NCBI GenBank assembly: GCA_028286395.1
Contig: JAQBRS010000004.1
Span: 29,949-93,948, forward strand
Length of the DNA stretch: 64,000 nt
Direction of reading: 5' to 3'
Source of the DNA: Candidatus Saccharimonadota bacterium
GTDB taxonomy: Bacteria > Patescibacteriota > Saccharimonadia > Saccharimonadales > Saccharimonadaceae
Positions 1-64,000 of the stretch are shown here, one piece after another (position 1 is the first letter of the stretch; each line of letters begins with the position of its first letter). The position numbers were made by a program, and so were the translations under genes. Under the pieces are notes generated by a model. It worked only from the letters and a program-made list of their open reading frames with translations. It had not been told where the DNA came from and made no database searches.

Positions 1-962
1 TTCGCAACGTATGGTTTCTTTGATTTACCGAGCAGGTGGCGTGCAACGAAGATACCGTCCCTTAGTGCAGTCTGCGCAAGGCCACTGAACTGCGTGAAGG
101 CGTTATCACCAATCACGTAGACATCAGGACTTGAACGAAGGTATTCGTCGACAACGACTTTGTGGTTCTTCGAAATTTCGAATTGACCAGCATTCGCTTC
201 GAAAAAAGGACTGTTGGCAACGCCGGATGTCCAGATGACAGTGTTTGTCCTGATAGGCTTGCCACTCACGATAAGGCTATCGATGGTTTGTTCTTCAACT
301 TTCTTGTTTAGCTCGACATGGACGCCGAGCTTCGTCAGACGTTCGTGGACTAATTGGCTGGTTTTTTCCGACATGCGTGGGAGCACGCGTGGCGCGGCCT
401 CGATGATAGAGATCTTCATACGTGGTTCTGGTTTATTGAAGTGTTCTTTCAGGTCGTTAAGGTATGTCCCAAGTGCAGCCCCAAGCTCAACACCAGTCGG
501 GCCGGCACCGACGATGAGGAAGTCCTTGTCGGCACCTTCCGGCTTTGAGAACTCATCAAGCAAGTGTTGCTTCAAACGAGCAATTTCAGCTGCAGATTTA
601 ATGCCGTAGGCGTATTGATCAAGTCCTTTGATACCAAAGTATGTCGTGACTGAACCAAGTGCCAGGATAAGCGTATGGTACGTATACTTCGCACCAGAAA
701 TAGCTCTGAGGGTTTTGGTTGCTTTGTCGATCGTTGAGATCGTATCGATAACAACTTGAATATTATTGATACCCGCAAAGATTTCACCAAGTGGTACCCA
801 TGCTTGTAGGTGACTTCGTCCGGTTGCGGCGCTGTAAAGGCCTGGGTAGTACTGAAAATCGGTCTTGTCACTAATGAGCGTAATCTTAGACTTTGGGTCT
901 TTTGATAGCTCCAGGGCAGCTTTCACTCCACCGAAGCCACCGCCTACAATCGTAATGTGCAT
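1..962 (-). CDS. NAD(P)/FAD-dependent oxidoreductase, type II NADH dehydrogenase (NDH-2)-like; 3' end runs off the window
   Basis: Manual translation from ATG 962: MHITIVGGGFGGVKAALEL (FAD-binding GxGxxG), ILALGS, second motif IVGAGPTGVELGAAL, IEAAPRVLP, VYVIGD. Absent from the ORF track because the stop lies outside the window. Confidence 0.88.
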   Translation of the reverse strand, partial: MHITIVGGGFGGVKAALELSKDPKSKITLISDKTDFQYYPGLYSAATGRSHLQAWVPLGEIFAGINNIQVVIDTISTIDKATKTLRAISGAKYTYHTLILALGSVTTYFGIKGLDQYAYGIKSAAEIARLKQHLLDEFSKPEGADKDFLIVGAGPTGVELGAALGTYLNDLKEHFNKPEPRMKISIIEAAPRVLPRMSEKTSQLVHERLTKLGVHVELNKKVEEQTIDSLIVSGKPIRTNTVIWTSGVANSPFFEANAGQFEISKNHKVVVDEYLRSSPDVYVIGDNAFTQFSGLAQTALRDGIFVARHLLGKSKKPYVA

Positions 963-1036
963 GTTTTTATGTGTTCCACTTATGGTTGGTTATATACCCG
1001 TATAATAGGGGTATTACAGATATAAATCAAGGGGAT

Positions 1037-1072
1037 AAAAAATAGCCCGTCTGTAATGACTGGGCTATTTTT
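1037..1072. terminator. Intrinsic terminator hairpin downstream of the FMN reductase gene
   Basis: aaaaaatagcccgtc-tgtaat-gactgggctattttt: inverted repeat with A/T tracts on both sides. Confidence 0.75.
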
Positions 1073-1087
1073 GTGGAGGAACTTTTA

Positions 1088-1618
1088 CTATACAATTTCG
1101 TCAATTGCTGTTTTGATTTTTTCTGTAACACTTGCTTCGTCAAGAGCTGTTCCATCAACATTAATGTCCTTCATGAAGGCGAGTTCAGCAGGGTTGTGCT
1201 TGTAGTCAGCCTTAAGCCATGGGAGGATATGATCCAAAGCAGCGATAGATAGTGAACCACCGGTCCACCCATATCCAATGATAGCGATTGGCTTGTCGAT
1301 CCATTCGTTCTTGAGTGAGTCGATAGCATTCTTTTGGATTGCATTCAGTGAGTGGTTGTACTCGGGAGTGAGCCAAACGATCGCATTTGCTTCAGTGACA
1401 AGCTTGCCCCACTTGATAACTGCGGGGTCAGTTGGGATGTAGTCTGGTGACGCAGGCGCAAGTTCGTGCGCATAGAAAGGAAGGTTAATGTCCTTAAGAT
1501 CAGCGACAACGATATTCACACCATCGCGTGTATGAAGGTCTTTCTTTACGAGATCAAAAATATTATCCGCGGCACGGCCTTTGCGAGCGCTCGATAGCAC
1601 AACTAAAACATTTGACAT
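1088..1618 (-). CDS. NADPH-dependent FMN reductase (flavodoxin-like fold)
   Basis: N-terminal VLSSARKGR, TPEYNHS..QKNAID, W.DKPIAIIGYG; AAGGAG RBS upstream. Confidence 0.88.
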   Translation of the reverse strand: MSNVLVVLSSARKGRAADNIFDLVKKDLHTRDGVNIVVADLKDINLPFYAHELAPASPDYIPTDPAVIKWGKLVTEANAIVWLTPEYNHSLNAIQKNAIDSLKNEWIDKPIAIIGYGWTGGSLSIAALDHILPWLKADYKHNPAELAFMKDINVDGTALDEASVTEKIKTAIDEIV

Positions 1619-1726
1619 GAAATATGACTCCTTTTCATTCCGGAAATCGCAGGAGCGACGGGCAATGGTCTAATTTATTAGTATCTTTAGTATAGCATGA
1701 TTGCTATACATAATATAGTATTTATT

Positions 1727-3028
1727 CTATTTCTTTAGATCGAAAATAACAAGATTTTCAATGTGTGGCGTGCGAGGGAAGAAGTTGTAGCCCTGGTGCG
1801 AAGTGATTTCATATTTCTCTAATAGAAGGGCAACGTCACGAGCTTGAGTGACGGGGTTACATGACAGGTAAATGATGCGAGCAGGTGTCGTTTCAAGCAA
1901 ACGCTCAATAATAGTCTTGTCCAGTCCTGCACGAGGCGGATCAACAATGATAGTCGCATCGCCAGTAATAAAGTCGAGGGCTTTTTCGCTCGGTGCGTGG
2001 ACAGCTTGAGCATTCTTTATTTTCAAACGGTCGATATTTTCTTTCATCTCACGGACAGCACCCTCGTTGATTTCAACGAGGGTCAAGTCACCGGCGCCAA
2101 TCGTCAGGCCGATTGTTCCCACGCCGCTATATAGGTCGACAGTAGGTTTCGCAGGGTCAACAAATGCTTTCATATCAAGCAACGCTTTTTGGTAGACAGG
2201 TAGGTTAATTTGGAAGAAGCTTTCAGTTGCGTAGCTAAACGGCACGTCGTTGATTGTGTCAGTCAGCGGAACCTTGCCCCATTCTTGAAGCCGTTTCGTG
2301 ATGACGCTGGCTGGGCTGTTGGGATTCGAATAAATCATTTCAAAACCTTTGACGCCAAGCGCTTCAATATCAATTGGACGGATCGGGTTAAATGATTCGC
2401 TCTTTACATACAGTTGCATTGAAACGTCGCCTTGTTGGTTGGCGCGAACAAGCAGGGTCTTTAGTGAAAAACCGGTTGCGTGGTGCGCGCGAAGCAGGTC
2501 ACGCATCGCAAGCGCCGTCTTATTAATACTATCCATCGCAAGGTGACTACCTTCGACAGGAACTTTACTGTGGGTGCCACGGCCGAAGAAGGCGAGGTCA
2601 AGCTGTTCGGTTTCTTTGTCCCAGTACCAACTGAATTCCATTTTGTTTCGGTAGCCGAATTCGTGATCGTCAGAATAAACATCGATAGTGCCAGGAAGGG
2701 TGACGCCATGTAGTGCAAAGGCTTCTTTAATAAGTTCGGCTTTGTGCTGTTGCTCGCTAGCGAATTTCATAATCTGCCACGGACTGGTAGAGACGTAGCT
2801 GCCTGGATCAAGGGCTTCGATGCGATCTTTGGCTGGCTTTAAGACTGAGATAACGTAGCCTTCTGCGAAACTATTTTTTTTGCGGAAAAGCTGGACTTCA
2901 ACCTCTTCGGTCGGTAATCCACCCCATACAAAAAGTTTGCGGCCATCGTCCATGGTCGCGAGAGTTTGTCCGCCGCCAACAATCTTTTCGAGGGTGACAG
3001 TAACGATAGGGAAGGGTCGTTTACTCAT
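1727..3028 (-). CDS. rlmD: 23S rRNA m5U methyltransferase, RlmD/TrmA family, with TRAM domain
   Basis: N-terminal TRAM-like strand pattern, SFFQIN, DLYSGVGTIGL, VDPPRAGL, IIYLSCNP (catalytic Cys), FFPRTPHIE. Confidence 0.85.
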   Translation of the reverse strand: MSKRPFPIVTVTLEKIVGGGQTLATMDDGRKLFVWGGLPTEEVEVQLFRKKNSFAEGYVISVLKPAKDRIEALDPGSYVSTSPWQIMKFASEQQHKAELIKEAFALHGVTLPGTIDVYSDDHEFGYRNKMEFSWYWDKETEQLDLAFFGRGTHSKVPVEGSHLAMDSINKTALAMRDLLRAHHATGFSLKTLLVRANQQGDVSMQLYVKSESFNPIRPIDIEALGVKGFEMIYSNPNSPASVITKRLQEWGKVPLTDTINDVPFSYATESFFQINLPVYQKALLDMKAFVDPAKPTVDLYSGVGTIGLTIGAGDLTLVEINEGAVREMKENIDRLKIKNAQAVHAPSEKALDFITGDATIIVDPPRAGLDKTIIERLLETTPARIIYLSCNPVTQARDVALLLEKYEITSHQGYNFFPRTPHIENLVIFDLKK

Positions 3029-3082
3029 TTACTGGTCTTATTATAGTCTATAAGGGGTAAATAGCCTATAATCAGATACGAT

Positions 3083-3817
3083 ATGGCACGTCTCGATAAT
3101 TATTCTCAGCACAACCTCCGCGGCCAGGACTTTATTAAAGAACTGATTGGGCACACGAACATTAAACCCACCGACCTTGTTTATGACATTGGTGCTGGTA
3201 CGGGTGTGATTACTGCAGCACTTGCTCAGAAAGCAAAGTTTGTTGTTGCGATTGAGTTCGAGCCGCAAGCGGCCGCAAAGCTACGCGAGAATATCGAAGG
3301 ACACTACCCAAACGTTGATATTATTGAAGGCGATTTTTTAAAGTTAGAACTGCCAAACAAGCCCTACAAGATCTTCGCGAATATTCCGTTCCACCTGAGT
3401 TCGCCGATTATTCATAAGATTACTGAAAATGTGAATCCGCCCTCTGCTGCATACTTAATCGTGCAAAAACAATTTGCGAACAAATTATTGCCAAATTCGG
3501 ATAAGTTTACAGGACAACTCGGCATGATGATCGGTCCAACCTTCGGTGTTCGTATTCGGCGTCCACTAAAACGATCTGACTATACGCCACCGCCGGCCGT
3601 CGACACAGTGTTGATTGAAATCAAGAAACGCGACGAGCCGTTTATTCCGCTGAATGAAATGGAGAAGTATCGTGGGTTCATCGAAGGCTGTTTTTCAGAT
3701 CCTAAGATTTTTGCGAAGACACCGCAGAAAAAGATTGGACTGCCTGCGGGGATTAAGCCATCTGAGATGCGATTACATCAATGGGTAGAGTTGTTCAACG
3801 AGTACAAATTCAAATAG
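3083..3817 (+). CDS. rRNA adenine N6-methyltransferase, Erm/KsgA family (more Erm-like)
   Basis: SQH motif, DIGAGTG SAM-binding loop, NIPF catalytic motif, YTPPPAVDT; C-terminus QWVELFNEYK resembles the end of Erm proteins. Confidence 0.8.
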   Translation: MARLDNYSQHNLRGQDFIKELIGHTNIKPTDLVYDIGAGTGVITAALAQKAKFVVAIEFEPQAAAKLRENIEGHYPNVDIIEGDFLKLELPNKPYKIFANIPFHLSSPIIHKITENVNPPSAAYLIVQKQFANKLLPNSDKFTGQLGMMIGPTFGVRIRRPLKRSDYTPPPAVDTVLIEIKKRDEPFIPLNEMEKYRGFIEGCFSDPKIFAKTPQKKIGLPAGIKPSEMRLHQWVELFNEYKFK

Positions 3818-3820
3818 ACA

Positions 3821-3862
3821 TGAAATCGTCGCGCTCTACTGAAAGAAACGCGACGTATTTCA
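3821..3862. terminator. GC-rich hairpin between convergent transcripts
   Basis: tgaaatcgtcgcg ... cgcgacgtatttca: 13-bp stem with a single bulge. Confidence 0.55.
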
Positions 3863-3886
3863 CCCAAGGATCTGGATAGGTGTCGG

Positions 3887-4036
3887 CTAAACCCAGCCGT
3901 ATGTTTTCGTGCACTTGGGGTTGCCAGTGCACTTGGGGTGGGGCTCGGCTACGGCGGAGTTGGTGCCATTACAGGCATTACAGCTCTCATCGTTGCAGCA
4001 TTCCCCGCTTATATAGACGTACCGTTTTCGTGCCAT
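3887..4036 (-). CDS. Small Cys-rich peptide, 49 aa (MARKRYVYISGECCNDESCNACNGTNSAVAEPHPKCTGNPKCTKTYGWV)
   Basis: Manual translation; AGGA 6 nt before ATG 4036 (alternative ATG at 4042); starts just after the stop of the upstream small ORF; below the ORF-track size cutoff. Confidence 0.5.
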   Translation of the reverse strand: MARKRYVYISGECCNDESCNACNGTNSAVAEPHPKCTGNPKCTKTYGWV

Positions 4037-4051
4037 TGTCATTCCTAACTA

Positions 4052-4285
4052 CTAGAGGGGCTTGACGTCGATCTGGGACCAGAGGACGAAGAAATGGTGT
4101 CGTCTCCAATTGTCGCCATACTTTTTATCGCAGGCTTTCTTGAAGTCGGAGCACACATATTTGCGTGCTGTGTCGCGAGCCTTAAGGTTGGTGCCATTAA
4201 GGATCTCGAGTGTCGTGGGGCTGATATAAATATCTGCCTCGAATCGGTCAACATGTTTGACATGGTGAGTCGGCTCATGAGCCAC
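4052..4285 (-). CDS. Hypothetical protein, 77 aa
   Basis: AGGAGG 8 nt upstream of GTG 4285; TATAAT on the minus strand near 4342-4347. Confidence 0.6.
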   Translation of the reverse strand: MAHEPTHHVKHVDRFEADIYISPTTLEILNGTNLKARDTARKYVCSDFKKACDKKYGDNWRRHHFFVLWSQIDVKPL

Positions 4286-4421
4286 TGTTCTCACCTCCTA
4301 TCTGATTGAGGGTGAAATGTGCACACCGAAGTGTTGATGATATTATATCACAAATGGACAATTAAATCAATACATGAGCCTATAATTAATCTGATATACT
4401 AAAAAAGCTAAACAATTAAAC

Positions 4422-4583
4422 ACGTATCCAGAGTGCAGCGAGAGATCTAGCTCTATGACCTGCCGGCAACCAGCCTTCGTATCTATTATGAAGACAACGG
4501 TGCCCCTTCTAGCCCTAACGGGAAGATAGACGTTCACTCCTTCTACCTTTCCTGTTACGGCGCGAAAGATACGTAGAAGGAGT
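4422..4583 (+). ncRNA. SAM-I (S-box) riboswitch with translational (RBS-sequestering) expression platform
   Basis: S-box core words ATCCAGAG (4426-4433), GGCAACC (4465-4471), GGTGCC (4499-4504), AAGAT (4523-4527). Perfect 11-bp helix actccttctac (4536-4546)/gtagaaggagt (4573-4583) covers the metK RBS. Lies directly upstream of metK. Confidence 0.85.
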
Positions 4584-4589
4584 ATTTTT

Positions 4590-5552
4590 ATGTCAATTTT
4601 TAAAACAGCCGAGAGCGTCTCACCAAAACATCCAGACAAGATTTGTGATCAGATATCTGATGCGATATTGGATGCGCATTTAATGGAAGACCCAAATGCG
4701 CGTGTTGCCGTCGATGTTGCCGGCGGGCACGGCGTCGTCTTTGTGACGGGTGAAGTAACGTCAAAGGCAAAGAATGTTGATGTCGTGGCGATTGTGAAGC
4801 GACTGGCGGGTGACGTTGAAGTTATCGAGCATATTGCAGCGCAGAGTCCCGAGATTGCACAGGGCGTTGATACCGGTGGTGCGGGTGATCAGGGAATTAT
4901 GGTTGGGTATGCGACGAACGAAACTGTTGAATTATTACCTTTAGAATTCGTGCTTGCTCGTAAGTTGAACCAGTATTTATATAAGATTTGGCCATATGAT
5001 GGGAAGACGCAGGTGACGACAAAAGACGGTAAGATTGTATCGATTGTCGCAAGTTTCCAGCATGCGCCACAAGCCAAGCTACAGGCGAGTGTCTTGGACT
5101 GGGTAAAACAAGAACCGACTGCCGTCGCCAGCGAAGATGTTTCATTACACGTTAACCCAGCAGGGGATTGGGAACTGGGTGGCTTTGATGCCGATGCTGG
5201 ACTGACTGGTCGCAAACTGATCGTTGATAATTATGGTCCACGTATTCCAATCGGTGGAGGCGCATTTAGTGGCAAAGATCCAAGCAAGGTTGATCGATCA
5301 GCTGCGTATATGGCACGAAAGGTAGCGGTTGATTATTTGAAGGCGCGTGATGCGAAAGAAGTCTTTGTGTATTTGGCGTATGCGATTGGGTATGATCAGC
5401 CACTAGAAGCTACTGTGGTAATTGATGGCAAAGAGGAAATTGTCGAAGGGTATGATTTGTCACCGAATGGGATTATTAAGACGTTGGATTTGAAGCGACC
5501 TATTTATGAGACGACGGCGAGATATGGGCACTTTGGTTATGAGGACGAGTAA
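4590..5552 (+). CDS. metK: S-adenosylmethionine synthetase (short form)
   Basis: ESVSPKHPDKICDQISDA, GAGDQGIMVGYA, GLTGRKLIVDNYG, GGGAFSGKDPSKVDRSAAY, TARYGHFG. Confidence 0.97.
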   Translation: MSIFKTAESVSPKHPDKICDQISDAILDAHLMEDPNARVAVDVAGGHGVVFVTGEVTSKAKNVDVVAIVKRLAGDVEVIEHIAAQSPEIAQGVDTGGAGDQGIMVGYATNETVELLPLEFVLARKLNQYLYKIWPYDGKTQVTTKDGKIVSIVASFQHAPQAKLQASVLDWVKQEPTAVASEDVSLHVNPAGDWELGGFDADAGLTGRKLIVDNYGPRIPIGGGAFSGKDPSKVDRSAAYMARKVAVDYLKARDAKEVFVYLAYAIGYDQPLEATVVIDGKEEIVEGYDLSPNGIIKTLDLKRPIYETTARYGHFGYEDE

Positions 5553-7024
5553 GATTTCAGGAATTCCTTATCATTTAAATGTTTTTTAAGATCTAACTTG
5601 GCAATTTCCCTTAGCGGATCAAGTACATTTTGAATAAAATCGTTCTCTTTTTTTAAAAGATTTGAATTTAATAAGATATTTTCTGCAGAATCTATATTAT
5701 CAATGATTTCCAGAAGTGATTCTTCTAGAATAGAATTCCAAAATATTCGCTGTAGATTTTCTGTAAGTTCATCAAGTTCCTGTTGACCCTTTTGTACTCT
5801 TGCAGATCTAAGTAATTTTGAAACGACATAGTTTATGTGACCATTTTTTAAGTCTTCTTTCCAATCTTTGACATCATCCCCAATTTGTCTAGCGATTAAG
5901 TACTTATTCAATGCGTCATTAAGAGATTTTTCCTGTGCGATTGGAGTCTTGTTGAGTTTAAGGAGTAGTTTAGGTCCAAGAACATGACCAACCGATCTTT
6001 GTGCTAGGAAATCCCCATCTCCATAATCGGGAGGGTTGTCTATGAAAATATACCCATCTTTAACAATAAATCTGCAGTTCTCTAATTCCCAAAGGTTTGA
6101 GTTGTCGACTGAATCATAGTGAAGATTTATAAAATCAGTTTGTGCAGAAAATTTTTGCGTATATGCTTGGTAGGATAGTCTGTGCATGATATTTGCCAAA
6201 GATAATTGTGGCGGCGATCCTTCCTCGTCAATAAAGTCATCGTATATCGTGTATGCAATCCACGCATAAATATTAGCTACACCGAGGTGGTAACTCAATT
6301 CCAAATCACTTTTTGTTGGGCATTTAACTAATGAATTTACAAAATAGAAACTCAAGAGCGATATTTCACTTCTTTTGTCTACGGATATGATTTTATCTAA
6401 AAATGCGATACCTATTTTTTCTATGGTAGGGTTTAGTTTCTTTATCTCTTTTTTAGCAATTAAGTATGGTCGATTTATTTTACTTTTTTTGTGGTCGTTG
6501 TGGTTTGTTCGTTTTGATAGACCTAACGCACTCCTCTGAAATTCTGTTTTTGGGATTAGTTTTTGGTTTAGTAAAAATTTCTCTAAATTTGGTAGCGGTG
6601 AATCAAAAGTTCGGAATAGTTGTGCGATTAGGGTATTAGTATATAGGTCATTCTTAGATAAGTACGGGCCACCGATTTCTAATTCTGAGCTAATAAGTCT
6701 TTTGGCTAGTATTCCTAATATGTCACCAGTTATTAAGTTTGGATTTGCAAGGTATAATATATGGATTTGAATAATTAATTTATCTATAGAATAGTCCCGA
6801 GTCCACACTTTATAATCTTCGGCCATTGCCTGTATATGATTACTGTATTTATTCAGATTGTCATTAAGATACGCATTTACTAACGTAGAAAGGTTGATCT
6901 TCACACTGGTATTCTCGCTTAGATGGTTAAGGTGGTGTTCGAGATTAAATTTATCTCGAACACCGTCTTTGTCAGTCGAACCAAGGTGTTTCGACGTCGC
7001 TTTTTTCAGCAAGCTTTGCTTCAA
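5537..7024 (-). CDS. Class I isoprenoid-synthase-fold (trans-IDS-like) enzyme with an extra N-terminal domain; candidate ComQ-like peptide prenyltransferase. True start may be downstream (e.g. GTG 6904).
   Basis: First Asp-rich motif LGVANIYAWIAYTIYDDFIDEE; second motif RQIGDDVKDWKEDLKNG; AT-rich sequence. Confidence 0.7.
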   Translation of the reverse strand: MKQSLLKKATSKHLGSTDKDGVRDKFNLEHHLNHLSENTSVKINLSTLVNAYLNDNLNKYSNHIQAMAEDYKVWTRDYSIDKLIIQIHILYLANPNLITGDILGILAKRLISSELEIGGPYLSKNDLYTNTLIAQLFRTFDSPLPNLEKFLLNQKLIPKTEFQRSALGLSKRTNHNDHKKSKINRPYLIAKKEIKKLNPTIEKIGIAFLDKIISVDKRSEISLLSFYFVNSLVKCPTKSDLELSYHLGVANIYAWIAYTIYDDFIDEEGSPPQLSLANIMHRLSYQAYTQKFSAQTDFINLHYDSVDNSNLWELENCRFIVKDGYIFIDNPPDYGDGDFLAQRSVGHVLGPKLLLKLNKTPIAQEKSLNDALNKYLIARQIGDDVKDWKEDLKNGHINYVVSKLLRSARVQKGQQELDELTENLQRIFWNSILEESLLEIIDNIDSAENILLNSNLLKKENDFIQNVLDPLREIAKLDLKKHLNDKEFLKSYSSS

Positions 7025-7082
7025 CGGCTTGGCTGCTTCGTAAATTCGAGTCAGTTAATACTTTTTGTAGAGTATCAATCAT
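6972..7082 (-). CDS. 36-aa candidate precursor peptide MIDTLQKVLTDSNLRSSQAVEAKLAEKSDVETPWFD
   Basis: Manual translation; GAGGGAAAGGA RBS ends 9 nt before ATG 7082; in-frame stop just upstream, so this is the only start; lies immediately 5' of the IDS-like gene; below the ORF-track cutoff. Confidence 0.65.
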   Translation of the reverse strand: MIDTLQKVLTDSNLRSSQAVEAKLAEKSDVETPWFD

Positions 7083-7326
7083 TGCATATTATCCTTTCCC
7101 TCATTAATCTTAAGCATTTCGACATAATGCTTCGGTTATTTAACCCGATTAGGAATGGAGAAAGATATTTGAGTCAGTGAAGGCTTAACGGTGTCTCAGA
7201 TGCTGTTCCTGTAATTAGCATAGCATAAGCTTAAATTTAACCATATACTTGCTTGTTTTTAGATTGGTATACATATTACATAATGAACGGCGTATAATAC
7301 CCACTAAAGGGTGCTAAGGAGGTACC

Positions 7327-8568
7327 ATGGCTTGGGATTATGAAACATCTGAAGATAAAGGATTAATTTTAACGCATGTTTGGAAAGATGATGACACTGC
7401 GAAAAAAATACTAGTCTTCGCCGAGGATAAGAAAAAAAGAACAATAATCTATTATCCAAAAGATGAATTTGTTGTGAAAGAAGTTTTACTTGAGGGCTTT
7501 ACGAAACTACCTCCTGAATTTTCACGACTAGGTTATATAGTATCGGCTGGAGGATTACTAAACTCACGCTTAAGTTTACATAAAATTAACTCGCTTACCA
7601 TATCAAAACTGAAAAATGACAGTTTTAGAAAATTGCCTCAAAAAAAATCATTTAACGTGATATTGAGCTACTCATCTTTCTCCAAGTTCAAGGATGGTAT
7701 CTCTGGTATTATCGGACAAGCAAAGATAGATAAATCTAATTATACTGACGATTTTTTTCATAATACTTTTCCTGCTGTCTATAAAGAAAATACGAGTGGA
7801 ATATCCAAAGCTCGTGTAAGGAGGGCTGTCCAAAGTCTGGATAGTTCTGCAATATCAGACTTAACTCCTGCAGATATCGAAAAACTAATCAACTTCTTTT
7901 CTGTATTAATTACTAAAAGGTATACATCCGCGGCAAATCGCAATAAACTATTAAGTGCCGCAAAAATCCAGGTTGATCAGGTTGCAGTGAAAGACGTCAT
8001 TAAGCAGTTCGAAAAGTTATTAGAAAAAGAAAGGCCTGAGTCGGAGTGGAGTACATTCCTTCAAGAAAACTTATTTCTTTTAAACCCTGAATACGTAGGT
8101 ATTCTTCCAGAACTAAATCTTATGTTAGCTTCTGATCGCAATGTCGACTTTGGCTTAGTAAACTCTAACGGCTATCTCGATATATTTGAAATTAAAAAGC
8201 CTCAAACACAACTTCTAGCTAAAAATACGGACAGAGGTAATTACTATTGGAGTACCGAAGCTGTAAAAGCAATCACTCAAGCTGAGAAATATTTATACAA
8301 TGCCGAGAAAAAAGCAGCAAATCTTGCACAAGATATTAAGCGAGAAAGAAAAGTAGACGTCAAAGTCATCAAACCTAAAGCAATTTTAATTTTAGGAAGT
8401 GGTGATCAGCTAGATGATCCGTCTAAAGATGAAGATTTTCAAATACTACGGCGAGCATTAAAAAATGTGGAAATTATACTGTATGACGAAATGCTTACAA
8501 AATTGAAAAATCAGCTTGGGAAGATATATTCAAAACCAAATATTGATTCTGCTATTACTAAGAATTAG
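7327..8568 (+). CDS. sduA: Shedu anti-phage nuclease (DUF4263 C-terminal domain)
   Basis: C-terminal SEWSTFLQENLFLL, VDFGLV..GYLDIFEIKKP (PD-(D/E)xK), KAITQAEKY (QxxxY), PKAILILGS, VEIILYDEML; AAGGAGG RBS. Confidence 0.85.
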   Translation: MAWDYETSEDKGLILTHVWKDDDTAKKILVFAEDKKKRTIIYYPKDEFVVKEVLLEGFTKLPPEFSRLGYIVSAGGLLNSRLSLHKINSLTISKLKNDSFRKLPQKKSFNVILSYSSFSKFKDGISGIIGQAKIDKSNYTDDFFHNTFPAVYKENTSGISKARVRRAVQSLDSSAISDLTPADIEKLINFFSVLITKRYTSAANRNKLLSAAKIQVDQVAVKDVIKQFEKLLEKERPESEWSTFLQENLFLLNPEYVGILPELNLMLASDRNVDFGLVNSNGYLDIFEIKKPQTQLLAKNTDRGNYYWSTEAVKAITQAEKYLYNAEKKAANLAQDIKRERKVDVKVIKPKAILILGSGDQLDDPSKDEDFQILRRALKNVEIILYDEMLTKLKNQLGKIYSKPNIDSAITKN

Positions 8569-8572
8569 ATAC

Positions 8573-9211
8573 TCAACTCGCTATCTTATCTAAGCCAAGA
8601 GAGAGTAGTATATTATGTAATGCTACGCCCGCTAGTCCAACAGAAGTAGCCGTAGTTGAAACCAAGCTAATTAGATCAGCTAAGCTTTTTATCTTGCTGA
8701 GTTGAGATTTTAAGCTAATAACGAAATTCTTTTCTGGGCTTTTATCTGCTAATTTTGCATCCAGTGAATCTATATTATTTGATAAGGTTTGTAAAAACTC
8801 CTGATTAATTACAACGGATTGAGTGCTTGATACTTCATTATGGTAAGTCAAATTAGTTACAGCTGCGGCAGGGGAATCATATGGAGATCTGACCTCTTGA
8901 ACATATCGTGAACGTAGTCTTCCAAGTACACCACCGAGTTGGGTATACAAGTCTATCCTGTCACATGTTTGTTTATCGCTAACCATTTCAATATTTGGTA
9001 AATAAATATCAAAATCATAATCTATTTCTTCTTCTAATTCAGAAAGACATTGTATATAAGTGACTAATGAGCTTCCAGTTATAGTTCCATCTTGACCTTT
9101 TAGATCATGCCACATAGCATCTAGTGAAAAATATATATCACGTATTTTCTGTACATCAGGTTGTGCAGGAATTTGTTCGTTCGATACTATGATAATTTGA
9201 TCATCGGGCAT
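8573..9211 (-). CDS. Hypothetical protein with a helical, hydrophobic C-terminus
   Basis: Open frame. ATG 9211 lies 1 nt after the upstream TAA, suggesting translational coupling; the track's start at 9265 overlaps the upstream gene. Confidence 0.65.
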   Translation of the reverse strand: MPDDQIIIVSNEQIPAQPDVQKIRDIYFSLDAMWHDLKGQDGTITGSSLVTYIQCLSELEEEIDYDFDIYLPNIEMVSDKQTCDRIDLYTQLGGVLGRLRSRYVQEVRSPYDSPAAAVTNLTYHNEVSSTQSVVINQEFLQTLSNNIDSLDAKLADKSPEKNFVISLKSQLSKIKSLADLISLVSTTATSVGLAGVALHNILLSLGLDKIAS

Positions 9212-9212
9212 A

Positions 9213-10115
9213 TTAGAACCATCTGGCTTGTTTTGCAAACTCTTCAACAACGTCATATGCTGCAATCGATCTGCTTAGTGAACCCCCAAACATACCAGTT
9301 TTAAGTGCAGGCCACTTATCATCGCTTGCCATATCCTTCATGTCAGATAGTGTGCCTTGTGATGTTAAACGCTCCCTCCAAAGATAACGTCCTCCCGGAA
9401 CCCAGCTTTTATAAGAAGCTTCCCTTGTGATGTTTACGTCTGCATACTTCATTGCTAAAAGCACTTCCCAGTGATCAAATATGTCATCAAAATTTTTACC
9501 AAAGAACAATTCTTTTGGTAGGTTCTCATAAATTAAGTCATGAAAATGATCACTCAATGGAGTTTTCCGATTATCCAGTTCTAAAAGTACGTTAGCCCCT
9601 GTGCCCAAAAGTGTTGAATTAGCAGTCATTATCAACGGCATCTTTTGATCGATATTGTAATTATAGACACCTACATCAAGAACTGCATTAATGACGTCAT
9701 AATTGTTTACCGCAATACCTACTACACCAGCGACATATGTCATTAAAAGTGCAGGATAAAGCTGAAGATCTATAAGGAAAACGCTACCGGCGTTTTCGGG
9801 TTTTTCTACCAAAGTATTAATGATTCCGGTCCAAAGATAATCTTGGGCCTCAGTTCCAAAATACACACCGTATCCGAGCAGAACGCTCAGATCTTTTGTC
9901 GCCTCGTCATACTTAGCGATGTACTGTTTCGCTGTCCCTGCGATATCGTTAGTACCAACAGGCATACCCTTGATAACGTCGTAAATTTTTTCAGTCTCGT
10001 CAAAAACGAGTGTGTGCAGTGCTATTTTTTCTTTTGGGTCGCTAAGCAAGGCTTTGACATCAGCTCTGGCAATTTTCTTAGGGGACCGAGATAAATCTTT
10101 TTTATTCTCCGACAT
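9213..10115 (-). CDS. Hypothetical protein resembling the helical C-terminal region of some SIR2/TIR/caspase-effector proteins
   Basis: LYPALLMTYVAGVVGIA, KTPLSDHFHDL, FDDIFDHWEVLLA, WVPGGRYLWR (similarity recalled, not searched); TATAAT 6 nt before ATG. Confidence 0.6.
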   Translation of the reverse strand: MSENKKDLSRSPKKIARADVKALLSDPKEKIALHTLVFDETEKIYDVIKGMPVGTNDIAGTAKQYIAKYDEATKDLSVLLGYGVYFGTEAQDYLWTGIINTLVEKPENAGSVFLIDLQLYPALLMTYVAGVVGIAVNNYDVINAVLDVGVYNYNIDQKMPLIMTANSTLLGTGANVLLELDNRKTPLSDHFHDLIYENLPKELFFGKNFDDIFDHWEVLLAMKYADVNITREASYKSWVPGGRYLWRERLTSQGTLSDMKDMASDDKWPALKTGMFGGSLSRSIAAYDVVEEFAKQARWF

Positions 10116-10229
10116 GTATTTATTATAACTCCTCTTGTATGTTCTCGGAACATTTAATCCGTTGCACTACATCTCTATTCTCTCGCATCACTACTGCAGC
10201 AACTGTGATTTGTAGAGTATCATATACAT

Positions 10230-10769
10230 ATGACCGAAATCATCCACGTCTTAATTCGCCTCATCGCCGACGGTGGTGTCGTTCTCGTCGTCCTAATTGG
10301 TGCCTGGGCGCTCATCTTCAAAATACCAAAAGGCGGTCGCTTCGAAGCCTACACTCGCATCCTCATGGCTGGCTTAACTTCTTACCTTATCGCAAAATTC
10401 ATCGCCTCAATCTATCAGCCGAACTTCGAACGTCCCTTTGAAATCCTTGGTGTCCAACCAGGCGCCCTATATCTGAATAACCCCGGCTTCCCGTCAGATC
10501 ACGCGCTCTTTGTCACCGCAATCACAGCAGCGGTGTGGTTTGAGACAAAAATGAAGAAAACGACGCTACTGCTGGTGGTACTGACGGTTCTTATATGTGT
10601 CGGTCGCGTCCTTGCATTAGTTCACACGCCGCTTGATGTCATCGGAGGGGTTGTCATCGGCCTTGTCGGTGCGGTATGGTATGTAAATAAGGCACGAAGT
10701 AAGAAGCGGGTGGGAGAAAAAGAGGTGAGTCATGGCACAGGTAATCATCACAGATCAGCAGGTCATTAG
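10230..10769 (+). CDS. PAP2-family phosphatase (undecaprenyl-pyrophosphate phosphatase-like)
   Basis: RPF, FPSDHA and GRVLALVHTPLDVIGG motifs; hydrophobic segments. Confidence 0.85.
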   Translation: MTEIIHVLIRLIADGGVVLVVLIGAWALIFKIPKGGRFEAYTRILMAGLTSYLIAKFIASIYQPNFERPFEILGVQPGALYLNNPGFPSDHALFVTAITAAVWFETKMKKTTLLLVVLTVLICVGRVLALVHTPLDVIGGVVIGLVGAVWYVNKARSKKRVGEKEVSHGTGNHHRSAGH

Positions 10770-11214
10770 TACTAGCTGGCGCGAGTGGGGCCGAACAATT
10801 GTTTTTGGTGCGATAACGGGACTTATCTTTTGGCTGTTAACGATTCTACTGCAACGCTATATTATTGATCCATTAGTGTGTCGGCAGATTGTAAACGCGA
10901 CACTATGTGCTAACTCGACACCGCTTGCAGGTAATATTGCGGCGATCTTAACGGGCGCTGTTGCGGTTATTTTTATGGTCCGCGCTGGGATTGCGCGACC
11001 AATCATTCTTGCCGTTGCGACGGCAGCACTGTTATGGGATCTTGCGGCGTGGACGAATGGCCTGTTCTGGCTAGAAGCAGTCGTCTGGAGCATCGTTTTG
11101 TATGCACTGACCTACGCACTGTTTGCTTGGATTACTCGTTACGCAACCCTTTGGGTGACGGTAGTGTTGAGCCTCCTGATTGTCGTCATTATTCGCATAG
11201 CATTAGTTCTTTAG
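10732..11214 (+). CDS. Hypothetical integral membrane protein
   Basis: Several hydrophobic helices; overlaps the PAP2 gene end in the same direction. Confidence 0.7.
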   Translation: MAQVIITDQQVISTSWREWGRTIVFGAITGLIFWLLTILLQRYIIDPLVCRQIVNATLCANSTPLAGNIAAILTGAVAVIFMVRAGIARPIILAVATAALLWDLAAWTNGLFWLEAVVWSIVLYALTYALFAWITRYATLWVTVVLSLLIVVIIRIALVL

Positions 11215-11292
11215 AAAACGCTGACGATTTCACCGGAAAAGCATAATCACTATGCTAAAATACGGACAGTAATAATCCGAGGGTAGGGGTAT

Positions 11293-13758
11293 ATGGTTGC
11301 CAAGAAACCGAGTCACGTTAAGTCTGCGCATAAGCACGTCAAACTAAAGGCGCACCATGCCAAGCCGTATCGAAAGCGCCACGTTGGTCTTCTTGTTCTC
11401 TCGATTGCAGCTCTGATTATCCTTGGGCTTGTATTAGTTCAGTACCGCGATCAAATTATCAGTGGGTTTGCCAGTAGTCGAGGTTTTGTCAGTGATCTCT
11501 TTACCCAGGATAAAGCAACGAACATCAACGTTGTCTCATCTCATGGATTCAGCCTCTCTTTTGATCAAAAACAATTTTACGGAAGTGCTATCGGTGATGA
11601 TACGGGCAGTCTTTATATTGGAGGTGACCTCACAAAGCAACACCCTTACACTGTTGTTCGTGTTGCACCAAGCTTTTCAACGGGATCCGATTCGCCTACT
11701 ACTTCATCGGCGTTGACACTGACGTACCACGCAGGCAAGACGCAAACGGTTGATCCTGCTGACACGGTCGCGTTAGTTGACGCCGGGGTTGATCCAACAA
11801 ACGTGACCCGAACAGGTACAGTTTTGTCATCAATTGGTGGCCTGGTCTTCAAAAAGACAACCTGGCAATCTAAAACTGATGGTGCATTAGCGTCTTCACT
11901 TAGTGCGAAATTTGTGACTTATTCAGGGCTGGTCCATGGACAAGTTGTAACGGTTGTCCTGAGCCTCGGCATTACAAACGTAAATGAGTCTGTCTATCAA
12001 TCAATTCTTGATTCGATCTTATTCGATACAAAGGTTAGCTATGTCGCTGCGCCAACCGCTGATGTTGTTGCAAAGACGCAAGCCTCACGAAGTATCCTCG
12101 ATACAATTATGGGTACACAGATTGCCGCTGCCGCATCAACAACCAGTAGTTTAACTGGGTCTGAAAGGGTTGCCGCATTATATAGTCCTGCGGTCGTCAA
12201 GATTTATAATGCCTACAAAATGGACGTTTCGGTTGACGGCAAGCTATTTGTAAAGGGTTCAACTAATGCACTTACTGGTTCTGGATTTTTCGTTAGTCAA
12301 GACGGTTACGTTGCAACAAATGGACACGTTGCCACGTCAGCACCAATTGATATTGCGATCACCGCGGCCATCAGCCAGATTCAAACGAAGGGCGATACGT
12401 CGTACTTTGCTGACCTTGTGAATCTGACGAGCCTGACGAATGCAGATTTCCCTGCAGGCGCAACGGCAACGGACAAGCTTGGTATTATGGTTGACGCTAT
12501 TTACAAGCTGGATAACTCTCGATTTACCAAAAGTAATGACGTCGAGAACCTTCTGGTGCAAGTGACTCCAACCAACCCCGATGTGACGGCGCTTCTGCAA
12601 GCGACAAAAGACGGCAAAGACTACACGACTTCCGACAAGAACGTTCTCGCCGCAAAGCTTGTGGCCTCGAACTATCGTGCCGCAGACAACTACGGTGGCT
12701 TTAAGGCTTCAGATGTTGCGATTATCAAGGTAGATGGCTCTAACTTCCCAATAACGAAACTAGGTGCCATTACTGACGTCACACAAGGTGCTGGTCTCTC
12801 AATTCTCGGCTATCCAGGTGAAGCGGGCAATAACCAATTAGTTGACTCAAGTTCGAGCCAAGTAACTCTGACAAACGGTAAAGTATCTTCAATCAAGAAC
12901 GCTGACGGTAGTGACAAGAAGTTAATCGAAACAGATACAACGATTGGACACGGAAACAGTGGTGGCCCTGCACTTAACGATGAAGGTAGTGTCGTTGGTA
13001 TTGCGACGTACACAATTGATGGGTCTGGAACAGGGAACGGTACGTATAACTACATCCGTGACATCAAGGACCTGTCTGATCTTGCGGCAAGCAGCCACAT
13101 TTCGTTCGATACAAACAGTACGACGCAAGCAGAGTGGGAGAAGGGCCTTGGCTACTTCTATACAGCTCACTACTCTAAAGCAGTCGTCAGCTTTAATAAA
13201 GTAAAGACACTATATCCGAATGACTCAAGTGTCGCAGATTTCATTACTGCCTCTAACAAGCGAATTGCAAACGGTGAAGATGTTGTCGACTTCCCACTTA
13301 TTCCTGTGCTCATCGCCTCTGCAGTTATCTTGCTGGGTGTTGGTGTTGCGATCATCTTGATCGTTCGTCACCACAAAAAGCACATGATCTACATCGCTGG
13401 TGTTGCACAAGGTGCGGTCCAACCTGCTGGCCCTGACACACCGAACAAGCAAACGGTCGCGATTTCTGCTGACGGAACAACGATTACATCGACCGCACCA
13501 GCTATCGTCGTTACACCTGTCGAAGTTGCGCCGATAGCATCAGTTGCACCCGTTGAAGTACCTATGGATGAACCGGTCCCAGAACTAACCTCAGAACCGA
13601 TTGCCGAACCTGTCATTGAGCCAGTTGCTGAACCTGAGACACCCGCCGAGGAAACTCCTGCACCGGTGAGTGAAGAACCAAAAGCGGATAACCCATGGTT
13701 TACTCCAGAGCCAACTCCAACCGATCCAAATAGTCCAGAAGAACCGCCAAAACAATAA
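11293..13758 (+). CDS. Membrane-anchored trypsin-like (S1) serine protease
   Basis: GSGFFVS, ATNGHVA (His), SDVAIIK (Asp), GHGNSGGP (Ser); N-terminal and late TM helices; TPR-like helix pair; Pro/Glu-rich tail. Confidence 0.85.
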   Translation: MVAKKPSHVKSAHKHVKLKAHHAKPYRKRHVGLLVLSIAALIILGLVLVQYRDQIISGFASSRGFVSDLFTQDKATNINVVSSHGFSLSFDQKQFYGSAIGDDTGSLYIGGDLTKQHPYTVVRVAPSFSTGSDSPTTSSALTLTYHAGKTQTVDPADTVALVDAGVDPTNVTRTGTVLSSIGGLVFKKTTWQSKTDGALASSLSAKFVTYSGLVHGQVVTVVLSLGITNVNESVYQSILDSILFDTKVSYVAAPTADVVAKTQASRSILDTIMGTQIAAAASTTSSLTGSERVAALYSPAVVKIYNAYKMDVSVDGKLFVKGSTNALTGSGFFVSQDGYVATNGHVATSAPIDIAITAAISQIQTKGDTSYFADLVNLTSLTNADFPAGATATDKLGIMVDAIYKLDNSRFTKSNDVENLLVQVTPTNPDVTALLQATKDGKDYTTSDKNVLAAKLVASNYRAADNYGGFKASDVAIIKVDGSNFPITKLGAITDVTQGAGLSILGYPGEAGNNQLVDSSSSQVTLTNGKVSSIKNADGSDKKLIETDTTIGHGNSGGPALNDEGSVVGIATYTIDGSGTGNGTYNYIRDIKDLSDLAASSHISFDTNSTTQAEWEKGLGYFYTAHYSKAVVSFNKVKTLYPNDSSVADFITASNKRIANGEDVVDFPLIPVLIASAVILLGVGVAIILIVRHHKKHMIYIAGVAQGAVQPAGPDTPNKQTVAISADGTTITSTAPAIVVTPVEVAPIASVAPVEVPMDEPVPELTSEPIAEPVIEPVAEPETPAEETPAPVSEEPKADNPWFTPEPTPTDPNSPEEPPKQ

Positions 13759-13771
13759 TATCCGTAAAAAA

Positions 13772-13804
13772 GATAAGGACCTCTCGCAAGTGAGGTCCTT
13801 TATC
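13772..13804 (+). terminator. Intrinsic terminator
   Basis: gataaggacctc-tcgcaagt-gaggtcctttatc hairpin after the protease stop. Confidence 0.75.
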
Positions 13805-13829
13805 GTTATGCTTTTGGTATACTAGTCAT

Positions 13830-14909
13830 ATGGATCAAGTCTTGTTGGTGATTTTGTTGGTAATTGTTGTGGGCCTCGGCGTCGCATTATTCGTCATTAG
13901 TCAACGACTACGTGACATGAAACCTTCTGATAACAGTACGGGTGTTGAGATGTTGAAGTCTGATGTTACGGAGTTAAATCGAACGATTGCCAACCTTCAG
14001 ACGACATTGGGCGACAAGCTCGAACGTAACGCGACCAACATGCAGACGTCAATGCAAAAGCAACTGACGGAAAGTGGTAAGTTGGTCAGTGATGTCACGC
14101 AACGGCTTGCGAAACTGGACGAAACAAATCGTCGCGTCGTTGATGTGGCCGATGAACTAAAGACACTACAGAACGTATTGCAAAACCCAAAGCAGCGCGG
14201 CGTATTCGGTGAATACTACCTTGAATCAGTCCTTGGTAATATTCTGCCAAGTAAGAACTATCAGATGCAGTACAAGTTTAACGATGGCAATATCGCTGAT
14301 GCGGTCGTTTTCCTTGATAAAGGGTTAATTCTTGCCATCGATAGCAAGTTTAGTCTCGAAAATTATAATCGAATGGTGTCATCAACGAATAAAGCAGAGC
14401 GCGAAGAGTGGCTGAAGAAAGTTCGCAATGACCTGAAGAGCCGTATTGATGAAACGAGCAAATATATTTTGCCAGCCGAAAAGACAATGGACTTTGCCTT
14501 TATGTTTATTCCTAGCGAATCACTGTATTACGATCTTTTGATCGGTGATGTCGGAACAGGTTCATCGGCGCGTGATTTGATTGAGTATGCCTTCCGTGAG
14601 AAACAAGTGATCATTGTCAGCCCGACCAGCTTCATGGCCTATCTTCAGACCGTGCTACAGGGCCTGCGTAGCCTTCAGATTGAAGAGCAAGCAAAAGACA
14701 TACAGATTCAAGTAGGGAAGCTAGGGCGTCACATAGCAGCCTTTGACAGCTTTATGGGGAAGCTAGGGAATTCACTTGGCACAACCGTGAACCACTACAA
14801 CAATGCGCACAAAGAACTTGCAAAGATCGATACGGATGTCGTGAAAATTGCCAGCACCGACAAGAGCGTTGAAGTTTTGTTGATAGACAAGCCTCACTCC
14901 GATGACTGA
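13830..14909 (+). CDS. rmuC: DNA recombination protein RmuC
   Basis: N-terminal TM and coiled coil, NPKQRGVFGE, ADAVVFL, IDSKF, DFAFMFIPSESLY, VSPTSF. Confidence 0.93.
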   Translation: MDQVLLVILLVIVVGLGVALFVISQRLRDMKPSDNSTGVEMLKSDVTELNRTIANLQTTLGDKLERNATNMQTSMQKQLTESGKLVSDVTQRLAKLDETNRRVVDVADELKTLQNVLQNPKQRGVFGEYYLESVLGNILPSKNYQMQYKFNDGNIADAVVFLDKGLILAIDSKFSLENYNRMVSSTNKAEREEWLKKVRNDLKSRIDETSKYILPAEKTMDFAFMFIPSESLYYDLLIGDVGTGSSARDLIEYAFREKQVIIVSPTSFMAYLQTVLQGLRSLQIEEQAKDIQIQVGKLGRHIAAFDSFMGKLGNSLGTTVNHYNNAHKELAKIDTDVVKIASTDKSVEVLLIDKPHSDD

Positions 14910-15558
14910 TAGCAACGATCAAGCACAAAACGCCCACGACTACATGTTAGTGTTGGGCGCATTGAGCGTTGCGTTTGCGGAAGTAGAACGAGCGCCTCGC
15001 TACCCAACAGGCAGACGTGAAACCGACGTCGAGCATAGTTTTCACCTGGCAGTTTCGGCTATGGAGCTAGCGAACGACTTTTATCCCAACCTTGATGTCG
15101 GACTCGTGACGCAGTTTAGCCTCGTCCATGATCTTCCTGAAGTCTATGCGGGCGATGTCTGGACGTTTGATATCAGTGATGAAGATCGCGCAAAGAAAGA
15201 GGCTGCAGAAGCCGTAGCGACCGCAAAATTGATGAAAGAGTTACCTCCATACATGGCGGGCTTGCTCGAACGATATGAAAAACAAGTTGAGCTAGAAGCT
15301 CGCTTCGTGCGCTTCGTTGATAAACTACTGCCCGCAATTATTAATATCATGGCAGGGGATGCAAACACCTTTAAAGAAGATTACGACGTTGCCTCTATTG
15401 AAGAGCTGATGAAAAGTCGTGAAGGACATCGCCAAGAACTGCTTCGTAAATTTCCTGAGTTTGACGTGATACACCTCGTTAAAGATCTCCTGTTTGATTC
15501 TTCATCGAACTATGTCTATAGCAACAAGAATTATAGAAATATATTTAGAGATACATAA
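14902..15558 (+). CDS. HD-domain hydrolase (YfbR/HD_3-like nucleotidase)
   Basis: ETDVEHSF, LVHDLPEVYAGD, EARFVRFVDKL. Confidence 0.8.
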   Translation: MTDSNDQAQNAHDYMLVLGALSVAFAEVERAPRYPTGRRETDVEHSFHLAVSAMELANDFYPNLDVGLVTQFSLVHDLPEVYAGDVWTFDISDEDRAKKEAAEAVATAKLMKELPPYMAGLLERYEKQVELEARFVRFVDKLLPAIINIMAGDANTFKEDYDVASIEELMKSREGHRQELLRKFPEFDVIHLVKDLLFDSSSNYVYSNKNYRNIFRDT

Positions 15559-15590
15559 AAAATACCTCGCTGGTCATAGCGAGGTATTTT
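15557..15590. terminator. Bidirectional intrinsic terminator
   Basis: aaaaaatacctcgct-ggtcat-agcgaggtatttt between convergent genes. Confidence 0.8.
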
Positions 15591-15614
15591 CGTTTTGGTG
15601 TTGTTGCTTAGTAA

Positions 15615-16448
15615 CTAAGCTTCTTTACCACGGACTAGGTCGTAAATGACGAATCCGACGATACCACCGATAGCTGGAGCAATTGCGTAAATCGCAAATG
15701 GCCAAACATTAGCCCAGCTGTATGCGTGCAAAGCAATTGCAACTGCAGGGTTAATGATCGCAGTAGCACCAACGTAGCTTGCGGCAGAAACGGCGATCAT
15801 CAAAGCGATGAAAATACCAAATCCAGCGGTAAGTGCGCGGGCGACGTTGTCACGTGATCGGCTCACATTGGCGATAGCAAGTCCAAGGATTGCTGTACCA
15901 GTTAGTTCGGCGAAGAAGATAAACCACTCTTTTCCGGCTAGCTTTGAAACGTCCGCGGCTGCGTATAGTGCAGGAGCAGTTTGGCCGTATGCCTGAGCTT
16001 GTGCGGTCACTGCATCAGCACCGCTGATGAAGCCACTGAGTACAACGTACGCAAGAGCTGCACCGAGCAATTGAGCGATAACATATCCGACAGCACGCAA
16101 CCAGCCGATTCGGCGAGTTACAAGCGCACCGATAGTGATCGCTGGGTTAACATGTGAGCCAGATATTGCACCGAAGAGCAAGACGATACCTGCAAGTCCG
16201 AACAGTACGAAGATTGGTTGTCCTTGACCGGCGATGACCACGCCAGCGAATAGGAATGTTCCAACTAATTCAGCGCCAAGTGCGCGCCATAGTGGTAGTG
16301 AACGTAGTGATGTTTGAATATGATCACCTAATGAACTTGACGCTGCAGCAACAGGAGCTGTCGAGACGGTCGTTCTGGTTGTCTTAGCGGCAGCAGATTT
16401 CTTTGCTGGTGCTTTTTTGGTTATCGTAGCGGCTTTCTTAGTAGCCAT
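15615..16448 (-). CDS. MIP/aquaporin family channel
   Basis: AELVGTF, ISGSHVNPAIT, YVIAQLLGA, AELTGT, IINPAVA. Confidence 0.9.
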   Translation of the reverse strand: MATKKAATITKKAPAKKSAAAKTTRTTVSTAPVAAASSSLGDHIQTSLRSLPLWRALGAELVGTFLFAGVVIAGQGQPIFVLFGLAGIVLLFGAISGSHVNPAITIGALVTRRIGWLRAVGYVIAQLLGAALAYVVLSGFISGADAVTAQAQAYGQTAPALYAAADVSKLAGKEWFIFFAELTGTAILGLAIANVSRSRDNVARALTAGFGIFIALMIAVSAASYVGATAIINPAVAIALHAYSWANVWPFAIYAIAPAIGGIVGFVIYDLVRGKEA

Positions 16449-16528
16449 ATGCTTCCCTCCTTATAGTCAACATGGTTACAGTATAGCATAAACGACAATG
16501 ACAAAAGCGAGTGTTATAATGGGTACAT

Positions 16529-16765
16529 ATGGCACTATTTGTACGACAAGATGAAAACCGATCAGAGTTGCAACAACGGCTTGCAACAGAACTTCAAGAC
16601 CGAGCACGTAAAAAGGCAGAAGAAGCTGAGCTTCCTGACGGCGTGACAGATTCACAATATATTAAGGGAACAAAAGAAACGACAAGCTTATTGTGGGTAT
16701 GGATGGTTATTGCGGTCCTAGCGATTGGCGCCGTCATTTTCTTAGTCGTAAAAACAGGTAACTAA
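16529..16765 (+). CDS. Small hypothetical membrane protein
   Basis: TATAAT 8 nt before ATG; C-terminal TM helix. Confidence 0.7.
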   Translation: MALFVRQDENRSELQQRLATELQDRARKKAEEAELPDGVTDSQYIKGTKETTSLLWVWMVIAVLAIGAVIFLVVKTGN

Positions 16766-16808
16766 CGCTTACAGCCTTACGGCTTTTAGCGTATAATAAA
16801 CGACAGTT

Positions 16809-17822
16809 ATGCCAAGTCCTGATTTAGAGACGATACGACTGCAACTTTTGGAGCGGGTACAAACAAGCGAGACACCTCGTGATATTCTTCGTGCTCCTGA
16901 ATTCAAGGGTCTATACAGCGCGATTGGAGCATTGAGCCCTGAAGAAAAGGGTCCTTACGGAAAAGCCGTCAATGAATTGAAACAAGCGGTTGAAACCGCG
17001 GTTGAGGCTCGCATCGACGAACTTGAAAGTAGTGACGTCGTTGCGCTTGATGTAACGGCGCCATGGGATGCGAATAGCACCAAGCCAGCGTTCCTCCCGA
17101 CGAACGAGGGATCGCAACATCCTTTGACAACCGAAATTACTACCGTGATTGATATCTTTACCCGAATGGGATTTGAAGCAGTTGAGTCGCGGCAGATTGA
17201 TGACGATTTTCACATGTTCGGTTCTTTGAACTTCCCTGAGAATCATCCAGCTCGCGACGGGTACGACACGTTCCGAACCGAAGAAGGTTTTATTCCACCA
17301 GCACACACGAGCACGATGCAAAATCGTATCTTGCAAGCTGGCAAAGAAAAGCTGGAAGCAGGCGGACAAATCGCCGCTATTAGTTATGGCCGTGTGTTCC
17401 GTAACGAAGACGTTGATGCAACACACGAGCACACCTTTCATCAAGTTGAAGGTGTCTTTGTCAGCAAAGACGCAACACTGGGTGACATGCTCGGAACGCT
17501 CCGTAGTTTCTTTGAAGTCTATTATGGACAATCTTTGCGCATCAAAACACAGCCTGCCTATTTCCCATTCGTTGAACCTGGTCTTGAATTTATGATTGAG
17601 AAACCAGCCGTGCTTGGTGGTAAAGATGGTGAATGGCTTGAGATGCTTGGCTGTGGCATGGTCCATCCAAATGTCCTTAAAGCTGCTGGTATCGATCCAA
17701 CAGCATACCGTGGCTTTGCCTGGGGCATGGGTGTTGAACGACTCGTCATGTTGAAATACGGCATTGAAGATCTTCGTCACTTTGAATCCGCAAAACTTAA
17801 TTTCTTGAGGAAGTTCGCATGA
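16809..17822 (+). CDS. pheS: Phenylalanine--tRNA ligase alpha subunit
   Basis: HPARDGYDTF, HTSTMQ, GRVFRNE..DATHEHTFHQVEG, YFPFVEPG, GCGMVHP, GFAWGMGVERL. Confidence 0.97.
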   Translation: MPSPDLETIRLQLLERVQTSETPRDILRAPEFKGLYSAIGALSPEEKGPYGKAVNELKQAVETAVEARIDELESSDVVALDVTAPWDANSTKPAFLPTNEGSQHPLTTEITTVIDIFTRMGFEAVESRQIDDDFHMFGSLNFPENHPARDGYDTFRTEEGFIPPAHTSTMQNRILQAGKEKLEAGGQIAAISYGRVFRNEDVDATHEHTFHQVEGVFVSKDATLGDMLGTLRSFFEVYYGQSLRIKTQPAYFPFVEPGLEFMIEKPAVLGGKDGEWLEMLGCGMVHPNVLKAAGIDPTAYRGFAWGMGVERLVMLKYGIEDLRHFESAKLNFLRKFA

Positions 17823-20305
17823 TCGTTTCCGTAAACTGGCTGAAAAAATTTACTGACATCGATGTTTCGATTGATGAACTCGTTGATCTTATTGGCGCGC
17901 GTTTAGTAGAGATCGAAAGTGTCGAAAATCTTGGCGAGAAGTACAAAGACGTACTTGTTGTTAAAGTTGTTGAATGTAGCCCAGTGCCAGATTCTGACCA
18001 CTTAAATCTGACGAAAATTGATGACGGCGGAAAAGCGCAAAATGTCGAACGCGACGAGAACGGACTCGTCCAAGTTGTTTGTGGCGCACCGAATGTTAAA
18101 GCAGGGATGTTGGCTGCTTGGTTGCCGCCTGCAAGCACCGTGCCTGAAAGTATTAATGATAAAGAGCCATTTGTATTAGGCGCACGGGAACTCCGTGGCT
18201 TTACAAGTAATGGCATGCTCGCCAGTGCGAAAGAACTTGATTTATATGAAGATCACAGCGGCATTGTTGAAATCGACAAAGACGCCGCACCTGGAACGAG
18301 TTTCGCCGAACTCTATGAACTGAATGATTATCTTCTCGAAGTCGAAAACAAATCTTTGACGCACCGTCCCGATGCTTTTGGTATTATCGGCTTTGCTCGT
18401 GAAGTTGCGGGTATTCAAGGTAAGGCATTCACCACCCCAGCCTGGCTCGAGGATCTTAACCCTGACATTATGTCTGATGATTCCGTCGAATTGCCAACGG
18501 TGACCATTGATGATCCAGAATTGTCAGATCGTTTTGAAGCAATCGTACTATCTGACGTGAATGAAGGTGCGCAGTCACCACTTGAAATTCAGACCTACTT
18601 ATCACGAAGCGGTATTCGTCCAATTAGCGCCGTCGTTGACGTCACGAACTACATGATGTTCCTTGCAGGACGTCCTTTACACGCGTATGACTACGATAAA
18701 CTGCTTACCGTTGGCGGCGGTAAGGCTGATATTCATGTTCGTTCAGGACGAAAGGGCGAAACACTCGGACTTCTGAATGGAGCAGTCATTGAGTTGAGCG
18801 AAGATGACATCGTAATCGCAGCAGGCGAGACGGCTATTGGGCTTGGTGGCGCGATGGGCGGTGCTGATACTGAAATCGACTCGAATACAAAACGAATTTT
18901 GCTTGAGTCTGCAACATTTAACCTCTATAAGCTTCGTGGCGTACAGATGCGACACGGTATATTCACAGAAGCAATCACGCGTCTTACAAAAGGGATTCCA
19001 GCGCCACTCGGGACACCTGTCTTGGTTGAAGCCGCCAAAATGATCGGCCAATTTGCTGGAGCAAAAGTTGCAAGCTCAATTATTGATACCTATCCAGGTA
19101 AACACGATGCGATTGTCGTGACGATTGAAGAATCAGCGGTGAATGCAACGCTTGGAACTCAATTTAGCGCAGCAGACATTAAAGAATTGCTTGAAAATGT
19201 TGAATTTAATGTTGGCGTTGATGCGACAAAACTCATCGTTACCGTCCCTTACTGGCGCAATGACATCCATATTGCGGAAGACGTTATTGAAGAAGTTGGA
19301 CGATTAAACGGATTCGATTCCATTAATCCGGTGCTTCCTTTGCGCGACTTTACAGCTGTTCGTCCAACTGACTTTGACGTGCTTCGAACGAAGCTTCGCA
19401 CCATTTTGGTTCGGGCAGGTTCGAATGAAGTCCTAACCTATAACTTTATTCATGGCGACATTATGCGTAAGGCTGGCCAAGATCCAGAGACTGCTTACCG
19501 CATTACAAATAGTATTAGTCCTGACTTGCAGTATTATCGCCAAAGTCTCGTTCCGAGTCTTCTTGTAAATGTTCACCCGAATATAAAAGCAGGCTATGAC
19601 CACTTTGCGTTATTTGAAATTAATAAATTCCATACAAAACTAAACGGACTGACTGAAGAAAACGTGCCGAAAGAACTTGATGGGCTTGGATTCGTTGTTG
19701 CGAACAGCAAGAAAGCAACGGGCGCAGCGTATTACGAAGCAAAACAATACCTCGAGTATATTGCAAAGGAACTTGGACTCACATTTGTCTACGAACCACT
19801 CGAAGAGAATGCTAACTATCCTGTCACGCAACCATTTGAACCAAAACGAAGCGCCCGCGTCTGGGAAGCAACGACTCGCGAACGCATTGGCGTGATTGGT
19901 GAATTTAAAAAGTCTGTCCAAAAAGCATTTAAACTTTCTGATAATGTTGCGGGATTCGAAATCTCGCCTGTTTCGCTTTTAAAACTAACATCGAGCCTAA
20001 AGCCGACATATGAAGCGCTTAGTAAGTACCCACGAACCGATCGAGATGTGACGTTCCAGATTGCAAAGGAAGTGCCAGTGCAGACAGTGTATGATGCGTT
20101 AAGCGAGGCACTTCTGAGCACCAACCTGCAATCGGGAACTGCGCCATTGGATATGTACGAACCAGAAACTGGTGAGACAAAGAATATTACACTGCGTATT
20201 ACACTTGGTTCGAACGAGAAAACGTTGACGGGTGATGAAGTAAATAAAGTAATGGCTGAAGTGACTGAAAAAGTAGTAACGGCAACACATGGAAAGGTAA
20301 TCTAA
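17819..20305 (+). CDS. pheT: Phenylalanine--tRNA ligase beta subunit
   Basis: Overlaps pheS; VVCGAPNV, S.GMLAS, RPISAVVDVTNY, PYWRNDI..EDVIEEVGR, C-terminal FDX-ACB domain. Confidence 0.96.
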   Translation: MIVSVNWLKKFTDIDVSIDELVDLIGARLVEIESVENLGEKYKDVLVVKVVECSPVPDSDHLNLTKIDDGGKAQNVERDENGLVQVVCGAPNVKAGMLAAWLPPASTVPESINDKEPFVLGARELRGFTSNGMLASAKELDLYEDHSGIVEIDKDAAPGTSFAELYELNDYLLEVENKSLTHRPDAFGIIGFAREVAGIQGKAFTTPAWLEDLNPDIMSDDSVELPTVTIDDPELSDRFEAIVLSDVNEGAQSPLEIQTYLSRSGIRPISAVVDVTNYMMFLAGRPLHAYDYDKLLTVGGGKADIHVRSGRKGETLGLLNGAVIELSEDDIVIAAGETAIGLGGAMGGADTEIDSNTKRILLESATFNLYKLRGVQMRHGIFTEAITRLTKGIPAPLGTPVLVEAAKMIGQFAGAKVASSIIDTYPGKHDAIVVTIEESAVNATLGTQFSAADIKELLENVEFNVGVDATKLIVTVPYWRNDIHIAEDVIEEVGRLNGFDSINPVLPLRDFTAVRPTDFDVLRTKLRTILVRAGSNEVLTYNFIHGDIMRKAGQDPETAYRITNSISPDLQYYRQSLVPSLLVNVHPNIKAGYDHFALFEINKFHTKLNGLTEENVPKELDGLGFVVANSKKATGAAYYEAKQYLEYIAKELGLTFVYEPLEENANYPVTQPFEPKRSARVWEATTRERIGVIGEFKKSVQKAFKLSDNVAGFEISPVSLLKLTSSLKPTYEALSKYPRTDRDVTFQIAKEVPVQTVYDALSEALLSTNLQSGTAPLDMYEPETGETKNITLRITLGSNEKTLTGDEVNKVMAEVTEKVVTATHGKVI

Positions 20306-20892
20306 TGGCAACATCAAGAGGACAACAAATTGGAATTTGGATTATTGCGGTAGTTCTGACAGTAGGAACAGTCGGATCATTCATCGTATTAATTTTGGCA
20401 AATGATAACAACGCAAAGGATACGACGACGGCACAACAGACTGCAACTGCGTCTGCGGCACAAGCAAAAGCATCAGCTCAGGCAAATGCAGACAACTCAT
20501 TGCCACTTGTTGGATACAATGCCGCAACGTTCGACCCTGCGTCGGTGACAGCTTTGCAAAAGGAAATCCTAGTTGACGGAACAGGTGATGAAGTGAAGGC
20601 GACAGACTCAATTAACGCGAGTTACTTTGGCTGGACAAGTGACGGTGTTATCTTCGATAGCTCACTCAAGAAAGACGCAACTGCTGATGCACCTGTGACG
20701 TTTTCACTTTCCGGAGTGATTCAAGGTTGGACTAATGGACTTGCCGGACAACGTGTCGGTAGCACCGTGAAGCTGACTATTCCAGCGGACCAAGGATATG
20801 GATCAACTGGTTCGGGGATTATTCCTGCGAATGCACCACTTCAATTTATCGTGGTGATTCACTCAATCGAAACCAGCACCGCAACGCAATAG
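20305..20892 (+). CDS. FKBP-type peptidyl-prolyl isomerase, membrane-anchored
   Basis: YFGW..DG.IFDSS, VIQGWTNGL, LTIPADQGYG, IPANAPLQF; N-terminal TM. Confidence 0.9.
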   Translation: MATSRGQQIGIWIIAVVLTVGTVGSFIVLILANDNNAKDTTTAQQTATASAAQAKASAQANADNSLPLVGYNAATFDPASVTALQKEILVDGTGDEVKATDSINASYFGWTSDGVIFDSSLKKDATADAPVTFSLSGVIQGWTNGLAGQRVGSTVKLTIPADQGYGSTGSGIIPANAPLQFIVVIHSIETSTATQ

Positions 20893-20947
20893 TAGAAATC
20901 ATTAGGGTAAACAGTATGCTATACTAAGTATAGTAATAAGGAGAGGT

Positions 20948-21889
20948 ATGGATAATTCAGTCAAAGAAGTCGTCATGATCGGAGCTGGCCCAAGTTCACT
21001 AGCGGCTGCTATCTACACCACTCGTGAAGATATCGACACGACATTGTATGAGAAGAGTGCAATTGGCGGTCTTGCAGCGATTACCGATATTGTCGATAAC
21101 TATCCAGGTTTTCCCGAAGGTATCGAAGGACTAACACTAGCGGGCTATCTTGAAAAGCAAGCCGAGCGCTTCGGTGCACATATTGATTTCGGTGATGTGA
21201 CCGCGCTACGCGAAGAAGGTGATGTAAAAGTCGTGACCGTCGATGGCGCAGAGGTGAAAGCGAAGGTCGTATTGATTGCGACCGGGAGTGATTACAAGAA
21301 AATTGGCGTCCCCGGCGAGGCTGAACTGTACGGGCGAGGCGTCCATTACTGTGCGACGTGTGATGGTGCTTTCTATCGTGAAAAGAAACTCGTCGTTATT
21401 GGTGGCGGAAACTCTGGCTTCCAAGAAGCGCTTTTCCTAACTCGTTACGCAACACACATCGATTTATTGGTACGAAGCAAAGTTTCTGCCAGCGATATTT
21501 TACAACATGATATGCAGAAATTTGTTGATTCTGGCAAAGTAACGATTCATCTCAACACAACGACGGAAGAAATTCTGGCAACTGACGGACGGGTCACGGC
21601 AGTGAACGCTATTAAGAATGGTGAAGCGATAACGTTTGATACTGATGGTGTCTTCGTCTTTGTCGGTCTTCTCCCTAACACGCAATTCCTTGAAGGCAGT
21701 GGTATTGAACTTGATGCACGTGGCCTTATCAAGACCAGCGAGCGCCTTCAAACGAACATGAAGGGCGTCTTTGCAAGTGGTGATGTTCGAAGCGGTGCGA
21801 CGATGCAAATTGCCAGTGCGGTTGGTGAAGGTGCGTCTGCTGCGCTCGCTATTCGCGAATACCTTGAAGACTACGACCGCGCTGCCTAA
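20948..21889 (+). CDS. trxB: Thioredoxin-disulfide reductase
   Basis: IGAGPSSL, GVHYCATCDG, VIGGGNSG, GVFASGDVR. Confidence 0.93.
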   Translation: MDNSVKEVVMIGAGPSSLAAAIYTTREDIDTTLYEKSAIGGLAAITDIVDNYPGFPEGIEGLTLAGYLEKQAERFGAHIDFGDVTALREEGDVKVVTVDGAEVKAKVVLIATGSDYKKIGVPGEAELYGRGVHYCATCDGAFYREKKLVVIGGGNSGFQEALFLTRYATHIDLLVRSKVSASDILQHDMQKFVDSGKVTIHLNTTTEEILATDGRVTAVNAIKNGEAITFDTDGVFVFVGLLPNTQFLEGSGIELDARGLIKTSERLQTNMKGVFASGDVRSGATMQIASAVGEGASAALAIREYLEDYDRAA

Positions 21890-22869
21890 GCGATATTTTT
21901 CTTGTAAAATGATTCTAATTGGCTAATAATCTTCGGGTCCGACGTCTCGAGGGCTATTTCGCGTGTTCCGAAAAGAACGCCAGTGTAGGCAAAGTTATGT
22001 GATCCAGTAATTGCAACTTTTGAGCCGTCTTCCATTGTGAAAATAATGAATTTCGCATGTAGGTAACGATCTTTTTTGTAGAGCGTTTTAAAGCCGCTCG
22101 TAAACATGCTGAGCATGATGAGTGCCTTATTGAGTGAGGTTGCTTGTTCAGGGCGATTGAAATATAACGAAACATTCTTCTTCTTGAATATTCGTGCCAA
22201 TTTTCCTGTGGGGCAGTACTGCGATACGAAAATAATATGCGAGGCCTCTTTTGCAAGTTCGGTCGCGCGTCGGTAAATGACGGAGTGGGCGATAATGCCC
22301 CCATCGATCAATACTGAGTTTCCTTCAAGTTCATAGGTCACGCTAGGATAATTGGTCGATGCACGCTCGGCTTTAACGATACGTCCTTGCTCGTATGCAA
22401 GACGATCAGCAAGGTGATTATTTTGAAGGCGGAACATGTAATCAATGTTCTCTGCGACACCGCCCTGATACATGTTAACGCCACCAAAGACAAAACAGGT
22501 ATCGTCAACCACGCACCATTTGCTGTGGGTTCGCCCGTTTAATAGTGTCACGTGTCCACGTCCAAGCCATTGGAATTTTACACCTGCGGCTTTCAGCCTT
22601 TTGACCATGAGGTTCACTTCTTTAACCCCAGGACTGTAGTAGCGGATTGGCAAGAAGCCTCCACTGACTTCACCATAGGTAAAGATGTCCGCAGTGACCG
22701 TGACGCTGACGCCACGCTTAGCGGCCTCTTCGAGCGCTTCGATTAACTCGTGTGTTGCAGGGTGATCGGCAACCACCATCGCAATAAGAAAGACACGGTT
22801 TTGTGCTATTCTCACGAGTTCAGTTGCCTGCGCAATATAGTCAGGCGGTAAGACTAATTTCATATCCAT
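21886..22869 (-). CDS. Phospholipase D family protein (cardiolipin-synthase-like)
   Basis: HSKWCVVDD followed by GGVN; second motif HAKFIIF..GSHNF. Confidence 0.8.
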   Translation of the reverse strand: MDMKLVLPPDYIAQATELVRIAQNRVFLIAMVVADHPATHELIEALEEAAKRGVSVTVTADIFTYGEVSGGFLPIRYYSPGVKEVNLMVKRLKAAGVKFQWLGRGHVTLLNGRTHSKWCVVDDTCFVFGGVNMYQGGVAENIDYMFRLQNNHLADRLAYEQGRIVKAERASTNYPSVTYELEGNSVLIDGGIIAHSVIYRRATELAKEASHIIFVSQYCPTGKLARIFKKKNVSLYFNRPEQATSLNKALIMLSMFTSGFKTLYKKDRYLHAKFIIFTMEDGSKVAITGSHNFAYTGVLFGTREIALETSDPKIISQLESFYKKNIA

Positions 22870-22946
22870 CTTAAGTGATTATAAACTGTCTGGCCTTATT
22901 CGGACAAAAACTGATAAAATACAGGTAATAGAACAAAGGAGAAAAC

Positions 22947-23477
22947 ATGGCAGACTTTAATAAGATCTTAACACCTGGTGATATCGATGGCGGCATCATC
23001 AATGTTGTAAACGAAATCCCAACTGGTAGTAGTAACAAAATTGAATGGAATCGCGACTTGGCTGTGTTCCAGCTTGATCGTGCTGAACCAACTATTTTCG
23101 GAAAACCAACAAACTACGGCTTTATTCCACAAACACTTGATGAAGACGGTGACGAACTCGACGTACTTATCATTACAAGTGAACCACTGCCAACAGGTAT
23201 TTTCCTTGAAGCAAAAGTAATTGGTGTGATGAAATTTGTTGACGACGGTGAAGTTGATGACAAGATTGTGGTTGTCCCTGCCGACGATCGAAACAATGGC
23301 AACACAATTAACTCTTTGCAAGATCTTTCACAAAAATTAATTGATCAAATTGAATTTCACTTTAACCACTACAAAGATTTGAAGAAGCTAGGCACAACAA
23401 AAGTTGAAAGCTGGGGCGATATCGAAGAAGCGAAGGCCGTTATTCACGAATCTGTCGAGCGTTGGAATAACAAGTAG
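22947..23477 (+). CDS. ppa: Inorganic pyrophosphatase (family I)
   Basis: NEIPTGS..KIEW, NYGFIPQTL, DGDELDVL, DDKIV, FNHYKDL. Confidence 0.95.
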   Translation: MADFNKILTPGDIDGGIINVVNEIPTGSSNKIEWNRDLAVFQLDRAEPTIFGKPTNYGFIPQTLDEDGDELDVLIITSEPLPTGIFLEAKVIGVMKFVDDGEVDDKIVVVPADDRNNGNTINSLQDLSQKLIDQIEFHFNHYKDLKKLGTTKVESWGDIEEAKAVIHESVERWNNK

Positions 23478-24247
23478 TGACTTCGGACGATCAGCAGGTT
23501 ATTGATGCACAGGCACTTGTCGCCGATGTGTTCAAAGGATTCCGCGGGGAACTGCTGAGTGTTTTTGGGAAGAGTGAACATACCTCTAAACCCGATGGCT
23601 CGCCTGTCACGATCTATGACGTCAAAGTCGAAGAGCTGCTAAGAGTAAAGCTAGCCGAGTCATTCCCCGACATGGGATTTGAAGGCGAAGAAACAGGAGT
23701 AACGGGAAGTCGAGATACCTACTGGCTAGTTGACCCAATCGATGGGACCTCGAGCTTCATTCGTGGATTACCGTTTAGCACTAACATGGCTGCGCTTGTG
23801 CATGATAGTGTCGTGATTGCAGCGGTCATTTACGATTTCGTGAACGACGTACTCTACACTGCCTTAAAAGGTAAGGGGTCATTCAAGAATGGTGAGCAGA
23901 TTCATCTCAATACGTCACGGCTAGCGGGTAACCTTTTTATCTACTCGATGACCGTAAAAGAGTTCGGGCATATTAAAGAAGCATTGAACGAACTTGGTAT
24001 GCGGACATTACTTCCCGTCGGCGCTTCGGGCCACGAGTACGCAATGCTTGCCGAAGGAAAAATCGATGGCATCGTGATTCTTAAAAAAGGTCATGGGCTT
24101 CACGATAATGCACCCGGCGTTCTGCTCGCAGAAGAAGCTGGAGCAATCGTGCTTCCTTTTGACGATGAAAAAGGCGTGTATCGAAGTCAATTCGTTATCG
24201 GAACACCACTCGTCGTCGAGACGATCGAACATAGCGGACTGCTTTAG
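23477..24247 (+). CDS. Inositol monophosphatase family protein
   Basis: PVTIYD, FEGEE, WLVDPIDGTSSF, LAEEAGA. Confidence 0.85.
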   Translation: MTSDDQQVIDAQALVADVFKGFRGELLSVFGKSEHTSKPDGSPVTIYDVKVEELLRVKLAESFPDMGFEGEETGVTGSRDTYWLVDPIDGTSSFIRGLPFSTNMAALVHDSVVIAAVIYDFVNDVLYTALKGKGSFKNGEQIHLNTSRLAGNLFIYSMTVKEFGHIKEALNELGMRTLLPVGASGHEYAMLAEGKIDGIVILKKGHGLHDNAPGVLLAEEAGAIVLPFDDEKGVYRSQFVIGTPLVVETIEHSGLL

Positions 24248-24915
24248 TTCGTCATCATTGCGACGATTGCATAATCGCCGTCATCTTTTCGTCGCCCGTT
24301 AAAGAATTCGGTATATGAGAAATAATCAGGATTCTTATCAGTTTCGATGGGACTATCGGTAATATTTTCTTGCAAGATGCCTGCTGCGAATAATTGCTCG
24401 AAAGTGACTTCTTTCATGCCTTTGTTATCGAGTGCCCAAATAGGATAGACGTCTTTTCCTGGAGCAGGCGTTAACCAAATCTTTAATTCTGCAGGGTTGC
24501 TGGCGTAGGTTTTTACTAAATGATTAATAATTTTATGAGCCCCACTTTGTTCGAGACTATGACGACCAAGATGTGCGACGGCTAAAATGTGATGTGTTGG
24601 GTCAAATATCGCTGCACCGACGCAATCGGCAATCGGAAGTAATAGGGCGTGTTCTGTATCGGTCGTAACAAGCGCATCGGCGATAACCACGTCATCGTCG
24701 TACATTCCTTGGTCTTTTTGCATCTCATCGACTTCAATGTAGCGACAAAAATCACTTCGATCGTAGTTTACTCGGACACGAGTCGTTTGGTCCAAAGAGA
24801 TGCGTTGTTTTTCAAGATAGGCTTTGCGGTTTCTAATGACACTCTCGTCAAGGACATCGTTTCGGTTATACATACTGCCGTCAGCAACCTTTGAAATTGC
24901 GACAACAATACCCAC
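24244..24915 (-). CDS. PgeF/YfiH (laccase-like, purine nucleoside phosphorylase) family protein
   Basis: ADALVT, LPIADC, VAH, YFSY. Confidence 0.75.
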   Translation of the reverse strand: MGIVVAISKVADGSMYNRNDVLDESVIRNRKAYLEKQRISLDQTTRVRVNYDRSDFCRYIEVDEMQKDQGMYDDDVVIADALVTTDTEHALLLPIADCVGAAIFDPTHHILAVAHLGRHSLEQSGAHKIINHLVKTYASNPAELKIWLTPAPGKDVYPIWALDNKGMKEVTFEQLFAAGILQENITDSPIETDKNPDYFSYTEFFNGRRKDDGDYAIVAMMTN

Positions 24916-26462
24916 TACTTTTTTACTTCCTTTTTCTTGATTAAGGTTTTTTGCTTGATGATTGCGGCAGCGTGACTGATGCCACTTATGACGCCGAGTT
25001 GGCGAAGTTGGGCGCGAAGTTTGTTGCGAGCGTGAGTCGTCGTGACTTGTTCCAGCCAGGCTTGCTTTGGAGAGTTTGTTTTACGTGTCATGACTTCAAC
25101 AATGTCACCGTTATGAAGGGGCTTATCAAAAGGTTGGATAGCGCTGTTTACGCGGAATCCATAGGCGTGTTTGCCAATGTCGCTGTGGACTAAGTAGGCA
25201 AAGTCTAAAGGGAGGGCACCTTCGGGGAGGTTATAAATATCACCTTTTGGTGAGTAGACGAAAATACGGTCACCGAAAAGGTCAACGTTAAGCTGGTCAC
25301 TGGTAATATCTTCACCGCTACGAAGCTTTGTCGCAATTTCTTGTAACTGTGTGATCCATTGCATATGCGTTGGCAAGACGGCGCTTTTTTTATTGCGCGT
25401 GTAATCCTTTGAGTTCTTTTGATCGTGATAGTGAAAGCTAGCTGCTAGTCCACGTTCAGCGAATTCGTGCATGTCGTACGTACGAATTTGAAACTCAACG
25501 ATTTGTTTTTGAGGAGTGATGACTGTCGTGTGCAGACTTTGATAGCCGTTTGGCTTTGGAATCGCAATGTAGTCTTTAATGCGAGATATCATCGGTTGGT
25601 AGAGCGAGTGGAGAATACCGAGCACGCGGTAACAATCTTCTTTCGTCTCGACAATGATACGAAGTGCCATTAGGTCGTAGATGTCATCCATATTGCCGTC
25701 CACTTTTTTAAGCTTCTTGTGCAAACTGTAGATGCTTTTAACGCGACCGTTGATCTCGGCCTTAATGTTTTCCTTTTCAAGCACTTTATTAATCTCTTCA
25801 CGAACAGCACCTAGCTTACGGGTACTTTTTCCGAGGCGTTTGCGAATGGCGTTTTGAAGTTTCTTGAATTCTGGGGGATCAAGATAGCTAAAAGCCAGTT
25901 CCTCGATTTCCATACGAACACGCCCCATACCAAGTCGATCAGCCATTGGGCCAAATACTTCAAGGCTTTCGCGGGCTATCTTGATCTGTTTTTCTTTTGA
26001 CATGTGTTGCAGTGTTTGGAGGTTGTGGAGGCGATCAGCAAGTTTAATGATGATAACGCGAACATCCTGCCCGACGGCGATAAGGAGCTTTGAAAGATTA
26101 TCTTTTGTCTGAGGAAGATAAGCAGCAAGATCTTGCATACCGGCACGGGCCTGTGAAACTTTGGTGACACCATCCACGAGGAAGGCGGCATCTTTCCCGA
26201 ATAGTGTTTCGAGTTGATCAAGATTTGTGTCCGTGTCCTCGACCGTGTCGTGAAGCACGCCGGCGATCACGCTATCGATATCCATGCCCCAGTCGATCAG
26301 CGTTCCGGCAACGGAAAGCGGGTGAACGATATATGGCTCGCCACTTTTGCGTTTCTGGCCTTCGTGGGCTTTAGTCGCAATATCGATGGCATGCTCAAGA
26401 TCAAGGACTTGGTCCTCTTCGTAATGCGGACGTGCTTTCTCGAGTAACTCGCTCTTTTTCAT
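24915..26462 (-). CDS. rel: RelA/SpoT family (p)ppGpp synthetase/hydrolase (HD + SYNTH + TGS, short C-terminus)
   Basis: RKSGEPYIVHP, LHDTVED, KLADRLHN, GRVKSIYS, RIKDYIAIPKPNGYQSLHT, EFQIRT, PLDFAY. Confidence 0.92.
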   Translation of the reverse strand: MKKSELLEKARPHYEEDQVLDLEHAIDIATKAHEGQKRKSGEPYIVHPLSVAGTLIDWGMDIDSVIAGVLHDTVEDTDTNLDQLETLFGKDAAFLVDGVTKVSQARAGMQDLAAYLPQTKDNLSKLLIAVGQDVRVIIIKLADRLHNLQTLQHMSKEKQIKIARESLEVFGPMADRLGMGRVRMEIEELAFSYLDPPEFKKLQNAIRKRLGKSTRKLGAVREEINKVLEKENIKAEINGRVKSIYSLHKKLKKVDGNMDDIYDLMALRIIVETKEDCYRVLGILHSLYQPMISRIKDYIAIPKPNGYQSLHTTVITPQKQIVEFQIRTYDMHEFAERGLAASFHYHDQKNSKDYTRNKKSAVLPTHMQWITQLQEIATKLRSGEDITSDQLNVDLFGDRIFVYSPKGDIYNLPEGALPLDFAYLVHSDIGKHAYGFRVNSAIQPFDKPLHNGDIVEVMTRKTNSPKQAWLEQVTTTHARNKLRAQLRQLGVISGISHAAAIIKQKTLIKKKEVKK

Positions 26463-26571
26463 AGCCTTTTTAGTATACGGGTGATTTCATTGATTTCAAA
26501 GAGTCTCTGTGTATACTAAAGAGGTTATGATTATTGGTTAAAATGCGTAAAAGCAGAGGGACGGGACCACT

Positions 26572-27588
26572 ATGAGCAAGACAAAAATAGGAATTAACGG
26601 CTTCGGTCGTATTGGGCGGAATGCGTTTAAAATCGCTTTCGACCGGAGCGATCTCGAAGTTGTTGCTATCAACGACCTGACAGATACAAAGACATTAGCC
26701 TACTTGTTGCAACACGACAGTAACTACGGACTATACAAGAACACTGTCGGCTACGACGACGCAGGTATCATTGTTAACGGCCAACACGTGAAGGTGCTTG
26801 CCGAAAAAGATCCAGCTGCACTTCCTTGGGGTGACCTTGGTGTGGAACTCGTCATCGAATCAACAGGACGTTTCACTGAAAAAGAAAAAGCTGAACTCCA
26901 CATTACTGCTGGCGCAAAGCGCGTTGTCATTAGCGGTCCATCAAAGAGCGACGGTGTTGATACTATTGTACTTGGCGCGAACGAAGACAAGATCCAGGGT
27001 GCAAGCCAAATCATCAGCAACGCAAGTTGTACGACTAACTCGCTTGGTGCGGTTATGGCGATCCTTGACGCTGAATTCGGTGTTGAGAAGTCACTTCTTA
27101 CAACCGTTCACAGTTACACTGCCAGCCAGGCACTTCAGGATGCTCCTTCAAAGGATCTTCGTGAAGGCCGTAATGCCGCAGAAAACATCGTTCCAACATC
27201 CACCGGTGCTGCAATTGCAGTGACGAAGACATTGCCACAACTTGAGGGCAAGTTTGACGGACTCAGTATTCGCGTTCCAACCCCAGTAGTTTCAATCAGC
27301 GACGTGACTGTGCTTCTTGGTAAGGACGCCACTGTTGAGGAAATCAACGATGTATTCAAGAAAGCCGCTGCTGAGCCTTTCTACCAAGGTATTCTTGGCG
27401 TGAGCGAAGAACCGCTTGTGAGTCGTGACTACATTGGAAACAGCCACTCAGGCGTTGTTGACCTTCTTCTTACGAAAGTCGTTGGCGGAAACCTTGCAAA
27501 GGTCATGGTCTGGTATGACAACGAATGGGGTTACTCTAACCGTCTCGTTGAGCTTATCGCTGACGTGGGAAAGACCTTGCACGAATAG
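26572..27588 (+). CDS. gap: Glyceraldehyde-3-phosphate dehydrogenase, type I
   Basis: GINGFGRIGR, SNASCTTN, WYDNEWGYS. Confidence 0.98.
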   Translation: MSKTKIGINGFGRIGRNAFKIAFDRSDLEVVAINDLTDTKTLAYLLQHDSNYGLYKNTVGYDDAGIIVNGQHVKVLAEKDPAALPWGDLGVELVIESTGRFTEKEKAELHITAGAKRVVISGPSKSDGVDTIVLGANEDKIQGASQIISNASCTTNSLGAVMAILDAEFGVEKSLLTTVHSYTASQALQDAPSKDLREGRNAAENIVPTSTGAAIAVTKTLPQLEGKFDGLSIRVPTPVVSISDVTVLLGKDATVEEINDVFKKAAAEPFYQGILGVSEEPLVSRDYIGNSHSGVVDLLLTKVVGGNLAKVMVWYDNEWGYSNRLVELIADVGKTLHE

Positions 27589-27617
27589 GCGCATAACGCT
27601 TATACTTTAGGATAGTT

Positions 27618-28067
27618 ATGAAGATCTTTTTGGGCAGTGATCACAACGGCTTCCATATGAAGGAAAAAGTTTTCGCATACCTTGCGAAGCATGGGTATGA
27701 CGTTCAAGATGTCGGCGACGAACAACTTGATCCTGAAGACGATTTTCCGCAATTTGCGCAAGCCGCTGCCCTGAAGGTCCTCGGTGAAGAAGACGGTGAA
27801 GCACGTGCGATCCTTCTTTGTGGCGGCGGTCAAGGTATGGCAATGGCGGCCAACCGCTTCAAAGGCATTCGCGCCAGTGTCGTCTGGGATGCATTTGAAG
27901 CAAAGATGACTCGTAATGATAATGACAGTAATGTCCTTTCCCTACCTTCTCGTGTCCTGGAATCCGAAGATGGTACCTGGGAGGGTATTATCGAGACATG
28001 GCTTAGTACTCCATTTGCTGCGGCACCACGATACAAACGACGTAATGACCAGATTGATGAGTTGTAA
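27618..28067 (+). CDS. rpiB: Ribose-5-phosphate isomerase B
   Basis: GSDHNGF, LLCGGGQGMAMAANRFKGIRA, RYKRR. Confidence 0.92.
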   Translation: MKIFLGSDHNGFHMKEKVFAYLAKHGYDVQDVGDEQLDPEDDFPQFAQAAALKVLGEEDGEARAILLCGGGQGMAMAANRFKGIRASVVWDAFEAKMTRNDNDSNVLSLPSRVLESEDGTWEGIIETWLSTPFAAAPRYKRRNDQIDEL

Positions 28068-28069
28068 AG

Positions 28070-28714
28070 ATGGCCGTTATCGCACCGACGATTCTGTCCG
28101 AAACGGCCGACGACTACAAAGCGTCGGTTGATCGTTTGACGCCGTTTGCGCAACGAGTGCATGTCGATATTAGTGACGGTGAGTTTGCACCGAACTTTCT
28201 GCTCGGTGAAGGACAACTGTATTGGCCAAAAGAATGGCAAGTTGACATTCACGCTATGGTCGCGCGACCAAGCGAGCACCTTGCTCAATTAATTGCATTA
28301 AAACCAAACTTGATTATCTTTCATGCAGAGATCAAAGAAGATCGCGCGGCATTAGTCGCTCAGATTAAAGCTGCTGGCATTAAGGCCGGGGTTGCACTCC
28401 TAAGGACAACTGTCCCGTCGACGCTCGCCGATGTTATCAAATTAGTGGATCATGTCATGATTTTCTCGGGTGAACTGGGGAAAAATGGCGGGACGGCCAG
28501 TTTGATGCAACTAGAGAAAGTGCGCCTGATCAAAGCTATTAATCCAGCTGTCGAAATTGGCTGGGATGGGGGCGTGAACATTGAGAATGCTTACACTCTT
28601 GCTCAGGGGAATGTAAATGTTCTGAATGTTGGGGGTGCGATAAAAACCGCCGAAGATCCAGCAGAAGCGTACGCGGCATTGACCAAAGAAATTAATAAAC
28701 ACGGAGTGATTTAG
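28070..28714 (+). CDS. rpe: Ribulose-phosphate 3-epimerase
   Basis: APTILS, HVDISDGEFAPN, DIHAMV, IGWDGGVN. Confidence 0.88.
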   Translation: MAVIAPTILSETADDYKASVDRLTPFAQRVHVDISDGEFAPNFLLGEGQLYWPKEWQVDIHAMVARPSEHLAQLIALKPNLIIFHAEIKEDRAALVAQIKAAGIKAGVALLRTTVPSTLADVIKLVDHVMIFSGELGKNGGTASLMQLEKVRLIKAINPAVEIGWDGGVNIENAYTLAQGNVNVLNVGGAIKTAEDPAEAYAALTKEINKHGVI

Positions 28715-29578
28715 GTGGATAAATTAACGGTACCGCAGATTCAACAGAAGGCGAATGACATTCGCGAAGATATTATTCGAATGCTTGAAAAAGCAGGCAG
28801 TGGACACAGCGCTGGTCCTTTAGGTCTGGCTGACATTTTTGCAACGCTCTATTTCAATATTCTAAACATCAACCCGGCTGACCCCGAGTGGGCTGATCGC
28901 GACATCATGCTGTTAAGCAACGGACACTGTGTCCCTGTGCAATACGCCGCAATGGCGGAATCTGGCTTTTTTGACGTCGAAGAACTCCTGACGCTTCGTC
29001 AATTCGGGAGTCGTCTTCAAGGTCACCCTGAGCGCGAACGTCTTCCTGGCCTCGAGAACACCAGCGGTCCTCTTGGTAGTGGGCTTTCTCAAGCAGCAGG
29101 CTATGCGTATAGCCTTCAGTACATCGATGACATCAAGCACCGCTTCGTGTATGTGATGCTGGGTGACGGTGAACTCGATGAGGGTAATATCTGGGAAGCG
29201 GCGATGTTCGCTGGCAAAAATAAGCTTTCTCAACTGATTGGGTTTATCGATCGCAATAACATTCAGATCGACGGTAGCACTGAAGATGTCATGCCACTCG
29301 AAGACCTTAAGGGTAAGTGGGAATCATTCGGTTGGCACGTGTTGGAAATTGACGGACACAATATTGAAAGTATTATCGATGCTGCCAGTCAAGGTCGAGC
29401 AATTACAAACCGTCCGACGATGATCATCGCACACACAATCCCCGGAAAGGGCGTCGACTTTATGGAGTACGATTACAAATGGCACGGGACTCCGCCGAAC
29501 AGTGACCAAGCAAAACTTGCGCTTGAAAAACTACGAACCCTCGATGGAAAAATTACGCACGAAGGAGCCGGAGTATGA
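28715..29578 (+). CDS. tkt: Transketolase, N-terminal (TPP-binding) subunit
   Basis: GSGHSAG, LSNGH, GSRLQGHP, LGDGELDEGNIWEA. Confidence 0.93.
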   Translation: MDKLTVPQIQQKANDIREDIIRMLEKAGSGHSAGPLGLADIFATLYFNILNINPADPEWADRDIMLLSNGHCVPVQYAAMAESGFFDVEELLTLRQFGSRLQGHPERERLPGLENTSGPLGSGLSQAAGYAYSLQYIDDIKHRFVYVMLGDGELDEGNIWEAAMFAGKNKLSQLIGFIDRNNIQIDGSTEDVMPLEDLKGKWESFGWHVLEIDGHNIESIIDAASQGRAITNRPTMIIAHTIPGKGVDFMEYDYKWHGTPPNSDQAKLALEKLRTLDGKITHEGAGV

Positions 29579-30570
29579 CCTATCCATTAGACCCCGCATT
29601 ATTTACTGATGACATGAAGCTTGATCCGACTCGCGCTGGCTTTGGTCGTGGCCTTAAGGCCGCTGGTGAAGCAAACGAAGCGATTGTTGCTCTTTGTGCT
29701 GACTTGACCGAAAGTACGCAAATGCACCTCTTTAAAGAAGCATTTCCGAAGCGTTTTATTGAGATTGGTGTCGCTGAACAAAATCTCGTCACTGTTGCGA
29801 GTGGTATGGCGCGTGCAGGTAAGATTCCATTTACTAGTAGTTACGCGGCTTTCAGCCCAGGACGTAACTGGGAACAGATCCGTACGACTATTGCTTTGAA
29901 CAATCAGCCCGTGAAAATCGTTGGGTCACACGCAGGTATTTATACGGGTAAAGACGGAGCGACTCACCAAATGCTTGAAGATATTGCATTGATGCGCGTG
30001 CTTCCTCGTATGGTTGTTGTAGCGCCTGGCGACGCAATTGAAGCCGAGAAGGCAACAAAAGCGATTGCGGAGAACGGCCAGCCAAGTTACATTCGTCTTG
30101 CTCGCGAAAAGACGCCTGTTTTTAGCTTGGATGAATCTCCTTTTGAGATTGGTAAAGCGTATGTACTCAAAGAAGGAACCGATGTCGCACTTATGGGTAC
30201 TGGAACGATGACCTATCAGCTCCTTCTTGCTGCTAAGATTTTGGCAGAACAAGGCATTAACGCTGAAGTTGTTCACGTTCCAACCATTAAGCCGCTTGAT
30301 GACGAGACGATTCTTGCAAGTGCAAAAAAGACAGGACGAGTTATTACTGCCGAAGAGGCACAAATTGCTGGTGGATTCGGAAGCGCTGTTGCAGAACTCC
30401 TGTCAGAAAAGCTTCCGATGCCAGTAAAACGTTTTGGTGTTCAAGATCGCTTCGGTGAATCAGGAGATCCAAAGGACATCTTTATGTCACTTCGTCTTAC
30501 CGGTGAACAATTTGCCGAAGACATAGCGAAATGGTGCGAAGAAACTCCTCGTTATCATCAAGAAGCATAA
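29575..30570 (+). CDS. tkt: Transketolase, C-terminal subunit
   Basis: ADL..ST, GVAEQN, GKDGATHQ, IKPLD, DRFGESG. Confidence 0.93.
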   Translation: MTYPLDPALFTDDMKLDPTRAGFGRGLKAAGEANEAIVALCADLTESTQMHLFKEAFPKRFIEIGVAEQNLVTVASGMARAGKIPFTSSYAAFSPGRNWEQIRTTIALNNQPVKIVGSHAGIYTGKDGATHQMLEDIALMRVLPRMVVVAPGDAIEAEKATKAIAENGQPSYIRLAREKTPVFSLDESPFEIGKAYVLKEGTDVALMGTGTMTYQLLLAAKILAEQGINAEVVHVPTIKPLDDETILASAKKTGRVITAEEAQIAGGFGSAVAELLSEKLPMPVKRFGVQDRFGESGDPKDIFMSLRLTGEQFAEDIAKWCEETPRYHQEA

Positions 30571-30627
30571 GTGGTATACTAATTTCAAAGCTACATTTTT
30601 AGATAAAACTTTCAGGGGGGCAACAAC

Positions 30628-31539
30628 ATGGGATTAACGATTCGAGAGATTCGCGACAATACGACGCGAGCACGACATTTGATGCAACGATCACGTCAGC
30701 AACACTTTGCTGTCGGCGCCTTTAACATCGACAACCAAGAGACGTTAATTGCGATTGCACAAGCCGCACAGAAGTTAAATGCTCCCGTCCTTGTTGAAGT
30801 CAGTGACGGTGAAGTAAAAGCGCTTGGTATCGAAAACATTCGCGATATGGTTGATAACTACAAAGTCCAATATGGTATTGAAATGTACCTGAATCTTGAC
30901 CACAGCCCAACCGTCGAAGATTGTAAGCGCGCGATTGATGCTGGATTTGAATTCATTCACATCGATATTTCTCAAGCAAACCATGAAGCAACAACTGAAG
31001 AAATTATTGAAAAAACAAAAGAAGTTGTTGAGTATGCCAAGTTTACAGGCGCTCTCGTCGAAAGCGAACCACACTACTTTGGTGGAAGTAGCAACGTCCA
31101 CACTGAAAACATTGACTACGAAGAGATTAAGAAGACTTTTTCTACACCGGAAGGAACAAAATCATTCGTCGAAGCGACGGGTATCGACACCTACGCTGCG
31201 GCGATTGGAAATCTGCACGGAAAGTATCCTGTTCCAAAAGAGCTTGATCTTGAACTTCTACAGCGAATCCGTGATTCAATCGAATGTCAGATTAGCCTTC
31301 ACGGCGGAAGTGGTACGCCACTTAACCAATTCGAAGAAGCTGCTCGTATCGGTGTGAGCAAGATCAACATCAACAGTGATATGCGCTTTGCATTCCGCGA
31401 AGAGTTGGTGAAAGTGCTTGCAGAACACCCAGACGAATACGCTGTCGTGAAATTAATGCCTCAAGTGTACGGGGCAGTCCAAGTCGTTGTTGAAGAGAAA
31501 ATCAACGCCTTTGGAAGTGCTGGTAAAGCGGTAGTATAA
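30628..31539 (+). CDS. fba: Class II fructose-bisphosphate aldolase
   Basis: GAFN, LNLDH, AIGNLHG, SLHGGSG, KININ. Confidence 0.92.
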   Translation: MGLTIREIRDNTTRARHLMQRSRQQHFAVGAFNIDNQETLIAIAQAAQKLNAPVLVEVSDGEVKALGIENIRDMVDNYKVQYGIEMYLNLDHSPTVEDCKRAIDAGFEFIHIDISQANHEATTEEIIEKTKEVVEYAKFTGALVESEPHYFGGSSNVHTENIDYEEIKKTFSTPEGTKSFVEATGIDTYAAAIGNLHGKYPVPKELDLELLQRIRDSIECQISLHGGSGTPLNQFEEAARIGVSKININSDMRFAFREELVKVLAEHPDEYAVVKLMPQVYGAVQVVVEEKINAFGSAGKAVV

Positions 31540-31542
31540 TTT

Positions 31543-32517
31543 ATGTCCGCTCCGTCTATCATCACGATTACGACAATAGGTAAAGCGACACAGGACGTCT
31601 TCGTTAAGAGTTCAAACACATATAAGCAACAACGCCACAAGGGGGTCCTCTATGAGCAACTCCCCGTTGGGCAAAAGCTTGACCTCGATGAGGTCATCTT
31701 TGCGACTGGGGGGAATGTCACAAACGCTGCTGTCACTTTTGCTCGTCAGGGACTCCATAGTCGCTACATGTGGTGTATCGGTACGGACGTCGCGAGTGAA
31801 GCGATTCTTCAGTCACTCGATAAAGAGGGCGTTGATACGTCACAGGTGACACAAAGTGAAGCTTACCGCGCCAGCTATTCACTTATTCTGATGCTTGAAG
31901 GTGGCGAACGAACGATTCTTAACTACAAAGGAACAAAACTTCCTTCAGACACGAAAGACCTTGATTTTAGCGTCATTGAAAAAGGAGACTGGCTGTATCT
32001 TTCCGCACTTGGTGACATGGAACTACTTGAGAAGATTATTACTCGCGCAGCAAAGCATGGTGTGAAGGTGATGTTGAACCCAGCCGGCGCAGAATTAAAA
32101 GAACCAACAAAACTTCGCGCACTACTTGAAGATGTTGAAATCCTTGCCGTTAACAAAGAAGAGGCACAGCAAATTGTATCCGGTGAAAGCATGGAAGAAC
32201 TTGTTCGCCATGCGAACCACTACTGTCCCGTCGTGATCGTCTCTGACGGTCCACACGGTGCTATCGCAACTGATGGTGAAACAATCGTTGAAGCAGGTAT
32301 GTATGAAGATGTTCCCGTGGTTGACCGAACTGGTGGTGGTGACGCCTTCGGATCTGGATTCCTCAGTCAGTTCGCGCAAGGTAAGTCATTGAAGGAATCA
32401 ATGATCTTTGCGAGTGCGAACTCAACATCTGTTGTGACGAAAATTGGGGCAAAAGAAGGCATTTTACGCGAAGGCGTCGTGTTACATGACATGCCGATTA
32501 AAGAGAGGGAAATCTAA
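31543..32517 (+). CDS. PfkB-family carbohydrate kinase
   Basis: GGNVTNAA, NKEEA, DRTGGGDAFGSGF. Confidence 0.9.
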   Translation: MSAPSIITITTIGKATQDVFVKSSNTYKQQRHKGVLYEQLPVGQKLDLDEVIFATGGNVTNAAVTFARQGLHSRYMWCIGTDVASEAILQSLDKEGVDTSQVTQSEAYRASYSLILMLEGGERTILNYKGTKLPSDTKDLDFSVIEKGDWLYLSALGDMELLEKIITRAAKHGVKVMLNPAGAELKEPTKLRALLEDVEILAVNKEEAQQIVSGESMEELVRHANHYCPVVIVSDGPHGAIATDGETIVEAGMYEDVPVVDRTGGGDAFGSGFLSQFAQGKSLKESMIFASANSTSVVTKIGAKEGILREGVVLHDMPIKEREI

Positions 32518-34469
32518 TGGCAAAATTTTTACGAGACTTACTTGACGCCGAAGAACCTCTGTTTTCAGAAGCTCTTCGTCAACTAGAACAGGCAAGTGGA
32601 CGTACGGGCGCTGACGCTAAGCTTATCGGTGATATCACTGCGAAGGCACACGAAAATCTTCGACAAATGGGGCTTAATCCTGCAACATCGACTGGTGAAG
32701 AAATCTATCATGGCCTTGAAGCTCGTCTGGAAACGGACCTCAAGCGACTCACTCGCATTATCGGCGCTGAAGAATCCGAGGACGTTCGTTACCTCGTACC
32801 ATTTATGGTAAAAGCCGCAAATAGCGTGAAGTTTAATCGCAAGGTATTCGTCATCAAGCATGAAAGTGCCAAGAACCTTCTTCGTCAAATGCCACCAAAG
32901 ACGTTAATGGAAAAGCTCGGCTACGATGATATCGAATCTATGTTCGATCACGAAAACTTCGCTGAACTCTATACCGCCCTCCGTTTCTCCGAAGGTCCAG
33001 ACTGGCTTAACAAGTACGATGAACTCTTTGAGACAGTCACTCCTGATGACTACGAAGAGCGCGATCTGCAGATTGTCGTTATGGATCATGATAAGTACGT
33101 TGATCTTGCCGCTCACTTCGTTCAAAAGAAACTTCACAATGTGACACATACTAAAGAGATGGGCGTCATCGTGGTTGTTCCTATGCATGCCAAGACGATG
33201 CGTGGACTTGTTCTTAAGACATTGCCGCTATTGTTTCACTATATGAATGAAGTGAAACTCTATTCAACATTCTTCAAGCTCAAGAGCCAACAACCTCACT
33301 TTGGTAAGACGGTGGTGAGTACGCTTGTTGCTGACCCAGGCGACGCAAGTCAAATGGTAGGCCACAAGATTCACTGGCGTATTATCCAACGCTACCTTGG
33401 TAAACACAAAGAGGACAATATTAGCATGGTGGCCTTTGAACCACACGTTCAACCGGAAGATCTTCACTGGCGACGTGCGGAGGATCTTTTGTACGAACTT
33501 GACCCTGAACTTGAGTTCTGGAAAGATCGTGACTTTGTCGGATTGATGTACGAGGGATTCCCGATTGCCTTTAACTTGTTTGATGTGAGCTTTGCGTATT
33601 CTAACCGCGAACCATACGCGAACCGTTACGCATATCACTTCCGCGAAAGTCTCTGGAATGAAATCTTTGTTCGCTATATGGGCTTCAAGAACCTTGCGGC
33701 ACAAGTGCTTGAAAAACTTGATAACAGTACGGTAGCACCAGAGAAACTTCCTGTTACCAGGCCGAAAACGGTTCCTGCGCTTCGACGTGAGAATGCAAAA
33801 CACGATATCTTAATTCGTCGTAAATTGATTGACGCTGCCGAAGACCGTCTTGATGGCGTGACCGAGGAGTTTGATAAAGTATTCGATATGCTTGGTAAAT
33901 ACAGCAAGACAGTGACTATTTTTGGAACGGCACGAAAGCCGCAGGAAGACGGTATCTCATGGAATGCCTACGAACTTGCTCGTCGTTTTGCAGTTGATGG
34001 CTACGCTGTTGTTACGGGCGGTGGCTACGGTGTCATGGAAGCAGCTAATAGGGGTGCCTACGATGCTGGCGGAGATTCAATCGGATTGAATATCCTTCTT
34101 CCTCATGAGCAGAGTTTGAATAACTACACGACCGAAAGTTTCCAGTTCCAACACTTCTTCGGACGTAAGGTCGCAATGACTCTCGACGCAAGCGGATACG
34201 TGTTCTTTGCAGGTGGCTTTGGAACACTAGACGAGTTATTCGAAATCTTAGCACTTGAAGAAACGAATAAGATTCCACGTGCACCAATCATCTTGGTTGG
34301 TTCAGATTTCTGGGGACCGATAGACGAACTGATTAAAAAAGTGTTGTTAGAACGGTTTGGAACAATTAGTAACGAGGATCGCGAATTGTACAGTGTCATG
34401 GATAATCACGACGATATCATCCACAAGATCAACCAGTATGAGCGAAAATTAAACGCACCAAAAGAGTAA
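32517..34469 (+). CDS. Unknown N-terminal domain (about 430 aa) fused to a C-terminal LOG family (TIGR00730-like) nucleotide-binding domain
   Basis: C-terminal TVTIFGTAR, VVTGGGYGVMEAANRGA, SIGLNI.LPHEQ, FFGRK, FAGGFGTLDELFE; one uninterrupted frame. Confidence 0.8.
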   Translation: MAKFLRDLLDAEEPLFSEALRQLEQASGRTGADAKLIGDITAKAHENLRQMGLNPATSTGEEIYHGLEARLETDLKRLTRIIGAEESEDVRYLVPFMVKAANSVKFNRKVFVIKHESAKNLLRQMPPKTLMEKLGYDDIESMFDHENFAELYTALRFSEGPDWLNKYDELFETVTPDDYEERDLQIVVMDHDKYVDLAAHFVQKKLHNVTHTKEMGVIVVVPMHAKTMRGLVLKTLPLLFHYMNEVKLYSTFFKLKSQQPHFGKTVVSTLVADPGDASQMVGHKIHWRIIQRYLGKHKEDNISMVAFEPHVQPEDLHWRRAEDLLYELDPELEFWKDRDFVGLMYEGFPIAFNLFDVSFAYSNREPYANRYAYHFRESLWNEIFVRYMGFKNLAAQVLEKLDNSTVAPEKLPVTRPKTVPALRRENAKHDILIRRKLIDAAEDRLDGVTEEFDKVFDMLGKYSKTVTIFGTARKPQEDGISWNAYELARRFAVDGYAVVTGGGYGVMEAANRGAYDAGGDSIGLNILLPHEQSLNNYTTESFQFQHFFGRKVAMTLDASGYVFFAGGFGTLDELFEILALEETNKIPRAPIILVGSDFWGPIDELIKKVLLERFGTISNEDRELYSVMDNHDDIIHKINQYERKLNAPKE

Positions 34470-34532
34470 GCATTTACATTTTGAGTTAAGCGAATTATGC
34501 TTAACGTAAGATAACGTAGTGGGGTTACGAAA

Positions 34533-35120
34533 ATGGCGAGGATTCAGGGCAAGAAGGGACTTATAGCCACAATTGTTGTTCTAGGAATAGTACTTCTTAT
34601 TGTGGGTGTGAGCATCGTTGCGAAAAACGTCAGCCAGAAGCCCGCAACCAAGACCACTGACACCTCAAAAACGTCAGCTGCTATCACAAAAGATGCCACA
34701 ACCACCGAGACTGACGTCACCGATCCTTCGACAACAAATACGACAGCTCCTTCAGCTGTCGACCCTTCAACGCTCACTTCGATCGATGTTGAACCGCTTA
34801 GTATCGCTGTTTCGTATACAAAGGGCGTTGGTGCGTTTAACTTTGAAGTGAAGAAAACAGCCGACAAAACACAATATGTTGAATTTAGTTCACCTGATCT
34901 TGCGGGTACGAAATGCACGGATGATAACGGTCTCTTTGCCTCAATTATCAAGAACCCAAGTTCGAGTGAAGTTCAGGCAACGATCACTCAGACAGTGAAA
35001 GTAGGCAATGACACATATGGGCTATCTCTTGCGGGCAAAGGCTGTACCAGTGATGCCACCTTACTTGATCAGTATCAGACTGCATTCAGTAACGGATTCC
35101 CGAGCCTCAAAGCGCTATAA
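34533..35120 (+). CDS. Hypothetical membrane-anchored exported protein
   Basis: N-terminal TM, Thr/Ser-rich linker, two Cys in the C-terminal domain. Confidence 0.7.
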   Translation: MARIQGKKGLIATIVVLGIVLLIVGVSIVAKNVSQKPATKTTDTSKTSAAITKDATTTETDVTDPSTTNTTAPSAVDPSTLTSIDVEPLSIAVSYTKGVGAFNFEVKKTADKTQYVEFSSPDLAGTKCTDDNGLFASIIKNPSSSEVQATITQTVKVGNDTYGLSLAGKGCTSDATLLDQYQTAFSNGFPSLKAL

Positions 35121-35143
35121 ATTTTATAGTATAATAGATACCA

Positions 35144-37114
35144 ATGGATCAAACATTTCGCTTACAATCGCCGTATAAACCGACAGGCGACCAACCGTCA
35201 GCTATCGCTGGCCTTATTAAGGGTCTTGAAAATGGTGATAAGGAACAAACCCTGCTTGGTGTAACAGGAAGTGGAAAAACGTTTACAATGGCGAATATTA
35301 TTGCCAATCGTGGCGTGCCGACACTCGTCCTTGCCCACAATAAGACGTTGGCCGCACAGTTATACAGTGAGTTTAAATCGTTCTTTCCCGATAACGAAGT
35401 TCACTACTTTGTCAGCTACTTTGATTACTACCAGCCAGAGGCTTATATTGCCAGTAGTGATACGTTCATCGAAAAGGATAGTCGAATCAATGACGAAATC
35501 GATCGGCTTCGACATGCGGCAACGACGGCGTTATTAACGCGTCGAGATACGATCATCGTCGCCAGTGTCAGCTGTATCTACGGTATTGGATCGCCTGATG
35601 ACTACGCTGAAATGTCTATTACGATCAAAAAGGGCGAACGTCGTCAGCAAGATAAGTTCGTTCGACTACTCACGGACATTCAGTACCAACGAAACGACAT
35701 CGATTTTCATCGAGGAACATTTCGTGTTCGTGGTGATATTGTTGATATCTTCCCAGCCGGTAGTGATGTCGCGTACCGCATCGAATTCTTTGGCGATGAA
35801 GTCGAACGTATTACACGTATTGATCCGCTCACTGGTGAAATTCTTGGCGAGCCAAACGAGACGACCGTCTTTCCAAGCAGTCACTACGTGACACCACGCG
35901 CAAAACTCGATCATGCGATTGAAGAAATTAAAAAAGAATTTGAAGAACGCGTCGAGTACTTTGATTCTCACGATATGCTCCTTGAAGCACAGCGTTTAAC
36001 GCAACGTACAAAATATGACATTGAAATGCTAGAAGAAACAGGGTTTGTTAAGGGTATCGAGAATTATAGCCGTTATCTGACGAATCGTGAACCAGGTGAA
36101 CAGCCAGCAACACTGCTAGACTATTTCCCCGATGACTTCATGCTCTTTGTTGATGAGAGTCACATGACATTGCCGCAGGTTCGTGGGATGTACAACGGTG
36201 ACCGTGCGCGTAAAGAGGTGTTGGTTGATCACGGATTCCGCATGCCGAGTGCACTTGATAACCGACCGCTCACATTTGACGAGTTTAATCGCCATATTAA
36301 TAAAGCGATTTATGTTTCAGCAACCCCGGCCGAATACGAATTAGCGCATAGCCCGGAACCGATTCAGCAAATTATCCGTCCAACTGGATTGATTGATCCA
36401 GAAATTATCATTCGACCAACGACGGGACAAATTGATGATTTGATTGCCGAAATTCGCGAGCGAGTCGAGAAGAAACAGCGTGTGTTGGTGACGACACTGA
36501 CAAAGCGCATGTCCGAAGACCTTTCGACGTACCTGCAAGAGCTTGATATCAAGACAGCCTACATTCACAGTGAAGTCGATACGCTTGAACGAAGTGATAT
36601 TCTTCGTGACCTGCGATCGGGTATTTACGATGTATTGGTTGGTATTAACTTGCTTCGTGAAGGGCTCGATCTTCCTGAAGTAAGCCTGGTTGCAATTATT
36701 GATGCCGATAAAGAAGGCTTCCTTCGTAGTACGAGCGCACTGATTCAGACGATTGGTCGTGCAGCGCGTCACCTTGACGGAAAAGTGCTCATGTACGCTG
36801 ATAAAGTGACAGACTCGATGCAGCGAGCAATCGATGAAACTGGCCGTCGTCGCACAATTCAAACCGCATACAATGTTGAGCATAACATTACGCCAACAAG
36901 TGTCGCCAAAGAAATTGACGAAGGACTTCGCGCGATTATCCCAAAGAAAGAGGATCAGACGCCAAAGCTGAACCTCAAGAAGATTCCAAAAGATGAGTAT
37001 GCAAGTTTGGTGAAAGACCTTTCGGCACAGATGGATCTTGCCAGTGCGAATCTTGAATTTGAAAAAGCCGCAGAACTCCGTGATGTCATTGCTGATATTC
37101 GCTCGAAAATGTAA
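35144..37114 (+). CDS. uvrB: Excinuclease ABC subunit B
   Basis: [44 protein letters not shown]-terminal UVR domain. Confidence 0.98.
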
Positions 37115-37174
37115 CCCCAGAAATAACCCTTTAAATTGTTTATTATCGTTTCAATTACGGTATAATATAGTGAT

Positions 37175-37465
37175 ATGACACAAATCTCACATGATGACGT
37201 GCACCACCTTGCACAGCTCAGTAGTTTGCAGCTTACGGATGATGAAGTCGGAGCACTCCAGATTGACCTCGAGAATATCGTTGGATATATTCAGCAACTC
37301 GATGAGCTTGATACCACTGGAGTCGAACCAACCTATCAAGTGACTGATCTTGAAAATGTCTGGCGTGACGATGCGGTCGATAACTACGGGATTGATAAGG
37401 CAACATTACTGGCGCTTGCGCCCGCAACTGAAGCAGTGCAAATAAAGGTTCCAAAGGTCCTATAA
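37175..37465 (+). CDS. gatC: Asp/Glu-tRNA amidotransferase subunit C
   Basis: HLAQLSSL, LDTTGVEPT, NVWRDD, IKVPKVL; first gene of the gat cluster. Confidence 0.9.
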   Translation: MTQISHDDVHHLAQLSSLQLTDDEVGALQIDLENIVGYIQQLDELDTTGVEPTYQVTDLENVWRDDAVDNYGIDKATLLALAPATEAVQIKVPKVL

Positions 37466-37467
37466 CT

Positions 37468-38838
37468 ATGAGTTCTATTTCTGATTTTATTGGCGTGTCT
37501 GCGCGTAAGAATGTTGAAGAAGCGATTGCGAAAGCGCACGAAAATGAATCGTTCCATGCGCTTCTAAGTCTGACGGAGACTCGCGCATTAGAGCGTGCCG
37601 ATGCGGTCGATCGCGGAGAAATTACTGGTTTATTGGCCGGTGTTCCTTTTATTGCCAAAGATAATTTCTTAACACTAGGTGGCACGACAACGGCTGCGAG
37701 TAAAATTCTTGAAAACTTTGAAGCACCACTGCAAGCAACTGCGATTGAAAAGCTTGAAGCCGAAGGCGCAATTTGTATTGGAAAAGCTAATCTCGACGCT
37801 TTTGCTCATGGGGGAAGTACCGAAAACTCTGCGTTCGGGCCCACGAAGAATGCCGTTGACCAAGAACGTGTCGCGGGTGGAAGTAGTGGTGGCTCGGCCG
37901 TTGTGGTTGCACTTCAGATCGTGCCATTTGCACTTGGAACTGATACAGGTGGTTCTATCCGTCAACCTGCCAGCTTTAACGGCGTTGTCGGCGTAAAACC
38001 AACCTACGGAACGGTGAGTCGTTACGGCGTTGTGGCAATGGCGAGCAGCACTGATACAATTGGTGTGCTTGCATCACATACAAAAGACGCCGCACTCGTG
38101 ATGAGTATTATGAGCGGCAAAGATGCAAAAGATATGACGACGCTCCCAGATTTCTTTGCGCCGATCACACTTGATGGCAAGAAAAAGATTGGTATCATCA
38201 AAGAAGCGATGACCGACGATGTTGATGCTGATGTTCGTCGTGTCACCAATGAATACATCGAAAAGCTTCGGTCGGCTGGTCACGAAGTCGAAGAAGTCAG
38301 TTTGTCGCTCCTTAAATACGCGCTCGCGATTTATTACATTGTCGTTCCTGCTGAGATTAGTAGCAACCTTGGACGATACGACGGTATTCGCTACGGACGT
38401 CGTGCAGATGCGACTCGCTTGAGTGACCTCTACGGCTCTTCGCGTGATCAAGGCTTTATGACTGAAAACAAGCGCCGTATTATGATCGGTAGCTATGTAC
38501 TATCGAGTGGATTCTTCGACGCATATTATTTACAGGCACAAAAGGTCCGCACACTGCTTATTGACGAATTTAATGAACTCTTTAGCTCTTTTGACGTATT
38601 AATTGCGCCTGTTGCACCAACACCAGCTTTCAAACTTGGTGAAAATACTAGTGATCCCATCAAGATGTACCTCGCTGACGTCATGACAGTTCCCGCGAGT
38701 CTCGCGGGACTTCCTGCGATCAGTGTTCCTGCTGGAAAAAGCGAACAAGGACTTCCGATCGGCGTTCAGCTTATTGGAAAACGTCGTGATGATGCACTTT
38801 TGTTAGCACTGGCTGAAAGTATCGAGGGAAACGCATAA
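37468..38838 (+). CDS. gatA: Asp/Glu-tRNA amidotransferase subunit A
   Basis: Amidase signature GGSSGGSA, GTDTGGSIRQPA, KPTYGTVSRYG. Confidence 0.96.
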   Translation: MSSISDFIGVSARKNVEEAIAKAHENESFHALLSLTETRALERADAVDRGEITGLLAGVPFIAKDNFLTLGGTTTAASKILENFEAPLQATAIEKLEAEGAICIGKANLDAFAHGGSTENSAFGPTKNAVDQERVAGGSSGGSAVVVALQIVPFALGTDTGGSIRQPASFNGVVGVKPTYGTVSRYGVVAMASSTDTIGVLASHTKDAALVMSIMSGKDAKDMTTLPDFFAPITLDGKKKIGIIKEAMTDDVDADVRRVTNEYIEKLRSAGHEVEEVSLSLLKYALAIYYIVVPAEISSNLGRYDGIRYGRRADATRLSDLYGSSRDQGFMTENKRRIMIGSYVLSSGFFDAYYLQAQKVRTLLIDEFNELFSSFDVLIAPVAPTPAFKLGENTSDPIKMYLADVMTVPASLAGLPAISVPAGKSEQGLPIGVQLIGKRRDDALLLALAESIEGNA

Positions 38839-39263
38839 TGGATTCTTCAATTTCGATTATTTTCTTTCTAGCCGCAGTTCTTATTTTTGCTGCGATTCTT
38901 TTTGCGGTCATTAGCCTCACGAAGCGTGGTCCACGAAACCTTGACGTTGAAAAGTACCGTACTCGTTGGATGACAATTGAACAGCAATTGAAACGTGACG
39001 ATGCAAACAGCTATGCAATGAGCGTTCTTAACGCTGATACGTTACTTGATCAAGCGTTGAGGGACAAAGGCGTGCAGGGTGCGACAATGGGCGAGCGTAT
39101 GAAACAGCTACAGAAGACCTGGTCAAACGCAAACAACGTATGGACGGCGCATAAACTTCGTAATCAAATTGCCCATGAACCAAATGTGACACTAAATTAC
39201 GAAGGTGTTCGACGAACACTTGGGGCATTTAAACAAGCACTGAAAGACGTGGGAGCCATTTAA
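38838..39263 (+). CDS. Membrane-anchored protein with HEPN-like motif (DUF4145-like)
   Basis: N-terminal TM; AHKLRNQIAHE (RNxxxH); stop/start overlaps with both gatA and gatB. Confidence 0.7.
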   Translation: MDSSISIIFFLAAVLIFAAILFAVISLTKRGPRNLDVEKYRTRWMTIEQQLKRDDANSYAMSVLNADTLLDQALRDKGVQGATMGERMKQLQKTWSNANNVWTAHKLRNQIAHEPNVTLNYEGVRRTLGAFKQALKDVGAI

Positions 39264-40714
39264 TGATTAGTCCTGAAATCTTAGACAAATACGATATGAC
39301 GATTGGTATCGAATGCCATGTTCAGCTTGCAACAATAAGTAAGCTTTTTAGTGGTGCCGATAATGATGCAAATGATAAAGCGCCGAATGATGCGACGAGC
39401 CCAATCGATTTCGGTCTTCCGGGCATGTTACCTGTGTTGAATTACCAAGCGATTGTCCTAGCCGCAAAAGCGGGTAAGGCACTTAACGCTGAGATTGCGC
39501 ACATCAGTCGTTTTGATCGTAAACACTATTTTTACCCTGATCTTCCAAAAGGGTATCAAATTACCCAGATGTATCAGCCAATTATTCTTGGTGGACTCGT
39601 CGAAGCACCTATGCTTGACGGATCAACTGTGACGGTTCGTATTCACCACGCTCACATCGAGGAAGACGCCGGTAAGTTAACGCATTATTCTGATTTTAGC
39701 CTCGTTGATTTAAATCGTGCAGGCACGCCGCTGATTGAAATTGTGTCCGAACCAGATATTCACTCCGCTGCGGGTGCAAAAGCATACGCCACTGAACTGC
39801 ACCGTCTTATGACCTTTGCGGGCGTAACGTACGGTGATCTGTATCACGGAAACATGCGTTTTGACGTGAACCTCTCAGTTGCCCTCAAAGGCGCGACAGA
39901 ACTTGGCACACGTGCGGAAGTCAAAAACTTGAACTCATTTAGAAGTGTCGAAAAAGCTGCTGAATATGAGTTTACTCGCCAAATTGAATTGATTGAAAAG
40001 GGTGAAAAGATTGTTCAAGAAACTCGTGGTTGGGACGATGCATCAGGCAAGACAAGTTCTCAGCGAAGCAAGGAAGATGCTCAGGACTATCGTTATATGC
40101 CCGATGCTGATATTCCACCAGTTGTTTTGAGCGATGAGGACATTGCGGATATGCAGGCCGGTATGCCAAGACTGCCTGCTTTCTACCGTGAAAAATGGTC
40201 ATCTATTGGACTCGACCTGTCAGTAGTAAATGCACTCCTCAATGAAGTGAAATATGCTGACACCGTTGTTCTGGCTCAAGAAAAAAGTGACGATATCGCA
40301 AAGGTGATTGCGCACTGGTTTGCGAGCGCAGTTGGTCAAGATGATGAACAGTCAGCCGTCGTTTCGAGCGAATTCTTCCCCAAGCGGTTTATTGAACTCG
40401 CTGAAATGTTTAAAAAGAATGAAGTCTCAAGTACCGCTGCAAAGCAGATCTTTAATGAACTTTTGACTGGAAATAAAGATCCAAGGATTATCGCTGAAGA
40501 GAAGAATCTTTTACAGGTTAGCGACGAATCCGCCATTCAAGTATTTGTCGATGCCGTACTCGATGATCCCGCGAATGCACAATCAGTGGCTGATATTAAA
40601 GCTGGTCAGGATAAAGCGATTGGCTTCCTCGTTGGGCAAGTCATGAAACGATCTGCAGGTAAAGCGAACCCAGGGCTCGCTCAACAACTAATTCGTAAAC
40701 GATTGGAGCAATAA
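39263..40714 (+). CDS. gatB: Asp/Glu-tRNA amidotransferase subunit B
   Basis: IGIECHVQL, FDRKHYFYPDLPKGYQITQ, EEDAGK, NRAGTPLIE, YRYMPD, GFLVGQVMK. Confidence 0.97.
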   Translation: MISPEILDKYDMTIGIECHVQLATISKLFSGADNDANDKAPNDATSPIDFGLPGMLPVLNYQAIVLAAKAGKALNAEIAHISRFDRKHYFYPDLPKGYQITQMYQPIILGGLVEAPMLDGSTVTVRIHHAHIEEDAGKLTHYSDFSLVDLNRAGTPLIEIVSEPDIHSAAGAKAYATELHRLMTFAGVTYGDLYHGNMRFDVNLSVALKGATELGTRAEVKNLNSFRSVEKAAEYEFTRQIELIEKGEKIVQETRGWDDASGKTSSQRSKEDAQDYRYMPDADIPPVVLSDEDIADMQAGMPRLPAFYREKWSSIGLDLSVVNALLNEVKYADTVVLAQEKSDDIAKVIAHWFASAVGQDDEQSAVVSSEFFPKRFIELAEMFKKNEVSSTAAKQIFNELLTGNKDPRIIAEEKNLLQVSDESAIQVFVDAVLDDPANAQSVADIKAGQDKAIGFLVGQVMKRSAGKANPGLAQQLIRKRLEQ

Positions 40715-40716
40715 CA

Positions 40717-41592
40717 ATGAAGCAACCCACCAAAGCTATTATTTGTGCCGCAGGACTAGGAACGAGATTCCTTCCATGGACGAAAGCAATGCCTAAGGAG
40801 ATGCTTCCGTTGATCGATCGACCAGTTATTCAAGTCATTGTTGAACAGGCAGTTGCTGCCGGTGTTACCGAGATTATTATTGTGACAGGTTCAACGAAGC
40901 GCGCGATTGAGGATCACTTTGACCGAAGTGATCAGCTCGAAGGCGAGCTTCGTGAAAATGGAAAAGATGATAAAGCCGATGAAATTAAGCGAGTTGCTGA
41001 GATTGCAAACTTTGTATATGTTCGCCAAAAAGGATTTCCTAAAGGAAACGCTCGTCCGATCCTGAATGCTCGTCACTTGATTAATGATGATGAACCGTTC
41101 TTTGTCTTTTTTGCGGATGACTTTTTCAGAAGCGATAAACCGTGGCCACTTCAGTTGAAAGAAGCATATAACGAGACAGGCAAGTCAGTCATTTCTTTGA
41201 TTGAAGTCGAGACAAAAGACGCGGACAAATATGGCATGGCGAGTTTGGCTGACGAAAAATCAGACCGACTATTCCAGCTGAGTGGACTTGTTGAAAAACC
41301 GGGTGCTGCAAACACGCCGTCGAACTTTGCCTCAGTGGGAAGTTATCTTTTAACACCAGAAATCTGGCAATACCTTGAAAAAGAAGAAGTTGGTGTTGGT
41401 GGCGAAATTGGCCTTGCGGATAGTATTAATGAACTTGCAAAAGACGGTGAGATTTACGGACTCTTTATCGAAGGTGTACGACACGACACGGGTGATCAAT
41501 TAAAATACATCGAAGCAGTGATTGACATGGCGCTTGAAAGTGAAGAGTATGGTGCCGAACTGACTGAATTTCTCAAGCAACGCCTCAGTTAG
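40717..41592 (+). CDS. galU: UTP--glucose-1-phosphate uridylyltransferase
   Basis: AAGLGTRFLPWTKAMPKEML, YVRQ, VEKP, HDTGD. Confidence 0.92.
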   Translation: MKQPTKAIICAAGLGTRFLPWTKAMPKEMLPLIDRPVIQVIVEQAVAAGVTEIIIVTGSTKRAIEDHFDRSDQLEGELRENGKDDKADEIKRVAEIANFVYVRQKGFPKGNARPILNARHLINDDEPFFVFFADDFFRSDKPWPLQLKEAYNETGKSVISLIEVETKDADKYGMASLADEKSDRLFQLSGLVEKPGAANTPSNFASVGSYLLTPEIWQYLEKEEVGVGGEIGLADSINELAKDGEIYGLFIEGVRHDTGDQLKYIEAVIDMALESEEYGAELTEFLKQRLS

Positions 41593-41662
41593 TTGTTTGC
41601 TGTCATTTCATAATCAGGGTATAATAAGAAGGTAAACAAATACCCATACGAAAGGTCATATT

Positions 41663-41923
41663 ATGGATTCAGCTGCAGAAATACTTGTTATCATCCTAGC
41701 CGTCGTTCTTTCAGTTTTTCTGATTGTTGGTATCATTCTTATTATTTATCTTATTCGCCTATCTGCTGAAATTCGTCGCATCGCTCAATCTGCAGCACAT
41801 GCCGTTGGTTCTGTGGAACACGCAGTCACGGGGATATCAAAACTGACTTCGCCGATCTTTATTGCCGAACTTGTCGGACGGTACATCAAAAAATTTGCTA
41901 AAACATCTCGAAAGGGGAAATAA
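41663..41923 (+). CDS. Small hypothetical membrane protein (DUF948-like)
   Basis: N-terminal TM then coiled coil; sits before a YtxH gene. Confidence 0.65.
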   Translation: MDSAAEILVIILAVVLSVFLIVGIILIIYLIRLSAEIRRIAQSAAHAVGSVEHAVTGISKLTSPIFIAELVGRYIKKFAKTSRKGK

Positions 41924-41925
41924 TC

Positions 41926-42312
41926 ATGGCTAAAGGAAAATTCATACTCGGAGCACTCATTGGAGCAGCTGCAGGATTTGTCGCAGGAGTGTTAACCGCA
42001 CCAAAAAGCGGGAAAGAAACTCGTGAAGAATTAAAAACGAAAGCCGTTGAGAAAAAAGAAGAGGCGATTCTGAAAGCGAAAGACGTTCGCCACAAAGCTG
42101 GTGATGTTGCTGAAGATGTCGTTGAAAAAGCTGAAAACGCTGCTGGAAAAGCTGCGGATAAGTTAGTGAACGCCACTGAAATCGCTGCCGACAAAGTATC
42201 GATAGCTACTGAAGCAACCGCTGATAAAGTAGTTGAGACCGCTAAAGACTTGAAGGCAAAAAGCAAAGAAGCCGCTGCTTCTGCAAAAACCGCCATCAAA
42301 AACAACAAATAG
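41926..42312 (+). CDS. YtxH-domain protein
   Basis: GALIGAAAGFVAGVLTAPKSGKETRE. Confidence 0.85.
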   Translation: MAKGKFILGALIGAAAGFVAGVLTAPKSGKETREELKTKAVEKKEEAILKAKDVRHKAGDVAEDVVEKAENAAGKAADKLVNATEIAADKVSIATEATADKVVETAKDLKAKSKEAAASAKTAIKNNK

Positions 42313-42330
42313 TTTCGTATAATCATAACT

Positions 42331-42612
42331 ATGATCAAAAAAACGCTCACAAAAGTGAAGACTGATAACGAAAACGGTGCACGTAAAGGTATTCTTGAAG
42401 ATCTTTTCTATGATTTTCATAGAAGTCGTCGACAAGTCTATTGGATGAACTTTACTCGCGGGATTTTCTTTGGTGTCGGAAGTGTGCTTGGTGGAACGAT
42501 CGTGATTGCTTTGATTCTATGGCTTCTTAACCTTCTTGTTGATATTCCGGGTGGCATTGGTGACTTTATTCAATACATCGTTAACACGGTGAATCAACAC
42601 ACTAAAGTATAG
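42331..42612 (+). CDS. DUF5665-like small membrane protein
   Basis: WMNFTRGIFFGVGSVLGGT followed by a TM helix. Confidence 0.7.
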   Translation: MIKKTLTKVKTDNENGARKGILEDLFYDFHRSRRQVYWMNFTRGIFFGVGSVLGGTIVIALILWLLNLLVDIPGGIGDFIQYIVNTVNQHTKV

Positions 42613-42669
42613 CGCTCACTTTTTTACTACAGACAAAGCGAGTGCTCATTCGCTATACTAAGAGTAGCT

Positions 42670-45600
42670 ATGGGGGTTAAATTGGAAACGGATAAAACTG
42701 TGGGACTTTCTTTAAAGTCGTCTAGTTACGTACACCTCCATAATCACACGCACCACAGTGTGCTTGATGGACTCTCGAAGATCCCGGCGCTGATGAGTAA
42801 GGTGAAAGAATCTGGTATGGAAGCGGTTGCAATTACTGATCATGGAACGATGTCTGGCGTGCTTGAATTCTACAAAGCAGGAAAGGCCGAGGGTATTAAG
42901 CCAATCATCGGCATGGAGGCCTACGTTGCAGCTCGTTCTCGCCATGACCGTGACCCTCAAAAGGACAAAGCTCGCTATCACTTGATTATTCTCGCAATGA
43001 ACAAGCAAGGATACCAGAACCTGATGCGCCTTAGTTCAACAGCCAATCTTGAAGGTATGTATTATAAGCCTCGTATTGACCACGAGCTCCTCGAGAAATA
43101 TAACGAGGGGCTGATTATCCTTTCAGCCTGCGCCAGTGGTGAGATTGGCGAAAACCTCAAGAATGACAACTACGAAGAAGCAAAGCGTATCGCGGAATGG
43201 TACAAGTCTGTCTTTGGCGACCGCTATTACCTTGAAATGCAGGATCATGGACACATGGAAGCACCTGCACGTTGGGACGTTCAGACCAAGATCAACGGCT
43301 ACCTTGAGCAACTTGCCGAAGAACTCGATATTCAATTGGTTGTCACGAGTGACGGTCACTACTTGAATCATGACGACCAAGACTCGCACGAGATCCTTCT
43401 GTGTGTTGGGACGGGTGCATTCTTAACTGACGAAAAGCGTATGTCTTTAAAGGATTTCGAACTCCATGTTACGGAACCTGATGAACTGATCAGCCGTTGG
43501 GGAAAGACTCACCCTCAAGCGGTTGCAAACACTAAGGTGATTGCGGATCGCTGCGATGTCGAACTAGAACTTGGTGGTATTTTGATCCCAACCTTCGAAA
43601 CGCCAAAAGGCTATAACGAAAAAACATATCTTCACCAACTCGTTTTTCAGGGACTCGCAAACCGATACGGCGACGGAACGCTTGAAGGTGATCCGCTCGC
43701 AACCACACTTGAAGAATACAGGAAACACATTCCTGCCAATGTACTTGAAAGGGCCGACTATGAACTGGGCGTTATCGATGGAATGGGCTTCAATGGTTAC
43801 TTCTTGATCGTCCAGGACTTCATTAACTGGGGCAAAGACCGAGGAATCATCTTTGGGCCTGGACGAGGAAGCGCTGCTGGGTCAATCGTCTCGTATGCTG
43901 TCCGTATTACTGAACTTGATCCACTAAAATACGACCTGCTGTTTGAGCGTTTCTTGAACCCTGATCGTATTAGTATGCCAGACGTCGATATCGACATCCA
44001 AGACACCCGCCGTGACGAGGTGATTCAGTACTGTACTGAAAAATATGGTACTGAGCGGGTTGCGAATATCGTTACCTTTGGTAAGATGGCGGCTCGTGCG
44101 GCTGTTCGTGACGTGGCTCGTGTTCTGCAGGTTCCGTATGCTGAAAGTGATCGTCTTGCAAAACTTATTCCTCCACCGGTTCAAGGTCGCCACATTCCGT
44201 TATCCGTCAGCGTCGTTGAAGATGCAGACCTTCGTCATGAGTACGAGTCAAACCCAACGGTAAAAAAGGTGCTCGACTTTGCGATTCGACTTGAGGGTAC
44301 GATTCGAAGCCACGGTGTGCACGCCGCAGGTGTTGTGATTGCGCCTGATGACATCGTGAACTTTGCACCAGTCGAAATGTCACAAAAGGGTGTTGTTGCA
44401 ACACAGTACCCAATGGGTCCAGTCGAGGAGCTGGGACTGCTCAAAATGGACTTCTTGGGACTTTCAAACCTTACCACCATCAACAACGCACTTCGAATTA
44501 TAAAGAAGGTTTTTAAAACTGACATTAACTTACAAGAGATTCCACTTGACGATGAAGCCACCTATACGCTTTTGCAAAAAGGTGACACGACCGGTGTCTT
44601 CCAGCTTGAATCCGCGGGAATGAAACGCTATCTTCGCGAACTAAAGCCAACCGTATTCGATGATATTATCGCGATGGTCGCATTGTACCGACCAGGTCCA
44701 ATGCAGTTTATCGATGACTTTATCAAGCGAAAACACGGTGAGCGTGAAATTACCTATTTCCACCCAAAGATGGAAGACGCTTTGAAGTCGACCTACGGTG
44801 TCTTGGTGTACCAAGAACAAGTCATGCAACTCTCGAAAGATCTGTCTGGATTCACTGGTGGTGAAGCCGACACGCTTCGTAAAGCAATCGGTAAAAAGAA
44901 TGTCGAAATGATGAATAAGATGAAGACTCGCTTTATCGACGGCGCAGCTGAGATTTCAGGCGCCGACAAAAATGAAATGGAAAAGTTCTGGAAACAACTT
45001 GAAGACTTTGCGGCGTACTGTTTCAACAAGTCGCACGCGGCTTGTTACGGACTGATCGCATACTGGACGGCCTATTTGAAGGCGCACTTCCCAGAAGCCT
45101 TCATGGCGGCACTTATGACCTCTGATCAAGGTGACCTTGAGCGTTTGGCAATCGAAATGAACGAATGTAAGCACATGGGTATCAAGGTACTCTCACCCGA
45201 TGTGAATGAATCATTCGTCGAATTTGCCGTTGTCCCCGATAAAAAGGAGATTCGTTTCGGTATGGCGGCGATTAAGGGTGTCGGAACAGCTGTCGTTGAA
45301 GAGATTCTACGCGCGCGTGAGGACGGAAAGTTCAAATCTGTTGAAGACTTCGCTAAACGGGTTTCAACCTCGAAAGTTAACAAAAAAGCGTGGGAGTCTT
45401 TAATTAAGACAGGTGCCTTCGATACGCTGGCTGACCGCTCAGATCTCCTCTTTAACCTCGAGACAATTCAGGCGTTTGCTTCGAAATTACAAAAGGAAGC
45501 GTTGAGTGGCCAGACTGATCTCTTTGGCGGACTGTCTGACTCAACCGCAATCGCTCAACCATCTGTTGCAATGATTGACGCGCCAATGAAACATACCGAT

Positions 45601-46380
45601 AAAGAACGACTGACCTGGGAGCGTGAACTACTAGGGCTTTACATTAGTGCGCACCCGCTCGACAACTACGACGCCTACTTCAACGAACAGACTGTTCCGA
45701 TGAGCGAACTCTCGACTGATATAGACGGTAAAGCTTTAACCGTCGGTGGTTTGATTTCATCTGTGCGGAGTATCGTGACCAAGAGTGGTTCGAAGATGGC
45801 TTTCGTAAAGATCGAAGACAAAACGTCGGAAATTGAAATTATCGTCTTCCCAAGCATTTATGAAGTCGTCGGTGGTCAATTGCTACAAGATTCAGTCATT
45901 CGTGTCAGTGGTAAAGTGAACGCTCGTGACCGCGATGGGAACCTTAGTGCCGATATCAAGATTATTGCCGACGACGTGCAAATCGTTGATGATGCCGAAC
46001 TTCGAAACTATGAATCGCACGGCAATAAAATGGCGAAGCCAAAAGCGCATACTGCCGGCGTCATGGCAAAACGCAATAAAGCCGCAACTAAAGATCGAGA
46101 CGAAGCTGATGCCAAGGCGAAAGCAAAAGTCGTGTATACAGTTGTTGCCGCAGAACCAGTAAAGAAACTCTATGTTCATGTCAAGAATCCTGACGACCAA
46201 TCGGCTCTCGTAAAGCTAAAGCAGATTTGTGGTGATTTCCCGGGTGTCAGCGATATCGTTCTCGTCCTTGGTGCCGATAAAAAATCAGCTATCAAGATGC
46301 CGTTTAGAGTTGACGGCAGTAATGATCTCATCGGTGAATTAGTGAAATTGCTTGGCGAAGACGCAGTCGTCTTTAAATAA
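42670..46380 (+). CDS. dnaE: DNA polymerase III alpha subunit
   Basis: PHP HLHNHTHHS..DG, GPGRGSAAGS, SMPDVDID, FNKSHAA, OB fold. Confidence 0.98.
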   Translation: MGVKLETDKTVGLSLKSSSYVHLHNHTHHSVLDGLSKIPALMSKVKESGMEAVAITDHGTMSGVLEFYKAGKAEGIKPIIGMEAYVAARSRHDRDPQKDKARYHLIILAMNKQGYQNLMRLSSTANLEGMYYKPRIDHELLEKYNEGLIILSACASGEIGENLKNDNYEEAKRIAEWYKSVFGDRYYLEMQDHGHMEAPARWDVQTKINGYLEQLAEELDIQLVVTSDGHYLNHDDQDSHEILLCVGTGAFLTDEKRMSLKDFELHVTEPDELISRWGKTHPQAVANTKVIADRCDVELELGGILIPTFETPKGYNEKTYLHQLVFQGLANRYGDGTLEGDPLATTLEEYRKHIPANVLERADYELGVIDGMGFNGYFLIVQDFINWGKDRGIIFGPGRGSAAGSIVSYAVRITELDPLKYDLLFERFLNPDRISMPDVDIDIQDTRRDEVIQYCTEKYGTERVANIVTFGKMAARAAVRDVARVLQVPYAESDRLAKLIPPPVQGRHIPLSVSVVEDADLRHEYESNPTVKKVLDFAIRLEGTIRSHGVHAAGVVIAPDDIVNFAPVEMSQKGVVATQYPMGPVEELGLLKMDFLGLSNLTTINNALRIIKKVFKTDINLQEIPLDDEATYTLLQKGDTTGVFQLESAGMKRYLRELKPTVFDDIIAMVALYRPGPMQFIDDFIKRKHGEREITYFHPKMEDALKSTYGVLVYQEQVMQLSKDLSGFTGGEADTLRKAIGKKNVEMMNKMKTRFIDGAAEISGADKNEMEKFWKQLEDFAAYCFNKSHAACYGLIAYWTAYLKAHFPEAFMAALMTSDQGDLERLAIEMNECKHMGIKVLSPDVNESFVEFAVVPDKKEIRFGMAAIKGVGTAVVEEILRAREDGKFKSVEDFAKRVSTSKVNKKAWESLIKTGAFDTLADRSDLLFNLETIQAFASKLQKEALSGQTDLFGGLSDSTAIAQPSVAMIDAPMKHTDKERLTWERELLGLYISAHPLDNYDAYFNEQTVPMSELSTDIDGKALTVGGLISSVRSIVTKSGSKMAFVKIEDKTSEIEIIVFPSIYEVVGGQLLQDSVIRVSGKVNARDRDGNLSADIKIIADDVQIVDDAELRNYESHGNKMAKPKAHTAGVMAKRNKAATKDRDEADAKAKAKVVYTVVAAEPVKKLYVHVKNPDDQSALVKLKQICGDFPGVSDIVLVLGADKKSAIKMPFRVDGSNDLIGELVKLLGEDAVVFK

Positions 46381-46884
46381 TCAGCGTGCAGTCGACAATT
46401 CGTAGAGCGCAATACCTGTTGCGACACTAACATTGAAAGACTCCTTTTTCCCGACCATGGGGATTTCAACAACATCATCGCATTGTGCGATAAGGTCTTC
46501 GGTAATACCGTGAACTTCCTCACCAATGAGGAGCGCTACTTTTTCGGGAGTCGTGTACTCGGAAAGATTAATGCTTCGATCATTTTGTTCAAGCGCAACG
46601 ATGCGGTAGCCACTTTCTTTTAAGAAGTTTAGTGGGATTTGTTCGCTATATTCAAAAGGAACCATTTCCTCAGCACCAAGAGCTGTCTTATGGATTTGGG
46701 AGGTTAATTTCTCTGATATGTGAGGGAGGCGTCCGTCTATTGGTAGGCGGGGATACGGGGTATAGCCGCTGAGGATTATTTTTTCAACGCCAAAGCCTTC
46801 AGCGGTTCGAAATATTGCTCCAACATTGTGGGTTGAGCGGATATTGTGGGCGATAACGATGATCTTTGGGGTATTATGCTGCAT
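46381..46884 (-). CDS. TrmH/SpoU family RNA methyltransferase
   Basis: HNIRSTHNVGAIFRTA, GEEVHGI, ESFNVSVA. Start set to ATG 46884 because ATG 46893 overlaps the TATAAT box. Confidence 0.88.
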   Translation of the reverse strand: MQHNTPKIIVIAHNIRSTHNVGAIFRTAEGFGVEKIILSGYTPYPRLPIDGRLPHISEKLTSQIHKTALGAEEMVPFEYSEQIPLNFLKESGYRIVALEQNDRSINLSEYTTPEKVALLIGEEVHGITEDLIAQCDDVVEIPMVGKKESFNVSVATGIALYELSTAR

Positions 46885-46948
46885 TTCGGTCATTATACCA
46901 CTAAGAGCTACTGTAAAATGCTTACGTTTTTTGGTAGGATGATAGGTA

Positions 46949-48571
46949 ATGGACGAACAGAAAATTCAGGAGCGTGCACGCGAGCAGGATGAACAGTCGA
47001 CACAAGGTCGTGCTTCTATTTTGGGTATGCAGTATTTGGATCTTCGTGGGGTCGATCAAACGATTGATCTCATCCCAGGTGTTCTGAGTAACGAGGATAT
47101 GCATAAGAACCGACTCGTCGTACTAAAAACCGGCGGGGATTCGGCAACGTGGGAATTTGGCGTCACGACACAAACACCTCAGTCTTTCATTCGTGAATTG
47201 ACGGCAAAGTATGCTGCGCAAGCACAGAACGCAACCTTCGCCCTTATCAGTCTCGGCGCATTCAATGTCTTGATGAATCGCTATGATCCACCAGTCATTG
47301 CCGTATACGACGACATCAAGATCGCCAAAGAAGGCGATAGTGACACAATGGGTGAAGTCAGTAAGACGTTGAATTCGGTGGGGAGTGATGAAGTATTCGA
47401 TTACCTCATTACGCAAGCCGATCGTCTTGGCGCAAGCGATATCCATATTGAAAACCAACGAAACGGTATTCGTGTTCGCATGCGCGTCGATGGCGCACTA
47501 CACCCGGTTGCCGAACTTGATAGTGATCGCTATCGAGTTATTTTGGGCGCGCTCGCATCGAGGGGAAATATTTCAACAGCATCAAACGAGCCACAATCGG
47601 GACATATGCAGAAGGAAATTTCTATCGATGGCGTCACGCACCTTTTGAATATGCGTATTGAGGTGATCCCGACAATGTATGGACAAGATGCGGTGATTCG
47701 TTTATTCAACTACGACGAATCGATGCTCAATCTTGAGCGCTTGGGTATTGGCCCAGACGAACGAAAGGAAATTGACGAGATTATTAGCCACCCACGTGGC
47801 ATGGTCCTCATGGTTGGTCCAACGGGCTCGGGCAAGTCGACAACACTGTATAGCATGATTAATGCGTTGAACACGACAGACCGAAAGATTATTACACTCG
47901 AAGACCCGATCGAATATGGTATTTCTGGTATTTCGCAGATTCCTGTCGATACAACTGGTGGACAAAGTTTTGCGGATCACCTTCGATCCGTCCTTCGTCT
48001 TGACCCTGACGTCGTGATGGTCGGTGAGATTCGCGACGCTGATACTGCGAAAACAGCGATTCAGGCATCGATTACGGGACACTTGGTCCTTTCGACTTTC
48101 CACGCGAACTCAACCGCAGCGGCATTTAGTCGCATGATCGACCTTATTGGCGTGAATCCAATCTTTAGTACGGCGATTCGCTTGGTGATTGCGCAACGAT
48201 TAGTACGCCGACTCGATGATACGTCAAAGGAAGAGTACGAACCCGACGACGCAACACGCAATTGGGTCAAGGCTGCGCTTTCGAATCTTCCTGCTCATAT
48301 CCAGAAACCAGACCTTGACACGTTCAAGTTATGGCGTCCTGTGCCCAATGAGCACTCGCCGTTCGGCTATAGCGGCCGTATTGTGATCATGGAGCAAATG
48401 GTTGTCACAGAAGCCATACAGAAGTTCCTACGTGGTGATATCGCGGAAGTACACACGGAAATGATTGAACAAGCAGCTCGTGCTGGTGGTATGGTATCAC
48501 TGCTTGAGCATGGTATTCTTGCAGCACTTCGCGGTGATACAACACTCGATGAAGTGAACCGCGTCATTTAA
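46949..48571 (+). CDS. GspE/PulE/PilB family secretion ATPase
   Basis: ASDIHIE, GPTGSGKSTT, TLEDPIE, LRLDPDVVMVGEIRD, TGHLVLSTFHAN. Confidence 0.92.
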   Translation: MDEQKIQERAREQDEQSTQGRASILGMQYLDLRGVDQTIDLIPGVLSNEDMHKNRLVVLKTGGDSATWEFGVTTQTPQSFIRELTAKYAAQAQNATFALISLGAFNVLMNRYDPPVIAVYDDIKIAKEGDSDTMGEVSKTLNSVGSDEVFDYLITQADRLGASDIHIENQRNGIRVRMRVDGALHPVAELDSDRYRVILGALASRGNISTASNEPQSGHMQKEISIDGVTHLLNMRIEVIPTMYGQDAVIRLFNYDESMLNLERLGIGPDERKEIDEIISHPRGMVLMVGPTGSGKSTTLYSMINALNTTDRKIITLEDPIEYGISGISQIPVDTTGGQSFADHLRSVLRLDPDVVMVGEIRDADTAKTAIQASITGHLVLSTFHANSTAAAFSRMIDLIGVNPIFSTAIRLVIAQRLVRRLDDTSKEEYEPDDATRNWVKAALSNLPAHIQKPDLDTFKLWRPVPNEHSPFGYSGRIVIMEQMVVTEAIQKFLRGDIAEVHTEMIEQAARAGGMVSLLEHGILAALRGDTTLDEVNRVI

Positions 48572-48665
48572 TCCCTGTTAACCCTTTCAAAAATAGATCT
48601 ACTATGGTATATTAGATATTCGATTGCAGATATAAAAGATTAAGTGAGTATTTTAAGGACAACAG

Positions 48666-49190
48666 ATGAGTTTTGAACTTATTAAGCTGGTAAACGAAGC
48701 ACAGAAGAAAGCCGCCGTTGTAGACGTTAAGTCTGGTGACACTGTTCGTGTTCACCAAAAAATTAAAGAAGGCACGAAAGAACGTATTCAGATTTTTGAA
48801 GGCGTTGTGATTCGTGTTGACCGTGCAGCATCACACACTGCTCGTATTACGGTCCGTAAAATTGCCAGTGGTGTTGGTGTTGAGAAGAGCTTTCTTCTTC
48901 ACAGCCCACTTGTTGAAAAGATTGAAGTCACTCGTCGTTCTAAAGTACGTCGTAACTACCTTTCTTACCTCCGTGAACGAAGCGGTAAGAGCGCACGCCT
49001 TAAGGGTGTTAACTTTGACCGCGAAAGTGTAAACGATATTCGTGACCTCCACGCTGAAGAAGAAGCCGCACGTCTTAAGGAAGAAGCGCACATCGCCGCT
49101 GAAGCAAAGGCTGCCGAAAAGGCCGCTGAAGACGCTGAACTTGCTGCAAAGCAAGCTGAAGTCGAAGCTCGACACGAAGAAACCGCCTAA
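48666..49190 (+). CDS. rplS: 50S ribosomal protein L19 with Ala/Glu-rich C-terminal extension
   Basis: GDTVRVH, ERIQIFEGVVI, GVGVEKSF, KVRRNYLSYLR. Confidence 0.96.
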   Translation: MSFELIKLVNEAQKKAAVVDVKSGDTVRVHQKIKEGTKERIQIFEGVVIRVDRAASHTARITVRKIASGVGVEKSFLLHSPLVEKIEVTRRSKVRRNYLSYLRERSGKSARLKGVNFDRESVNDIRDLHAEEEAARLKEEAHIAAEAKAAEKAAEDAELAAKQAEVEARHEETA

Positions 49191-49206
49191 GTTTCCGTCT
49201 GATCTC

Positions 49207-49235
49207 AAAAACGCTTCACATCGAGGCGTTTTTTT
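49207..49235 (+). terminator. Intrinsic terminator after rplS
   Basis: aaaaacgcttc-acatc-gaggcgttttttt. Confidence 0.75.
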
Positions 49236-49258
49236 GTTTGCAGAACTCTGAGAAGTCG

Positions 49259-49283
49259 AAAGGCCCCGCGTATGCGAGGCCTT
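49259..49283 (-). terminator. Hairpin downstream of the 49310..49654 ORF
   Basis: Minus strand aaggcctcgc-atac-gcggggccttt pairs fully (with one U-G); the plus strand has a C-A mismatch. Confidence 0.55.
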
Positions 49284-49309
49284 CCTGTTCTTCCGGGGAA
49301 GAAGTACTG

Positions 49310-49654
49310 CTAGCGCCGTTTGGGGATCTCTCCTACTATGACGCTGTCGCCGTCGATGTTGATCGAGAACGTGCTACCGAAGTGATCGAATCGCCCCGCG
49401 AGCCAGTCTTCACGCCCGAAGTTGCCGATCCCCGGACTTACCAGGAAGGCGATCAGTTCGAACTGCTCGATCGGCTCGTCAACGGCGACACTGATGAGCA
49501 AGAGGTCCTCGTCGGGCGTTACCTTCTTGAACGTCAGTGTGTGGAGCGAGATTTCGAGCCGGTTGATGTCTCGGTGATTGCCAAGGATGGCAAAAAGATC
49601 ATTGCTAATCTTCGAGAATGTTGGCGCGTCAAAGTCGATGATAATTGGCTGCAT
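49310..49654 (-). CDS. Hypothetical protein, 114 aa
   Basis: AAGGAAG upstream of ATG, TATAGT -10, strand-specific hairpin downstream; competes with an antisense ORF. Confidence 0.5.
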   Translation of the reverse strand: MQPIIIDFDAPTFSKISNDLFAILGNHRDINRLEISLHTLTFKKVTPDEDLLLISVAVDEPIEQFELIAFLVSPGIGNFGREDWLAGRFDHFGSTFSINIDGDSVIVGEIPKRR

Positions 49655-49738
49655 TGATTGTACTTCCTTTACGTCGGGAACAGGATTGTCATACTATAGA
49701 ATATTCTTACTAAATCTTCAAGATGCTAGAATAGAATA

Positions 49739-50671
49739 ATGATTTTGGGAATCGATGAAGTCGGACGAGGACCCTGGGCAGGACCACTTGTGGTTGGTGC
49801 TGTGGTGCTCGGTGATGCCAAGATTGACGGACTGACCGACAGCAAGAAACTTACTAAGAAAAAGCGGGATGCTCTCGATATTCTCATTCGCGAACAGGCA
49901 AGTGGCTACGGGCTTGGGTGGGTAGAGGCAAAAGAAATTGATGAGATCGGGCTTGGTCCGGCGTTACGCCTGGCGACCATCCGCGCCGTTGAACAAGTCA
50001 AAGCTCCCTACCACGAAATTATTATCGACGGAACAATTAATTTTTTGAGTGAAACAGCAAAAGGCCGATACGTTACGACGCTCGCTAAGGCGGACTTACT
50101 GATACAGAGCGTTTCGGCTGCGTCTATCATCGCAAAGGTCGCCAGGGACAATTACATGGCTTTGCAGGATGATATATATCCTGGGTATGGGTTTGTACGT
50201 CATGTTGGCTATGGAACACTGACACACAGGAATTCAATCGAGAAGTTAGGCGTTACGCCACTGCATCGATTGTCGTTTGCTCCACTGGCAAAATATAAGA
50301 CAGAAATCACATCCGAATTCGTTCCAAGAACAACCAAACGGATTGGTGACGACGCCGAATCTGCAGTAGCGCGGTATCTTGAATCTCATGGTCATACGGT
50401 GCTTGAGCGAAATTGGAAGACAAAGTTCTGTGAGATCGACATTGTGTCTGTCAAAGGCGAGACCTTCTACTTTAGCGAGGTGAAATATCGTAAAAATCCT
50501 ATACAGGGTTCGGGTCTTGAAGCGATTACTCATAAAAAACAGCAACAAATGATATTTGCTGCTGAATTCTATATGGCAAGCCATAAGCTACAGAATGTCG
50601 CGATGCGCTTGGTTGCTGTTTCTGTATCGGGAACAACGCCAACTGTCGAAACCTATTTAGAGATCGAGTAG
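49739..50671 (+). CDS. rnhB: Ribonuclease HII fused to a YraN/UPF0102 domain
   Basis: GIDEVGRGPWAGP, LTDSKKL, SVSAASIIAKVARD, HRLSF; then GDDAE..VARYL, LERNW...EIDIV, FSEVKYR. Confidence 0.9.
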   Translation: MILGIDEVGRGPWAGPLVVGAVVLGDAKIDGLTDSKKLTKKKRDALDILIREQASGYGLGWVEAKEIDEIGLGPALRLATIRAVEQVKAPYHEIIIDGTINFLSETAKGRYVTTLAKADLLIQSVSAASIIAKVARDNYMALQDDIYPGYGFVRHVGYGTLTHRNSIEKLGVTPLHRLSFAPLAKYKTEITSEFVPRTTKRIGDDAESAVARYLESHGHTVLERNWKTKFCEIDIVSVKGETFYFSEVKYRKNPIQGSGLEAITHKKQQQMIFAAEFYMASHKLQNVAMRLVAVSVSGTTPTVETYLEIE

Positions 50672-53173
50672 GGCCTTTTGAACGGCCGCTTCGTCACGTG
50701 CGACGTGATCAATTTTACTACCTAGTTCCAAAATACCAAGTTCGATATTACGCCTCAACCCAACTTGGTCTTTCAATGGATTAAAGAATGTCTTGTATTC
50801 TTCGAGTTGCTCGGCGGTTGTCAGGCAGATCGCAACATAGCGAGGAAATGAGTCGTAACTCTTGTCGCCACCAAAGGTTTCTTCCATCCACGGCCAGTTA
50901 TCACGGCCCCATTTCCAAGTAGCGGTTCGTGCGTAACGGTTACGAAGCAGCCACACGTACCAGCGCATGAAGTCTTGTGGACGAACAATGTTTGGATCTT
51001 TTAGAATGCCAAGCAATCGTTCAATCACTTCAGGACTACGTGTCGCAGTAATTGCTGAGGCGATATCTTCCTTTAGTGCGCTCGACGTTGTTTTCATGTG
51101 AGCATTCAGAAGTGCACTAATAATCTGTTCGTCTTTTGAATAACGAACGATAGTTGCAATAATGTTCACACGGAGATTAGGATCAAGCTCTTCAAGTGAA
51201 GTTGATTCATAGATAGCGTGTGCTTTTGCAAGGATGTCTTCGCGTTCGCTGTAGATCATGAGGCCGACGACAATGCTTCGGAGTTTGGTATCAGACTCAT
51301 TCTCACCAGTCTTTGGCTCCCAGCCAAGTCGGTTGAATTGGTCTTCGGCGAGATGTCCAGCAAAGGCGCGCAATTTATCTTCAAGCTTCTCGTCATTTTC
51401 AACAAACTTTTTTAATTCATTTAACGCAACGAGCATGATATCCCAAACGGCTTCGACAGACTCATCCTTATAGTACCCAAGTAGTGGAACGAGTTCGGCA
51501 CTGGAAATAAGGCTCGCTTGTGCCAGGAGAACCTGCTCGTTCAGTAGTTTCAGACGGTCAATTTCAGAAAGTGTCGACAACGCGCTTACTAATTCGGCAA
51601 GAAGTGTCGGTATGTAGTGTGTAATGAAGTGCGCCGTACTTTCGTGGTTAATCACGAGCGGAAGGTTGGAGCTACGGGTAACGGTTAATGCTTTCTCAGT
51701 CAAAAGATGAGGCATATTTTGTTCAGATGCTCCGAGTGGGATTGGCCATAACTTTTCGGATGGTTCGTGCGGACCGATAAAGAATTGTTCTTGTGACAAA
51801 TGAATTTGATCGCCGTCTTGAGAAACGTTCAAAACAGGGTAGCCCGATTGAGAGATCCAGGTATTCATGAGAAGACCGATATCTTGGCCGGACGCTTCTG
51901 ACAAACATTCCCAAAGATCGTTTGCTTCGGTATTTTGATAGGCGTACTTTTTAAAGTACGATTTCAAACCAGATTGGAGTACCTCGTCGCCAATATAGCT
52001 TTGGAGCATTCGAAGCAGACGACCACCTTTTGCGTACACGATTGAGGGATCGAAGATGGTTGAGATCTCATCGGGATGGTGCACTTCGGTTTGAATTGCC
52101 TGGACGCCATCAAGACTATCGCGACGAAGTGCTTGTACGACTTCGTATGTTGCTTGGTCGAGCCAAATGTGCCAGTCAGGCTCAAGTGCGTCGACGCAGA
52201 CGTATTCCATCATATTCGCAAAACTTTCGTTCAGCCAAAGATCATTCCACCATTTCATAGTCACAAGATTTCCAAACCATTGGTGGCTTAACTCATGGGT
52301 AATAGTGAGGGCAGCCTGTTGACGTGCTTGTAACGAGCCAGTTTTGGGGTCGGCCAGAAGGGCAATTTCACGATACGTAATCAACCCCCAGTTTTCCATA
52401 GCGCCCGATGAAAAGTCAGGAAGGGCAACGTGGTCAGATTTTGGAAGTGGATAAGGGATATCAAAGTACTCATCAAAGAATTCAATCCCGCGAGTCGCAA
52501 TATCGAGTGCGAAATCAAGACTCTCAAGGGTCTGTGCAGGAGTTGCATAGATGTTAACTTCAACGCCACTTTTCGTCTTCGCGGATTTTTTCTGTAATTC
52601 ACCAACTACCCATGCAAGCAAGTAGCTACTCATGCGTGGTGAGGTTTCGAATTGTGTAACCAAAAGATCATTTTCGATTCGTTGGTCTTTGACGGGCATA
52701 TTTCCGAGGACAACAACATCTTGTTCGGTCGTGAGGATGACGTCGAAGGTTGCTTTTGCCTCAGGCTCGTCGATACAAGGAAATACTTCACGAGCATGGT
52801 GACTTTCGAATTGCGTTGCCAGTAATTCTTTTTTGAGACCATTATGTTCGTAGTAGCAAGGGTAGAGACCGTGCATTCCGTCGGTAATCACACTGGAGAA
52901 TCCAATTACGATAACATGTGCACCGCCGGTGATGTCGGGATGGGTAATCGTTAGTTCTTGATCATCAAGACTGAAGTTGGCTTGTTTGCCATCGAATACG
53001 ACTGATTGAATCGCAAGATCTTTCGAGTGAAGCACAATGTTGGTTGCGCCGACAACGGACGAACCTTGAATCGTGACAGTTCCGGCAAAAGTTCGGCCAA
53101 TGCGGTCGAGTGATACGGATAGTTGATAATGATCTGGAACGAATGTGTTGATGAGTCGGGCTACAGTCTGCAT
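50657..53173 (-). CDS. pepN: M1 family aminopeptidase with ERAP1-like C-terminus
   Basis: ATQFE..AREVFPCIDEP, GAMENWG, HELSHQWFG...WLNE, YAKG; start at MQTVARL, 7 nt after TATACT. Confidence 0.92.
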   Translation of the reverse strand: MQTVARLINTFVPDHYQLSVSLDRIGRTFAGTVTIQGSSVVGATNIVLHSKDLAIQSVVFDGKQANFSLDDQELTITHPDITGGAHVIVIGFSSVITDGMHGLYPCYYEHNGLKKELLATQFESHHAREVFPCIDEPEAKATFDVILTTEQDVVVLGNMPVKDQRIENDLLVTQFETSPRMSSYLLAWVVGELQKKSAKTKSGVEVNIYATPAQTLESLDFALDIATRGIEFFDEYFDIPYPLPKSDHVALPDFSSGAMENWGLITYREIALLADPKTGSLQARQQAALTITHELSHQWFGNLVTMKWWNDLWLNESFANMMEYVCVDALEPDWHIWLDQATYEVVQALRRDSLDGVQAIQTEVHHPDEISTIFDPSIVYAKGGRLLRMLQSYIGDEVLQSGLKSYFKKYAYQNTEANDLWECLSEASGQDIGLLMNTWISQSGYPVLNVSQDGDQIHLSQEQFFIGPHEPSEKLWPIPLGASEQNMPHLLTEKALTVTRSSNLPLVINHESTAHFITHYIPTLLAELVSALSTLSEIDRLKLLNEQVLLAQASLISSAELVPLLGYYKDESVEAVWDIMLVALNELKKFVENDEKLEDKLRAFAGHLAEDQFNRLGWEPKTGENESDTKLRSIVVGLMIYSEREDILAKAHAIYESTSLEELDPNLRVNIIATIVRYSKDEQIISALLNAHMKTTSSALKEDIASAITATRSPEVIERLLGILKDPNIVRPQDFMRWYVWLLRNRYARTATWKWGRDNWPWMEETFGGDKSYDSFPRYVAICLTTAEQLEEYKTFFNPLKDQVGLRRNIELGILELGSKIDHVARDEAAVQKALLDL

Positions 53174-53264
53174 ATAGACTAGTATAGCAAATGAAATGTT
53201 AAAACTTTTTGTCCTGCAGTCCTCTCGCCATTGAACTATCGCCCCCTTCATTCATACTAGCTAT

Positions 53265-53954
53265 ATGAACATGCGTCTGAGGAGGATCGTGACTGTCGTA
53301 CTTGGCCTTATCGGGTTTGCGGTGATTATTCTGGCCGCAGCACCGCCTGTGATTGAACGGACGAATCAGCTACAAACACCCACACCCGCCACGGTAGCAA
53401 CAGGTTCAGCATCCGATGCGCTCGAAAAGTTAGTTGTCAAAGGTCGTGCACCTAAAACCGATTACTCCCGCAGTCAGTTCGGAAGCGGTTGGTCGACAAT
53501 AAGTGGGTGCGATACGCGGAATATCATTTTGCACAGAGATTTGCAGAACCCGGTTGTTGACGAAAAATGCATCGTCGTATCGGGAACGCTTAATGATCCG
53601 TACACGGCAATGGTTATCCCGTTCATGAAGGGAAGTAGCGATGTTCAGATTGATCATGTCGTAGCCTTATCAGATGCGTGGCAAACGGGCGCTGCTGGGC
53701 AGACGCGTGATGTGCGTATTCAACTTGCAAACGATCCACTGGAACTACTTGCGGTTCAAGGTGCCGCTAATCAGCAAAAAAGCGATAGTGACGCAGCGAC
53801 GTGGTTGCCTTCAAACAAGAGCTTTCGCTGTCGGTATGTTGCTCGGCAGATTGCGGTGAAACAAAAGTATTCGCTGTGGGTGACACCGTCCGAGAAACAG
53901 GCAATCATCGATGTATTGTCGACCTGTCAGGGGCAGGCACTCCCATCGGCCTAG
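53265..53954 (+). CDS. Exported HNH-type nuclease (DUF1524-like)
   Basis: N-terminal signal/TM; CDTRN.IL.RD, QIDHVVAL..AW, ANDP.ELLAV, NQQKSD, WLP. Confidence 0.8.
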   Translation: MNMRLRRIVTVVLGLIGFAVIILAAAPPVIERTNQLQTPTPATVATGSASDALEKLVVKGRAPKTDYSRSQFGSGWSTISGCDTRNIILHRDLQNPVVDEKCIVVSGTLNDPYTAMVIPFMKGSSDVQIDHVVALSDAWQTGAAGQTRDVRIQLANDPLELLAVQGAANQQKSDSDAATWLPSNKSFRCRYVARQIAVKQKYSLWVTPSEKQAIIDVLSTCQGQALPSA

Positions 53955-53961
53955 CACTCAC

Positions 53962-53990
53962 TTGCGCTCAAATGACAAATTCGTTATAAT
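53962..53990 (+). promoter_or_regulatory. Sigma70-type promoter for nusA
   Basis: TTGCGC-N17-TATAAT. Confidence 0.6.
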
Positions 53991-54068
53991 AGCGACAGTA
54001 CATTCCGGCCGGCAGGTCGGATTTTTTCATAAAAAAGTACAAGCGTACATAAGAAAGGACTTATTACT

Positions 54069-55211
54069 ATGGATGAATTAAATCTAAAACAATTAACTCT
54101 TGCGGTTCGAACAATCGCTGAAGAGAAAAACCTCCCAGAAGACATCGTTATGTCTGTTATCGAACAGGCAATCGCTGCTGCATGGCGCCGTGATAACGGT
54201 GAACGTGACCAAGAAGTTCGCAGTGTCCTCGACATCAACAAAGGAACAGCAAAGGTCTTTGTTGCTCGTGAGGTTGTTGAACTCGTTGGAAGTGATGCAC
54301 ACGAAATTAGCCTTGCTGATGCTCGTAAAATCAAAAAAGATGCTGAACTTGGTGACATGATCGAAGAAGAGCACGAAGTGAGCAGCTTCGGGCGTGTTGC
54401 GGCTCAAACTGCAAAGCAAGTCGTCCTCCAACGTCTTCGTGAAGCAGAGCGTGAAGTTGTTCTTGGTGAATACGAAGACAAGATCGGTACCGTTGTGAAC
54501 GGAACGGTACAGCGCGTTGAACCACGTGTTATTCGCATCGAAATCGGTAAAGCAAACGGTATTATTCCACAAAGCGAACAGATTCAAGGCGAATACTACA
54601 GTGTTGGTGCACGTATCAAGGTCTTTATTAAGGACATCGAGCGCGACAACCGCGGTCCACAGCTTATTTTGAGCCGTGGTAACACCGAGTTCATCGAATA
54701 CCTCTTTAAGCAGGAAGTGCCTGAACTTGAAACTGGTGCGGTGGAAATCAAGGCAATCGCTCGTGAAGCAGGACGCCGAACGAAGCTTGCTGTTGCAAGT
54801 ACTGTTCCAGGTGTTGATCCGGTTGGAACATTCGTTGGTGGACACGGCACACGTGTGCAGGCCGTTATGAACGAAGTTGGCGATCAAGAAAAAATCGACA
54901 TTGTCACTTACGATGCAAACATCGAACAGTTCATCAAGAACGCACTCAGCCCAGCTGAAGTGAGCAAAGTCGTTATCAACGAAGAGACTAAGCGTGCGAC
55001 CGTCTATGTGAATGAAGACCAGCAATCAATTGCGATCGGTCGTGGTGGACAAAACGTTCGTCTTGCAAGCCACCTTACTGGCTACGAACTCGATATCGAG
55101 CAAGCAACTCCAACAGCAAAGCCTGCAACCGAAAAGGGTCCAAAGAAGAATATCGAAGATAGTCTTCTCAACGCTGTTGAAGAAAACAACGAAGACGCAG
55201 CCGAAGCTTAG
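54069..55211 (+). CDS. nusA: Transcription termination/antitermination factor NusA
   Basis: FGRVAAQTAKQV, S1 domain, IAREAGRRTK, VGTFVG..GTRV, AIGRGGQNVRLA. Confidence 0.97.
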   Translation: MDELNLKQLTLAVRTIAEEKNLPEDIVMSVIEQAIAAAWRRDNGERDQEVRSVLDINKGTAKVFVAREVVELVGSDAHEISLADARKIKKDAELGDMIEEEHEVSSFGRVAAQTAKQVVLQRLREAEREVVLGEYEDKIGTVVNGTVQRVEPRVIRIEIGKANGIIPQSEQIQGEYYSVGARIKVFIKDIERDNRGPQLILSRGNTEFIEYLFKQEVPELETGAVEIKAIAREAGRRTKLAVASTVPGVDPVGTFVGGHGTRVQAVMNEVGDQEKIDIVTYDANIEQFIKNALSPAEVSKVVINEETKRATVYVNEDQQSIAIGRGGQNVRLASHLTGYELDIEQATPTAKPATEKGPKKNIEDSLLNAVEENNEDAAEA

Positions 55212-55239
55212 TCTTACGACAATTTAAGCAAAATATAAA

Positions 55240-55266
55240 TTAGCACTCTATTGCAACGAGTGCTAA
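55240..55266 (+). promoter_or_regulatory. CIRCE element (HrcA operator) overlapping the clpC promoter
   Basis: TTAGCACTC-tattgcaac-GAGTGCTAA is an exact consensus with N9 spacer; contains -35 TTGCAA; TATACT at 55273-55278. Confidence 0.92.
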
Positions 55267-55348
55267 TTTTGCTATACTAGATATATGATCACAAGCTAAA
55301 TACAAAATAAGCTTGCGCATCTTATATAGGAGGATAGATAATAAGAAT

Positions 55349-57829
55349 ATGGCTGATGATTTTGCAGAATTTATCACGCATCTCACCGACAACGCACGGA
55401 CCAGCCTTCATCACGCTACTCTGATTGCTCAAGGGTACGGGAGTCCTTACATTGGTACAGAACACCTCCTGCTTGGAGTGATGGCACAAGGTGCATCGGT
55501 GGGAGCAAAAATCTTAGCAGACGCTGGCGTGACACTTGATCGCGCACAGACTGCGCTTAATATGGTCCCTGTTTCTGCCGTTGTTGGCGGACTCAGTACC
55601 AAAAGCTTGAGCGAAACAGCAAAACTCACTCTGAAAATGAGTTGGGATATTGCTCAGGAATTTCACCAGGATTATCTTGGTACAGAACACATTCTCTACA
55701 GCATTTTGACACAAAAGAACGCCCGTGCAACGGTCCTTCTTCGTGACATGAATGTGAATATTACCGATATTGTTTCGGAACTTGAAGAGTATCTTGATCG
55801 TCAAGGTGATTCATACATTTCAAGCGATGACGAGACAACAACCGAAACCAAGAAAGCACCACAACGAAAAGGTGCGCTGGGGACATTTGGAACTGATTTG
55901 ACGGCTCGCGCTAAAGAAGGTCGTCTTGATCCCGTAATTGGTCGCGCCGAGCAAGAAGAGCGTCTCGTAACGATTCTGAGTCGTCGTACAAAGAACAACC
56001 CGGTTCTTATTGGTGAACCAGGCGTTGGTAAGACGGCGATTGTTGAAGGCCTTGCACAGCGCATCGCCAGTGAAGACGTGCCAGAACATCTGCTCGATAA
56101 GCGCATTGTTCAACTTGACCTTGCAGGCATGATCGCTGGTACAAAGTATCGCGGTGAATTCGAGGAACGCCTCAAGAAAGTCGTTGCTGAATTACAAGAA
56201 CAAAAGAATGTCATTGTCTTTATTGACGAACTTCACCTACTGGTTGGCGCTGGTGCAGCGGAAGGCGCGCTTGATGCTGCTAATATGCTCAAGCCCGCGC
56301 TTGCTCGTGGTGAGATCCGCCTCATCGGCGCAACCACACTTGATGAATACCGGAAGCATATCGAGAAAGATACAGCGCTTGAACGACGCCTGCAAACAAT
56401 TGTCGTCCCAGAGCCAAAACTCAAAGACACGATCGCCATCCTTAAGGGCCTCAAGCCATATTACGAAAAGCACCATGGCGTCACGATTAGCGACGAAGTT
56501 ATCGAAGACGCTGTCTACATGGCTGACCGTTACATTAACGAACGGTTCATGCCGGACAAGGCAATTGATGTGATCGATGAAGCAGCTGCGCGTGTTCGCG
56601 TAAAATCTGGACGTAAGCCAAGCAAGCTTCGTGATTACATGAAGCAACTCAAAAATTTGAACGAAAAGATGGAAGAAGCAGTCACTGGCGAAGATTACGA
56701 ACGTGCGGCGCTATACAAGACGCGCATTAGTCAACTCAACACAAAGCTTGAAGAAACTCGGGCTGAGTACGAGAAGAAGACCCCAGTCGTACTCGGTGAT
56801 GAAGATATTGCCTACGCCATCTCCCTAATGACAGGTATTCCTGTGAGTCGTGTGCAGAAGTCTGAAGCGAAACTTCTCCGAAACCTTGAAGGCCATATTG
56901 AAAAGTATGTCATCGGGCAACGTGAAGCAGTTGAAAAGGTCTCTCGGGCGATTCGTCGTAGCCGAAGCGGTGTTGCGAGTAGCAAACGTCCAATCGGATC
57001 ATTCGTCTTTATGGGACCAACTGGTGTTGGTAAGACAGAGCTCGCGAAGGTACTTGCTCGCGAAGTCTTTGGAAGCGAAGATAACTTGATCAAGATCGAC
57101 ATGAGCGAATTCAGCGAACGCCATACGGCGAGCCGCCTTGTTGGTGCGCCTGCCGGCTATGTTGGATACGAAGATGGCGGACAATTAACTGATAAGGTTC
57201 GTCGTCAGCCATACAGTGTTGTGTTGTTCGACGAGATCGAAAAGGCGAATCCTGAAGTCTTCCACTTGCTCCTTCAAATCCTTGAAGACGGATCTTTGAC
57301 TGATGCAAAAGGCCACCGAGTTGATTTCTCTAATACGATTATTATTCTGACGAGTAACCTCGGTGCTGATCGCATGATGAAAGAATCAAGTCTTGGCTTT
57401 AGCGCTGTGACACGAAACGATCAGAAACGACTCGATGAAGTTCACGACGAGAATGCAGTTGCTGCCGAAGATGCGTTGAATAAGATTATGCGCCCAGAGT
57501 TGATTAATCGTTTTGACGCTATCGTTACTTTCCGTGCACTAACCAAAAAAGAGGTTGGCAAGATTTTTGACAACCTTCTCGGAGAGCTGCAAGACCGTTT
57601 GGTTCGAAAGGGGATTCACCTTGTCGTTGCCTCGTCTGCCAAACGTCAGATTATTGCTGAGGGACACGACGAAAAGTACGGCGCACGGCCACTTCGTCGG
57701 GCAATGCAGGATCTGCTTGAGCTTCCCGTCGCGGATGGCATCTTGTCAGGTGAGTATGAAAAAGGTACAGTACTGAAGATAGCTGCCGTAAGAGGAAAAA
57801 TTCAAATCAATGTCGGACAAGAGGCCTAG
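55349..57829 (+). CDS. clpC: ATP-dependent Clp protease ATP-binding subunit, ClpC-like
   Basis: Clp-N repeats ([14 protein letters not shown]), [17 protein letters not shown], short UVR-type M domain, [16 protein letters not shown]. Confidence 0.92.
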
Positions 57830-58814
57830 CCTAAAAAGAACCCTCATTGGAGGTGGGATCAGTATAGCCATTCTTGCAGCGGCGGGATTCTTACTGATGA
57901 ATCAACAGTACGTCAAAGATCAAATCACGGTCTGGTCGTACAAACCTGACGCTAAAATTTTAAGTGTCGAAAGTCGGATCGATTTTAGTAGCAAGGGGCA
58001 ATTTAACTTTTACGCCACACAGCCTGAAGTGGATGGGTCTGACAAATTTAATGCAGACTGCCCACGTCAGGAAGTCGGCAATCCGATTCTCGGCTGTTAC
58101 GCAGGCGGACGTATTTACGTCTATGACGTGACGAATGCTCAACTCGATGGCATTGAAGAAGTAACGGCTGCGCACGAAATGCTCCACGCCGTCTGGGAAC
58201 GAATGAGCCCTATTGACCAAGATCGAATTGGAAAGCTTCTTCAGGCTGAGTATGCAAAGCTGAGTGATAATAAAGATCTGACCGATCGCATGAGTTACTA
58301 TCAACGTACTGAACCGGGCCAGTTTGTAAATGAACTCCATTCTATTCTTGGAACGGAAATCGGAAACCTTAGTCCCGAACTTGAAACGTACTACAAACAG
58401 TACTTTAATGACCGCCAAAAAGTAGTCGATCTTCACAGCAAATATAATTCAGTATTCCAGAACTTGAAATCAGAATCAGACTCTTTGTACGCTGATCTGA
58501 CGACACTCGGTGCAAGTATCGAGTCACGTACAGCGCAGTATTCTGCTGATTCAAAACAATTGTCGGCTGACATCGAATCATTTAACGCCAGGGCAAATAG
58601 CGGAAACTTTTCGTCGATTAGCCAGTTTAATAGCGAGAGAGTTTCATTGTTAGCACGAACTAGCGCGCTTGATGCCGAACGAGCCTCAATTTCTGCCGAT
58701 ATCGACACCTACAATGCGAAGTATGCCCAATACCAGACAGTTTCATCGCAAGTTGAAGCACTCAACAAGAGCATCGATAGCATCAAAGATCTCCAGCCAG
58801 CACCTTCCGTTTAA
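57810..58814 (+). CDS. Membrane-anchored zincin-motif protein with C-terminal coiled coil
   Basis: N-terminal TM, ILGCY, AAHEMLHA (HExxH), ELHS, heptad-rich tail. Confidence 0.7.
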   Translation: MSDKRPSLKRTLIGGGISIAILAAAGFLLMNQQYVKDQITVWSYKPDAKILSVESRIDFSSKGQFNFYATQPEVDGSDKFNADCPRQEVGNPILGCYAGGRIYVYDVTNAQLDGIEEVTAAHEMLHAVWERMSPIDQDRIGKLLQAEYAKLSDNKDLTDRMSYYQRTEPGQFVNELHSILGTEIGNLSPELETYYKQYFNDRQKVVDLHSKYNSVFQNLKSESDSLYADLTTLGASIESRTAQYSADSKQLSADIESFNARANSGNFSSISQFNSERVSLLARTSALDAERASISADIDTYNAKYAQYQTVSSQVEALNKSIDSIKDLQPAPSV

Positions 58815-58849
58815 TATTTAAGAAATACCGATAGGCTATAATACGTATA

Positions 58850-60205
58850 ATGGCAAAAGCTAAAACGCAGTTCGTCTGCCAAAATTGTGGAGCAGTGCAC
58901 AGCAAATGGGCTGGGCGTTGTGATAACTGTGGCGAATGGAATACGCTCGTTGAGCAAATCTCGCAAGGTAGCGGCTCATCTTCGGTCGCGAAAGCTTCAG
59001 GAACAGGACGTCCATTGGCTGTTCAGTCGATCAAAGATATGACAACCGACGATACATCAAAGCGAATGCTGACTGGCGCGCATGATTTAGATGACGTCCT
59101 TGGCGGCGGTATCTTGCCTGGCGCAGTCGTGCTTTTGGCTGGTCAACCTGGTATTGGAAAAAGTACATTGTTGCTGCAAGTGACGGCCTTTATCGCGAAG
59201 ACAACGTCAGTCCTTTACGTGAGCGGTGAGGAATCTGCCAGTCAGGTGAAGCTACGTGCAGGACGATTAGGTGCAGAATCGACTGAACTCTTGGACTTCG
59301 CCGCCAGCACAAGTGCGAATGATATTGCCGCGACAATTCGTGGCGGGAAATATGACTTGGTGATTGTTGACTCAATCCAAACACTTGCCCTCGACGATAT
59401 TACGAGTGCACCTGGAACGGTGAGTCAGATTACCAATAGTAGTAACGTACTAATCCGAGCGGCCAAAGAAACAGGGACTGCCGTCATCTTGGTTGGGCAT
59501 GTCACGAAAGAGGGGAGCATCGCTGGTCCAAAAGTCCTTGAACACCTTGTTGATGTAGTCTTGCAGTTTGAAGGTGATCGTTATGGTGGCTTTAAGATTG
59601 TCCGTGCTGCAAAAAACCGTTTTGGATCAACAAATGAAGCGGCTATTTTTGAAATGTTCGAAGAAGGCCTTCGTCCCGTTGAGAACCCATCTGCTGCACT
59701 GCTCGCTGAACGAAATCCAGCTGATGGATCAGTTGTTCTGGCGACACTTGAAGGCACTCGACCGCTGTTGGTAGAAATCCAAGCCCTTGTTAATCCGACC
59801 AGTTTCGGGTATCCTAAGCGTACTGCGAGCGGGTTTGACCTCAATCGACTCAATGTGCTGATTGCCGTTATGGAACGACGCACAAAATTGAATTTATCTG
59901 ACAAAGACATCTACATCAACGTCGTCGGAGGCCTCAAACTAAACGATCAGGCAGCAGACCTTGCGATCTGTATGGCAATCGCTAGTGCCGCTGCGGGACG
60001 GCGCATGGACGACGAAACGGTCGTCTTCGGCGAAGTAGGACTCGGGGGTGAGATCCGATCTGTGCCTGGTGTCGACAAACGTGTCGCAGAAGCAAAAAAG
60101 CTTGGCTTTAAAAAGGCCATAGCACCAAAAAATTATTCTAAAAATATATTTATTAAACCTGTCGCCGATCTCCGCAGTGCGCTGATCGACTACTTACAAA
60201 AATAA
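58850..60205 (+). CDS. radA: DNA repair protein RadA/Sms
   Basis: C4 Zn finger, GQPGIGKST, DSIQ, KNRFG, Lon-like C-terminal domain. Confidence 0.97.
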   Translation: MAKAKTQFVCQNCGAVHSKWAGRCDNCGEWNTLVEQISQGSGSSSVAKASGTGRPLAVQSIKDMTTDDTSKRMLTGAHDLDDVLGGGILPGAVVLLAGQPGIGKSTLLLQVTAFIAKTTSVLYVSGEESASQVKLRAGRLGAESTELLDFAASTSANDIAATIRGGKYDLVIVDSIQTLALDDITSAPGTVSQITNSSNVLIRAAKETGTAVILVGHVTKEGSIAGPKVLEHLVDVVLQFEGDRYGGFKIVRAAKNRFGSTNEAAIFEMFEEGLRPVENPSAALLAERNPADGSVVLATLEGTRPLLVEIQALVNPTSFGYPKRTASGFDLNRLNVLIAVMERRTKLNLSDKDIYINVVGGLKLNDQAADLAICMAIASAAAGRRMDDETVVFGEVGLGGEIRSVPGVDKRVAEAKKLGFKKAIAPKNYSKNIFIKPVADLRSALIDYLQK

Positions 60206-60218
60206 GGCTAAAGAAATT

Positions 60219-61241
60219 ATGGAAATTCTCATTATCTGCGTACTCCTTGCGATCGCAGCCGAGACAAGCTACCTAGTAGTAGCGCAAAATATTAAATTTA
60301 AACATTCAAAGAAGCAGCACCTGCCAATATTTGTTGATACGTCAGTCCTTATCGATGGACGTATTATCTCGATTGCTGAATCAGGCTTTATTACCAGTAC
60401 GTTGTTCATCCCTCGTACTGTCGTTGGTGAGCTACAATTCCTTGCTGATAATGCAGATACTGAAAAACGTACTCGTGCCCGTCATGGGCTTGATATTGTC
60501 AAAGAGCTGCAAGCAATGCCTAACGTTAAAGTTGAAATCTTTAACGATGGAACAAAAGCAGAAGAAGGTGTCGATAATCAACTATTGAAACTCGCCAAAG
60601 AATATAACGGTGCGATTTGTACTATCGACTACAACTTGAATAAGGTTGCTCAAGTTGAAAACATCCCCGTCCTTAACGTGAACGAACTTGCGAAAACACT
60701 CCGTATGGCATATCTTCCTGGTGAAAAGATTAAACTCGAACTGACTCAAAAGGGAAATGATCAGCACCAAGCAGTTGGTCACCTTGATGATGGAACAATG
60801 GTCGTGGTGGAACACGCCAGTAGCAGTATCGGGAAAATTGTTGAGATTGAATTTATTCGTGGTCTGCAAACTGCAGCAGGCAAGATGATGTTTGCTCGCA
60901 TTGTTGGTGGCGGTGATCGTGATCAAGCGAAGAAGGCCACACAACCAAAACATGCTCCTAAAATCCAGCTACCACGCCAGAAGACAGTTCGTGCAGAGCG
61001 GACCAAACAACTACGTAGCGTAGAACAGTCGCAGGAAGCCCCCGTTGCTCCTACAGAACCAGAAGTGCAATCACAGCCATCACGTCCTGCGCGCCCTCAG
61101 CAAGACCGTCGTAAGCAGACAAATGTCCCTGCGCAACAAGCGCAACCTACTCAGGTGAAGCCAAAGAACAATGGTCGTCAGTTTAATCGACGACGAACTC
61201 CTGAAGATAGCTTGTTTGATCTTTTAGATAAGCAAGAATAA
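60219..61241 (+). CDS. PIN/TRAM domain protein (YacL-like)
   Basis: VDTSVLIDGRI, VD..L..LA, TIDYNLNKVA, GHLDDGTMVVVE, QTAAGKMMFA. Confidence 0.88.
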   Translation: MEILIICVLLAIAAETSYLVVAQNIKFKHSKKQHLPIFVDTSVLIDGRIISIAESGFITSTLFIPRTVVGELQFLADNADTEKRTRARHGLDIVKELQAMPNVKVEIFNDGTKAEEGVDNQLLKLAKEYNGAICTIDYNLNKVAQVENIPVLNVNELAKTLRMAYLPGEKIKLELTQKGNDQHQAVGHLDDGTMVVVEHASSSIGKIVEIEFIRGLQTAAGKMMFARIVGGGDRDQAKKATQPKHAPKIQLPRQKTVRAERTKQLRSVEQSQEAPVAPTEPEVQSQPSRPARPQQDRRKQTNVPAQQAQPTQVKPKNNGRQFNRRRTPEDSLFDLLDKQE

Positions 61242-61258
61242 GAAAAGCTCCACGGATA

Positions 61259-61296
61259 AAAAAGAACCCTCGATGTTAAGACCGAGGGTTCTTTTT
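61259..61296. terminator. Bidirectional intrinsic terminator
   Basis: aaaaagaaccctcg-atgttaagac-cgagggttcttttt. Confidence 0.82.
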
Positions 61297-61311
61297 AGTG
61301 GGGGCGGCACT

Positions 61312-63924
61312 TCAGTTAGTAACGGTCGTGCTGTAGTAGCCAGAGTCGAGAACAACTGCGCTGACTGAGCCTGCTGCAGGTGTTGAACCTGTGTATGGGG
61401 CTTTGAAGGTGTTACCACTTTGCGTTGCAGTAAGTTGCGCGCCGTTGTAGGTGATTGTCACGCTTGAGCCAGTGATAGGGAACGTTCCTGGTGTCACGGT
61501 AACGGTAACGTTGCCTCCTGAAGCACTCACGGTCGCGCTCGGCGGCACGTCGCTACAACTATGCTTATCATCATCCTTCGTGGCGTCGTATCCGCTCGGA
61601 ACGTTCGTGTAAATGTCTTTTTTGGTGACAGGGTCGGTCGATTTGATAACCGCAACGGTATCTTTAGCCGCATCAGGCGTACAACTCGTTGCCTTGAAGC
61701 CTGATAGCTTATCGAATGTCAAAGTTGCGTTGGTTTGACCTTGCGTCTTATTCCACCACGATGGGTAGACTTCTTTACCAATTCGTTGGATACCTGCTGG
61801 TTGCGTAAACCAGTCACCTGATTTCCAGAGGCCTTGCGGTGCATAGATATCCTTGTGAACGTATTCCATAACCGATGCAACGATAGGACTACCGAGTGAT
61901 GACGTACCATTTTTTAGAATGGTCGTGTCAGGGTTACCGAGCCATACGCCCATAGTCACTGCTGGAGTGTAACTCATCATCCAAAGGTCTTTTGCGTTTC
62001 CGCCCTTGTCTGAGGTACCCGTCTTGGTTGCTGTCTTTACGCCAGGAATGTTCTTTGCTGCGTAGTTACCGAGCGGCAGGCTGGCGTTTACATCGGTAAG
62101 TATGTCATCAAGGATGTATGCGGACTGTGCACTGACAACTTGCTTACCAGCAACGTCTGACCATTTTTTAAGGACCTCACCCGAACTATTCTTTACTTCG
62201 AGGACACTTGATTGAGGCTTGTAGACACCACCACGGGCGAGTGACGCATATGCATTCACGAGGTCTACTTGTCGAAGACCACACCCACCGATTGCGAGGG
62301 AGAGACCAGCAGTTTGGTCAGCCCCTTGTGTACAGTAGCTGGTTGCACCCATATTGTGGATCGTATTAAGCGTTGAACCCTTGCTTGCGTTCTCGTTGAT
62401 GGCCATTGCCTTGACGGCTGGAATGTTTCGTGAGGTTGCAAGACTATTGCGGATCGTAATGTCACCGGCGAAGTTCAGTTCAGAGTTTTGTAACGGCGCA
62501 CCGTAGATTGCATCGATGTTCTCATCTTTTAGGATCGTACCACTTCCGTAGTTTTGCTGCCCAGCTGGTTTTTGTTCAAACAGTTGCGAGTAAACGAGCG
62601 GCTTAATTGACGATCCTGGTTGGATGTACGCAGTCGCTGCATTATCTTGACCGAAGCCTTGGTAATTAAAGTCACGACTTCCTACCAGTGCAAGTATTTG
62701 ACCACTCTGTGAATCCTCAACCGTTGCTGCACCGTTGCTGAATCCAGCAATAATTGGAGTTGTCGAGTTGAACATTGCTGTCATTGAATCTTGGAGCTTG
62801 TTTTGAATACGGAGGTCAAGCGTTGTTTTGACGGTGAGACCACCCTTACCAACAGTTGCAACACCTAGTTCGCTTTCAAGTTCACTACGAACCATTTGGA
62901 CAAAGTGAGGGGCCTGGATGCCTGAATAGCGGTTCGCTTCTGGTTTTAAGGTGTCAAGGATTGGGACGGCTTTCGCTTCATCCTCTTGAGCCTGAGTAAT
63001 GTAGCCCACCTGACGCATTGCGTCGAGTACTTCATGCTGGCGGTTAATCAGCAAGTCATGGCCTGCAACATTGTAGGGGTTGAAGGTCGATGGGTTTTGA
63101 GGGATAGCTGCGAGGAGGGATGCTTGTGCAAGGGTGAGATCCTTTGCGGCGACTCCAAAGTATGATTGTGCACCTGATTCCGCACCGTTTCGAGGACCAC
63201 CATATGGCGATTCATTAAGGTATAGCGTGAGAATCTGATCCTTGTCATACATACGCTCGATTTCGATTGAAAGGATGAGCTCTTTAATCTTTCGAGGAAT
63301 GCCGCCGAGTCCACGGTCTGAGGCTTGGTCTGCAAAGAATACTTGCTTGACAAGTTGTTGCGTCAGGGTAGAACCACCCTGCACGTCACCCCCGGTAAAG
63401 TTGTTGAAAGCTGCACGGAGCGTTCCTGTCACGCTAATACCGCTATGTTGGAAGAAATTACGATCTTCAATTGCAACGGTTGCTTTTTTCAGGTTATCAC
63501 TGAGATCAGCACTTGGCACAACAAGCTTGTAGTTGCCACCGCCGGTGTCTTTCCAGAGGACTTGTCCGTTGCGATCAAGATAGGTAGTGATTGTCGATTG
63601 GACACGCTGGTCGATTTCACCTGGTCGAATCTGGTCAAGATCTTTACGGAAGTAGGCGAAGAGTCCACCAACAAGGAGGGCGATAAGAAGTACAGCGACA
63701 CCAAAGATCTTAAGCGCCATAAAGACGCCGCGCTTACTGAACCAGTAAGCCCAGAATCGTTTTGGATGCAGTTTATAAAAGAAGCGCTTTACTGGGTGCT
63801 TCGGAAGTGTCGCAAGGTACTCAGCACGACGGCGAGTTTCAGAATCTTTCTTTTCCTTTCGCCTTTTTGAAAGGTTGGAATAGACACTTAATTTACGCGA
63901 TGTAGATTTTTTAGCTTTAGCCAC
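61312..63924 (-). CDS. Class A penicillin-binding protein (transglycosylase/transpeptidase)
   Basis: EDRNF, GGSTLTQQLVK, RKIKE, YLNE, SSIK (SxxK), SRN (SxN), KTG. Confidence 0.93.
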   Translation of the reverse strand: MAKAKKSTSRKLSVYSNLSKRRKEKKDSETRRRAEYLATLPKHPVKRFFYKLHPKRFWAYWFSKRGVFMALKIFGVAVLLIALLVGGLFAYFRKDLDQIRPGEIDQRVQSTITTYLDRNGQVLWKDTGGGNYKLVVPSADLSDNLKKATVAIEDRNFFQHSGISVTGTLRAAFNNFTGGDVQGGSTLTQQLVKQVFFADQASDRGLGGIPRKIKELILSIEIERMYDKDQILTLYLNESPYGGPRNGAESGAQSYFGVAAKDLTLAQASLLAAIPQNPSTFNPYNVAGHDLLINRQHEVLDAMRQVGYITQAQEDEAKAVPILDTLKPEANRYSGIQAPHFVQMVRSELESELGVATVGKGGLTVKTTLDLRIQNKLQDSMTAMFNSTTPIIAGFSNGAATVEDSQSGQILALVGSRDFNYQGFGQDNAATAYIQPGSSIKPLVYSQLFEQKPAGQQNYGSGTILKDENIDAIYGAPLQNSELNFAGDITIRNSLATSRNIPAVKAMAINENASKGSTLNTIHNMGATSYCTQGADQTAGLSLAIGGCGLRQVDLVNAYASLARGGVYKPQSSVLEVKNSSGEVLKKWSDVAGKQVVSAQSAYILDDILTDVNASLPLGNYAAKNIPGVKTATKTGTSDKGGNAKDLWMMSYTPAVTMGVWLGNPDTTILKNGTSSLGSPIVASVMEYVHKDIYAPQGLWKSGDWFTQPAGIQRIGKEVYPSWWNKTQGQTNATLTFDKLSGFKATSCTPDAAKDTVAVIKSTDPVTKKDIYTNVPSGYDATKDDDKHSCSDVPPSATVSASGGNVTVTVTPGTFPITGSSVTITYNGAQLTATQSGNTFKAPYTGSTPAAGSVSAVVLDSGYYSTTVTN

Positions 63925-64000
63925 GTTTCCCTAATTTCCCATAAGCAATATCTCCACCATTATAGCATTAATTTGGGTGCGTAAAGCCTAATTATTTGCT

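Follow-up and report, generated by a model that had tools for sequence, protein, structure and literature searches.

A candidate tryptophan-prenylated peptide module in Saccharibacteria, probably reduced from a four-gene Patescibacteria cassette

[quoted passage not shown] We consider it fairly probable that these form a two-gene RiPP-type module, in which the tryptophan at peptide position 34 would be prenylated by the enzyme, and which would have been reduced from a signalling cassette. Patescibacteria are ultra-small bacteria with reduced genomes, in which cell-cell signalling is little known, and the best explanation of the gene content, from comparison with related loci, is that the window module would be a reduced descendant of a four-gene Patescibacteria cassette.

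The minus-strand open reading frame at 6972-7082 (stop codon included) encodes MIDTLQKVLTDSNLRSSQAVEAKLAEKSDVETPWFD, exactly as the preliminary description had claimed, with a Shine-Dalgarno-like purine run, GAGGGAAAGGA, at 7092-7102 on the same strand, 9-15 nt 5' of the peptide ATG. As some 75 open reading frames of at least 25 aa lie within the 7.5 kb scanned of this AT-rich sequence, the length of the frame alone is no proof of a gene. Searches by tblastn and HMM found peptide homologues upstream of the enzyme gene, on the same strand, at 70-71 of 80 related loci, bearing out the expectation that enzyme homologues would carry a conserved short upstream frame with an invariant Trp near its C-terminus. 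Across the 70 aligned peptides (homologues span 34-51 aa) Trp was present in every one, directly preceded by Pro in 62, and R16 (69/70), L10 (69/70) and T11 (61/70) were also conserved. The distance from Met1 to Trp was fixed, always 33-35 residues, with 1-17 residues after the Trp (mode 2) and Trp terminal in 0/70; in the window peptide it is residue 34 of 36, and its codon (6981-6983, minus strand) specifies the proposed prenyl acceptor. The start codon was ATG in 66 of the 70 peptide genes, a Shine-Dalgarno-like motif lay 5' of 57 (versus 12% of random windows), and the codon-position entropy (1.36, 1.10 and 1.81 bits at positions 1, 2 and 3) followed the pattern of coding sequence. The frame at 6972-7082 is confirmed as a genuine gene. 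It is not the hidden gene that it had been taken for, as it was already called (P0178) by a gene caller on the 126-kb source contig and has 75 related peptide clusters in the protein collection, all labelled 'hypothetical'. Scans of the 36-aa peptide with Pfam, NCBIfam and PADLOC gave no match, and these peptides are a new precursor-peptide family. Sampled words of the region were not found in metatranscriptomes of the same soil study.

The enzyme gene, at 5537-6904 on the minus strand, encodes 455 aa from a GTG at 6904, which is probably the true start rather than the TTG at 7024, from which the longest open reading frame (to 5537, 495 aa) overlaps the peptide frame, or the ATG at 6826 of the public gene call P0001 (429 aa). 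The gap between peptide stop and enzyme start is 66-73 nt in relatives and 67 nt in the window from GTG 6904, and the enzyme N-terminus read from this codon aligns with those of P0002 and P0006. With this probable start the enzyme gene does not overlap the peptide gene. The earlier statement that the peptide leads directly into a gene with two Asp-rich motifs was right as to the motifs, IYDDFIDEE and QIGDDVKDWKED, both present in the downstream frame (5537-7024 at its longest); a hairpin separates the two genes. A total of 1,112 representative clusters (50% identity) match the enzyme family at E<=1e-10; members are annotated just 'hypothetical' or 'terpene cyclase/mutase', some being named 'terpene cyclase/mutase family protein' by NCBI, and one has a Pfam Terpene_synth_C match. 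The window enzyme itself gave no match in Pfam or NCBIfam at E<=1, and none in PADLOC.

The AlphaFold2 model of the window enzyme (pLDDT 94.3) had an all-alpha trans-IPPS fold, and the best 50 Foldseek matches were all trans-IPPS or the indole prenyltransferase Ord1 (E down to 9e-5), in agreement with the fold that had been proposed. The domain with this fold, a proposed peptide Trp prenyltransferase, lies at 5540-6481 (minus strand). A phmmer search of PDB sequences returned noise only, and a profile search of PDB sequences found no IPPS or ComQ chain, its sole match being the cyclase domain of drimenol synthase. The first Asp-rich motif, D262-D263-F-I-D266 (6227-6241, minus strand; numbering of the 495-aa frame), which is the proposed Mg2+/prenyl-diphosphate site, sits at the end of model helix 172-199, with D262 and D266 invariant among 49 homologues. 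The second motif, Q380-I-G-D383-D384-V-K-D387-W388-K-E-D391 (5852-5887, minus strand), combines a Gln with a full DDxxD extended by WxxD, and homologue alignment found Q380, D383, D387, W388 and D391 to be invariant. The conserved residues D262/D266 and Q380/D383/D387 are spaced as in StheQ, PalQ, ChrPC and Ord1, all characterized Trp prenyltransferases. Canonical trans-isoprenyl diphosphate synthases (octaprenyl, decaprenyl and GGPP) were the best structural matches, with TM scores of 0.63-0.67 normalised to target, and share both Asp-rich motifs with the enzyme. Chain-elongating synthases have a conserved Lys/Arg set that binds IPP; unlike the canonical synthases, to which its identity is 12-17%, the enzyme has no PF00348 match and lacks this set, R282 alone among its basic residues being nearly invariant in the homologue alignment. 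The NSE/DTE motif is also absent. That the enzyme is itself a chain-elongating synthase is disfavoured by the lack of PF00348, by the single near-invariant Arg and by the presence of a separate PF00348 gene in 10 loci.

N-terminal to this domain, at 6500-6904 (minus strand), homologue alignment identified a vestigial domain of ~135 residues, the remnant of a class II terpene cyclase alpha/alpha-barrel, in which the GGPY motif is retained and YSIDKL stands in place of the DDLDDT acid motif. Long homologues carry here a class II terpene cyclase domain resembling MstE and drimenol synthase, with DDLDDT (Foldseek on the long form: AsDMS, 4e-10; MstE, 3e-7), and DD[LM]DDT occurred in 126 of 132 long forms versus 0 of 29 short or mid forms. 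The window clade has lost the cyclase acid motif.

The genes around the peptide in 62 of the 80 relatives are colinear, in the order response regulator, peptide, histidine kinase, enzyme. As the peptide lies in these loci between a response regulator of the OmpR type and a histidine kinase with multiple transmembrane segments (both identities confirmed by Pfam), the ancestral logic of the system may be taken as receptor-coupled signalling. In having 5-7 transmembrane-like segments but no large extracytoplasmic domain, the kinase resembles those that sense peptides or lipids. In 10 loci a gene for a canonical polyprenyl synthase (PF00348) directly follows the enzyme gene or overlaps its end, and this synthase could supply the donor; no conserved protease or exporter was found in the neighbourhood of the loci. 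No histidine kinase, response regulator or canonical polyprenyl synthase is encoded in the 64-kb window, a two-component system is absent within 8 kb in its closest relatives, and the window clade retains peptide and enzyme only. The original observation that no ComP/ComA pair is adjacent is thus correct for the window, but does not extend to the 62 relatives with regulator and kinase, and in the window clade the missing pair is a secondary loss. At loci that lack a two-component system (the window, L001, L006, L081 and L083) peptide and enzyme still occur together, which ties the peptide to the enzyme and not to the kinase. The relatives are Saccharibacteria and other members of the Patescibacteria, a phylum in which the cassette is widespread, as the assignment of the source organism to the CPR had anticipated. 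A literature search found no description of the four-gene cassette and no paper linking Patescibacteria to ComQXPA-like systems or prenylated peptides.

The mechanism that we propose is that the conserved N-terminal part of the peptide (xxILTDxxxR...) would dock on the adjacent trans-IPPS-fold enzyme, and that transfer of a prenyl group to the invariant Trp34, from a donor prenyl diphosphate bound at the DDxxD/Mg2+ site, would yield a lipidated peptide. The full cassette would comprise the OmpR-type response regulator, the precursor peptide, the multi-transmembrane histidine kinase and a cyclase-prenyltransferase fusion, with a dedicated polyprenyl diphosphate synthase in some loci, and here the kinase would most plausibly sense the modified peptide as a lipophilic signal. 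The prenyl chain is probably also cyclized in the long forms, by their class II cyclase domain; a linear-prenylated peptide is predicted for the window clade, following loss of kinase, regulator and cyclase acid motif. We infer Trp34 as the acceptor, and likewise the prenyl chain length, the export and processing of the peptide and its signalling role. An action of the window peptide on a host, or as a membrane anchor, is speculative.

By analogy, the best reading is that the module would work like ComQ/ComX, PalQ/PalX and ChrPC. The ComQ family (IPR033965) was compared through Pfam, NCBIfam and PDB-sequence searches and through published motif descriptions. Like ComQ/ComX, the pair consists of an enzyme of trans-IPPS fold whose first motif is DDxxD and an adjoining short precursor with Trp a few residues from its C-terminus, and like ComQXPA most relatives (not the window) have a multi-transmembrane histidine kinase and a response regulator in the operon. 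ComA-type regulators are of the NarL type, whereas the regulator here is OmpR-type, and the gene order (RR-X-HK-Q) also differs from that of ComQXPA. Unlike ComQ, the enzyme family carries a class II cyclase domain and has no PF00348 or NCBIfam match, its host phylum is Patescibacteria, and the window copy is without kinase or regulator. ComX is 53-58 aa long, with an N-terminal region lacking an obvious recognition sequence (PMC5331326), whereas the peptides here are of 34-51 aa and their N-terminal part is strongly conserved. ComQ has as its second motif a pseudo-SARM, NDxxx, in which the second Asp alone is kept, in contrast to the invariant full DDxxDWxxD here, and for ComQ a full DDxxD second motif is reported not to be suited to Trp isoprenylation (PMC5331326). 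As the present family invariantly keeps such a motif, its chemistry may differ from that of ComQ. The full second motif and the lack of an HMM match place the enzyme outside the ComQ family, so that of the ComX/ComQ-like system first suggested, the fold, the DDxxD and the adjacent Trp peptide stand and membership of the ComQ family does not.

Precursors in ChrPC-type systems are of the proteusin, Nif11 or lasso types, unlike the new 36-aa family. [quoted passage not shown] In the present family the cyclase domain is N-terminal and a two-component system goes with the cassette; the window enzyme is unlike ChrPC in that its vestigial cyclase has no catalytic acid motif, whereas the long relatives do have a cyclase with this motif. 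PalPXQ of Paenibacillus alvei, which forms a separate sequence cluster, likewise unites a histidine kinase, a conserved-Trp precursor and a prenyltransferase of the isoprenoid-synthase superfamily (PMC10853753), but PalX is an NHLP-type precursor whose acceptor Trp must be C-terminal (PMC13290415), whereas here Trp is never terminal, and PalQ has no cyclase domain, unlike the long relatives. StheQ and StheX of Sphaerobacter thermophilus are, as in the window, a stand-alone enzyme and peptide with no adjacent two-component system; the fold is IPPS in both and the Q-x-x-(N/D)-D-x-x-D residues are spaced as in StheQ (Q212/N215/D216/D219), but StheQ has a pseudo-SARM (N215) with no metal at that site, and the StheX precursor is of 69 aa (bioRxiv 10.64898/2026.08.29.745113). 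Ord1, although among the Foldseek matches, prenylates free tryptophan (PMC13290415).

Four other explanations were weighed against prenylation of Trp34. An unlikely one has the enzyme act as a terpene synthase, or otherwise turn prenyl diphosphate into a free terpenoid (the long forms then being beta-alpha, bifunctional class II and class I-like enzymes), while the peptide, itself left unmodified, serves the enzyme or the two-component system as an adaptor or regulator. It would account for the two full Asp-rich motifs, kept as in true synthases, the fused class II cyclase domain, the NCBI names, the one Terpene_synth_C match and the reported unsuitability of DDxxD for Trp prenylation in ComQ work (PMC5331326), but would not explain why a co-inherited peptide of 36 aa keeps its Trp invariant and at a constant distance, nor why this peptide is retained with the enzyme after kinase loss. 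The family moreover has neither the basic residues and HMM signature that mark chain-elongating synthases nor an NSE/DTE motif, and every trans-IDS-like enzyme characterized with a Trp peptide beside it is a peptide prenyltransferase (PMC13290415). Lower still in probability is modification of the peptide elsewhere or otherwise (at the conserved Thr or Arg, or by reverse or N-prenylation), with Trp for recognition only: T11 and R16 are almost as conserved as Trp and the second motif is unlike that of ComQ, yet these two residues belong to a segment with the behaviour of a leader or recognition helix, and Trp is the target of every trans-IDS-like peptide prenyltransferase characterized (2026 review, PMC13290415).

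Membership of a neighbouring anti-phage defence island, with the pair working in defence, is highly improbable. A Shedu SduA gene lies divergent 245 nt upstream of the pair, followed by a PDC-S65-like gene, but peptide and enzyme have no PADLOC match, and the closest relatives hold the same pair in PAP2...MetK synteny without Shedu, which is replaced by a HaeIII-type restriction-modification system or a hypothetical gene. As the neighbours vary between relatives, the defence genes are read as variable insertions beside a stable module, and the defence reading was rejected. There is next to no chance that the small frame is a fortuitous one and that the enzyme really starts at TTG 7024; short frames are plentiful in AT-rich sequence and the long enzyme frame does overlap that of the peptide, but this reading was rejected on the protein-level conservation at 70 loci, the codon-position entropy, the Shine-Dalgarno-like sites, the independent gene calls and the start of enzyme homologues 66-73 nt past the peptide stop.

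With prenylation of Trp34 as the preferred reading, what is newly defined is a precursor-peptide family, a large enzyme family (~1,100 clusters at 50% identity) and a conserved four-gene cassette that unites ComQ-like Trp prenylation, prenyltransferase-cyclase RiPP maturases and a two-component receptor. If true, it would offer an experimentally tractable signal-receptor pair for hard-to-culture organisms and new biocatalysts for peptide lipidation or terpenylation. A further reading, which we hold tentatively and with somewhat more doubt than belief, is that Patescibacteria own a lineage-wide Trp-prenylated peptide pheromone, its prenyl chain in most lineages cyclized to a terpenoid by the fusion enzyme, which is read by a dedicated intramembrane-sensing histidine kinase and OmpR-type regulator, the window being a receptor-less remnant; ultra-small episymbionts would thereby have a means of quorum or contact sensing, and the signal-only module of some soil Saccharibacteria may then address other cells or the host. 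The receptor-less, cyclase-dead window variant would be a natural case of module reduction.

Between the peptide and enzyme genes lies a perfect 12-bp hairpin with a 7-nt loop (6934-6964, minus strand), which begins 7 nt past the peptide stop codon and has a free energy of -26.6 kcal/mol (z = -4.7). A search of the intergenic region against Rfam gave no family, only chance matches to miRNA hairpins, and a promoter and terminator scan found sites no commoner than in shuffled sequence. A hairpin after the precursor gene is typical of RiPP operons, and equally strong hairpins of unrelated sequence occupy the same place in ~25 of 70 loci, among them L001 (with a U-run) and L006. The window hairpin, which has no U-run, is likely a partial terminator or an mRNA-stabilising element that sets the ratio of peptide to enzyme.

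The minus-strand ORF at 7082-6972, which the preliminary description had read as a peptide precursor gene with its own ribosome binding site, was found as described, beginning with ATG, encoding MIDTLQKVLTDSNLRSSQAVEAKLAEKSDVETPWFD and preceded, 9-15 nt upstream, by the purine-rich, Shine-Dalgarno (SD)-like stretch GAGGGAAAGGA. As an ORF scan of the surrounding 7.5 kb returned some 75 ORFs that were 25 amino acids or longer, a 36-codon ORF was unremarkable by itself and its reality had to be tested comparatively; Pfam, NCBIfam and PADLOC scans of the peptide gave zero model matches. Using tblastn with the 36-aa query and then an HMM made from the initial matches, a homologous peptide was identified in 71 of 80 loci of enzyme relatives, always upstream of the enzyme gene and on the same strand; most of the nine loci giving no match had no upstream DNA. 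The upstream regions of homologues thus hold the conserved short ORF that had been anticipated, and across the 70 aligned peptides (34-51 aa) a Trp was conserved in every sequence, Arg16 and Leu10 each in 69, Pro before the Trp in 62 and Thr11 in 61. The distance from Met1 to this Trp was fixed at 33-35 residues, with a following tail of 1-17 residues (mode 2). Entropies of 1.36, 1.10 and 1.81 bits at codon positions 1, 2 and 3 are the pattern of translated sequence, 66 of the 70 genes start with ATG, and an SD-like motif lies at -20 to -5 in 57 of them, compared to 12% of random windows. That the peptide is a chance ORF is contradicted by this conservation in 70 loci, by the codon-position pattern and by the SD-like sites, and its probability is negligible. 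The gene, described earlier as hidden, is unnamed but was not truly hidden, since gene callers had already predicted such ORFs, including that of the window itself (protein-collection entry P0178); the collection holds 75 peptide clusters, all "hypothetical" and none with a Pfam domain.

Both Asp-rich motifs attributed to the gene following the peptide, IYDDFIDEE and QIGDDVKDWKED, were read in the downstream minus-strand ORF, which extends at most over 5537-7024. The public gene call starts this enzyme at ATG 6826 (429 aa, P0001); the enzymes of the closest relatives begin 66-73 nt past the peptide stop codon, with N-termini whose match to the window sequence runs from GTG 6904 onward. On these grounds GTG 6904 is likely to be the start, giving a protein of 455 aa that would not overlap the peptide gene. 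Not one Pfam, NCBIfam or PADLOC model matched the enzyme. Its AlphaFold2 model, built from 49 homologues, had a mean pLDDT of 94.3, and the 50 best Foldseek matches in the PDB were all trans-isoprenyl diphosphate synthases (those making decaprenyl, hexaprenyl and octaprenyl diphosphate; E ~1e-4, TM 0.63-0.67 on the target) or Ord1, an all-alpha indole prenyltransferase, which bears out the isoprenyl diphosphate synthase fold proposed in the preliminary description. Residues W255, D262, D266, E313, Q380, D383, D387, W388 and D391 (numbered on the 495-aa longest ORF) are invariant across the family, forming motif 1, YDDFID, and motif 2, Q-x-x-D-D-x-x-D-W-x-x-D.

Close homologues numbered 53 in the protein collection, and 186 relatives were found among GTDB species genomes, almost all Saccharibacteria or other Patescibacteria, of which 80 loci were fetched for neighbourhood analysis; as the genome scan used two exact peptide patterns, on which the locus counts depend, the family is undercounted. 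A role for the enzyme as a chain elongator was rejected: the Pfam search detected no PF00348 (polyprenyl_synt) signal in the family, a single Arg is nearly invariant among its basic residues, and the family is sharply bounded in sequence space: searched with the prenyltransferase domain alone, 1,327 representative clusters match at E<=1e-3, of which 1,112 still do so at E<=1e-10, and the hits do not trail off into the large synthase superfamily. Long homologues of approximately 600-680 aa carry an extra N-terminal domain that matches bacterial drimenol synthase in profile searches (9mhs, E 6e-8). A long-form model with a pLDDT of 93 consists of a cyclase domain followed by a trans-IPPS domain, and Foldseek matched it to the monodomain class II terpene cyclases AsDMS (4e-10), 8pak and MstE (3e-7). 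The class II acid motif DD[LM]DDT was present in 126 of 132 long forms, compared to none of 29 shorter forms.

In most relatives the peptide and enzyme genes form part of a larger cassette. The usual gene upstream of the peptide encodes an OmpR-type response regulator (Response_reg and Trans_reg_C), and the gene between peptide and enzyme in most loci encodes a histidine kinase (HATPase_c, weak HisKA); the order regulator, peptide, kinase, enzyme was colinear in 62 of 80 loci, with peptide and kinase paired in six more. These genes are close-set or overlapping, as in locus L002 (3615-4289, 4316-4432, 4436-5842 and 5839-7416). The first ~200 residues of the kinases contain 5-7 hydrophobic stretches resembling transmembrane segments, and a large extracytoplasmic domain is lacking. 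Kinases that sense peptides or lipids inside the membrane have this architecture. Clustering of all neighbouring ORFs showed only the enzyme (77 loci), kinase (73) and regulator (67) to be consistently conserved. The next commonest neighbour was a canonical polyprenyl synthetase (PF00348, E 6e-56; for example L018, 7047-8087, and L013, 1535-2575, with nine further loci), which in 10 loci adjoins the end of the enzyme gene or overlaps it, and in L050 lies elsewhere in the cassette, upstream of the peptide. Beside a cyclase-prenyltransferase gene this synthetase is likely to be a dedicated donor supply, and a dedicated synthase adjoining a non-canonical IPPS-fold protein fits a logic of donor supply and transferase. 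No conserved protease or exporter was found among the cassette neighbours, which counts against a system whose peptide would be processed and exported. Rarer neighbours were an ABC-transporter ATPase (11 loci), an upstream Crp-family regulator (9) and downstream RadC-like JAB proteins (6), flanking cassettes in L005, L011, L020 and others.

The window carries a reduced version of the cassette and belongs to a group with peptide and enzyme only, together with L001 (Candidatus Microsaccharimonas, 48% identity), L006, P0002 and P0006; P0002 and P0006 are its closest relatives (46-49% identity). The window, which derives from a soil metagenome, shares with P0002 and P0006 the order PAP2 phosphatase, variable segment, peptide, enzyme and convergent MetK, with KsgA-like and TrmA-like methyltransferases farther along. 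Its metK (4590-5552, plus strand) is short (320 aa; 288.9 bits, against an NCBIfam cut-off of 309.4), and its 3' end runs 16 nt into the enzyme gene, which is convergent with it; MetK is convergent in relatives too. Neither kinase, regulator nor canonical polyprenyl synthase was found across the whole 64 kb, so the earlier observation that no ComP/ComA pair is adjacent holds for the window but does not extend to its more distant relatives, where regulator and kinase are the rule. The cyclase domain is shortened to ~135 residues and its acid motif is gone; as the catalytic-motif residues of the transferase and the conserved residues of the peptide are all intact, the pair appears to be under selection.

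Trp34 of the peptide is probably prenylated. The conserved N-terminal segment would act as recognition element, and the fixed Met-Trp distance would place Trp34 in the cavity between both Asp motifs, where a Mg2+-bound prenyl diphosphate at D262/D266 would be ionised and the indole would attack it. Where the enzyme is of the long type, its class II domain would then protonate and cyclise the prenyl chain; the window enzyme is expected to leave the prenyl group linear. The lipophilic product of full cassettes would be the likely ligand of the multi-transmembrane kinase, although we hold this wider signalling reading tentatively, at somewhat below even chances. The comparisons establish that the genes are real, how they are linked, and the fold and motifs of the enzyme, whereas the acceptor residue, the length of the donor, processing and export, and signalling are inferred.

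Against Trp prenylation counts the second motif, which this family invariantly keeps as a full DDxxD, a form reported in work on ComQ to be unsuitable for Trp isoprenylation (PMC5331326). The objection is softened, but not removed, by PalQ, ChrPC and Ord1, where, according to a 2026 review, the Gln just before motif 2 and the first Asp of motif 2 are the proposed indole-recognition network (PMC13290415). The Q-x-x-(N/D)-D-x-x-D spacing of the enzyme family equals that of StheQ (Q212, N215, D216, D219), a peptide prenyltransferase of known structure. The main alternative, a synthase of free terpenoids with an unmodified small partner protein, is unlikely, leaving unexplained both the invariant Trp and the retention of the peptide with the enzyme after kinase loss. 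Modification of the peptide at a residue other than Trp is rated more improbable still.

The preliminary description had likened the pair to ComX/ComQ, and the working of the system is indeed similar to ComQXPA (PMC5331326), but the enzyme is no member of ComQ, failing two defining features, the pseudo-SARM (NDxxx in place of a full second Asp-rich motif) and a profile match. ComQXPA also has a kinase and a regulator, both lacking from the window version, which as a stand-alone peptide and enzyme pair resembles StheQ/StheX. PalPXQ (PMC10853753) is similar, but none of the present peptides has its Trp at the C-terminus, and they are not NHLP-type precursors. ChrPC, as far as the review describes it (PMC13290415), has the prenyltransferase and MstE-like cyclase architecture of the long forms. 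In an incomplete literature search no publication was found that connects Patescibacteria or Saccharibacteria with prenylated peptides or with systems resembling ComQXPA. Both the chemistry and the logic of the circuit are familiar. The two families, of enzyme and of peptide, are unrecognised so far; a cyclase-transferase fusion coupled to a two-component system is new, and the phylum is new too. Typical cassettes also occurred in loci labelled Gammaproteobacteria, Bdellovibrionales, Dormiibacterota or Acidoferrum (L040, L049, L060, L062, L065, L067, L069, L077, L080, L031 and L054); as these cassettes are Paceibacteria-like and the organism-named protein-database relatives are all Patescibacteria groups, bar one labelled only "bacterium", these labels are probably binning or labelling errors.

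A perfect hairpin follows the peptide stop codon in the window (6934-6964; -26.6 kcal/mol, z -4.7). Perfect hairpins of 9-14 bp or more, unrelated in sequence, were found at this place in about 25 of 70 loci; that of L001 (5901-5960) includes a U-run, as intrinsic terminators do, and L006 has a strong one too (5792-5835). They may act as partial terminators or stabilisers, lifting precursor expression above that of the enzyme.

Upstream, the segment between the PAP2 and peptide genes is a variable hot spot in related Saccharibacteria (window ~7100-10230; L081 6526-7566; L083 1115-3003). In the window it holds a Shedu SduA gene (7327-8568, plus strand; Pfam SduA_C E 8.6e-29, PADLOC SduA E 1.7e-34), divergent from the peptide gene and 245 nt from it, and a minus-strand ORF at 9213-10115 whose PADLOC match (E 4e-39) covers the C-terminal half, positions 304-591 of 592, of the profile for the candidate defence protein PDC-S65. 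This is overlapped by another minus-strand ORF (8573-9265) with only a weak PDC-M14B match, and the ORFs at 8573-10115 may represent a defence gene that has been truncated or split. The pair could on this account belong to a defence island, but in L081 this segment is occupied by a hypothetical gene, and in L083 by a DNA methylase and a HaeIII-type restriction enzyme; because its genes vary between relatives, the defence genes are insertions beside a stable module and not partners of it, and the defence-island reading is very improbable. The PAP2-superfamily phosphatase gene at 10230-10769 (plus strand) has counterparts near the cassette in L001 (2896-3435), L008 (1634-2131) and L006 (5003-5506), directly adjoining the peptide gene in the last. 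Prenyl diphosphates are substrates of some PAP2 enzymes, and a functional link with the cassette is possible.
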